DNA from: Iphione sp. A-MEVVRFRX5
Lineage: Eukaryota
Assembly (NCBI GenBank): GCA_976226885.1
Contig: OZ320321.1
Location: 23,374,001-23,438,000, forward strand
Length of the DNA stretch: 64,000 nt
Reading direction: 5' to 3'
Shown: piece by piece, positions 1-64,000 of the stretch
Layout of the letters: each line of letters opens with the position of its first letter
How positions within the stretch are numbered: the stretch's first letter is position 1
The notes under the pieces: model-generated
Told to the model about the DNA's origin: nothing
The model's database searches: none
What the model saw: only the letters and a program-made list of their open reading frames with translations
Made by a program: the position numbers and the translations under genes

Positions 1-9846: not shown

Positions 9847-10977
9847 GTAATTGTTTTTTTCATTAACTGATTGATTTTTTTTGGAGATAAAAATTCAGAC
9901 TCTTGTTAAGAAAGAAATATATAACAAATTTTTTGGAAAAAAAAAGAATTACTAATCTCTTATTAAGAAAGAAGAATTACTAATAGGAAAAATTTTTTTG
10001 GGTGTCCAGTTTGAGTGAGAACTCTGCGGACCAGATTTATTTGCAGCTATCCCTGACGTGTGTAACGAAGGATGGAGAGACAGCCAGATTTGCAGCTATC
10101 CCTGACGTGTGTAACGAAGGATGGAGAGCCAGGCCCTTGAAGATGTTCTTTATTTTTTCAAGCACGAAAAAAAACAAGAAGCGAAAGATAATTCAGGTGA
10201 TAATTTTTTTCAGCTTTCAACTAACATGTTAAGAAAAAAACAGACGTTAATTTATCTACTTTGAAACTAAATATAATTTGATTTACTCAGTTATTAAAAA
10301 TTCTTGAATAAGTAGTTACACAACCTTATTCCAAAAAAAAATTGACTGAAATAATAAAAGGACAGTTGACTTAGAAAATATTTTTTTTTCCAGAACAAAT
10401 GATGTTTGTGCTCAAGTGACGATGTCGACAACGATGCTGAATAGAAGACTGGTCAACAGCTCGCTCTTTTCCACATTAGTTTCAGATAGAGGTAGTTTTT
10501 TCAGTTTGAAACATTTTTTTCTTTTTGAAATTTTTTTTCTTTTGTTATTTCATTGTGTTCTCAACATTTTTTTGTTTCTTAGGACATTTGTAGACTTATC
10601 AGAAAAAAAGAAATAACATTTTTTTTCATAGGTTTTTTTATTGAAGAGAAATCAAAACTAAGATTTTTTTTCAAGCAAGTCTAAACAATCAGTATGTACT
10701 GTTAAAATACAGATGATTATTTGTAAAAGGAAACAAACAAGTAAGAACAAATCAGCACATATGATTCAAGAAATAAGGAAGAAAAACTACTCTAGTTCAT
10801 TTAGATAGATAGATAGATGACTAATGATCTTACTCATTGAACATGAAAGCAAGACGCATGTTAAACTTTTTCTTGTCATTGAACGTGCACACTTTGACGT
10901 GTAATGATTCTAGACATAGGAAAACTTTCTTCTAATCAGCGCACACAGAAGACTTTTGAATAAACGTTTTTTCGTCT

Positions 10978-12050
10978 CTAAAGCCTTGATAATTCTTCAT
11001 ATTCCTTTTCATGTTCCACAACAATGTAATCCTTCTCATGATCTTTTGCTTCATTCAAAACAGTTTCACAGAGCAATGTATCTATTTCAAGGTCGATCTT
11101 AGGATCAGAGCAATGGTAGTAATCTAACATATACTTAGACGCTTCCATGAGTCTCAGTGCACTAATTCTAATGTGTGCAGCATGCAACTGGTCTGCATCA
11201 GGCTCTCTTCCAGAAAAGATACAACCTTCAATGTGATTTTGGGCGTCTTCGTTAAACAGACAACCTTCACAAAACTCTTTTATTCTTTTTTTATATTCCA
11301 GCAATAAAAGATAAGCATAACATCTTTGTACAAACTGATTCAATGTTAGTTCAACAGATGGAAGTGAAATGTATTCTGGAATTTCACCGTCCTGAACACT
11401 AGCTTGAGCCTCTTTTATACAAGTCTCTTCTTCAAGATACACATCACACACATTACGCACTGTTCCGGTAAGACAAGTTACCAATTGATATGAAAACCGT
11501 TTGGCAGAGAGGTTTTGTAATGTCTTTCTTCTCTTCATCGGTGAAGTCGCCACAGACTTTCTCTTCGTGGGTGATGAGGATGAATCTGGGGTGGTATTCA
11601 CTTTCCTCTTATGGAGAATTTCACAGATGGACTCGAACTCACTGACCAGCAGGTTGAATGAATCATAACTAAAAAACAAAACCAACAAATTTAAAAAATA
11701 ATATTGAATTCACTATGAAAGAGGAAATTTACTAGCGCACTCATTCCTGACCTGTGGAAAAAACAGACACAACAATTTCTTACTCACTTTACACGTTCGC
11801 CGTCATCATCAAGCCTGGTGAAACAGATATAGTATTTGTTATGAAATTGTTTCCGTTCAATGCTCCAATGCTTTTGCGAATTATCCACCTTGATAACTTT
11901 CCCCTTGAAAATTTGAGACTGCTTCTCTTTCGCAATATGAAAGAGACCAAGATGAATTTCCAATTGTCTGATGCCAGTTTCCTTTCTTCGTTCAAGATTC
12001 AAGAAAGGTTCAGCAACCTCGATATAGATTTGTGGTGAAATCTTCTCCAT
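10978..12050 (-). CDS. Hypothetical Polinton accessory protein, two exons (12050-11788, 11668-10978), with a CEGC...QNH...C putative Zn-binding motif
   Basis: GTGAGT donor at 11787 and TTTTTTAG acceptor at 11669 join ORF 11784-12113 to ORF 10978-11688 in frame (AA+T = Asn); TATATAAAG at 12145-12137 upstream of the ATG. Confidence 0.65.
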
Positions 12051-12941
12051 GTTGAAATTCGTGAAATCAGTGCTGGAAAACTGATGCTGTGATGGGAAAG
12101 CTGGACTGAACAATGATGACGGAAAGTCAGAAGCAACTTTATATAGTACTAGGGGTAGAGCTTTTCACTATCTTTACGCGGGAAAAAGAGACCAATCGAA
12201 AACTTTTAAGGGGGACTCTAACCCGATATCTGGCATGATTTCACTATTCAGTGAAACAGGTCCTTAAACGAATTACACCTGACTCCATTTTCATTGGAAA
12301 GAAAATAGGTGGGTGAATCACCTTTTCGTGATTGAACCTGACCTGTCAACCTGATTTTAATAATCAGAGATTACTCTTGAACTGATTTGATAGCTTTATT
12401 GAGAACAGTGACGTTTAGAATTTTACAAATAAAAAAAAAGACTGTTTTCTTATAATTCTTCGCTTTTATTGAAAAAATTATATGAAATTATATGAAATAT
12501 ATATTCTTTCTTAAAACGTTAAACGTCCATCAGTAGAGATTGAGAAAATCAGGTGATGAATGAGAGCACCAGAAATCAGGAAGCACCATTTCCATCATTC
12601 ATTCTGAAAAAAAAAGAATTTGTCTTCATGAATATCATTTTTTAAACTAGCGAAAAAAGATACAGAAAAAAAATTTGATGGAAAAAATTTGAGAAAAAAA
12701 AGAATTTTAAATTTCGAACTGGGAATGAAAATTACCTGAAACATGAGTGTGGTGATGAAGCAATTTTTTCCCTCAGTGATTTTTTCCGTTAGATTCGATG
12801 GCGAATAAATCATAGGTTCCATCATCCCTGTAATAGAATTGATTTGGTGTTAAAACATATTAACACTTTTCAAACACAGATGAAAGATTATAAATGTTTA
12901 ATTTTTTTTCAATTACATTGTAAAATAAATTCAAAGTAGAA

Positions 12942-13610
12942 TCACCTTTTTATTTCCCGAAGAACTTTTTTAGGATCTGGAGATGAAAAGAGATCCATCA
13001 TAGCCTGCTCTACGTAAATATTCCACTCCATATGAACACTTCGGTCGATGATTCCATAAACAAATCGACCAGATTCATTCACACACACATCTTCTTTAAT
13101 TTTTGATATAAGATGTTTTGGAATGGGGAGTTTTTTTAGATTCTGAATTACTTTTGACATTTTCGTAAACTCAGTATGCCATGGATGAATTACACTCCAA
13201 TCAAATGCAGCATCTTCGCTTTCTGAATCGGATTCTTCTGAATTTTCAACCATCCACATCTGTCCCACCACAGAGAGAGCAGAAAGATGGAATAAGCTCA
13301 ACTTTTGATGAAACATAGCCTTGCGCATTTTTCTCATGCTATACAGAAAAAGACTCATAATTTCAAGCAGTCTGTCATCAAGTTCCTTGAGTTCTTGCTC
13401 AATGTATTGGTCTGGTGAAATTACAACAACTAAATCATTTCTCCCCTCTTCTCGTAAAAAGTCATCCAATGTAAAGGGAATCCGCTTAAAACGATTTTCT
13501 ATGTGTGAAAGAAAGATAGTTGGTTCAGTCCTTTCTTCGCTTTCAATGAAGGGATCGTAAGCAGTAAGCTTATAGTTCTTTCCAACTCGAAGAGTTTGAA
13601 GAAGCTCCAT
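12942..13610 (-). CDS. Hypothetical protein (222 aa) with an acidic SEESDSESED patch
   Basis: Long uninterrupted ORF with complex composition inside the Maverick; no recognisable domain. Confidence 0.65.
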   Translation of the reverse strand: MELLQTLRVGKNYKLTAYDPFIESEERTEPTIFLSHIENRFKRIPFTLDDFLREEGRNDLVVVISPDQYIEQELKELDDRLLEIMSLFLYSMRKMRKAMFHQKLSLFHLSALSVVGQMWMVENSEESDSESEDAAFDWSVIHPWHTEFTKMSKVIQNLKKLPIPKHLISKIKEDVCVNESGRFVYGIIDRSVHMEWNIYVEQAMMDLFSSPDPKKVLREIKR

Positions 13611-13793
13611 GATGAACCAATAGATGGAAAAACTGAAAAAAGGGACAAAAAACTATTAAAATTAAACTTTAAAAAAATATTCACAATTGCAAAAAAAAAA
13701 AAAAAAAAAGAGAAATGAATTATGAATACAACTTACCACTTTCTCGATCCGATGATAAGTCACTAGTGATGGAACGACAGCTGACAAATTCAA

Positions 13794-14019
13794 GGCGCCC
13801 TCTATTAATACAGGTTAACAAAGAGACAGAAATAGGCGCCATCTATTATCTTAAAAGCTGGTTAACATTGGTTCAGAAATAGGTGCGCCATCTAACTTTT
13901 TTCGTTAATGATTCATTCAAAGAAGGCGCCATCTTTTATCTATTTGAGAACTGAACAACAATATTAGTTAAGATTCGTCATTATTCAATATATTTTAGTT
14001 AAGATTCGTCATTATTCAA
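13794..14019 (-). promoter_or_regulatory. Putative promoter: 3-4 copies of GGCGCCATCT (AGATGGCGCC on minus, YY1-like) plus a 25-bp direct repeat
   Basis: Copies near 13794, 13835, 13885 and 13925; TTAGTTAAGATTCGTCATTATTCAA at 13964-13988 and 13995-14019; lies upstream of minus-strand gene 13610. Confidence 0.4.
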
Positions 14020-14159
14020 ACTATTAAGATCATTCTTTTTCAATTAAACAAGATATATTTTAAATAAAAAAGACAACACTTTTTTCAATTATTGCATTTT
14101 ATTTCATCATAAACATTGAAAAATATTTCGTTTGACATAAACATTTTTTTTTTTGCATC

Positions 14160-14702
14160 TCAAACAAAAGAATCCTTTAGTTCTTTAACACTCTTAGCAA
14201 CTTTGATTATATCACGTAGCACAGTAACAAAGAATTCTCTTTGACGCGTCGGTTTAGATAATGAAGAATTAAAAGCACATTCTGGTGCAAACTTCAAATG
14301 TTCAATGTGTGGAGTATCCGAAGACTCCCAGGAATGAAGACAAAGTCCGCAATGAAAGCATTGTACAGTTCCTGCTCCTATATAGAAGAAACCACTCTGA
14401 ACCAGTTCTTCTATGTCAATCAAACCGCTCCATCCTGCGAACGTCTGACGGCGAACCTCTTTATCTTTGAACTTGGGAAATGCTGGTACATTGCAACGTG
14501 ATTTCGGATTAACATACAATGGTCGAATGGTTGCTGTGTTCCTTTCCAACGAACAAGCAAAAGGTCTGTTACCGCTCGGTACAAACCCGGAATCAGTCTC
14601 AATACACCCGGAATCAGTCTCAATACACCCGGAATCGGACTCAATACATGAATCAGCTTGAATAGATCCATCGACAGCGGAATAATCTCTCTCCTCAGAC
14701 AT
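14160..14702 (-). CDS. Single-BIR inhibitor-of-apoptosis (IAP)-like protein, no RING
   Basis: RRQTF..W...GFFYIG..VQCFHC-x16-H-x6-C gives exact BIR Zn-ligand spacing; likely start MSEERDY at 14702; TATAAAAG at 14803-14796. Confidence 0.92.
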   Translation of the reverse strand: MSEERDYSAVDGSIQADSCIESDSGCIETDSGCIETDSGFVPSGNRPFACSLERNTATIRPLYVNPKSRCNVPAFPKFKDKEVRRQTFAGWSGLIDIEELVQSGFFYIGAGTVQCFHCGLCLHSWESSDTPHIEHLKFAPECAFNSSLSKPTRQREFFVTVLRDIIKVAKSVKELKDSFV

Positions 14703-14870
14703 TGTAAATGAATAAAATCGTGAAGATGAAGAAAAAACTGCTTTTCTCTCCAACCTCTGTGAAACGAATGTGCTAAATCTGACACAATTGTATGACTTTT
14801 ATAGTCTGGACATAGGAGAAACGATATTACACAATAGCTAGAAACAAATTTACTTCCAATAAAATGAATA

Positions 14871-14943
14871 TACCTAGACACGGGTTCGAACCGTGAACCT
14901 TCAGAACTTCAGTCTGACGCTCTCCCAATTGAGCTATCTAGGT
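14871..14943 (-). tRNA. tRNA-Phe (anticodon GAA) encoded inside the Maverick
   Basis: ACCTAGA-TA-GCTC-AATTGGGA-GAGC-G-TCAGA-CTGAAGT-TCTGA-AGGTT-CACGG-TTCGAAC-CCGTG-TCTAGGT-A: 73 nt, all four stems fully Watson-Crick paired, A and B boxes intact, GAA at 14910-14908, TTTT Pol III terminator 7 nt downstream (14864-14861). Confidence 0.9.
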
Positions 14944-15176
14944 TCTGTTTCATTTTTTCAAACATACAAGCCATACACAAATTAGAAAACATTTTCCTGA
15001 TTTCGTTCAAACTGGCTGATACACGTATTGCAACACTTCGTATCAACATGCTAACTGAAATACGAATTGCACCACATTGTAACAAAAAATGAAACACATA
15101 TTGCTCCACGAATTTGCTTTACTTCGTCACTGAGATATGTATTGCATTACTTCATAGGCAAGCAATGACAAAAGCA

Positions 15177-15360
15177 GGCTGACAGGTGTTGCAATACTTC
15201 GTAAGCAGCCAATCACAGAACAAGCTGACAGGTGTTGCAATACTTCGTAAGCATCCAATCATCGAACAGGCTGACAGGTGTTGCAATACTTTGAAACCAA
15301 CCAATCACAGAACAGGCTGATCGGTGTTGCAATACTTTGAAAGCAACCAATCACAGAACA
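15177..15360. repeat. Subterminal tandem array, 46-bp unit x4 (GGCTGACAGGTGTTGCAATACTTCGTAAGCAGCCAATCACAGAACA) with degenerate flanking copies
   Basis: Units start at 15177, 15223, 15269 and 15315; probably part of the Maverick terminal inverted repeat. Confidence 0.9.
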
Positions 15361-16560
15361 GATTGATTGCATAACTTTGAAAACGACGAATCACAGACTG
15401 TGACGTCACAGAGGTCACGGCTCAGCCAATCAGGAGAAACTTTTCGCGACCCCTTACCCCACTATACTACTACTCACTACCTGCGTTTTCCTGGAAAATT
15501 TGCAAAAGCACACGTTAAGCTGAGATGAAACAATCTTCCCGAGCAATTTGTCATCTTCTCATAGTAGACCCCTCAGATCTAAGGCTTCATAATTAAGAAG
15601 ACTTGAGTTTCACAATATCGTGTCATACACAACCCCAGCATGAAAAGTGCTTTCGCTGCAGTTTAGAGCGTTTGACACCCAAACCCCTATTGTGCGGACC
15701 ATGAGAGGACTTCAAAGGCCACTGCTTTTAACTTTTTCCACAAAGCAAACGTAGTTTTGAAACTGATTGAACACATAGATGCTTTGAACCCATATTCTGT
15801 TCCTGTACTCTGTCCTTTTTTATGAGATAGTAGGAAGGGTGTAACGTACTCAAGCTGCTTGTTTAACTGATCATCGCATGATCAGATTTAAGTGGGTGGA
15901 TGATATAAAGGTACTCGAGATACAGGTAGCATGCTTGCACCATCTGTGTGCTGGGATGTGGACCTGGATGGGGATACTGAAGTCTGCGGCACAATATTTT
16001 GTTGTCATAGGCATGAGTAAGGTTTTCTGCACTGTACTTTTTGTAGGGTTAGTTTGTGTGTATGACTGACTTTGTCCAAGCTAACAAACTCTAAACGAAA
16101 CGAGTTCAATTCGGTGAGATGCGGTGTTTACACGTGTCCCTGTGTGATGAGACCTATTCCTGCATGTGCACAAGCATCTATGTGGTAAAATATGTCTAAG
16201 TTTTGTCAGTTATATTATTATATCCAATAGTACAGCGCATAGCCACGTCAAATTCCATACGTTTTATCAGTGGTATGATCTTGTGGTCAGATATCTGTGC
16301 CTGTATATTGACTTATGTTGCAGGGTGCTGCCAGATTGCCCCCCCTGTCATGAATATGTATGTATACATCAGATAAGATGCCATTGGAGCAATGATCCTC
16401 ATCGCAAGATGCACTTCTCCCGAATCCTTTTTATTAACAACTGAAAACATGTCGCTATGTACAGTCATTCAAACCATGTATAAACGGTCTTGTGCTCTTA
16501 ACTTTGTGGGCATTTCTGGCGGTTGTACTAGATCATTTAGCCACTTTTATAATATATATA

Positions 16561-16737
16561 CAGTACAAATCCTATTTGAGACCATCCCTTGGGTCCGACC
16601 AAAAGGGATCGTATTAGTGAGTTTGGTTGCAGATCAATGATTGGTAATTATAGTACTAAATACTTCTGTCCCAGTTAAAATGGTTGGACATTGAATTTGG
16701 TCAGAAATTGATGTGGTCATAAATAGGGTTTTGACTG
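16561..16737. mobile_element. TA-flanked MITE (Tc1/mariner-pogo type)
   Basis: CAGTACAAATCCTATTTGAGACC ... GGTCATAAATAGGGTTTTGACTG imperfect TIRs, TA on both sides. Confidence 0.6.
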
Positions 16738-17039
16738 TATTACTATGTTGACCAGTAGTACAATATTACTTTAAATGTTGTAGAGCAATTTTCGATCTAG
16801 TGTGAGGTAGACCCAACACCTTCAGGAAAAGAACATGCAATACATGAATTTCCTTCTCAACCAAGTACCGGAGTTTGCTATGGCTTTGGCTATATTTGGA
16901 ATACACTCAATAACCGAAGTTCCTTGGAAACTGAACTAAATTAAAGAGCACACAAATCCTTAATGACTATGAGGGGTGTGCTTACCCAAACGCCAAATGC
17001 AAGTGCCTTTCTGCTGTTTCATCCACACTTTATGAGAAA

Positions 17040-18635
17040 GTGTTCTCCTGGTTCTCTAGGATTCATTCTGTCAACGTGTCAGTGTCGGGGCCCATGCTAT
17101 GTACCAGAGCGAAAGCAGTAGCTAAGGAACTTGGCATGAATGATTTTAAGGCATCCTCTGGATGGCTGACCAGGTTCAAGAAGCGCCATTGCATTGGTGC
17201 CTTCAAGGTTGTGGGCAAACGTGCTGCCATCAACGAGGCAGCAGTGGAGACGTGGCTTGAGAAACTACCCACGGTCCTGAAGGGCTACTCACCAAGGGAC
17301 ATTTTCAATGTGGATGAGTCTGGTCTCTTCTATTAAGCACTGCCAGATCATACCCTTAGTGTCAGGGGGTCCAACGTCTCAGCCCACAAGAAATCTAAGG
17401 AGCGGATCACTGCTATGTTCTGTGTTAACGCCTTGGAGAATTCCAAAAGACTCTGGTAATCAGCAAAGTGGCTAAGCCCAGGTGTTAGTAGAACGTGAAG
17501 GATCTGAATTCACTCCCTGTCGTATGGCGAAGTAACAAAGGGGCGTGGATGACGACAGTCCTATTCGAAGAGTGGCTGCAGGGATTTAACAGAAAGATGT
17601 GTGCTCAGGGTCATCAGGTCTGCCTGATAATGGATAACGCCCCATCACACCTAGGAGGCTTGAAATTATCCAATGTCAAGGTTGTCTTTCTTCCACCAAA
17701 TGCCACTTCTGTTCTCCAGCCCTTGGACCAAGGAATAATTCAAGCAGTGAAACTCCAGTACAGGAAATCATTCCTGGAATATGTTGTGTCCAGGCTTGAT
17801 GAACAAGACCCCAAGGCAGCAGTGGCTTTGGTGGACATGCAGCTAGTGGTCAACTGGCTGAATGCTGCTGTGAAGTCAGTGAAGCCCACCATTGTGGAGG
17901 GCTGCTTCATTAGGTCTGGTATCAGACCAGTTCCAGATGATGAGGATAAACTGACATCCCCACCACAGCTTGATGATGAACCTCTTCTGACATTGCTCCA
18001 AAAGATCCAAGAGGGCATTCCAGATGAATCCAGGATGACATCTGATGAATACCAGGCCATGGATGAAGATGTCCCGACTGAAAGTCCTGATGAAGAAGAC
18101 TGGGCAGAGGATGAGAAGGAGGAGCAGGAAGAGGTGGAGGTGGAGGTGGAGGTGGAGAAGTCTGAGATCACAGACTCAGAAGTCCAGGAGATGTTCCAGA
18201 AACTGAAGAAACATTTCCTAGTCAAAGGAGACATGGACTGTATTGACTTATTGGCTCCCTTGCAGCAGTGCCATGCATCCAAATCCATTGCCAGGAAAGT
18301 TGTTCAACCCACCATATCAAGTTTCTTCAAGAAGTAAATTCTCTGTTGTGATGTATTTTTTGTGTGCTGAATATTTATTTATTGCTGAATAAAATATCTA
18401 AACTAATGCTGGTATTGTGCTTTGGTCAGTTTAGCATTTGTAGAGAGAGAGGGAGAAAGGGATTTCATTTTCTAGTTTGACCCCTCCTTACGTCTGTACA
18501 TGTATATCATTTGTAGAGAGAGAGAGAGAAAGGGATTTCATTTTCTAGTTTGACCCCGTCTCCAATGTGGACGTGCCTCTAATACGGATGATTTGAAGCA
18601 GAACGGAGGGTGTCTTGAATGGAGAGAGTGTACTG
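17040..18635 (+). pseudogene. Decayed pogo/Tigger-like DD30D transposon, 5' truncated
   Basis: CENP-B-type HTH (GPML...A..LG..DFKASSGWL.RFKKRH), FNVDESGLFY, MDNAPSH-x-QPLDQG with 30 residues between the last two Asp. Stop at 17334, frameshift near 17430, TAG TAG before 17495; acidic C-terminus; candidate right TIR ending GTACTG-TA at 18635. Confidence 0.88.
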
Positions 18636-19747
18636 TATATAAGTTTTGACTTGTGTTCCGACTCATCTTCAGGTTCCACTTCATTAAGTGTCTTGTATAT
18701 AATAATATTGTATATATAATATTGTATATATAATATTGCTAAGAATGAGCTCATTGTGTAACTTTGTGACTAAGTTTAGAGCCATACTTTGCATTGAGAG
18801 TCACCCAGCAGACAGCCTGTATTAGGAGTGAACCAGGTATTCTTGCATGCACCTTGTTCATTCCCTTTGGGACCACAGACATCCTTATCTGAGACCGGCT
18901 CGCATCATACTATTTTGTGGCATGTCATGAGGAGTATAACAGGGGAAAGTTGAAAATACAAGTGGAAAACTGGAATAGTATAGATATAAAGAGAGATATT
19001 TAAGTTAAGTTGTAAGATAAACAATATATACAGTCATAAGTTCAAGTGCAAACCACAAGAAACCTGGAGTGTTAATTTTCTCTCTGCTTTACATTCTGTT
19101 GCTTTCCGCGTGTAAGAAATTCTGATTGAAAGAAAATGTATACAATGTATACTCAAAACTGAACTTACCCATGCATCATTTGAGCATACTAGACACAAAA
19201 ACAAATTTATAGATAATGTTATACCTTTCTCAGTAGAAGAGATACGTGTCTAGAAAAAGTTCACTGTTGAATTATGCTGATTAAATACAAACAGAACGTG
19301 TAGAAGGTTAACAAATTATATTACTTATTAACCAAAGAACAAAATAAACATTCTTTCAAGAAATTAAAAATGGCACTTCTTCGTTGAACAAAAATTTGAA
19401 GAAAAAAGAACAAGTAAATTTGCACAAAGGATCAGGAAAGAAGAAAGAGAACAAAAGAATATAACTGATAAATAGGCCAATTCTCTTGTCCCGGTTGTTT
19501 ACCAACTTCATGGATTTTATCAAAACCCTCCGAGTATCATGTGACATCTTTTCTCAATGATGATATTGCCCTCATTTGTTGCCGAAACGACTCTTGATGT
19601 GCTAAAGAGCAAGGTGCAAGCATGTTTCTGACTCCATCTATTGTGCCGCCAACTCAAAAACGATGCAGACCTATGCGAGCAAAACAAGGTGTGTCCGGTT
19701 TGACTAGTGCTGCCCTGTTAGCAATATCCCCGATCTGAAGCAAAGTA

Positions 19748-19925
19748 CAGTGGAACCCCCCTACTAAGAACACCCTCTATAAAGGACACCTCATATTATA
19801 TACAGGCTAGAAACAGAACTAAGTCTATATATTCATGTTCAAATTCCCCTGCTATTAAGGACACCTCACTTTATGGATAGCGTACGATCAGTGCCTTTGC
19901 TGTCCATAGTAATAAGGTTCCACTA
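19748..19925. mobile_element. TA-flanked MITE (CAGTGGAACC...GGTTCCACT)
   Basis: Terminal inverted repeats; related copy at 57901-58075. Confidence 0.7.
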
Positions 19926-19933
19926 TATATGTA

Positions 19934-20108
19934 TAGTGTCCTCTCGGTTTGAAACCACCTCTCTAATCAGACCACCTCCCTAATAAGACCACTTTTCAGG
20001 AACAAAATTATATAGATGTATAAAAATACCCTTCTCTAATAAGATCACTCCCTATTCAGACCACTTGATGTAAGAACCAACGGTGGTCTTATTAGCGAGG
20101 GGACACTA
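19934..20108. mobile_element. TA-flanked MITE (TAGTGTCC...GGACACTA) with internal GACCAC repeats
   Basis: Terminal inverted repeats, directly adjacent to the previous MITE. Confidence 0.6.
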
Positions 20109-23100
20109 TACACTGTATATGACAATGTACCTGCAGCTAATTCAGAAAATAACCCAGCAGAACTGTGCTTATTACAGACCACAGTTTTAGCTACTTGGTA
20201 CCCGGCAATGTTTGAGTCAGTAAGAAATATAACAAATCAACGATGATTTTTTGGACACATCTCACTACGTGACAATAATTCCGGTCAGGAAAATAATCTT
20301 GAAAGTGGATGCATGGCCTTAACAGACAACACATCTGATCAAACAGAAAGACTGCTTCAACTCTGAAATATGCTGCAACATACTGTCACTGCAACAGACA
20401 AACGTATTTAGAATAAAGAACATAAGGACTTATAAGATGGCCTGTGTAAGAAAGTATTCTATGAAGATCATCACCGGGGCACACCCATCTTCAAAAAATA
20501 AGGCTCCTTTTTTACACAAAAATCGATTTGTGATCTGGATTTTACACAGACGTAGTGGCTAAACTGCTACCAAACTTTAACGGCTGGAGAGGAAGTTCCT
20601 CCAATCAGATCAGTTAACTTTTCTGAAACACCAAGAATGAACAATTACACTGAATCGTCAACAGAGAAATAACACATGCATTAAGGCGATATGACCTTCT
20701 CGCAATGACAGTAATACAGAATAACCTCTGTTATAGGCCTCCTATCTGCAAAGAATCCCTTTGTCAAGAACGCATTTCTTTCAGAGCGGAATTACAGTAG
20801 GAATCTCTGTCCAAAACCTCCATTCTTATAAGTAACTGTTTTATTAAATTAAAAAACTTTTTTGCTAGATAAGTTTCACCGTGTCTATCTGTGTTTAATT
20901 TACTTGTCACTCTCATATCTTATCACATGTACTCAATGTCTGTTTATATGGTCATCACAACTGAAACCATTTACTAGATCAAGAGGGAAATAAAAAATGC
21001 ATCATAATTATGTATGTGTAATAATTCAGATATGTACTTCATAATTTTTATGCATAAACCCTGGTCTAATAGTCGTTATTTTTCTTCAGTGATCGTCGGT
21101 AATACAAAACTCCATACTTTGTATTAATTTAACTTCCTCGTGTTTTTTGTTCATCTGTGACATTAATATCTGTATCTGTAATATCACACACATGTACATC
21201 AGACCTGGCCTCGTAGTCTGTTTTATTCTTCAGTAATACAAAAACCCGTACTGTATACCACCCCACAGGATTATGACCTTGCAAGATTTATTACTCGTCT
21301 GTGACTAAAACCCGTTATTCATCAGAGGTACATGTATATCAATTTTGAATAAACCCATTGAAAGCATTCAATCAAGACAACGTGTCTCGAGGAGGATTAA
21401 TTTCACCAAAAAAAACTTTAAGCTCATGTTTGTCTGGCAGGTGTGCTATTGTAATACGAGAATCGTAAAGTATGCAGGAGACAATGAAACGCATTGTTTT
21501 AGTTCAAAAGACTGCCTCCTTCTCTCCGATACGTTTATATTAGAGCTAATAGTCTGTATGGAGACGTGCATTGAAAGCACTTCGTCCACAGAGTGATCAA
21601 ATTGACAAAGTGCACAGCAATGTGGCACGTTCCTTCAAGGCGGACATTGTGTCTTAAGGTTTGTCTGCGTTTCAAACCTGAGGTAGCTTAAGCGCCGTAA
21701 ATATCTTACTTAAGTGCTTTGAATTTGCAGAAGCTATCGATATGCGACTACATCGGCACCCAAAGACGCCTTTCCGGAGATACAATTTACCTTTAATCAT
21801 TAGTGAAGCAGCAGTTTATTACATTCTCGATATCGCATCCAACTAGAGAGGTGACGCACATATATGTAGTTAGCTATTAAAGCTACTTCTGTCGAGGGCT
21901 TTCACCAAATGTATAATGAGAAAGTTGAAAGCCGCTACAGTCTGGGAGCACAGTTTAGGGCACTCGCTCCTGAGGGTTGCATTCGGAAGTCCCAGAGACT
22001 TGAAGTTTTGTCTATGTAGACTCAAATTGGGCCGCCAACAAGTTATCGGCGCAAATGTCAAAGTGATAGGAATTGTATGACGAGAATTAACTGTTGATTA
22101 TACAATAGAACAGTTAGGAATTACTCAATTCCTTTCAAACTCTAGACACGGGTAGAACGATTCCCGTCAACATGGTGGGGCTAACAAGGTAGAGACTCCG
22201 AAGCAAAAACTTTCGCGAGTGTTCTTATAGCCCAGCGTTCCAGTCCTCGCAACAATCTTCGTTAATTTCATAGGGGAACATTAAGCCATTTCTGCTCAAT
22301 AGTTTCTTCGTAATCTGCTTTGTATGCTAGACCCTTTATGGATTCAGATCTAAATGTGACTTTTACTTCCGGGTATAATAAGCTTTTTTTTCAAAAGAGT
22401 CCATAATGTGGCATTTTTTTCACGCCAAGACACACGTTCAAATCCAGATCTGCCGGTGTCTTTTATAAATTTTGAAAGAGATTCCAGTATAAAAGTGCAT
22501 CTTAGATTTCGGATGCCACTGCGATCACTCCATCCTAGATAACTCTTTCGAAAATGAAAATGGCATATTGGTATGCTCATGAAAAATATTTACATACGTA
22601 CACAAGCACTTACAAATGGTTAAAGTTATTGGATAGTAATGAATGTAGAATATACCCTATCTTCCTGCATAAATTAGGAATTCTTGGTCTTATTTTTGAC
22701 CAACTAGGTCAAAATTGACAAGCCTGTCATCTTCGCCCCTGTCGTCAAGGTAGGTGACAATAGTCTTCTACAAGCCCTCAAGTCATTCATTGTCATAGCA
22801 GATCATGCTGCCTCCCTCTCTCTTCTAAGACTGGCTTCCAGCATTGTCAAAGAGCAGCAGATAATTTCAGAGATTCTCTCGAAATGATTGACCTTCCGGG
22901 CTTTCTTGTTGTTCTTGTATAAACCACACATGGAGCAGTGATAAAAGACTTGATTGCTTTCCTCCATGAAGGTCTCATGTTTCTTCACTAATATATCAGG
23001 CGCTGTTTTCTTTTTACACTCTAGTCATAAAACGGCTCCCAGACGTAGTCCCCATGCCTTATGATCAATGTGCATGCCTGAAATGCAGCCAGACAATGAG

Positions 23101-23205
23101 TGTGCATCTTACAAAAGGGTTTAGGGTTTGTTTTGGAATCCCCCAATGATGATGTCATCAAGGGAAAATCCTACCACACATGCACGCACCCATGCATGTG
23201 TGTGC

Positions 23206-23209
<4 letters not shown>

Positions 23210-23258
<49 letters not shown>
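23210..23258. repeat. (GA)n microsatellite
   Basis: Direct reading. Confidence 0.95.
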
Positions 23259-23261
<3 letters not shown>

Positions 23262-26200
23262 CTCCAGTGCAAGGGCTGAAGGCACTTGTCAAGTAACAAA
23301 TTCCTACTTTGAGGAGTAGGACTCTATCCAGGCGGTCTATGTCACCATAGGCTTGTGTCCCTTATAAATGCGCAGCTCCTTCCAGGGAATTCAAGCAGAT
23401 ATATTACAAAGGTGCTCAGTTGCTCAATTCTATACACTCACAGTCTTGTCACTGAAGTTATAGAACTCAATGTAGGGCTACCAAACTCTGAGAGACCAAA
23501 TGTTAACATTCCAGCAGGTGATGATAATTTTCCTTAAGAATTACCTCAGCCTTTCCGATATTGAAACCTGCCAGTCAGCATGTCCACAGTACCTGGACAC
23601 TAAAGGTACGAAAGACTGTATTATGGGGCGATGAACCAACTTGGACATCCTCTGATGGCAACATCGTCCATACAAGAGCTAACCGACCACATTTCGTTGT
23701 ATGTGGCTAGATAGCATTTGGAATTAGTAGGGAAAGAGAAAGTACGAAGGACCGAGACACCTACAGCGCTAGTATGTAGAGACAGAGTGCTAACAACTTT
23801 GCATATCAAGGGGAACATGTACAAAAATCTGTCCATGGTTATCGCAGTCAGAAAATGAGCACTAGCACCTTCGTTTAATTGAACCGCATTCGGAATAATG
23901 CACGTTGATGCAATCTAAAAACAATGTGAACAACATTCAAATTCAATCCGCAACATGTACTACTAAAGGTCGGAAAACATTGGCTGACTTTACACTAACA
24001 CTGGATTCAATTTTATCGAAGGAAGCTGCAATCCTGCAAAATGTTACAGAACTATTTTAACAGCACAGAACAAGTATTATTGACATCTTGAAATTTAGCA
24101 GAGTACAATTAACAGGTCAGACTCGCATCACACTGCATACGTTGTGTTCTGTAAAGCATTGACTAAACGTGTATCTTTTTATCCTCCTTGAATTTCTCCT
24201 TTAAAAAAAATCCCAGCTTGGTATTTTTCTCCTGGGGAACAATTCATTGTATCAAAATTGCTGAGTTGACTCGTGATGATCGACTGCAGTTTAACTCCAT
24301 AACTGAATGCCATCGTGTATGCATATTATAAGGTCCATTACAAAGGAAAAAATGCAAAGCTCGGGTCACCTCTGAGAGACACGCCAGTATGCAGGCCAAA
24401 GACCCATGGGACGCCGTCTTCTCTGGGACCTTCATTGCTAGTTCATTTTGCTTGCAGTTTTCTGCTCTAGTATTATATATAATAAAATATGAATGGATTC
24501 TTTTGTCTACCCCGTACCGCACAGTTTATAGATTTGCTCACATGTATATGTCGTACTTGAAAGGAAACAGAAGTACTCACCGCTGATAATAATTTGTCTT
24601 ACACTACTTTCAAGAATTAGGAGCTCTTAGCGCTGTCACTAAATCATTAGATTCTAGGGAGGCTTTCCTTTAGAGTTCTATGTATGTGCCGTGAGTAAAT
24701 GTTGAAAAACATGAGGATGCTATGATCAGTAAGGTCGGCGAAAATGTCTTCGTGTAGCGAATATATTTATATGCACTTTATACACGACTTTAAGCGCTCT
24801 AACGAAACCACACTCAGTTCCGCCACTCGGTACATGAACGACACCTGTTGTCCATATGGAAAGGGAGAAGAAAATGTGTTTCTTGAATGGAGTTGAATTG
24901 AAAATGATAGTGTCGCTCCACAGTGTTAAGTGTTCCACAAAGTTTGAATCCTGCATATGTGCCTACTCCGCTGCTTATGATTTTGTGTATAAAAAGACCG
25001 GCATGTGGAGTACAGTTCCGTTCTTGTCTTTCTGTCGAATAAAGAACATCTCTGTATTCAGACGCTTTTTATTGCAATATGCTAAGATCGTGTCGTACCA
25101 ACATATTATCGCACTGTCATCACAAAAGAGACGGTTTTCACAGGTACGATCTGTTTACACCATTTATGTTACTGGTGTAACAGGATTATAACCGAGATGA
25201 CAATACAATTTAATAGATCGTAATAAGGTGCAATAGGCTGGATTTCTTCATGCAGGGACATCTGTTGTTTGCAGTAACATAATCTTTCCACAGCTCGAAA
25301 TCGTGGCAGCTCAGAAATTCTACAAATGTACATTCATTTAAAACATTTCAGTGTGTTTGAAGACCTGACGGGGCAAAGCATGCTTTATAAATCCCTTTTA
25401 TAGGCGTCTCACAGTAACCACGGTGTTACAAAGTAAGGAATTTCTATTGCTTCGCTGTGTTGCCGGGGCGAAACCTGAGAAAATGTTTAGGAATTCAAGC
25501 GGCGGCCGTTTAAACCGATTGATTAAGCACCGTAGATGGATGTGAAGTGGAGAGGGCCTTGTTCGCAGTCAAGCAGGGAATAACATATGCCTATACAAAC
25601 ATAATACGAAACCCTCCTGGATATCCCACTCTCAAGCTATCAGTGTCATTTTATTTTCCACCAAACTATTTATTTCCTTGCTCATTCGATATGTATATAC
25701 ATGGATTTGCCAATTAAAAAAATAATTTTTTGTCAAGTCTTTGAAAACCACCTTTCTGAATTTACGAGTCGTAAATGGGTTTTACAGCACCGAAAGACCC
25801 GTTTTATTTACGTTCCTCAGGTAGAGATATACGTTATGGAAATAAACAGTAAGTACTATGGGGTTATTCAATTTGAAATACAGCCTCTAACATTTTGTTC
25901 CACTATGATATAAAAAAGTGCATATAAAAGCCTACCAATGTCCAAAACCGTGATAACAGCCTTGATAGGACACGAAATTGGAATTAAATACGGTATTTCG
26001 AATTTAATCGAATAGTCACATTTGCATTGAAACTTGCAGTTCTACATATAGGTTCCCAATTAATTGGGTGTCCATAAGGGAAAACTGTCCCCTTAGAATG
26101 AGCTATTTTAAGAAGTTAGCCGCTCCGAAACTTAAATGGCATCCTTAAATTTTCCCTACTAACCCATTCAGTTAAAGGTAATACAATGGCGAAATTGGTT

Positions 26201-28021
26201 TATTGGTTATACCGGGGAGCACTGGGGCCTAAAAAGGTAACATTTTTGAGTCCCCTGGAAACCGCTGATTGAGTTGACAAGGCATGACCGAAGCAATTTC
26301 AGATGAATTCCTTGAAGATTTAATGATGCTACTGAACAACCGTTTCCAAGCTAGGCACAACCTTATTATTTAATTTCAAGCCCAGCTATATTAATTCCTC
26401 TCTGCAGTAGTCTCTTATCGACGAATATTGGTAGACCTTTAATTCTTTAGTCAATGGCAATCTTCATGCCAGTAAAAGGCCAGAAATGATATGAGATCCG
26501 TTTGGATTGTCAAATAAGAGTGATGTTGATGATTAACTGCAGTCGATCGTGCTCAAAGAAGGTTGTAGTTTAGAATAGCATTCTCAGTACTATGTTCTGC
26601 CACAAGTGGCAGGAAAAACATGTATACATGTATCGTAGGCTGATTGACTGAGCGGATGGTTTGTGGACTTTTATCATATCGATTTTTTCTCTAATTGACT
26701 AGTCTCAGTGCCTAACGTTTCATTTCATGTCGGTATTTCCTTAACCTCTGCATCTCTATCTGAAGATGTTTGTGCCGCAGCTTCAACGTAATATTCTTAC
26801 CGAATTCGGCAGTGATTATCACTACCAACATGACTTATACAAGCATATTTATACAATCCCTTGATTAATTCTATAATCCTTCTCATCCATGAAAGCCTCC
26901 GTGAATTTTGGAGACTTTTGATGCCATCAATGTTGTTGCTGCCTCTTTTTCCGCAATTCTCTCCCGTATTCAGGTATTATTGTGAGAACAAACAAAATCT
27001 GAATCTGAAACGTTTTTTACAAGTTGATTAGTTCTCTTAACCTTTTCCTCCCTCTGAGGTCCTTCCTATTTGAAGACTGTGATGTCAAAACTCCTTTTAA
27101 TGCTCCTTCAATGTTTTCAGCAGTTGAAACCATCATGACAAATCGTGTTAATTTGCAAGACGCATGCATAACGGAGAGTTTAAACCTCTCGTTTTGCAGT
27201 TTGACACATAACATGCGCTTCAGCCGCAGTAGGTTTTCCGCCGTCCCTGTCCCGTTAATATAAGTAAATTCCATTTTTAACAAGCTGATTTATTCGTTGA
27301 TCATAGGTGAGGAGATTTTCCTGCTCCTTACGAAGACTCTCTCCTGTAGCCCGTCCCGGGGACCTCCGATTCTTGCTCCTAGCTTATAGTGGCAGGAAGC
27401 AGGTATATGCACGCTATGTTGGCAGGCGTGATTGATTCGCTACCTAGGCGGAAGGGGGCACCTCATTTACAATGACAGGACGTCTTCAGACCAACAGCGA
27501 CGTATCAATCTTCCCCGTAGACTCTCACTGCGTGGCACCTGTTTTATTCTCTTCTCTTTTCTCTGTCTTTTCCCCCTTTCCCACCTCTCCTTCTTTCCAT
27601 GTCCCCATACTCTCTTCCTCGCCCCCCCTCTCTCCTACTCCACATGTCTTCTCCATGTCTCTTTCATTATTCATTGTATACAGTCGTTATCCTTTCTGTA
27701 TAAATCGTCCTGGCCTAATCATAAGGCCTATGCTCCATAAAACTGGGTGCGTAGTGCAAGCATACATATTCTGTATGACCAGAAGTGCTAAGTATGTTGT
27801 TTTTATGTGTGCATGATGTGTGGATGTGGTGCATGGATTCCATGCGCGACAATCCGTGAGTGGAGTTAGTTGCATTGCCGTTCACTGGCACTGGACTGCA
27901 TAGAAATGAATAGAAGATGTATAGATTAAAAGCCTTACAATGTGACTGACCACTCAACCAGGCGGGCAACCCTGCAGAAAGGGCACCTTGATGTGGTCCC
28001 AGTGGTATACAATACAGTATA

Positions 28022-28199
28022 CAGTAGAGCATCTCTTAGGAGACCAAGCTTGGGACTGACTGATTTTGATCTCTCCTGAGTAGTGGTCTCCCCTGTGAAG
28101 CACTTTTCTTTTAGGATTTTTTTTTCTGTTCTGCCTAAACTTGGTCTTTCCTCAGTGGCAGTCTCCCCTGTGAAATGGTCTTTAACAGAGGTCCTACTG
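28022..28199. mobile_element. TA-flanked MITE (CAGTAGAG...CTACTG), short copy of the family at 36775
   Basis: TIRs plus shared internal GGTCTCCCCTGTGAAG motifs. Confidence 0.75.
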
Positions 28200-30648
28200 T
28201 ATAAGAAAAATAGCTGAGGCAGGAGGCCAAATCCAAATCACCAGTGACATTATGTGGTCGCCATGGTGGTAGTATTTGGGAGTGGGTTTTACTGTGTTTA
28301 CATTCGCCAAAATTAGGAATTTTAATGGTTTGCTCTTAGGAATTGCTCTTAGAATGTGTAAATAAGGCAGAATCAGACAGTTCTAAAAACATACGCATCA
28401 ACTGGCAGGGAAGGAATCTCTAAAGCTAAAGCTAAGGTTTTTTTAAGTCCTCAGGAGTCCTGTTAAAAGTGTATTCAACAAAGCAATCGAAAAACTTTTG
28501 GGGGGGAAAGTGGTTTAATTGCAGATTTAATAAGAGGAATGGTCATGACGTGAGTATCAACTGTAGACATTGAGATATGGGGCTATGCCCTGGGAAAACG
28601 TTTCACCAATAATTCAGCAGGTATATTCATTCTTGGTGCTAAATTTCTTTGATTAAATAACGACTGGGACTGAACTAAAAAATCTGTCGGCACTTCAACA
28701 AAATAAGTGCCCCCCGCCGCCGTGTTCACATGATAAACCTAGAGAATGTTGCTATATGCTAATTTAAAAGTCTGCTTTATTTCATTATACTATTGGCATA
28801 TGTCAATCCTAGGATAATTCTAAAAGACTCCTTTATTCCATCTTCGTTGAGAACAACATAGTATTTGCTTCTTCAGCACCGTCCTTTGCTTATACGTGGC
28901 GTTATTTTCTCACGTTATTGTCTTAGAAGCACTAAAGGAGACGTTTCGTACGCTCCCACTGTTCATGGCTGGCATGCCTCTAAACAGGACAGGAAACACT
29001 GGATGAGAAAGAAAGTTATTGTGAACATTCTTGGAAGTCAGTTGTATCAGAAGACAAACCGGAAGTTCTCGCAACTCATTCATGTTATATTCGGTTGAGA
29101 CACCTACTCTGATTGGCTGATTAACCCGGGGTCCTTGGGTAGAACGAGCGAATGGCAGGCGACCCCTTCAAAGACATCAGCGATCGTTTGGCCACAGAAA
29201 CATGTGTTAACGATTTCTGACGAATGATCCCACCTGTCGTCCTCAAAATAACGCCACCTTTAGGAAATGAATTATGCTGACTTTTACACAATCAGCCAAA
29301 AAACATCTTACTATGAAGCATAACCACGTTTTGCGATTCGATAATGTTTAAAACCTGATTAGAGGTCTCACTGTCAGTCGTCTGTACATATTCCTAGTTG
29401 GGAAAGTCTATCCATATTCTTTTCCAAAAGGCCGTCTAGGTTGCTGATGTACCGTATGTTCCTGCATCCATTTTATCTGTTCGTCACGGGGAATTATTAT
29501 CGCACAAAATTAAAATGTGACATTGCCAAATAATAGAAATATAATACAAACTGCACAAGAAACTGAATATAATTTTAAGTCATGGATCTGCCACTTCCAT
29601 TAGCAGCAATTAACGCTGCAAGAAAACATAATGATATTCCCCTTAGTAGAGCTATCATATCTTTCTCGGATTAACCTTAAATCACAGGAGCGTAGACAAC
29701 AAGTATACATGTACATGGGCTGATTTTGGCTTTACCTCCGTGATAGTTTAATTCTATATAAACAGGGAACTGAACAGACATACCTAACTCATCCTAACAA
29801 CCAAATGGCAATATAATTTTCTCCATGCATGACCTTTGTGTATATGCATACTTTGTAATATGGAATTTCTCAATGAGGCAGATTATATATAAAAGGGCTG
29901 AAAGCAGACAAACTGGTCTTGAAAAGTAAGGGTCCATCCACATAGGCCTACATATAATACAGTTTAATACGGCCTAAAATAAGGTAACTAGTTATGGAGG
30001 TGATATCAAATGACCGTCTGTCATATATCTTCGTACGTATACATTGAGGGGAGAGGGAAGGGGGCTCGGCGGCCGGATATTGCCCGAGGTACCACTTAAA
30101 TTGTTTAGTTGCTGGCGAAGTGACCTGAGAATCAGTCCCCATGTTCGCTCACGCGAGATGATGATAGGTTCGGACACGCTCGCCAGACATGCAGTAGTGG
30201 TAGGAGTTGGGTTACTGTGCAGGCGATAGCCAGTAGGCTCTTCTGATGAATGTGTAAAAGTAGGGATGCAGGGAGGAATATTCACTTTGACCTGACGTGC
30301 ATGAAGCAGAAATGGCAAAATAGAAGAATCTTCAGGAATTATAACCAAAATTAACGTGGTTGTTTTTGTATTTTTTAGGTTCGGTTTCGAACCGTTTTTT
30401 TATGGATTAACGTGTCAAAGTTCTGGAGCAGGGGCTAGTGACAGCGGTATCTCTGAGAGGGTCAGTGTGGTTTGTATGCTGTATGTAAAGTGTTAAAACG
30501 ACAGAAGTTGGGTTTGTACCTTACTGGGTTGCCAACATTGCCCGCAGAACTGTCATTATCACTGGGCATCATATATCTTATTCATCCGCCTTGCTCCCTC
30601 CCATTCAGTTTTTGTCACCCCCCCCCCGCTTTCAGTTTCTCTCTCCCG

Positions 30649-30690
<42 letters not shown>

Positions 30691-31907
30691 CTCTCATCCT
30701 CCCCTGTCCAATTTTCCATCTCTGTCTGTTCTCCTTTGTCTTTCACTTGTCGTTCTTCTTCCTCTCTTCTTTCCTAAACAGGAGTTAAATTGTCTCGCTT
30801 TCTTTATACTTATTTGTTATCTTATATTTCCTTCATCTTCTCATTTATTCTCTCCTCCTCTGTCTATAATATTCCTTAACACTGCTGTCCCCTACACTTA
30901 TTTTCTTTTCAGTTATGCATTTCTATTGTTTCTCTCTGCGCTTCTCACTTTCTACTCTCTTCCTCTAAGTCTCTTGTCCTCTCCCTATGAATACCCTAAC
31001 CACTGCTCTCGTTTTGCTACCCCTTTTCTTTCCGCTTGCCCAGCGCTATTTTCTTTCTTTCCTTCTCTTTCCTCTTCTCCCCCTGTTCCCTTCTCTCCTG
31101 AGCGACCCGTAGCTATCCTAACCTCTCTATTTTGCTGGAGACGGTCACCTGCTTCAACGCCCGCAGGCCATGCAGGCCGACCAGCCGACTGGTGCAGCCA
31201 TGTCGCCCACGTTTACAGAGGCTGCGCTTGGCTGGCGGCCAGCGTCTCTGCTTGGAGAGAGCGTGATATTGTTTGCCTGTGACAGGCCGCCTCCTATCGC
31301 TCCTTCCGTGAGACAAACAGCCCGTGGTGGCCACTGGTTCCTCTGACCTTCGACACGGTCTCCTACTGCTACCCCCCCCCCACCGCGCCTCTGGCTATGC
31401 TTTGCCCCTGATTCCCACACCGAATCATCCTGCACTGCCCATCTACCGAGTTGGCTTCAACCTTTGTGCTTGGATTACCTCAGTGTGCCTTGGCATCTAG
31501 TGCCCGTTCTCAGCATGGCTTCGGCCAATGGCTTCCACAGCAATCCTTCTGCCTCCTTCAGACAGACACCAACAATGTCGTCTTACGTGATGTCCCCCGG
31601 CAGGCTGGATTCTCAACGCCTCCCCCCTCAACCAGCGATGACCTCTGACCTTGAGACCAGTGACGGTTAAAGAGCCTAAAAGCCCGCGTGTGAATGTGTC
31701 CGGTGCCTCAGTAAACGTCATAAACCATCGCAATGAGAAATGGTGCAGAATGCTCAACTTGAGTGATAATGTGGCTGCGAACAATCCTTCGACCCAATAT
31801 ATATTTGGTGTCCTTTTTCCTATATAATCTCTCATGCAGAATTGATATCATGTAAAAAAATAATTGTGTGTACTTAGTGGAACGAAGACCAATTTTTTTC
31901 CAATTTA

Positions 31908-32539
31908 CATTGGAGTCTCTATTTCCGACCCGTGGTAGGGTCCAAAACAAAATGGCTGAAATAGCAAATGTGGTCGGAAATCAATTGGATATGTGGTAGA
32001 ATCAATATTTATATATCAATACTGAATAGTAGTTCAATAAATTATCTCTTTCTCCCTCTTTCTTTTAACATACGAAAAGTCCAAAAAGTGTTGAATTCGA
32101 AAATTAAGAATCCAAAAAGTGCTGAATTTGATGAGTAAAAGTCCAAAAAGTGCTGAATTTGACGATTAAAGTGCTGAATTTGATGAGTAAGAGTCCTAAA
32201 AGTGGTGATTTTCATGTGTGAGGTACACCAGAGAGGTTGCCACTGATGCCCCCGGTCTCTCGCACCAGTCCCTCCAGGGTGTGAGGTACATCAGAGAGGT
32301 CACCATGAACACCCCGGTCTCTCCCACCAGCCCCTCCAGGGTGTGAGCAACATCGGTCGGAAATCAATAGTAAAATAAACTATAATTGATCTCTTATAAA
32401 CGATCGGAAATCGATCCGGTCGGAAATCGATGATTGAAGATATTTATAATGTATAGACAAAATTTCGATTCCAAGTTCAAATGGTCGGTATAGCCTGTCT
32501 GGTCTCAAATCGCAGAGGTCGGTAATAGAGACTCCACTG
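31908..32539. mobile_element. Non-autonomous TIR element with internal tandem repeats
   Basis: CATTGGAGTCTCTATTTCCGACC ... GGTCGGTAATAGAGACTCCACTG; internal CCAAAAAGTGCTGAATTTG repeats and a ~65-bp duplication; related fragments near 57520-57870. Confidence 0.7.
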
Positions 32540-34039
32540 ACTACTCATCAGTTTAGACAGTGAGCGAACGGATGCGAGACTGTTCTTTATTCATGCTACT
32601 AAGGGATACTAGATATTCGTGGCTAATGTCTTTCTTTTTCATTGATTTCTCTTACTTGCCCTTTTAATTTTCAAAATCTGCGGTTCCCTTCATATTCCTC
32701 CCGCCTTTTCCTGTCTCTAAATTTCTCTGTCTGACTTAACCGGACTATTTCAGTCGTCTACAATCACGTCTTCACACATTTCGACGTCTCTCTGCCCGCA
32801 AGATGTCATCAGTCCCCTTTCTGTACCCTGCGGTAAACGAATATAAAAAGGCTCTAATTGTTTCAAGTGTCCAATTCATTTAGTCGTGCCAATAAAGTAA
32901 TTGTCTTCGCGAAGCATACAATCCTTTCCCTCCACGCGACCACGCATGCGTCATGCGACCGCTGGGACTTCTTTGACGTTCATTGGATGAGAGAACTTTT
33001 TTCATATCCAATCATCGCGCTCCCTCAGTCCTAAATCAATAAGACTTGTTTATTCTATTCTGTTCCATTTCTACATCTTGTTTCTTATCATAAGAGTTGC
33101 TTCCACGGCCCGCGTTGTTAAAGGGCCTATGTCTTCTCTGTGCTGAAGATGAACCATGGGGTCCCCCTTCTCGAGATTTACTAAAGGCATCGGTGCGTTG
33201 TTCAACTAAAAACTAACATTTCTCTCTTCTTTCCTCCTGGGGTAAGCTTCACTGTGCCTGTTCCGCATGAGTTAGCAGTAAATGTTTGCACAAAGGCTCA
33301 AGCTCTCTGCCTTGACTAAAGATGATATGAAATTGTCCCACTGGCTTCCGCTCAACCACATGAATACAGCCTCCACATTCAATGTGCGTACCATTCGCGG
33401 AGTGGAGGTTTTTGCGAGTTGTTTTTTTGAACACTAACCGTTTGTTTGAACACTATATGAGTTTGAGTCTACGTGGATAGGATGAGAACAAAAGAGGCAC
33501 GGTTATTGAAATGCTACATCCTCCCTGGAATTGTACCTTGTGGTTACTGACATAATAAGCCTTAAATATTTTGTTTGTCCGAAGAAACTTTGCTCGACAG
33601 ACTGGCCTCAAAGATCAATAGAACTGAGATGCGGCACCTGCGGGCAAAGATCAACTTCGGATAAGAGTAAAAGGGATGTCTCTGGAGCGTGTATGTTCAA
33701 GACGTGAATAATTGCCTGTACTGATGGCTCTCTTTACAAATGTGAGCCCAGTTTCGTTCAAAAAGAGCCACTTTCATCTTTTAGAGAAGATGGGAACCAT
33801 AAATGGTTACGATAAGTTGATAGCACTAAAAATATGTGTCACATATAATGTGGTAGGGAGGCCATAGGGAAATATATGTGATATGGATGTGGCCTGTGAG
33901 GGAGGTCACTTCTCCCAGCCGTTTGCTTTGGGAGCGGAAAGACCAGCTGATGTCGACAAAATACTCTTCTACGCAGTCATGCAGTAAGTAGCGTCTTGGG
34001 ACAATGCCCTTGGAATCAGAAATAGGATAGGCAACATTT

Positions 34040-34290
34040 GGGCGTTGGGTGGGTTGGTGGACGGGTGGATGGGTGGTGGGTAGGTGGGTGGATGGGTGGG
34101 TGTGTGGGCGGTTGAAGGAGGTGGGATCAGGAAGAGGGTGTGTGTCAGCCTCAATAGGTACGAGGGAGAATAAGTAGACGGGTGTTAGGAATGGTGGTTG
34201 GGTTGGTGGTTGGGTGAGTGGGTGGATGGTTGGGTGGGTGGGTGGATGGGTGGGTGTGCTTGGCTGGGTGCTTGGGTGGATAGGCAAGGT
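34040..34290. repeat. G-rich GGGT/GGAT minisatellite
   Basis: Runs such as GGGTGGATGGGTGGTGGGTAGGTGGGTGG. Confidence 0.8.
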
Positions 34291-36774
34291 GGTAATTTGC
34301 TGGGAGTTAATGCTAAGGGAGTTTGCAGTGATGGAAATTGAAGGCTGCGACGGGTGGCAGTGTGGATGGGGAGTGGCGGTGGGAACGTAAAGTAGGATGG
34401 TAGGAGAAATACTGGCCATGGCTACTGTACATGAGAATGGGTTATCGAAGGGATCTAGGACATAAGCGATAAAGGTTGTCTCGGCGGTATAATCAGACAG
34501 TCTGACGATCAACGAGAGGGTCGTCAAATATCTCAAAGGATTCAATATAAACATGTGAGATAATCCATCAAAGAACAGAGATGGCTCGAATACTAAGGCT
34601 TATATTGTCAAGATATGTTGTCATTTCCTGGATTATTGTTGTGATCATGGGAGAATTCGAATAAAGACATTGGTGATGTAACCAGTATCACAGTTCAACC
34701 CTTTGCTTGAGGAGTGTTCGGTAAACTCGTACATGACTGGATAATGACCTTTAGGTGTGATTAATTGTTTCGTACCATACACACCTGACACGGTGATCCT
34801 CGATATGGTTGAGCCCCGTCTAGTACGCACAAACTTATAAAAAAATTGGGACGGAATAAAGCTACAAATGCATGTATGTACACCATTTTGTCCCCAAGAT
34901 CACTGACTTCCATATCTAATTTCATTAAAATCTGAGCATAACAAATGATAGCGCGAGGACTGGGAAGTACTGTCTATAACTTTTTCATTGGAACATTTAT
35001 GTGATAAAAAGATTACTTATCTAACGACCTCATATTTTTTCAGTATATTCCTGGCAACGAAAAATGTTGTAGGTCTAATGTATGAGCCTATCCATATGGT
35101 AAACCCACATTCCCCAATCATGAACATCTTTCAAAGCACTAAGACCCATACAAAATATCAATTAAATGCAAATGTTCAAAGAGGTAATAGAACCCAAACT
35201 AGACCAATGATCATACAGTCAAACTTCTGTTTCTCACCATCCCTTGGTTCCCACCTCAAGTGGTCACATTGGTGACTTTCGTCGAAAATCGATAATTGTT
35301 AATACAACAAATCAAAACTTCTGATCCCTTCTCAGGTGATCGTATTAGCAAGAAAAGTCATAAACCAATGTGGTCGAAAATAGGAGTTTGACTTTAATAA
35401 TTTATGACTTGAAACCTCTACTGAACTCACTGTAGCTCTTCCTAACCCAATGCTAACCCTAACCTTCTTTCAGGATTGAGATGGACAAGGCATTAATGTC
35501 AGGGCGATGGTCAATGCTGTCTTGAATGACTTAGCTAGGTAACCTTTTAAAGGGTCAATTTGTCATGTTCTTTTTACCGGCTATGCCATACAAAACCACT
35601 GTAAGGGTGAGCATAGATACAAGCATCATCTGAGCCTGCAGCTGGATGCTTTGGTAATGATACTGATGGCTATGCTGAAGGACAGAGGGAGCGAAGGTTG
35701 ACAACATTAATAATAAGAATCTATGACATTTGTGCTTGATGTCTTTCATATGCTGCCACAGACTAGAATAAGTAATGACATCTCCACGTCTTTCACTGAA
35801 ATCATAGCAACTCTGTTTCTCTTAAAGACGTGTCTAGTGGACAGCAGATGTATGTATATGCCAGAAACACATGGGAAAGTACCTGTTTCTGCCACCTCAA
35901 GGAGACCACTACAGGTTTGGTGTTGCAATCAGGAAAGTTATTTGGAGAAAGGAGGGGAACTGTATTTTATTTAAATACATGAAAATAAAAAACTTTAATT
36001 GTTATAACACTCATGCACGGTGAGTTGACTATGTGCTTCTTTGCTATCTGCAACGTTGACATTTTGTATCAAACAATCAGTTGTGAATCAACTGGGAAAG
36101 AATATCAAGCAAAATAACAAAAACGTATCAAACTTGTTCTAAGGATGTATCGGCTACACCACCACTTAATCTGTGTATCAGTATTCTACCTCCAAGTAAA
36201 TGTAACCTCCCAAGCAGGTCTATGGTAGAGTGCGGGAAAAAGCTGACACTGAGATGGATAGACATAAACTGATCCTGTTGAGTACTAGGATGTTCTTCAT
36301 CATTATGTCCCACGCTAATTGACGGCCAAGGCGCTGCCGTCCTGCTTAGAGTGTGGTTTAAGTAGGTGGCGTAGTGATATAGGGGAAATCCTTACAGAGG
36401 TGGGCGAATGTTAGATGGGTAAATGGATGAATGGCACAGTTCCTGCTGACTTAAGAGAAAATACCACCCCCCCCCCCGACATACCCCCGCCGCCCTTTTT
36501 CATAAGGCCTGGAGTAAGCAGACCCGACTAACCGCCATAACTGCTCAGAGATCCAACCCCCAATCAGTTATATCGGCTCCTCGAACCTAGCATGTTTTAT
36601 GGATGTATAATTGCTGCATTTATCTGCTTGTCTTGCGCCTAGTCTGGTGAGCTTTTAAGCCACTTTATTACTGAGAGTTCTGTGTTGATGGACTGATATA
36701 TCAAAAGACGGCTGTCAGGCACATTACATGTATTTGTTATGGCTAATCTAGTCTCTAAAATGCAATTCAAAGTA

Positions 36775-37320
36775 CAGTAGAGCCTCTCTTAGGAGACCAA
36801 GCTTGGGACTGACCAATTTTGGTCTCAACTCTCAACAGTCTCCCCTGTGAAGCACTTGTCTTCTGTGCTCCCAAATGATCCCCAAATGATAATAAATGTT
36901 AATCATATACAACAAAAGAGAAAAAACTGATATGAACTCTTATTCATTAAATTATATAAATCCTTTATACATTGCCTAGGTGATTGAGATTGGGAGCAAG
37001 GTTGCACCTCTCGCAGGGGTTGGTGCCCATCAAAGGAGCAAGAATCATACTTCGTTCCCATTGTCAGGAGCAAAGTCGCACCTCTCCCAGTTGTTGGTAC
37101 CCATCAAAGGAGCTCTTGGTTGCCTCTGCAAGGCAAAACCTGGTCTTTGGTACTGAAATTCTTGGTCTCTCCCTAGAGGTGGTCTCCCCTGTGAAGTGGT
37201 CTCTATTCAGAGGCTTTTATATATAGGAAATGTACAGAAATTTGTTCTGTTCTGACTGATTTTGGTCTCTCCCGAGGTTTGGTCTCCCCTGTGAAGCGGT
37301 CTTTAGGAGAGGCTCTACTG
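36775..37320. mobile_element. TA-flanked MITE (CAGTAGAGCCTCTCTTAGGAGACC...GGTCTTTAGGAGAGGCTCTACTG)
   Basis: Clear TIRs and TA flanks; same family as 28022-28199. Confidence 0.8.
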
Positions 37321-40300
37321 TATACGATTTCTATGAACTACAAGCACTTGGGATGTTCGCCTATCCAGTAACAGTGCCAGTGCAGACCTACAGTTGGTAT
37401 GCATTACTTCTTGTTGTACATAAACCATATGTAAAACTGTCACTTTTTTAATTAAAAACATTTACTTCGAAGTAGATTTTATTTTGTATGACAGAATTAT
37501 GCTAAATAAATAGGTGTAACTACCTTTAGATCAAGTGCTTACATCTACACTCTTCTTAGTTTCATTATAGCAAGTGTGAGATCTCAATGGACTATATGTT
37601 AACTCCCCTATTATCATCTGTTTTTAACTTCCACAGTATTCTTACAAAATAAACAACTATAAAGAAAGTTAGATTTACTAATTAAATATTTATTTATAAC
37701 TAATTGATAAATCAACTAGGGATAAAATATTGAACTGTTACAGTTTATATACACATAAAATCAGCTTTGCCAACACTTTGTTTAACCTAGAAACAGAAGA
37801 GTTGCATAGCATGTACTGGTGCATGCTGGGATAGTACTGATTTGGTCTATTAAGACATTTGACAACAGAGCAATATCATGACAATTGCTTAAGTCGGCAG
37901 TTACTGATAAACGTCAATTTAAAACCTGTGTAAGGCATGGAATATGTCATTTAAATGGCACTACAGTGAACCTGTTCCCTGACCCTCATGCAGAAATGAG
38001 AGCAGAAATAGGGTTGTAGTCGTAGACCTTTCCAAACGGTAAGTGAAGGTGTCAATGGGACAAAATAACCCGAAAGACATTTGACCACTTCCAAAATGGA
38101 ATTTCCATGTTAAGATTTACACTCTATCAGTCAGAAGGTTATGTACATTAGATAAAACTTACAGCAATAGGACCTATAGCAATTCAGTGTAGGTACTATC
38201 CCTGTCATAATGTTATAACTTTCAATAGAAGCACTACCGCTGTATGCTAGTATCCTTCTCCCTTATTATAGGTCTAAGCAATTAGGGATGGCATTGTGTG
38301 CTGGGCCAGGATATCCCAGTGCCAACAGCTCAGGGCTGGGACAAAGTCCCAGTATGAGGCTGGAGGCACTGGGATATCCAGCCAAGCATGAGGAAAAAAG
38401 ACTTTAATCACTGTTCTGATATGGTTTTGATTGAAACTAACCTCCACATTAGATATATTCATAAGTATGTCACCAGCTACAAGGCATGTTTACCTATAGC
38501 ACCATTCTGAATGAATGCAGTGCACATGCTTTTAGGGTCGTGAGCATGCACGTTGGTGACCTAATTTTCAACTTCCAGTTTTGGCCGTACATGATGCAGT
38601 GGAAAGTCTTTGTATAGATCAAAATATTGGTCAAATTACCTTCCAAAGACATCAGAAAGGTCTGTTCCTGTTATATTCAAAGCATTAATGTCTTATTTGC
38701 ACTTTAAACAGTCTATTTTCTCCATAGTTCAAGCTTATAAAATCGAGTCAATGTCCATCATCCATTTTGTGTTGCTTAGGATCGAAGAAACATACATGTC
38801 TTGCTCATCCAATGAAAACACAATCATGTAGCATGTAGATTGAGATGGGTTTGTCACATGGGATTAGTCTGCAGTATAAATACATTCCCTGGACATTGAA
38901 AATATAGGTGTGTCACCACCAACCATATAAGAACTAATGTCCTAGGTCATTGAATATTGTTTGCTGAGATACCAAATATATGGTGTGGCATATCGGGTAT
39001 GTCATCGTTGATAACTGCCAGTAGTCTGTTTTAAGGTTCTTCTCAGAGGCTCCAAACACATAATGTAAGTTCACACAAACACATCATGTAAAGTCTGGTT
39101 ATTTGAAGATGAGTTTATCAAGCTAGATAAGAATAACTTTTAGACATAACCTTTTCGTTGAACCAATTGTGGATGTTTCCACTTCTTTTAGCCATTAATG
39201 ATGATTCTTAGGGTAGTACTGTTTGTAAGAAAATCCTTTTCCAAAGGTTAGGAGGATTGGTGGGAGTAAGGCCATGCAGTTGTTAAGATACGTAAACTTG
39301 AACGTCACTGTATTCATTTGTATTGCATATTTATCAAATGATAATGATGTATGTGAACATGGTCACATATGAATCTGGACGGCAAAATCATACAAATCTC
39401 CAAATTTGTCAAATTCCCAATGGAAATGCCAATTACCTTCCAGTGATGCAGCTATGAGAAATAACGTGGCACTTTCCATCCTGTTATATTAAATATGTCC
39501 ACACTGTCCACTGTTCGGTCCCGGGATCTACAAAAAGAATGGATTACTATGGCCTAGGGCCATAGTAAAGCCAACAATCCGGGGGGGGGGGGTATTAGAT
39601 GATGTTTACCAACTGAATTTGCCGACTGAATTTGCCGACTCAGTCTGTGAAACTCAACATTTGGGGGGGGGGGGGGGGGTCACACCACCCAATCCCTATC
39701 ATCATCCCGACACGCAGTGGTCCCTCCATAGCCGATATTTTCTGTTCCGTCCTTTGGCTATATGGGAATCTTCACTTGTTGATATCGTTGTGGAAAGTGC
39801 CATTTGGTTCATCTGACTATCCCATTCGACCAAGGTATGGTAGAAGGACAGAGCAAGAATGGCTCGAAGGGAGGAGGAAAAGTCCGTCTTGGAGCATCTG
39901 ATGACCCAGTCGACCAAGACAGGGTGACAGCAGGTAAATGCTTCTGAGATGTTAGTACAATAGAAAGTATTTCTGTTCCATATCTATCCCCAAAAATGGT
40001 GATCGTTATTTACCAGCAAAGAAATCTACAATACGTTAACATGACAGTTGATGGATAATGTATGTGAATGATTCGCTATATATGGTAGGTGTTAATATGT
40101 TCAAACACGCAATTTCAGATTCATTACTCCATTCAAATTGTGATTATGAATATTGCACATTCATGGCATCACTAGCCGCCATGTTGCAGCAGTCCAACAC
40201 TAAAGAATATCACAGAAATATAACTTGCGCTTTTGTGCCAGATTTCTTGATATGACTCCTACCCGGTACAACTAATGACCCTCTAATTGCCTAGGGAGCA

Positions 40301-41020
40301 TCACACTCTCTCGGGCTGTGTTGGTGCACGCTCAAGGTACAAATGTCAACAGCAAAGTCTACTCCCTCTGCGTAGAGTTTTTGATAGTTTCTCGCTGGTG
40401 GTGGTGGTGGGGGGGGGAGGGGGAGTTTGCGCGATGGCAATTAATTGGACTAATAACGGTGAAGTGCTGGACGGCCAGGATGGATGGATGTGCCGAGGGA
40501 GTTTAGTGATGGTGCACCTGTCCTCTCGTTAGAAGCTGTAAGACGATGGGCAGAGGCTGTTACATTGGTGACGCGCAAGGTACACGGCTTGTTAAAACTC
40601 ATGACCGAAGACACCGAGCCCAGCTATAAAACACGCCGTCTTTGGTTACTTTGTGCATAAAAGCTAGAGAAAGATTTGATACTTTCGGGGGGATTTAATA
40701 CTTTGGGGAGTATAAGAGCGTGTGTATATGAACGCCGTGCATTCATACTTCCGGCGTTTTATTCCCAGGTGGGGCTAAACAGAAGAAAAATAAGGCTCGT
40801 TTCCAGCAGAATCTGCCCAAATTTAACAGGTGGGCTCTGGTCTGGGATGGTGTGTTATTTTTTTTTGAGGGCTTGTAAGCGAAAGAGAGCGAGGGAAACT
40901 AGTAACCTTATGGACAAATTTACTCTTTTATGTATTTGGTTGAGGTTTCCCTTAAGACCGTTTGCTTTGTGATAATGATGTTTATGAATAAAACGTGGCT
41001 GGTGATGACTGTGTCCTGCC

Positions 41021-41255
41021 GATGCTACCTTGATGTTGGAATCTGAATTTGTTCCATTCCAAACTGCCACCCATTGTGATAGGTCATGTGATGTAGTTCC
41101 TTGGTTACATCCCATGGGGACCCATAGCTATTCAACAAATGTTGAATATTTCCACATATAAGTTGTTTTACATGTCAAGGGTGTTCTGTATTCGATGAGT
41201 GATTGTAGATTCTCATCTGGATCAAGGTTTCGTCTGTATAGACTCGTCAGGCATC
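41021..41255 (-). ncRNA. Type I hammerhead ribozyme with a 186-nt stem III loop
   Basis: GATGC-CUGACGA-GUCU(AUAC)AGAC-GAAA-CCUUGAU (41255-41221) pairs with AUCAAGG-UA|GCAUC (41034-41021); all core nucleotides present; predicted GUA cleavage between 41026 and 41025. Confidence 0.8.
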
Positions 41256-41442
41256 ATGATTTTGCAGTGATCAAGGTATCAACAATTGTTGATTTTGTGT
41301 GTGGTCCTATAGCCTTGTATTTGGCTTGGCCATGTGTGTTCTATCACAATGGGGTCAATGTGTGTACCACATTGATGTTTCTGGATGTCCTTTCCAGTGT
41401 CCCAGGACCCCACAGTAACAATAAAATTTTTGAACGAGGCAT

Positions 41443-44085
41443 CTAAGATGTGGGGTCTCGTGACTTGACAAATTGATAGATAGGTGCATCTATCAGGTTG
41501 AGGCCATGCGGGATAAAACTCTGTAGGCGGAACATCCATTTTCTTTCTATTAAGTTCCTAAGTTCTTCAGCTCTAATGCTTTCCGAATTCACGTAGATGA
41601 AATCCCCAATGTGTATTTCAACATCATTCAGTCCACAGTGAGTACCGGAGTTAAAATGTGCGCCGATGTCACTGTCTAGGAGTGGTTTGGTGATTTTGTA
41701 GAAGTGATCCTGGGATCTATCCATGACCATTCGTTTTGTTTGTCCCACATATTGTTGGTGACATTCTTTGCATGTAATGCAGTATATTAGATTGGAGCTC
41801 TGGCAGTTCACGTTGTATTTCGCTGTGTACCTTTTCTTAGTTACTGAGGAGGTTATCTCTCCGGTAGTGTTGATCTTGGTGCAATATCTGCAATTCTGTC
41901 TTTCACATGCTTTCAGTGCTCTGCCCTGTATGGCTGCCCTGTGTTTATCCGCTGTATTACTTTCAGGACTGTACCTTATTTTTGCTCTTACTAGCATTTC
42001 TCTGAGGTTCTTTGGGCGTTTCAGGCCAATTATCAGTTGGCTACTGCTAAGCGATCTGTTCGCATTTGATCTCGATAGGATGTTCCAATTTGCTCGCACT
42101 GTTCTGGAGAGGTTGTTGAAGGTAGGATGATAGGTAGTGACTAATATAGTCTTTTTGTCATCGTCTTCTTTGCTCTCAGTGTTCTGTAGCAGCATTGGTC
42201 TGTCTTTCTGACAGCTTCGAATGTAGCTGTCACACAATAAATCTTGTGGATAGCCTCTCCGTTGAAAGTGGATAGATTTCTTCAAACACTCTCTTGTGAA
42301 ATCTGAGTCTTTGGAACATATTTGCCTGATTCGGAGGAATTGACCATATGGTATCCCTCTTGTACAGTGTGGTGGATGGACTGATTCGTAACGCAGGTAA
42401 TTGTGTACATCAGTTTCTTTGTTGTACAGTGCGGTCCATAGTTGGTCATTCTTATGGTGGACTGTGACATCTAGGAAATTTACTGATTGATGTGATATTT
42501 CCTTGCTGAACTTTATATTGGGATGGACTTCATTCAGGTGGCAGACGAAGTGGTTTAGCTTCTCCTTGCCTGCGTTCCAGATGACAAATATGTCATCTAT
42601 GAACCTTAGCCATACTACTGGTTGTGTGTCCCAGGAGTATACATATCTTTCTTCAAACCATGCCATGAAGATGTTCGTGAATGTTGGGGCCACTCTAGTC
42701 CCCATCACTGTACCTCCTACTTGTAAGTAGTGCACACCATTGAATTCGAAATTGTTACATTTTGGAACTAATTGTAGCATTTCGATAATCAATTGATTTT
42801 GGGGGATGTTTGTGTTTGGCATTGGATTTCGTCTATGCCTCAGCAACCATGTTCCCACTGCTCGCTTGCCTTCCTCGTTTGGTATGTTTGTATACAGGGA
42901 GGTTACATCAAGAGTGCAGAGAATTGAATCCTTCTTGATTTTGTTCTTTGTTTTCTCTAGGATTTCTAGGAAGTGGGTGCTGTCCCTAACATAGGATGGG
43001 ATCAATGGGACTAGAGGTCAAAGTAGGATGTCCACTAGTCCAGATAGTTTCTCGGTTGCGCAGCCGTTTGCTGAGACTATTGGTCATCCAGGTGGTGGGT
43101 GACCAATTTTGTGTATTTTGGCCAGAAGGTAGAAACATGGTGTACGGACTGTATCCGTTATTACAAGTTTCATCACTTTTTCTGATAATTCCCCATTTCG
43201 GAATAGTATGGTTACCAGATTGTTGGCTTTCATGGTGAATTTTTCAGTCTTGTCTGTGTCCATTTTCTTAGAGAATTTGGAGTCAGACAGCTGTCTTATG
43301 CCTTCTTCTAGATATGTGGTGGTGTCCATTACCACTACGGCACCCCCCTTGTCTGCGGGTTTGATTATTATGTCCTTATTGGACCTGAGGTTCCTAACAG
43401 CTTGTTTCTCTCCCTTTGACAGATTACAAGTATGGGGGGCGATAATTGTACTGTTCGACAGGTGTATTTCATTCATAGTAATGAATGTTTCTAGGTTTAT
43501 GTTGCCCAATGGGGCCTTGCGGTTGGTGTTCTTCTTGAAGGGTTTGTTCAAGATAATTTTGCTGTCAAATGATGTGTCGGAATTGCCGGAGTCTTGGAAG
43601 AAGTGCTTCCACCTTATTTTTTCATGGAATCTGTCAAGATCTGCAAATTTCTCAGATAACTCTGGTTCTCCCGGTGTGGGGCAAAATTGTAAACCCTTGT
43701 TTAGCACTTCCAATTCATCATGTGTCAGCACATGGCTAGAGATATTAACAACATTAGATTTTTCTGTTAATGACAATTTATTCAACAAGGTCATAAACGT
43801 CTCTCTCTCTTGGATGAACGGAATGTTCAGCCAATTATCATCTATAACAGCATTGTTGTTAGTGTTAGTAAAGTCAGGACAACATTCAGAATATTTGTTA
43901 GGTGGGGAGTCCACATTCCGGGCGACATGAATGTCAAAACTGGATGTGTCTGGGGATGTCAGATTGTCAGTCCCCAGATGATTCTCACAAGGACATATGT
44001 CCGCGTGATGGCTATCTGTACCTAATATGGTACCTGGCGGGTTAACATAATGTTTCACATATGGAAAGCCTTGATGAGGGCCCAT
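41443..44085 (-). pseudogene. PLE reverse transcriptase + GIY-YIG endonuclease: one reading frame with two premature TGA codons (43086-43084, 43020-43018)
   Basis: IIIKPADKGGAVVV, KIHK..PPG*PIVS, LDVTSLYTNIP, GT.MG, LRFIDDIF, C-x4-C-x2-C linker, NLIYCITC..C..QYVGQT. ORFs 43084-44085 and 41443-43005 are in the same frame. Confidence 0.93.
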
Positions 44086-45169
44086 TCCCTCTTGCTCAGG
44101 CCTCTCGGACCATCTTCGCGGTGGTTGTCCGGTACGTCCCTTCCCTTGTTCTCCTGGTACTTGTTGTTCCTGGGACGGCTTGGAGAGCGGTCCCGTCTCT
44201 GAGCCTGTTGTTTCTTCTTGGACGGCCCAGGTTGTTCCTCAGACGATTGTCGCTTGGTTGCCCGGGCTTGGCGGAAATTCTGATTATTCTTCTTCTTAGA
44301 ATTATCGCCAGATGACCTGTCTTGTGTGTTTGATGTGTTTGGTTCATCGGGTTCTTCCTCCTCAGCTGATCTGGGGGGATTTTGGCGACTTGGTTGATAT
44401 GCCCCCAGCCCTGTTCAGTCAGTTGTCTCTGGCTCAGGAACTGAAGGCGCTTGTTTAGGCTGTGGATCAGAGTTGCTTTAGCCTTTCCTACCCAAGTGGC
44501 AGTTACTCCTACTGCTGGGTCCATGGCTTCAGGGGTGGTCCCGCAAACGCGTTCGGTGGCCTGTAGGTAGATGTCATGATTTTCGATCACCATGTTGGCT
44601 TTCTTCAGCCTGTAGCCCAAAGTCGCCCATTGCAGTTGGAGAGTGTGCATCTTCCTCATGTCAGCTGGTTCCTTCATGAGTTCTGGTTCATCCTCAAAGT
44701 AGCTGGGCATCTCGCCGATGCCGGATGCCCACGGAGTGGTGATACCTTGGTTGCTGATTTGGTTGTACCATGCACCCCGAATTTGGCATTTGGTACCATA
44801 CAGTAGTTGCTGGTGTGACTTCTTCCACATGTCTTCAGCAGCCTGTGGTAGTCATGACCGGTTGTCCTCGTTTTCCTGAAAAGTAATAGAACGAGGAGTT
44901 TTATTGTTGGGGTCATCTATTGATCGGCATGTGATCGTGAAGGGACCCTTGGGTGTCCTGTGTTCAGGGTTAGTGAATCCCGCAGTACCTGAAATGTTCA
45001 GATTTTTAAACCTATTGGACATAGTTATTTCGGTACTGTCTATGTGGGTCAGTTTGTCACAATTAATCACCTGACTAAAAGTTGGTTTTAGTAGGTTAGA
45101 CAAATCAATGTTATCAGGTTTTCTCCCTGTGTCTGTTGGGGCTAAGGGAGGAAACTCTTGGTCGTTCAT
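44055..45169 (-). pseudogene. PLE upstream ORF1-like gene (~370 aa) with one TGA (44854) and one frameshift near 44410
   Basis: MNDQEFPPL start; ORFs 44852-45247 and 44096-44830 are in frame; helical NHDIYL..P segment. After a frame switch it reads ...AEEEEPDEPN...RRDRSPSRPR...GLSKREWALIKAFHM* ending at 44055, in a frame different from the RT ORF. Confidence 0.55.
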
Positions 45170-45736
45170 ATTGATATTAGAATCAGTCTGTTGTTTGGTA
45201 CTGGGTAGTTGTCTCTGCTGAGGTGTTTTCTCAGGAATGACAAACATCTCAGTGTCTGTTACGAGATCGTTTACAAGGGTGTTTATTTTCCTACGTGTTT
45301 CTTCTCGTAGGCATCCACCCGTGGGGATTACTTCCCCTAGGTTTATTCAAGCACTTGTCAAACAAATAAACATCTTTTTCCCCCGGGAGCATTACACTAG
45401 ATTTGCCGTACATACTACTTGTAACACATTAGATTTATAAGCTGGATAGTAAATGTGGATTGCTTAAGGGGGATTTGTAATAAAACTGGGCTGGGGGGAC
45501 ATAAAGGTTTGGATAAGTTGTTGCCTATCACTATCATTCATTAATAGATATTTTTTTCTTTCATGTTCATGACCATGACAATTTGTCATTATATTCATGA
45601 CGAATTTGATGTCTAGGGAATATAATGAATAATGTACTATTTGTTTAAAGATAATCCAGTGGAAATAAAAAGTTTTTTAAAAAATAATATTTACATGAGC
45701 CTACATCTAAGCTGTCTGTCACCTTTTGCGTGCAGT

Positions 45737-46457
45737 CCCTGGTCCTCTCACCCACATGAAAAAGGGACGCACCTGATTGTTCCAAAATAATTTAGACCCC
45801 CCTATTCAAGAATTTTGAGAGAAATTTAACCCCCTATTTATATGAAAACACAATATTTTGGCCATTAAAGTACCCCCCCTTTTTCAAGATTTCAAGAATA
45901 AATTCTTCCCTTCTATTTTCACATACAGAATTGTTTTAATGTTAGTGTAATGGATTAATACTTAAGAGAGAGAGAGAGGGAGAGTGAGAGAGAGTATGTA
46001 TGTATGTATGAAGGTTGAGGCATGTCATTGGAAATTGTGTAGTTTTTCATGGAGGATGAGACATATCTGTAAGTTTTTCATGGAGGTTGAAGCACATTGG
46101 TGGAAATTGTGTGGTTTTTCATGGAGGTCAAAGCAGATCAGTTGAAATTGTGTTTTTTATCCAAATGATATGCAAATTAGAAAATATTTCATACATACAT
46201 ATACATACATACATACATACATACATACCCCCCTATTTGCAAGAAAACGCACATTTTTGGCCTTGAAATACCCCCCTTTCTTTTATACCCCATGTAACCC
46301 CCTATTTGTGTGAAAACACGAATTTTGGGCCTTAGAACCCCCCCCCCCCCATTTAAGTATTTCAAGAAACGCGTTTAGACATGAATATAACCCCTATTTC
46401 CAAGAAAAATAGAATGATCATGCGGTCCTTTTCCATAGACAAGTGCAGGGACCGGGG
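45737..46457. mobile_element. Non-autonomous DNA transposon with CCC...GGG termini and subterminal CCCCTATTT repeats (CMC/EnSpm-like?)
   Basis: ~45-bp imperfect TIRs (CCCTGGTCC...AAAAAGGGACGCA versus TGCGGTCCTTTT...GGACCGGGG); flanked by TGCAGT on both sides; internal (TACA)n. Confidence 0.6.
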
Positions 46458-47718
46458 TGCAGTCCTAATGGAAAGCCTAAGCAAGCCAATCTATCTTCAA
46501 AACAATAAATAACTGTCGTCAGCTATACTCCATGACTCTCTACTTAGTTCAGCTGGACTGCTGCTTTAATTTTATCGTCATCATGTAATCAAAGGCTCCT
46601 AAGGATTCTCGGATACTGTTTTGCCTGTTTCTCCGATGCTGACAAAGACCTGGTACGTTTTAGCCTAATCAGAAAGTAAAACAGTCTTCCTGTCGCCAAC
46701 AGATCGTCTGCATATACTCCATTAAATGCCGTCCTCGGCCCCAACGTGGTAGTCTACTGTTAATTATAATCTGTGAATTTGTACTATTTTGGAATAGGAC
46801 AGCGTCAACTAGGAAATTTCATGAAATTCCAAACCATTCCGGAATTCCGCAGGTAATGCTAGGCACCATTCCAGAACGTAAACGATTCTGGAATGACACT
46901 GCATAATTTTTCGGATAGCCCTGCACATTCAAGGATTTTTATGGCCCTGTGCTCTTCCAGAACTTTACAAGCAGCTGATTTTGCATGATTCGCAATTGTG
47001 CTGCTCTATCTAGGAATTCAGAGGACAGCAGATGTGAGAAAAGTTGCAAAAATTCACAAGTCAATGCTCATAGAATTGTAGAAGTCCTCACACATGCAGT
47101 CGGTGAGAGAAAGGTTGTAAAAATTGCAGGGAAAAGCTCAAGGAATTAAAAGAACTAGTCACACATGTCACATCGCCTCGTTGAGCACCCACAGGTGTGA
47201 GGATATACACTGGAACACATCTGAACCTATGAGGAAAGGTGTGTGCGTGAAAATCACATTAGAAGTCCCATTTTCATGTCATTTGGATAAAAAAAAATAA
47301 CGTGTACACATTGGACTCAAATTCAGCACTTCTGCACCACAAATTGAAATATTTTTTTCAGATTGGGATCAATTTCAACAACTTTGCACCAATTGTGGGT
47401 TTATTTGCAAATTAGGAATGGGGATTTTCCTCCCCTGCTTGTCTCTTTGTCTGTTTTCCATTCCCTTTTCTGCTATCTTACTTTCACTGTTCTAGAGTAG
47501 CTCAGCATTCACATTGGCACAATTCTACGAGTGGTGCACAAGCCAGTTATACCTGAGGGCAGAGGATTCCGCAAATCATGCAGATTCATTGGTCATGTCT
47601 GACCCTACTATTTGAAAGGGTAATATAGAAAATTCAATAAAGGTTGAGCTCAAAACAAAACCCAAGGCTCACTGCTGTTGTAATCAGTTTTGGCTTTATT
47701 GACGATATGTGCTACAGT

Positions 47719-47760
47719 CTCAACGTTTCGGAGCCTGGTGGTGTGGCCCTTCTTCAGGAG
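47719..47760 (-). ncRNA. Minimal PLE-type hammerhead ribozyme (solo pseudo-LTR remnant)
   Basis: CUC-CUGAAGA-A-GGGCC(loop)GGCUC-C-GAAACGUU-GAG with palindromic AACGUU stem III, followed by AATAAA at 47700-47695. Confidence 0.55.
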
Positions 47761-48767
47761 TGAGTAATATAGAAAACGTTTCATTCTTTTCAAACACGGT
47801 CTTAATAGAAGTTTAAATTTGTAATAGGATTGGTATTTAAGTAGAATCTACTATAAAGAGAACCATAGCAAAATATTGAGTATGAAATGTACATGTTTAC
47901 AGCTTTATCCATCTTAAAGATATTTGCAAAACAATTATAAAAAAAATATTCAAATACTCAAAAAATCAGGGTTACCGCAAACACAGATATTTTCTTAGTA
48001 GGCCTAAGTAAGAATACTACGAATATCCCTTGGTAATGTAACCGATACCTTATCTATACCAAGCGGAAGCTCCTCTCACTGATAACAACTAATGCAATGC
48101 CCGAGAGCCTTTGTGGGGTTTAAAACTTGAGTATAAGAATTCTGTGGTCAATACTCTCATGGTCGCATTCATAAGCAATTGCTCATATCCTCCCTCGAAA
48201 CATTGTGATTTACATATGTATTCCAAACAGAATGTCGGTTTCTCTCGGAAATCGAATAGGTAAATTGTGATACTCACAACAGAGAAAATGTAATAATTTT
48301 TTACTCAGAAGTCAAGTGCACACCTGACAATTCTCTACACATCTTTCGCCAAGTTCCAGATATTTAGAACAGTTCAGTTTGTGTATTTCCCATAGGCATA
48401 GACCGGAAAACAAAGATAAGACAGTCCTTGACCATCATAATGTACCAGTGGCCCCCCTCTATCGGACCCCTCCCTTCCGGAATCATCGTATAACTGGACG
48501 GTATTTGAATAACCAAGCCCTTTTCTCTATAAATTGTACTATTTAACCGGACCCCTCCTTTCCGTAATCGGACGAAATTTAACTGCATTTTAGAGCATTT
48601 AACATAGGAAATACATTCACTTAACCGGAGACGTGGATAGGGGTTTGTTTGAAGTACATAGCGTCAGTTTGAGGGAGAACAAAGGAAGAATCAGAGATGC
48701 GCGAAATGGTTACATAAGACTGACGCATGGGGCTGTCCCCCTAAAGGAAGAGACAACATAGCGCAGA

Positions 48768-48972
48768 GAAATTTGCCGTTTTTGCCACTTTCTCCATGGA
48801 ATATGCCTCAATCTCCATGAATTTTGCCGTTTTTTGTCACTTTCTTCTTGAAATTTGCCGTTTTTGACACTTTCTTCATGGAATATGCCTCAATCTCCAT
48901 GAATTTTGCCGTTTTTTGTCACTTTCTTCTTGAAATTTGCCGTTTCTGACATTTTCTCCATGGAATATGCCT
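48768..48972. repeat. Tandem repeat, 82-bp period, ~2.5 copies
   Basis: ATGGAATATGCC at 48796, 48878 and 48960. Confidence 0.9.
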
Positions 48973-50439
48973 TTACTATTATGACAGTTTTCCCCACCAG
49001 GAGACGCATGGTGCTGAGTCGCCACTCCGGACCCCCTCCCTTCCGGACAATTTTGCGCATTCCGCTACCCCTCCGGTTAGGGGGGGGCCGACGGTATATC
49101 AATGCCACTGTCGCCATAATCCTATTCCATTAAATATTAATTCACAGTTGATCAAAATAAGACGTTGTAAAATTTTGTTCTTGTAGTTTCACAAAGAAAA
49201 TACCCAATTGGATCAATTTAAGAATTATTGCACGGACTGGCATCATGTCTGCTGTTCATGCACGTACTCAGAGAGGAAGGGGAAGTACTTTTAAACATAA
49301 ACCTCGGGAAAATTCTATCAGAGCAAGATCGAATTACGGAAGCATGGATCATGTTAAACAAACGGGATAGAAGATTGGAAACACAAAGGATTTACAGCCT
49401 TGAATTACCGTTTCAGGTATTAGTATACATTATGTAATGCCTGACATTCAAGATACCATTGTTCCTTTAGACTTACGTGTAAACAAGAAAACGGGTAATT
49501 AATTAAATATCTCGCGCGGATAACTATATATCATATTGCATTTGATGCTTGCGTCATTCAAAATGTCATTGTAGATTAATCTCTGTGTATGTGTGGGGGG
49601 AGGGAAGGCGGGGGGGGGGGGTAATAATGAAGGTAATTAATCAAAATTCTTACACAATGGTATTTGATTTAGGTCCACCTTTAACTTACCGCCTTCTGTA
49701 AGAGGAGCTACCGTGGCGTGGCCGTGTCTATCATGGAGAACGTATATCTGTCACAGGTGTCGTCTCGGCTGAAAAGTCCAAGGTCACCACTAATTCTCCT
49801 CGTGAAGGGTTTGAACGCCTTCAAAGGGCGGACGCGAGAAAGCAATGACAAGCACCTGGGTGTAACTGTAGGACGGAGGCGTCGAGTTCGATACAGGCAC
49901 TAGAAGAGAGAGAGGATGAAGAGGTTGACGCCCACAACAACAACCGTATCTTGGGCAACAAACAAGGGTGGACTTACCCAACAAGGTACGATATATTTCG
50001 AATGTAGGACATGGGATAAGTCAAAGGTTAAAGAAACGTTTATTCTGAAAGTCGGAAGATATTGTAGTGGAGACATGCCGGAAGAAGTACATCTTCCTAA
50101 AAGAAGTACATCTTCCAAAAGAAATATATTATCTTTTACAGATAAGAATTATTATCACAAAGTAACCAAAGAAAATGAGAAATAAATTGTATATAATTCT
50201 GAATAATGTTTTATTCTTAAGAAACGTATTTAACCGAAAATGTTCTTGGAAAATCTGGTTCCCACTTAAATAGGGGGGAGTGTTGCAGGGACTGCCCACT
50301 ATCCACAAGTCCCCTATCACATGGTTGGAGTGTAAGATAAGAATATAGAAGAGCGCGGAGCTACGTCACACCTGTGGGCAATGGAGCGGAACCGCTGAAA
50401 GCAAACACCTTGGGCTCTATATTGCCTATAGATAGGCAT

Positions 50440-51120
50440 GGAGTTCTGTGTATAGATGTGTGTATGGATGTGTATAGGTGTGTCTATAGATAAGTGTGTA
50501 GTTGTGTGTATGAATGTATGTATGGATATGTATACATGTATGTGTCTTTGTTATGTTTAAATGCATGTATGGATGTGGGTAGATGTGTCTTTGATATGTG
50601 AGTACTTGTGTGTATAGATGTGCTGTATGGATATGTCTAGGTGTATGTGTTTATAAATATGTTTGTAGTTGTGTGTATAGATGTATGTATAGATATGTGT
50701 AGGTGTATCTGTCTATACATATGTGTGTACATGTGTGTATAGATGTGTGTATGCATATGTGTACATGTATCTGTCTATACATATATGTGTAGTTGTGTTT
50801 ATAGATGTGTGCATGGATGTGTGTGTGCATATATATAGGTGTATCTGTCTATACATGTGTGTATACTTGTGTTTATAGATGTGTATATGGATGTGTTTGT
50901 GCATATGTGTAGGTGTATCTGTCTATAGTTATGTGTCTATAGATGTGTATAGGTGTGTGTATGGATGTAAGCAGGTTGTGTCTTTTTAATGTCTATAGAT
51001 ATGCATCTAGTTGTGCATAATATATGTGTGTATGGGTGTGTGTATGTGTATCTATATTTGATATGTGTGTGTTGTTTGTATAGATGTGTGTGGTTGTGTG
51101 AATAGATGTGTCTATAGATG
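50440..51120. repeat. Degenerate TG/TA-rich array (GTGTATAGATGTGTGTATGGAT-like) in the DIRS 5' region
   Basis: Direct reading; similar array at 55200-55555. Confidence 0.9.
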
Positions 51121-51257
51121 AGGGGGTACCGTGGCGCGGTAGCTAGTTATCTCCATTGACGCTAGGGGCCAACCCATATTTAGATCGCTGCACTCGCTTG
51201 GCGCCCCAGTCTAGCTACTGTCGCCACGCACCGAAAGTCGAGTCGAGTCCAGCTATC

Positions 51258-52232
51258 ATGGCTGAGAAGGACAGCGACGAAGAAACCAAGGCAATTTTCT
51301 TGGAAATTATGAAGCGAATGAAAGGCATAGAAGTGAGACTAGATGCCATGGAGGGGAAGAAATCCAAGGAAGACCCGAAGGGCAAGACGAAACCGAATGT
51401 TGTTACAAGGCTGGCATCCAAAATGGCTGCCGCGGCGACACAGTCAGCCGGTGCGGTGACTAACTTGGACGAGGCGGTCATAACAGAGGGCGACAACACA
51501 CCAGAGCAACAAGACTTCCCTATGCCTGAGGAATTACGTGCCCTGGCAGAAGAAAATATGGAGAGTATAATAAAGACTCTCTATCCAGACACCATCGAAG
51601 CCAAAGGTAAGGCTAAGAAAATCACCCTGGCGACATATGTGTACCAGGGCTCAGAGAAGCCCGAGATTGACCAACTGTCTTTCTACCAGTATTTGCTAGG
51701 CTTGCTGAAGATGATATCTGACCCTAAGCTCCCCTCCCATATCAGTAAGGACGATTTACTGGACCATATGAAAGACTTGGTGGGGGAAGCAGCAGCAGTT
51801 CCATGGGCCCCCCTTCAGAGATGGGTAGGGGAGCTTTGGGATGATGTAGCAACAAAAAGAATCAGCATGTCCGATAGTCAAAAGGTGCAGCAGCTAAAGG
51901 GAAAAGCAATGCATGAACATTGGCAGATAGCAGGGCGGGAATCGCCATGCATTCAGCTCCCATGTCCCGCCTGGCTACAGGGAAAATGTAAGAAGGACTC
52001 CCCACATGTCCACGCAGACCTCGTGATGTTCCATGGCTGTCCAGTGTGTTTTTTCTTATTTAATAAGACTTTGGACCACCGAACTGATGTGTGTCGGCAG
52101 AAGAAGAGGGTGCTGAAGGACGACCGAGAGAGGAAGCCATGGCAGGATCAGCAGCCGCAGCCACAGCGCCAAGCGAGGAGGACAGACAATTCCTGGCAGG
52201 GATCCTGGCAGAACAACCCCTCCTCCAGCTAG
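51258..52232 (+). CDS. gag-like protein of the YR retrotransposon
   Basis: Intact ORF (ATG 51258 in ORF 51156-52232); C-terminal CPAW..GKC...H...CPVC...H...C Cys/His cluster typical of DIRS/Ngaro gag. Confidence 0.8.
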   Translation: MAEKDSDEETKAIFLEIMKRMKGIEVRLDAMEGKKSKEDPKGKTKPNVVTRLASKMAAAATQSAGAVTNLDEAVITEGDNTPEQQDFPMPEELRALAEENMESIIKTLYPDTIEAKGKAKKITLATYVYQGSEKPEIDQLSFYQYLLGLLKMISDPKLPSHISKDDLLDHMKDLVGEAAAVPWAPLQRWVGELWDDVATKRISMSDSQKVQQLKGKAMHEHWQIAGRESPCIQLPCPAWLQGKCKKDSPHVHADLVMFHGCPVCFFLFNKTLDHRTDVCRQKKRVLKDDRERKPWQDQQPQPQRQARRTDNSWQGSWQNNPSSS

Positions 52233-54044
52233 ATATTGAGTCTACAGACGATCCAGCACAAGACACCCCGGTCGACCATAATGTCTCTAATTTTTCTATT
52301 TTTTCCAGGCCTCCTCCGATGATTGATTGTTATGTGATTAGGGTGCATACTGAGTGGCCAGAGCCAGTGGCCGAGTGCCCACCACTACTGAGAGAAATAT
52401 ATTCACAGGTGAAATCGTCGGGTCGGCATAATATGTCTGAGTGCCGTTTGACCCTCCCCACCAACCTGAACCTGGCCGCATGGGCCGACTTACTGCCACT
52501 TAACTCCCTATGCAATTCATTTCTGCTAGACTGCCTTAAATATGGTTTCCCCATAGGGATTCAGGGTACCCCGGCCCCCTTCTGCCTAAAGTCCAACTTT
52601 CCAACCGCAGAGGCCTATGCCCAACATATCCAGGATTACATACACACTGAGTCGAAGGATGGTGCGTTAGTTGGCCCCTTTCCCACTCCAATTTTTTCCT
52701 GGTCAGTAACTAGCCCTATCCTTACTAGACCTAAGGATGGGGGACGTAAGAGAAGGATCATAGTGGACCTCTCCTTCTCTGGAGTTAACAGTCTAATCCC
52801 TGAGCACGACTATTATGGCCTCCCAGTTTTCCTGCGTCTGCCTGCCACTCACAACCTCGCAGCTGTGATCTCCACTCTGCCCTCACCTTTATATCTCTTC
52901 TCAGTTGACTTCTAGAGCCTATAGGCACTTTAACATTGACCCACTGTACTGGCCCTTCTCCTAGATTTTGTATGACTCACACTACTACTTTGATCTCAGG
53001 CTCCCATTCGGGACGCGCTATAGTTCACTCTTGGTTCAACTGTTGTCAGAAAAAATAATCCACCACGTCTTGCATGTATTTGAAGGGCTCAAGTCGTTTG
53101 CCTACTTAGATGATTATGTATTCATGAGTAATCAGCGCGACACCGCTGATCAAGCATATGCTTACATTGTCGACTTGCTGTTGTCGCTGGACTTGCCACC
53201 AGCAGTTAATAAGTGTGTCCCCCCAACACACTTGTTGACCTGGCTGGGTATTACATTCGATACTAAAGAAATGAAAATGTCAATTCCCCAGATGAAGGTA
53301 ACCAAGACATTGGTGATGGTTAGGAAGATACTGGGCTTGCCATGCGTCTCATATAAATGTTTGCAGAGACTGCTTGGTCTAATTAATTTCGTGGCTAAGT
53401 GTGTAAGGCCAGCTCGCCTGTTTGTTGGCAGAATATTAGATAGATATCGAGAATGTGTATCGCAGAACTACCAAAATGTTCCTTTAACTGACAATATGCG
53501 CGCAGATCTAAGGTGGTTTGTTAATTTCTTATCTAGATACAATGGTATCTCCTGCATGCCTGTTGGTCCAATAATGGACACTTTGTATTGTGACGCATGT
53601 TTACAGGGGTTAGGCGCATATTCATCAAAATATTATTACTACAGCAAAGCCCCTCCTTGCCTAGCAGGTAGATCAATTGCCGAAATTGAAGCACTGAATG
53701 TATCACTAGCGGTGCATACCATTGTCCCCTTGTACCCACCTGGATCAAGTTTCATCGTGTTTTGTGATAACATAGCTTCTGTTCAGGTGTTTGCCTCAGG
53801 ACGAGGAAAAGATCTGTATATTCTGAAAGCAGCTCGGTCCATATGGTTTGTCCAGGCCCAGCACGATGCTACATTGTATTTCCAGCATAGAGAGGGAGCG
53901 AAGATGGTATACGCTGACGCCTTAAGTAGATATTATTTGGCGCCAAAGTATGTTAATATTGTACGCCGGTTCTTGGCCGAAAACCCTACTATTGTGCATC
54001 TGCGAGTTAATGAGAAGAAAATCCAGAAGATTCTCATGTATTAG
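52139..54044 (+). pseudogene. DIRS-type pol (RT + RNase H) interrupted by a frameshift and stop at ~52910-52965
   Basis: RRIIVDLSF, D..RAYRHF.IDP..WP (shifted frame), LPFG, AYLDDY, WLGITFD; RNase H CDAC..GLG, I...EALN, VFCDN, ADALSR. Confidence 0.92.
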
Positions 54045-54145
54045 GTCTCTATGTTACAGACGACAGGCTGGGCCCTCTAGCCAGAGCAGCCGCGCGGGCC
54101 CAGAGGAGTGCTGTCACCGAGTCATCCCGCACAGCGAGGCTAAGG

Positions 54146-55018
54146 ATGTTCAAACTGTATATGGGTTTCTGTAGGTATTATTCAATCAACTGGGCATCTA
54201 TTGCCGTCAGCGACATTCTAATATTTGTGGAATATTTAGCCCTGTTTTACAATAACCCACAGACTTTGCATCAGTTCGTCTCGGCCATCAGGCTAGTTCT
54301 TCAGTTGCTGCAGAAACAACACGACACCTGGGATGACCCTAGGGTCAAGGCGGCCCTCAAGTCCCACGACAAGAACTCCACTCACCTGGCCGACAGGAAG
54401 CTGCCGATCTCGCCAGGACATCTCACATGTATGGTAAACCTGCTGGAGAACATGGGCGCAGTAGGGACAGTGATGAAAGCCCTTTATTTGTTTATGTACC
54501 ACTCACTTCTACGACAAAGCAATATATTGGTGAAATCCCATACAGCATTCGACCCGTCAAAATTGTTACTCATCGGAGACCTTGACTTTCAAGCGGACGG
54601 TTGTAACGTTACTGTCAAGTGGGCGAAGACCGTTTCCAAGAGGTCTCCTGTCAATATCTTTGTGCCCAAAACCGATAATTGTCTGTGTCCGATCAAAGCT
54701 ATTCACGATATGTACGCCCTGTTCCAGGATAATCATAAGAGTAACCCAGTCTTTAGGGATCCGGTGCTTGCCCTGCCCATCACGACAATGAAGGCAGCAA
54801 ATGTTTTGACTATCCTTAACAGAGCTCTAGGCCTCCCTACTAATGCATACTCTCTGCATAGTTTACGCAGAGGCGGAGCCACAGCCCTGCAGTTCCTAGG
54901 TGCCCACGAAGACGGTATCATGGCACAGGGAACGTGGAAGTCTAAGTCTGCTTATCAGATATACACATCCAGGTACCTGGCTGCTCATAAAGCAGCTGAG
55001 AAACTCAAAATGCTATGA
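54146..55018 (+). CDS. Tyrosine recombinase; the frame is open from 54014, upstream of the first ATG
   Basis: LLRQSN (catalytic R), HSLRRGGAT (HxxR), GTWKS and AYQIY (catalytic Y); no lesions. Confidence 0.93.
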   Translation: MFKLYMGFCRYYSINWASIAVSDILIFVEYLALFYNNPQTLHQFVSAIRLVLQLLQKQHDTWDDPRVKAALKSHDKNSTHLADRKLPISPGHLTCMVNLLENMGAVGTVMKALYLFMYHSLLRQSNILVKSHTAFDPSKLLLIGDLDFQADGCNVTVKWAKTVSKRSPVNIFVPKTDNCLCPIKAIHDMYALFQDNHKSNPVFRDPVLALPITTMKAANVLTILNRALGLPTNAYSLHSLRRGGATALQFLGAHEDGIMAQGTWKSKSAYQIYTSRYLAAHKAAEKLKML

Positions 55019-55199
55019 TCCTCAGCTGCGTAAACCTGTCATTGGCTTGGCGGTTCTCTAGATTGTATAAGATATTAACAGGCCGGTTGTCGCATATGAG
55101 TATGTCGATAGGTGGGGAGTAGGGCACTCCCCCCCTCACAATGGATGTATGTTGAAATCCCATTGGTATTCCATGAATAAACCTTTTTATGTTAACCCT

Positions 55200-55559
55200 G
55201 TGTTGTGTTGAGATAATGTGTGTCAGTCTGTATATAGATGTGTGTATGGGTGTGTGTCGGTTTATGTGTCTATACATATATGTGCAGTTGTGTGTAATAG
55301 ATGTGTATTTGGATGTGTATTGCTGTATGCACCTTTGTGTGGTTTATAAATATATTTGTAGTTGTGTGAATGGATGTGTATTGGTGTATGCACCTTTGTG
55401 TGGTGCATAGATATGTGTGTAGTTGTGTGTATAGATGTGAGTTTGGATGTGTACTGGTGTATGCAACATTTCTGTGGTGTATATATATAGTTATATGTAT
55501 ACATGTGTGCATGGATGTGTATTGGTGTATGCAACCTTTTTGTGGTCTATAGATATACA

Positions 55560-55591
<32 letters not shown>

Positions 55592-55638
55592 TCCCTTCTT
55601 TCTCTCTTCCCTCCATCTCTCTCTCTCCCTCTCCACCC

Positions 55639-55671
<33 letters not shown>

Positions 55672-55700
55672 CCCCTCTCTCCCCCCTCTCTCTCTCTCCC
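55200..55700. repeat. TG/TA-rich array followed by a (CT)n polypyrimidine tract in the DIRS 3' region
   Basis: Direct reading. Confidence 0.9.
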
Positions 55701-57581
55701 TCTATGTGTTACCTCTAATTCACACCTTTGTTTTCAGCAGTTCCGCCTGAGCGAACACCAAGTACCCGGCTGTCCGCGCTCTTCTATATATTGGAGTTGA
55801 TTGTTATCATGTAATTCAGTGTATGGACATTGTGTAGGAGTGCACTTATGGTAGTCACGTGAATATTCCAGTAACCACTCTAGTAATCTTAATGAAGCAA
55901 CCAATCAGTATGGTTGCAAGGGTTATTTTTAGGAGGAAGTCCAGACAGTTGTCTAGACAGTTACCATTTTTAGAAGTTCTTATGTAATCAGTATGTCATG
56001 TGACTTGGCTTTAAGAGTATATAAGCTTGTATCTTTTGTTGAATATACAGATACTCTCAGTTGCACTCTGAGAGAGTTCCACCTCAGTAAGCCATTTTTC
56101 TTTGTTTGGAGTGAACCAGATATTTTATTATTGTTATTATTTCACGTCGCCCTCCTTGCTGGAGACCCAGTTCACGTCACAATATTAACCATGATAGGCA
56201 AATAACGAAAACATAGCACTGCATTAAATTCGCTGTAAGGACGGTTTGTACCCGATGCCCGGAGAAGTGAATAAAAATCTCTCAGTCTCAATCTCAATCA
56301 TGGGTACGTGTAGCACTTGATGTTAGGGGTATATGCGTCAATATTTCGTTTATCAGGATACTCGATGTAGAACTCCGTCGTACAAACGTATCAGCTTATA
56401 GAATCATCAAGGCTTGTGATGTTATGTACCAATGGTGATACCTCAGTCGGAGAACTGGCATCACTCCCTTTGAGTAGGATACGGCAGGAACTCATTGAGA
56501 GTTGCTCACTTTGAAAGCTGATTCGCCCCTAAGTTCTCAGCGTTTAACCGCTCTATCAAGTAAGTGGCTGGGTTTCCTCTTCAATAGCTTGTCTATGTGT
56601 ACTAGTAGCCAAATTTAAGCTATCAGGTATCACTAATACGTATGAACCCCATTGGGCATGAAACTCCATATCAAGAATGTTATTTTGTAATGACCCCTTC
56701 GAAAGCGGACTCATTAAAGCTCTCTTCTCCGGGACCACATCCCAATCTCTCAATGGGATATTACTTAAATCTCCCGGTGGCCGCCCACGCTAGAATGAGA
56801 GCGCACTTCCTATGCGGTCATGTATCGAGCAATGGGACAGAAATGTAAGCCTATCTATATCTTCACGTCTATAACTACATTGTCCGTATGTAGGATTAAA
56901 GTGGGCGCATAGGCCACCCTGCACGTAGTACTAACGTATTGTTTACGGCGGTCTTTCCACGTAAGCGTATTTTTCTTCGTCCGTATTATGCGTGGATCAA
57001 ACATATGGAGCAAACAGACCTCGTTGGCATGTAGGAATGTACACGTTTTACGCCAGGGAATCAGAACAATATCGCTGATATGGAAAGCTTAATAGTACAT
57101 GTTGTTTCAGCAGCATACCTTAAAAGGTGTAACTGTCGCTATCTACAGTCGATACGCAATTTCCAGATACCTAATATCCGAAAAGATGCGATTTCAGAAA
57201 GGATACCTTGAGGCAAAAAGGCTTTGGCGATACAAATTTATTATACATCCAAACAAAGCGAATAGAATATCACGCAACGAGCATCATTCGGATGTGTAGT
57301 TTATACTGTATATGTAAACTTAATATATATTAGAAGGTCGCACTTGAAGTAACATTACTTCGGGACCTGAAATGTCATACACGACAGGAGAATCTAAGCA
57401 AAGATTAGATAGCAATTCACCTTCAGCGACGTGAGACGAAATAAATGAGTTCAACGATGGCAGTATACAGTGTAACGCCTTATTTGTGACCACGACTCTG
57501 GTCCGAGCGCAAATGGCCGTAATAGCGAATATGGTCAGAAATCAGGTTTCTGTAGGTGGAGTAGGGATCAAGCTTGGAATT

Positions 57582-57584
<3 letters not shown>

Positions 57585-57632
<48 letters not shown>
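57585..57632. repeat. (CT)n microsatellite
   Basis: Direct reading. Confidence 0.95.
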
Positions 57633-57634
<2 letters not shown>

Positions 57635-57900
57635 CGAGTAAATACATCTCCAAAAAGTGCTGAATTTGAAGAGTAGTAGTAAAAACGGCCTTCAATATGA
57701 CGAATATGAGTCAAATTTTCTATGAGCATGGACATGTCACACCTCCCTCACACCTCTACCCACACCTTGGACAATGATTAACCCTCAGAATAATCAGAAA
57801 TAGACATTATATACAATAGATATGACCCTAGCGCGTGTGGTTGGAGGCCAATATTGGTCAGAAATCAATCACTTTGCATATTGATTAACTATAGAAAATA

Positions 57901-58075
57901 TGGTGGAACCCCTGTACTAAGGAAGCCCTCTATAAAGGACATTCCCACTATGGACTGACTGGAAACAAAACAAAACCTATACAATCATGTTTAAATACTC
58001 CTACTATAAAGGACACCCCTCTTTACGGACAGTTTTTGGTCAGTCCCTTGCTATCGTAGTAGAGAGGTTCCACTG
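57901..58075. mobile_element. MITE related to 19748-19925
   Basis: GTGGAACCCC.TACTAAG.A..CCCTCTATAAAGGACA shared with 19748; ends GGTTCCACTG. Confidence 0.7.
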
Positions 58076-58589
58076 CATTTCCATTCCAAGCTCAATCGGT
58101 TACATTATCAAATTTGGTTGGAAATTGATGCATTCGCAAATTGGCATTCGGCTGTATAAGGAAATACAGTAGAAACTCTAACAAGGGTCAGATTTGGTTT
58201 CTGGACAAATTTACGGCCATTAAGGGAGGTGACTGATGGAGAGAGGTATTTCACTGTAGACGACTGACAGCAGCATCTACTAGTAGAATATAGAGAGGTG
58301 TAGCAATCTATTCCAAAGCAGTGTGTCCGTTGTAGGGGTTTACCACTGGGGGTGGTGACCGTTAAGAGAGTTCCTCCCATATGGTTATCCTCCCCAACAC
58401 GTAGCGTGGTCGCATTTTTAATGCGAGGCATATGATCAACCACGGAGAGAACGGTGTCTAGGTGAACATAGCTGACGTTTCCCTGATGGAATCAAGAAAG
58501 GACAATCATGCGCTTATCCTGGATCTAGACCGTTCAAATGCACGGAAATGCTGTGTGCCATGTTTCAGTCAGCGGTCATCGTTTGGTTG

Positions 58590-58680
58590 ACTTGGATCTC
58601 CTGGACAAACAACTTGAGTTATTGATCTGGATACGAAGACGTTTCGCCCGCTAGCTGAGAAGGAACTGACTCACCCTCAG
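58590..58680 (-). mobile_element. Possible degenerate PLE pseudo-LTR fragment
   Basis: GAAGACGTTTCGCCC is the reverse complement of the GGCGAAACGTC hammerhead half; the CUGANGA half is not intact. Confidence 0.3.
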
Positions 58681-60629
58681 GCCGTAGGAACCTTTAAGAT
58701 AAACGCTACCCGCACGTGCTCCATTCAAAAAACAAGGAAGGATCTTATACACACGCACCAAGAAGCCTTACACACACACTTCCGTCCCTATATCAATATC
58801 CTGTGAACAGGAAAGGTTGAAGCACTTCTTCATCGAGTATGTTTCACTTGGAGGGATCATAATGCTACTGTTTGCTCTGATATTGCCGGCCAACCCATCA
58901 GGTCCGGCGCTGAAGTATTGTTCCGCCTTTCCTCGGTTGATGGATTGGGCTCTGCACCACTTGCTACACAAGATTGGCGTGTCCAAAGATATGATCATGT
59001 GCTATGATATTATAATGTGGGCAAAGATAAACAACCACTTTCTCAGATGTCGTTTCAGCAAGATTCTCTAATATTAGTACCAAGCAACAGATATTTTCAA
59101 TTACTATCATTTGCTTTTAGTCTCTGACCTTTTAAGGATGGAACTCAAGAATGTTTTGGCCTGACCATCGAAATCTCTTAACCTTCTATAAGGCATATAT
59201 AATAGCTTTTAAAACTAAGAGACGTATGGTCTTGCAAATTACCAACAAAAAGTCTCCTACAGTGAAATTTTGACATAGCTTACTTTAAAGATATAGGGCA
59301 CAGTGCTTAAAACACCTTGAAAATCAGCACCAATAATAAGTAGTGTTACATTCATTCACTCTTTATTTAAGGTAGAGCTCCAATATATTGACCGTTGTCT
59401 TCAATAACGCCACATCAAAGAAATCACTTAGAAAGGTCCTGCATTTTATTTTGTTACAAGTACATGTAGTACATAGAGAAACAGGGGAAATTTCTATCTC
59501 TGCATGTTGTTTAGCCAACTGGTATGACATACCCAGGTGATGAGCGATTTTCGTTTCTGGTTCACAACCAGATCTGTACACACGGATTAATCGGCACATG
59601 TAGAGCCCCTCAGGTAGATTCACTTCCAAATACTGGTAAGAAATTTTCATCCCATGTAATTGTAATCAGTCTTACCTACGCAAAAACTCATGATCAGCCC
59701 TGGGAATATTAGTACTCTCTCCTAAGTAGCCTATCGTCGTGTTTTGCACTCATTAATTTTAATAGCTCGCTAAATCTCTGATGTTGTTCTAATCTCCCCC
59801 AGATTTGAAATTAATTGTAACACTAGAGCACAGGCTACCGTCTGCCACCAGTACACAAGATGGTCCTCAGCAAGGCTGCATTATGTACTCTTTGTACCCC
59901 TGTATTTGGTTGCTAGCTGCATTGAAAATGCATGAATTGGCAAAGTGCTGAATACCATAACGATGGGTAGGTCTTGGAGATAAATACCATGACGCGCTGT
60001 TTATGCCTGCGGCTATTGAACTGTCAGCTCTATACACCAAAATCAGCTCCGTAAATTGCTCCGTGCGACCAGCCCTTCAGAGTGGATGAGTTCCACCTGG
60101 ATACCAAGCAATCAGTTATTCCATGCCAAATGAAACCCTTTTCTATATGAACCATGACCATACTGTCAAAGCTTAGAATAACTATTTAGTTAGGCGGTTT
60201 GTGCCACAGAAAGGCTCTCCTTTCACATGTTTGTTTTACGTTTATCCATTGAAATATACTAAATGTTAAGGCTAAGATTTACACTCGGACTGAAAACGGA
60301 GCCCCATCACTCACAAGGTTAGTTTCAGGCCTGTCATTGGTCTGTGGCAGATTGCTGCCGTCAGAGGGCAGTGAGGGCTCTTCCGGTCACAGCGAGATTG
60401 TTACCTTCTATCTCAAGGGGATAAAAGTGTCTCAAATCGATGTCCGAATTGTCAAGGGCGTTGGAATTGACAAAGGCTGGCTTTGCATTGTAATTGGTGT
60501 CCTTCGTCAGACCTGAACCAATTACAAGGCGGTTTACTTTGGAGAAGATCACCAGAATTCTCGTCTTTCCCCTATCGTTGTGTCCCAAGCCTGCTGACAC
60601 CTAAAATGTTCTATAGACCATCATGGTTT

Positions 60630-60850
60630 GGGAATGTTCGAACAAATATTTAGGCAACGTTGTATAAATGCTACAACCACCATATTCAGGCAATATTAGA
60701 ATGTAACATTTGGCAAACCAGAAAATATTAATTCATAACCTTAAGGCCACATTAGTATACGTCGTCCTAGAATGCTGTACTTTGGTCAGCAATGTTTCTA
60801 GAACATTGCAGTTTGGCTACATTATGCAACAAATACAAGGAATTTGGCTG
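60630..60850 (+). mobile_element. Possible highly decayed CR1/L2 LINE RT fragment
   Basis: Short translated pieces NKYLG, NHHIQAI and KATLV..VLECC echo the non-LTR RT C-terminal motifs; many stops and frameshifts. Confidence 0.3.
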
Positions 60851-63800
60851 AGCTGATCTCTTCTAAGAATCTAGACAATTATATGTGCTGTGCCCTAAAT
60901 CGAGGAGCGTGACTTTAGGTAAGTGTCTTTTGCACAATTATGTAATGTATGGACTTTATAGCCCACCTCACAAACATTTAAATGAGGTACATTTTCTCGT
61001 AAGATTTCTTGGGTATGCGGTCGTGTTTGTCAGAAAGAATAGTACATGTACATACGTCTCTTTCACAGTCGCAATATCTATCGAGTATTTGATCCATGAG
61101 TGCTACTCCGTCCATATTGGTATCCCCCCTCAAAAATTAAATAAATAATGAATAAAAAGTCGCAATTACAATGTAAAATCTAACTCTCACCATGGAGCGA
61201 AAGTTTAATTGAACTGTCACTACAGTTTTGAAAGTTGAGTTACGCGTATCATCCCCGTTTCCCTCATTTTGGAACGATACATTGATTTTATTAGAAGCAT
61301 GTTATTGATGGACCTCTACCCTATCCTCCACCTCTTCGTGTGATTGTTTGCACTGGTCTGCTGGATCTCAGACGCTTTTACTCACTGTGTTTAAAATTTT
61401 CACCGTAATTCTCCACTTTTTTGCCAATTAGCTTTTCTTGTTGCCTTCTCTTGTTGCCTGCCTGACAAGTACCTTAACTTCATTACCTTCCACCTTTGAG
61501 AGCATCAGTGGCACTCAGTTACTTTATTCTGCAAATACTGTTGTCACCTGTAGGCAATACAGGCTGGATAATAATTAAGTGGGTGCCGTCAGAAACACCA
61601 TGAATCAAGAACTCATCTTGGCACTCTACATCCACAATATATGTTAATATGGGGAATAAGAATCTGTTGTTATGAAAGTACGTCCTGTGAAACCCATTTG
61701 CTGGAATTATACTTTTCCAACTTCCCAACGCACAAGTGGACATATGGACGATGTGCCTCAAGGTGTACTGAAGTTTTTCCAAGATTAAAGATTTAGTCAT
61801 ATCCATTCCAACTACGTCAACACCTGACCATATCATTTTCGTACATATTTCAAATTAATCCCTCTCTACCTGCAGAGGTGTTCGACCCTCTTGTTGTTTT
61901 CATCAAGAGCACTTTGGATACACAAACCACGAGTGCAAGGAATTGTAATTTTAATGTTGCCTCCTATGAAGTTTGTTGTTCAATACCCTCCCATTAAAGT
62001 GGCCATCGTTGCGTTATTCTTACAAGCCTTCTCGCTATCGATTGTCTATTGATTGAAACCTCTAGTGAACACACTAGTCAACCTCCACGTGATCAATACA
62101 AACCGATAGAAACAGGGGCCTTTGAATCCTTTTCTCCTTGGCTTCTGTGATGCCCTGATGGCCTTTGAGTTGAAAGGGAAATCTCTATTAGAAGTTTTAA
62201 GTCTTAAGGCGCTCGTGCCTCTCAAAGACCGGACATGTTTGAACAGTTTCTGCCCACCCTACGTTGGGGATACGTTTGGTGTGGTGTGTTGTGTCTCTGC
62301 CGACTCCGATTTATACGAAATCAAGGTCCGGGAACAACATCGAAAGTTGTCTCGTAGATATTAAATACAAATGTGTACAAAACGCCTAATCTCTATTCAG
62401 AATACAAAGAAATGACGCCGTTTCGATTATGGGAGGACAATTAAACTTTCATCAACTTTTTCGTTTCGCACACAGATTCAATTTATGCACCTCCTCTAAC
62501 ATTACGTTACAGTTCGATACGTCTCGAGAAAAAAAATACGAAAAATGGTTTTAGTCGATATCTTAGCCAGGAATAACGACCACGATTCTCAGAATGCTTT
62601 CTGTCGAAGCAACAGGGTTGCATAACCATCCTTCCATTGATTGATTTCCTACTGTCTTGCACAGAAATCGTTAATCCATGGATTGAAGCTGCTAGTTCCT
62701 TTTTTTGCCCAAATATCATGAAATTGCTAATTGCTTCAACTAGATGGTTGATTAGACATGCAGAAGGAAATGTTTCCGTATCTATTCCTGACCGACAGAA
62801 ATGATGCTTTTGGAGGAGGTCACTGTAGTTTGTTTTATAATACTTAGTCCTAAGGTTTAAAAGAAGACATGCTTTGTATTGTTATATATCATATCAAAGA
62901 CCTTAAATTGCATGTTATTTTGAAAACATTTATATTCCATTTATTTGGTTGCCATGGCAACAAGAGAGGATTGAATGTAAGATGTAATTTAGAAAATTTA
63001 CATTAAATTTACACTTATTTACATTACTGGAAAGCAAACATGAAAAAATATTAATCCTAGGAGAAAATGTTCAATTAAGAAAGTGTTCAGGAGGTGATTT
63101 CCAGTGTTTTGATACCTAAATTGTCTCAGTATGTGATCTGGAACACACTTTGTCATGGCCTGTAAGTATGCATGTTTCATGCCAAAAAAGTGCATCACCC
63201 AATGCTTCAGCATCACTGATGCATCATGGGATATATAAAAAATAAACATAACCATGATCAAGTAAAGAGCATTAGTGAAATATGAGCCAAACAAAACAAA
63301 CTATGAATTTCATCATTATTTACATGGAAGAAATTAGCAAAAGAGTCTCTTTATTACATACTAGCTGCATATAATGATTAAAAATATTATGTAACAATTA
63401 CCTATAATTTTGTCTTAATAAGGAAGTTTATAGGATGTCATAAGTTAAACTTTTAGTATTGTTCCCACTAATGATTCATTAAAAACCTTTCACATGCTAT
63501 AGGGATAACCCCTCCAGTATTTCACAGGAATATTCTGATAATATGATGAAAGTTTATCTACTTTTTAAAGTTTAAGACATAATTGTTTCAATATTTGTAT
63601 AAAAATATGCAAATATGCTGAATTTAGGGGTTCTAATGGGTCATGTGACTACTTCTCCATGGTAACATAGTGTATTTCAACAAAGCTTCAAGTGACAATA
63701 AACACCTTACAATATGATCTTATCTTATGCCAAAATCAAAGAAATCCATCAAATATCACTAATCTAGCTGCTGGTTTGAAGCTTATCGATCATATATGAT

Positions 63801-64000
63801 CGATAAGCCTATGGTTAGACCAGAAGCACCATTTAGTCACCAAGCTCCTACTTCGCCCAGATACTGCTAATGAATATAATACTCAAGAAGGCGTGATATG
63901 TGATATGGTAATATGGTGAGGTGGTTGGGGGGGCTATGCAGGTGATGTGAAGAATATGATCCATGAATAGGGTAACTAGGGGGGACTATCTGGTTGTTAA

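What the first reader, a model, noticed from the sequence alone, without database searches (positions are those of the whole stretch)
14583..14663. Tandem IETD-SG repeats ahead of the BIR: procaspase-3 activation-site mimic or beta-TrCP degron array
Seen: IQAD-S-C-IESD-SG-C-IETD-SG-C-IETD-SG-FVPS, built from 21-bp repeats. Established: IETD|SG is the site at which initiator caspases and granzyme B activate vertebrate procaspase-3, and IETD is the standard caspase-8 substrate. DSG-x2-4-S/T is also the beta-TrCP phosphodegron (IkB, p105) mimicked by Vpu, A49 and NSP1. Inference: a bait-plus-inhibitor IAP, either decoying initiator caspases (cleavage would expose an SG N-terminus next to a BIR) or sequestering beta-TrCP to damp NF-kB. 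I know of no IAP described with this design.
Basis: partly seen in the sequence, partly recalled or inferred. Interest (0 to 1): 0.85.

Follow-up and report, generated by a model that had tools for sequence, protein, structure and literature searches.

The report
Caspase-site repeat array in a Maverick-borne IAP
A small cell-death-inhibitor gene, apparently carried by a virus-like mobile element in an animal genome, begins with four tandem copies of a short motif, three of which match letter for letter the sites where human cell-death enzymes caspase-7 and caspase-3 are switched on; this suggests a decoy for the enzymes that do the switching, but nothing has been tested.

Summary
On the minus strand, 14583-14663 encodes four tandem units (one of 18 bp, three of 21 bp) at residues 14-40 of a 180-aa protein (CDS 14160-14702). 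The protein has a single BIR, no RING and no intron. It contains only one Met, so the array must be translated if the BIR is. The array lies in a leader predicted to be disordered, ahead of a confident BIR fold that best matches XIAP-BIR3.

Unit 1 reads IQAD|S, the human procaspase-7 linker site. Units 3 and 4 read IETD|S, the procaspase-3 site. Ile, Asp and Ser are invariant in all four units; P3 and P2 vary.

The gene sits about 10 kb downstream of an intact integrase, double-jelly-roll capsid gene and adenain-like protease, which form a Maverick/Polinton (adintovirus-like) module. IAP homologues are already reported in such elements.

None of the 150 best hits listed, out of 5485 BIR relatives, carries the array, so conservation cannot be judged. 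The host clade is unresolved.

My best reading is a multivalent pseudosubstrate for apical caspases, tethered to an IBM-groove BIR. IAPs whose caspase cleavage matters to function (DIAP1, DIAP2, Livin) are known, so this is a new variant rather than a new kind. The beta-TrCP reading is weaker.

The parts
14160..14702 (-). Coding sequence of a 180-aa, single-BIR, RING-less IAP-like protein. It is a single exon and contains only one Met.
   Evidence: ORF list. Translation and Met count. Pfam BIR, E = 4e-15. PDB sequence hits to NAIP and XIAP BIRs. AF2 model mea483708ede8.
14583..14663 (-). The finding: four tandem units at residues 14-40, reading IQADSC / IESDSGC / IETDSGC / IETDSGF. Each presents an I-x-x-D|S site.
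   Evidence: TRF period 21, 3.0 copies, 95% matches. Codon-level unit table. pLDDT below 50 and no secondary structure. Site identities taken from papers.
14271..14453 (-). BIR domain, Pfam match at residues 84-144. The confident fold spans about residues 70-150. The Zn-ligand pattern C-x2-C-x16-H-x6-C lies at residues 115-142.
   Evidence: Foldseek best matches are XIAP-BIR3, ILP-2 BIR and DIAP1-BIR2, with target TM-scores mostly 0.78-0.90.
14166..14252 (-). Predicted C-terminal alpha-helix, residues 151-179. No RING follows it.
   Evidence: DSSP on the AF2 model, block-mean pLDDT 73-84. Pfam finds no domain other than BIR.
14796..14803 (-). TATA box (TATAAAAG), 101 nt upstream of the ATG. 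There is no ATG between it and the start codon, and position -3 is A.
   Evidence: Sequence read. Position scan.
14098..14103 (-). AATAAA polyadenylation signal, 57 nt after the stop codon.
742..1854 (+). Maverick/Polinton-type integrase: rve catalytic core plus a C-terminal chromodomain. The ORF is intact.
   Evidence: Pfam rve 1.6e-09 and Chromo 1.2e-07. 191 relatives, the best at 54-58% identity over 98-99% of the query.
2545..3903 (+). Double-jelly-roll major capsid protein. The ORF is intact.
   Evidence: 14 relatives, 26-50% identity. AF2 pLDDT 78.7, pTM 0.80. Foldseek top hits are the Sputnik, mavirus and PBCV-1 capsid proteins, E about 1e-15.
3884..4366 (+). Probable adenain-like cysteine protease.
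   Evidence: Weak Pfam Peptidase_C5 hit, E = 0.004, below the curated cut-off. An HW motif and a Q-x6-CG motif are present.
14871..14943 (-). tRNA-Phe(GAA) gene, 68 bp upstream of the BIR gene's TATA box. It marks roughly where dense ORF packing ends. Whether it lies inside or outside the element is unknown.
   Evidence: ARAGORN. Rfam tRNA, 68.1 bits.

Best explanation
The stretch is a translated tandem repeat in the disordered, acidic N-terminal leader of a small RING-less single-BIR IAP. The gene is compact and intronless. It lies at the accessory end of what is most likely an endogenous Maverick/Polinton (adintovirus-like) element in an animal genome. The four units present consecutive I-x-x-D|S sites. 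IQAD|S and IETD|S are letter-for-letter the sites at which apical caspases and granzyme B cut human procaspase-7 and procaspase-3.

Proposed mechanism: the leader is a multivalent pseudosubstrate. It offers the host's apical caspases the same sites they must cut in the executioner zymogens, and so competes with those zymogens. The adjoining XIAP-BIR3 / DIAP1-BIR2-like BIR, whose groove anchors are retained, holds the caspase or the cleaved product. A cut at the last site leaves an N-terminus beginning Ser-Gly, like the SGVD end of the caspase-3 small subunit, which binds XIAP BIR2.

Shown: the repeat, its translation, the exact motifs, the predicted disorder, the BIR fold and the virus-like neighbourhood.

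Inferred: that caspases cut or bind the array, that the BIR docks on a caspase, that the gene is expressed, and that it belongs to the element.
For: The repeat and peptide are confirmed.

The protein has only one Met. The TATA box lies at -101 with no intervening ATG, position -3 is A, and AATAAA follows the stop. The array is therefore necessarily part of any BIR-containing product.

Residues 1-65 have pLDDT below 50 and no secondary structure. The BIR has pLDDT above 90.

IETD175-S176 is the procaspase-3 linker site and IQAD198-S199 the procaspase-7 linker site. Both are I-x-x-D motifs cut by granzyme B and apical caspases (PMC11442631; PMC2199091).

Across the four units Ile, Asp and Ser never change. 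Five of the seven nucleotide differences fall in the P3/P2 codons (binomial P = 0.023), and the one change in the Ser codon is synonymous.

No such site array occurs in the 150 best BIR relatives.

The best structural matches are XIAP-BIR3, including its caspase-9 complex 1nw9, and DIAP1-BIR2.

By Zn-ligand spacing, the equivalents of the XIAP BIR2 groove residues Leu207, Trp210, Asp214 and Glu219 are L, W, D and E in this protein.

There is precedent for cleaved IAPs and for suicide substrates: DIAP2, DIAP1, Livin and P35/P49.

IAP homologues are already reported in adintoviruses (PMC8502044).
Against: No relative carrying the array was found, so there is no conservation evidence. The word-index search was blank. 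The full HMMER search gave BIR-only matches. The exact protein is absent from the collection.

Units 3 and 4 differ by one nucleotide, so the duplication is recent, and only seven substitutions carry the 'selection' signal.

The site identities are with human caspases, and the host is unknown. The closest named integrase relatives are from bivalves. CpG o/e is about 0.6. The nearest BIR relatives are a mix of frog, shrimp, scallop and mite proteins.

There is no expression evidence.

Whether the gene belongs to the element is not proven, because the left end lies outside the window and no terminal repeats were identified.

The two BIR2/BIR3 selectivity positions are Phe and Ala here, unlike either XIAP domain.

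The leader is about 45 residues from the BIR core, which is longer than a rigid two-site clamp would suggest.
Confidence: 0.4

Rival explanations
1. Cleavage-operated switch rather than decoy. The leader masks or regulates the BIR, and caspase cleavage at one of the four sites then switches the protein on (as for DIAP1 after Asp20) or converts it to a different activity (as for Livin at Asp52). The array simply gives several chances to be cut.
For: DIAP1's N-terminal peptide occupies the BIR1 groove until drICE cuts after Asp20 (PMC3972657). Livin is cut at Asp52 and keeps its BIR, but with changed activity (PMC4069184). In this protein the leader is acidic (net charge -8 over 60 residues), disordered and ahead of the BIR. 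The neo-N-terminus begins Ser-Gly, like the IBM-type SGVD end of caspase-3 that binds XIAP BIR2.
Against: DIAP1 and Livin are cut by effector caspases. The sites here have the I-x-x-D form of the apical-caspase/granzyme B sites in procaspase-3 and -7. A switch needs one site, not four. AF2 gives no hint that the leader docks on the BIR, since pLDDT is below 50 throughout.
Confidence: 0.2
2. Neutral slippage product. A 21-bp unit in a low-complexity Ser/Asp/Glu-rich leader expanded recently by replication slippage, and the match to caspase sites is coincidence.
For: Units 3 and 4 differ by one base and unit 2 by two. The neighbouring genes of the same region are also full of coding tandem repeats (families D5-D10, D16 and D18 in 6900-9770). 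No relative carries the array. The statistical signal rests on seven substitutions.
Against: The unit matches two different executioner-procaspase sites exactly, and it does so in a protein whose only domain belongs to the caspase-regulating family. The pentapeptide expectation is under 1e-6 per position. The chance that the diverged unit reads Q-A at its two free positions is about 3e-3. No I-[E/Q]-x-D-S occurs in 106,226 residues of BIR relatives. Ile, Asp and Ser are untouched while P3 and P2 changed.
Confidence: 0.25
3. beta-TrCP phosphodegron array. The D-S-G-x(2-4)-S/T motifs recruit the SCF-beta-TrCP ligase, either to control the protein's own stability or to soak up beta-TrCP and damp NF-kB signalling.
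For: The pattern occurs three times, at residues 22-28, 29-35 and 36-42 (which gives the Ser positions as 23, 30 and 37). The region is disordered and Ser/Thr/acidic-rich. The motif definition is the one quoted in the finding.
Against: D-S-G follows automatically from a D|SG caspase site. Unit 1 has lost the Gly, which the degron needs, but keeps Ile and Asp. The degron does not explain the invariant Ile. The pattern is loose, and 5 of 150 BIR relatives have it somewhere. My lead that the procaspase-3 linker is itself a beta-TrCP site was not borne out. The review I could read places recognition in the first 38 residues, and the primary paper is not held.
Confidence: 0.08
4. Silent relic. The gene is a copy in a dead endogenous element (or an orphan host ORF) that is never expressed, so the array has no present function.
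For: The locus sits in repeat-rich DNA among pogo-type, reverse-transcriptase and tyrosine-recombinase elements. The exact protein is in no collection. There are no expression data.
Against: The ORF is intact, with all four Zn ligands, a TATA box, a purine at -3 and a polyadenylation signal. The integrase and capsid genes align over 98-99% of their length with relatives and show no breaks. This points to a young element.
Confidence: 0.12

Closest known systems
Drosophila DIAP2, a mechanism-based (pseudosubstrate) IAP
   Same: It is an IAP that presents a caspase cleavage site as bait and uses a BIR to hold the caspase. Cleavage at Asp100 is required for binding and inhibiting drICE (PMC2373516).
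   Different: DIAP2 has three BIRs and a RING, one site rather than an array, and targets an effector caspase. Here there is one BIR, no RING, and four tandem I-x-x-D|S sites of the apical-caspase/granzyme B type. Sequence relatedness does not extend outside the BIR.
Drosophila DIAP1 (cleaved after Asp20) and human Livin/BIRC7 (cleaved at Asp52)
   Same: Both have a caspase site in an N-terminal leader ahead of a BIR, and cleavage changes the IAP's activity (PMC3972657; PMC4069184). A frog BIRC7 is the single closest BIR found, at 48% identity.
   Different: Both have single sites cut by effector caspases, and both carry a RING. The array here copies the executioner-zymogen activation sites and is repeated.
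XIAP BIR2 and BIR3
   Same: The predicted fold matches XIAP-BIR3 best. The groove residues that anchor an IBM N-terminus appear conserved. XIAP BIR2 binds the SGVD neo-N-terminus that the IETD|S cut creates on caspase-3 (PMC3760131). Cutting the last unit here would leave an N-terminus that also begins Ser-Gly.
   Different: This protein has no RING, no UBA and no other BIRs. The two selectivity positions (His223/Trp323 and Phe224/Tyr324 in XIAP) are Phe and Ala here. Only about 30% identity.
Baculovirus P35 / P49 suicide-substrate caspase inhibitors
   Same: They are virus-borne proteins that offer a caspase site as bait. The P49 site (TVTD'G) is needed to block an initiator-type insect caspase (PMC3252740).
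   Different: The fold is unrelated, with a structured reactive-site loop and a covalent trap. In the sequence searches this protein matched only BIR-containing entries: Pfam gave BIR alone and the PDB sequence search gave BIR proteins only. Its sites lie in a disordered leader.
IAP homologues of adintoviruses / Mavericks and of large invertebrate DNA viruses
   Same: IAP and Bcl2 homologues are reported among adintovirus accessory genes (PMC8502044). Foldseek finds BIR proteins of baculoviruses, entomopoxviruses, iridoviruses, nudiviruses and mollusc herpesviruses. The neighbourhood here is a Maverick-type integrase, capsid and protease module.
   Different: No tandem caspase-site leader is mentioned in the passages I read. 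I did not see the sequences of those adintovirus IAPs.

Membership tests
IAP / BIR-domain proteins (Pfam PF00653) | BIR fold with the C-x2-C-x16-H-x6-C zinc ligands | tested here: met
   Pfam E = 4e-15, 56.5 bits against a cut-off of 22.9. The ligand pattern lies at residues 115-142. AF2 pLDDT is above 90 over the domain. Foldseek matches XIAP-BIR3 with target TM-scores mostly 0.78-0.90.
IAP / BIR-domain proteins (type II, IBM-binding) | Peptide-binding groove residues, equivalent to XIAP BIR2 Leu207, Trp210, Asp214 and Glu219 | tested here: inconclusive
   By invariant ligand spacing the equivalents are L122, W125, D129 and E134. Positions 223 and 224 are F138 and A139 (residue names from PMC3760131). 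The numbering anchor (His ligand = 220) is from my own knowledge, and I had no residue-level alignment to XIAP BIR2.
RING-type E3 IAPs (XIAP, cIAP, DIAP1/2, Livin) | C-terminal RING finger | tested here: not met
   The protein ends at residue 180 after a predicted helix. Pfam finds only BIR. No obvious splice donor was seen near the stop when I read the sequence.
Maverick / Polinton (adintovirus-like) element | Retrovirus-like rve integrase, here with a chromodomain | tested here: met
   Pfam rve and Chromo. 191 relatives of similar length.
Maverick / Polinton (adintovirus-like) element | Double-jelly-roll major capsid protein | tested here: met
   AF2 pTM 0.80. Foldseek hits Sputnik, mavirus and PBCV-1 capsid proteins at E about 1e-15, probability 1.00.
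Maverick / Polinton (adintovirus-like) element | Adenain-like maturation protease | tested here: inconclusive
   Peptidase_C5 at E = 0.004, 17.3 bits, below the 21.3 cut-off. An HW motif and a Q-x6-CG motif are present.
Maverick / Polinton (adintovirus-like) element | Protein-primed B-family DNA polymerase, packaging ATPase, terminal inverted repeats with target-site duplication | not testable with these tools
   None was found in the window. The element runs off the left edge, and no informative inverted repeat was found. Whether the BIR gene lies inside the element therefore rests on continuous dense, intronless ORF packing up to about 14.8 kb. Fetching related loci was left out (see referred steps).
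Mimic of the procaspase-3 / procaspase-7 interdomain linker | P4-P1' identity with IETD|S and IQAD|S | tested here: met
   The window sequence was compared with the sites printed in PMC11442631 and PMC2199091.
Mimic of the procaspase-3 / procaspase-7 interdomain linker | Descent from a caspase gene (capture) rather than convergence | tested here: not met
   No caspase family or chain was returned by Pfam, by the PDB sequence search with the whole protein, or by the search with the 27-residue array at E <= 10. The likeness is confined to 5-6 residues per unit.
Mimic of the procaspase-3 / procaspase-7 interdomain linker | The same sites in the host's own executioner caspases | not testable with these tools
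   The host was not identified.
Suicide-substrate caspase inhibitors (P35/P49, CrmA, DIAP2-type) | Cleavage required for inhibition, with a stable or covalent complex | not testable with these tools
   Only the presence of candidate sites in an exposed region can be shown.
beta-TrCP phosphodegron | D-S-G-x(2-4)-S/T in a disordered region | tested here: met
   Three matches. The region is disordered.
beta-TrCP phosphodegron | The degron's core residues are the conserved ones across units | tested here: not met
   Gly is missing from unit 1. The invariant residues are Ile, Asp and Ser.

The most novel reading that the evidence does not exclude
A virus-like mobile element of animals carries a minimal IAP whose leader is a tandem 'zymogen mimic'. 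It holds copies of both executioner-procaspase activation sites (caspase-7-type and caspase-3-type) strung ahead of an IBM-groove BIR. The protein acts as a multivalent decoy and trap for apical caspases. This would be a way of blocking the step between initiator and executioner that is not described for any IAP.
Probability: 0.3. Interest if true: 0.75.

Novelty: new variant of a known kind. Interest (0 to 1): 0.58.

Why it matters
If the array is functional, it shows a virus-like element converging on substrate mimicry of the exact step at which the death signal passes from initiator to executioner caspases. It would do so with a minimal BIR-only protein rather than a P35/CrmA-type fold.

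The combination would be a third way for an IAP to handle caspases, beside groove docking (XIAP, DIAP1) and single-site pseudosubstrate trapping (DIAP2). It would also add a concrete host-interaction gene to Mavericks/adintoviruses, whose biology is almost unknown.

If the host proves to be an invertebrate, exact human-type procaspase-3 and -7 sites there would also speak to how old those activation sites are.

If the array is only a slippage product, the locus is an ordinary Maverick-borne IAP, which is a known kind of accessory gene.

Tried and rejected
- **Word-index search, whole protein.** 50 candidates, none significant.
- **Exact-sequence look-ups.** The BIR protein, three neighbouring ORFs and two retroelement ORFs are all absent from the collection. 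The genome is probably not in the collection, and the host could not be named.
- **Full HMMER search against 1.84 billion representatives.** 5485 hits. The leftmost local BLASTP alignment among the 150 listed starts at query residue 32 and extends from the BIR, and no local alignment covers the array as a whole.
- **PDB sequence search with the 27-residue array alone, E <= 10.** No hits. A caspase did not come back as a relative.
- **P0154.** It appeared to have two I/L/V-[E/Q]-x-D sites 7 residues apart, but they lie inside its BIR1 fold. Rejected as a parallel.
- **Survivin-like architecture** (one BIR plus a long C-terminal helix). Considered, but all 50 top structural matches are XIAP-BIR3, ILP-2 or DIAP1-BIR2.
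- **Procaspase-3 linker as a beta-TrCP site.** The review I could read places recognition in the first 38 residues, and the primary paper is not held. Dropped.
- **Pfam and PHROGs on the neighbouring ORFs.** Nothing beyond integrase, weak protease, DDE_1, RVT_1 and a weak phage-integrase hit.
- **Rfam.** Only the tRNA.
- **Whole-window repeat search for terminal inverted repeats.** Only microsatellite pairs.
- **Host clade.** BIR relatives are mixed (frog, bird, shrimp, scallop, mite, sea slug). Named integrase relatives are bivalves, but only at 34-41% identity. CpG o/e is about 0.6. Unresolved.
- **Literature search for IQAD in non-mammalian caspases.** Nothing useful.
Full report
**1. The observation**

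The finding lies on the minus strand. The ORF at 14160-14753 has its first ATG at 14702 and gives a 180-aa protein. Residues 14-40 (window 14663-14583) read IQADSC / IESDSGC / IETDSGC / IETDSGF, followed by VPS.

Tandem Repeats Finder reports period 21, 3.0 copies and 95% matches at 14585-14648. The IQADSC unit is an 18-bp diverged copy in register, lacking the Gly codon. The window contains no N. At 63-81 bp the repeat is too short to be an assembly artefact.

**2. Is the array translated?**

- The protein contains a single Met. No downstream in-frame start can give a BIR without the array.
- TATAAAAG lies at 14796-14803, 101 nt upstream of the ATG. No ATG lies between them. Position -3 is A.
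- AATAAA follows 57 nt after the stop.
- The ORF is continuous. I saw no splice signals that would remove the array.
Expression itself remains unshown.

**3. The protein**

- Pfam finds one domain, BIR (E = 4e-15), at residues 84-144 in numbering from the ATG.
- The zinc-ligand pattern C-x2-C-x16-H-x6-C is intact at residues 115-142.
- PDB sequence hits are NAIP BIR2/3, XIAP BIR3, cIAP, Livin and DIAP1.
- An AlphaFold2 model built on 15 sequences gives pLDDT below 50 and no secondary structure for residues 1-65. The BIR core scores above 90, and a helix spans residues 151-179.
- Foldseek places the model closest to XIAP-BIR3 (target TM-scores mostly 0.78-0.90, rmsd mostly 1.6-2.4 A), including its complex with caspase-9. 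ILP-2 and DIAP1-BIR2 follow.
- There is no RING.

PMC3760131 names the XIAP BIR2 groove residues. Using those names and the invariant ligand spacing, the equivalents of Leu207, Trp210, Asp214 and Glu219 are L, W, D and E here. The two positions that distinguish BIR2 from BIR3 are F and A. The numbering anchor is from my own knowledge, so I rate this inconclusive but favourable for a peptide-binding (type II) BIR.

**4.

PMC11442631 and PMC2199091 print the human sites. Procaspase-3 is cut by caspases-8/-9/-10 at IETD175-S176. Procaspase-7 has IQAD198-S199 in the same interdomain position. Both are I-x-x-D motifs that granzyme B also cuts.

The array therefore contains the caspase-7-type site once, the caspase-3-type site twice, and an intermediate (IESD|S) once.

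Across the four units the codons for Ile, Asp and Ser carry no amino-acid change. Five of the seven nucleotide differences fall in the P3 and P2 codons (6 of 21 positions; binomial P = 0.023). The single change in the Ser codon is synonymous. That is the pattern expected if P4, P1 and P1' matter. It rests on very few events in recently duplicated units, and I treat it as suggestive only.

As a background check I scanned the 150 best BIR relatives (106,226 residues). They contain no IETD, no IQADS and no I-[E/Q]-x-D-S. Only one has two loose sites within 30 residues, and those lie inside a BIR fold.

**5. Neighbourhood**

Upstream in the window lie three genes on the plus strand:
- An intact rve integrase with a chromodomain at 742-1854.
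- A 452-aa protein at 2545-3903. Its AF2 model (pTM 0.80) matches the double-jelly-roll capsid proteins of Sputnik, mavirus and PBCV-1 at E about 1e-15.
- A probable adenain-like protease at 3884-4366 (weak Pfam hit; HW and Q-x6-CG motifs).

This is the integrase and morphogenesis module of a Maverick/Polinton (adintovirus-like) element, and it runs off the left edge of the window. Integrase, capsid and BIR genes show no breaks (0 stops, 0 frameshifts detected). Integrase and capsid align over 98-99% of their length with relatives. The other ORFs cannot be judged.

Dense, intronless ORFs continue to about 14.8 kb. Beyond that lie a tRNA-Phe gene, a 46-bp tandem array, and then ORF-poor DNA. 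That DNA holds a pogo-type transposase and reverse-transcriptase and tyrosine-recombinase elements.

I infer that the BIR gene is cargo at the accessory end of the element. I could not prove it, because polymerase, ATPase and terminal repeats are not in the window. The adintovirus paper states that IAP and Bcl2 homologues occur among adintovirus genes (PMC8502044). A Maverick-borne IAP as such is therefore a known kind.

**6. Relatives and host**

- No relative carrying the array was found.
- The closest BIR is a frog BIRC7 at 48% identity. Shrimp, scallop, mite, bivalve and sea-slug IAPs follow at 35-45%.
- The best integrase relatives (54-58%) are unnamed contigs. The named ones are from pearl oyster and rock oyster at 34-41%.
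- CpG observed/expected in the flanks is about 0.6.
- The host clade is unresolved. An invertebrate, perhaps a mollusc, or a fish would both fit.

This matters because the site identities above are with human caspases.

**7. Mechanism**

I commit to the following reading. The leader is a multivalent pseudosubstrate addressed to the host's apical caspases, tethered to a BIR that can hold a caspase or a neo-N-terminus.

Precedents:
- DIAP2 is a cleaved pseudosubstrate that traps drICE (PMC2373516).
- DIAP1 is cut after Asp20 to free its BIR1 groove (PMC3972657).
- Livin is cut at Asp52 and keeps its BIR (PMC4069184).
- P35 and P49 are viral suicide substrates, and the P49 site sets its specificity for an initiator-type caspase (PMC3252740).
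- The IETD|S cut on caspase-3 creates the SGVD end that binds XIAP BIR2 (PMC3760131). A cut at the last unit here would likewise leave an N-terminus beginning Ser-Gly.

What is shown: the repeat, its obligatory translation, the exact motifs, the predicted disorder, the BIR fold and the virus-like context.

What is inferred: cleavage or binding by caspases, docking by the BIR, expression, and cargo status.

Rivals are a cleavage-operated switch, a neutral slippage product, a beta-TrCP degron array and a silent relic. The beta-TrCP reading is the weakest:
- Its D-S-G follows automatically from D|SG.
- Unit 1 lacks the Gly.
- It does not explain the invariant Ile.
- The pattern is loose.

**8. 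Novelty**

What I found described nowhere in the passages I could read is a tandem array. Nor did I find one made of executioner-zymogen activation sites, in a RING-less single-BIR protein of a virus-like element. I class it as a new variant of a known kind. Interest is moderate to high, tempered by the lack of any conservation or expression evidence.

**9. Limits and a slip**

I did not fetch the DNA of related Maverick loci, by look-up or by pattern. This is listed as a referred step.

Slip: in my private reasoning I recalled from memory short stretches of the human caspase-3 linker and of XIAP BIR3, some textbook beta-TrCP degron examples, and short caspase-site motifs (cleavage sites recalled for DIAP1, Livin, XIAP and drICE/Sf-caspase-1, a few IBM tetrapeptides, optimal-substrate tetrapeptides). 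I stopped and put none of these letters into any tool call. None is used as evidence. Every motif of another protein quoted in this report is as printed in a cited paper or in the finding itself.

Noticed in passing
window 15142-15410: A 46-bp tandem array of about 4.8 copies at 87% identity. Each unit carries a CCAAT-box-like CCAATCA. The array is followed at about 15397-15406 by a palindromic GTGACGTCAC (CRE-like) and another CCAAT. It looks like an enhancer/promoter block, or possibly part of the element's terminus. It lies just beyond the tRNA-Phe gene.
   Followed up: partly
window 13794-13934: Four minus-strand copies of AGATGGCGCC (one mismatch or none), spaced about 40-50 bp apart. They lie between the BIR gene's 3' end and the next gene's start. 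Including one overlapping plus-strand match there are 5 matches against 1.28 expected, and no shuffle reached 5. This is probably a promoter element of the 12942-13610 gene. The core resembles a YY1-type ATGGCG site (my knowledge).
   Followed up: partly
window 13630-13740 (minus strand): A GGTAAGT donor-like site near 13735 and a long T-tract ending in CAG near 13632, just upstream of the ATG at 13610. Together they suggest a short 5'-UTR intron in the neighbouring 222-aa gene.
   Followed up: no
window 6568-9870 (+): A 1100-aa ORF rich in Pro, Ser and Thr (mucin-like), built from several families of coding tandem repeats with periods of 45, 54, 93 and 102 bp. GC skew is strongly negative (-0.35). 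There is no Pfam hit. Antisense ORFs over it are probably artefacts of the repeats.
   Followed up: no
window 4476-5177 (-) and 5500-6216 (+): Two divergently oriented small ORFs. By eye each has a Cys-rich N-terminal part and one clear hydrophobic membrane-spanning stretch. The second also has a signal-peptide-like start. They are possible paralogous type I membrane proteins. Neither has a family hit.
   Followed up: no
window 2259-2561 (+): A 100-aa ORF between the integrase and the capsid gene with an extremely basic Lys/Arg-rich C-terminal half. It overlaps the preceding ORF by 4 nt. It could be a DNA-condensing core protein of the element.
   Followed up: no
window 14871-14943 (-): A tRNA-Phe(GAA) gene only 68 bp upstream of the BIR gene's TATA box. 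Whether it marks the integration site, is carried by the element, or is coincidental is unknown.
   Followed up: no
window 51156-55018 (+), flanked by 50420-51130 and 55216-55540: A run of ORFs with reverse transcriptase and a weak tyrosine-recombinase (phage-integrase) hit, which suggests a DIRS-like retroelement. It is bracketed on both sides by related TG/TA-rich minisatellites (families D2, D3 and D14).
   Followed up: no
window 17495-18337 (+) and 41443-44830 (-): A pogo-type DDE_1 transposase fragment (E = 5.7e-29) and a second reverse-transcriptase element. These show that the window is repeat-rich animal-type chromosomal DNA and not a free virus genome.
   Followed up: partly
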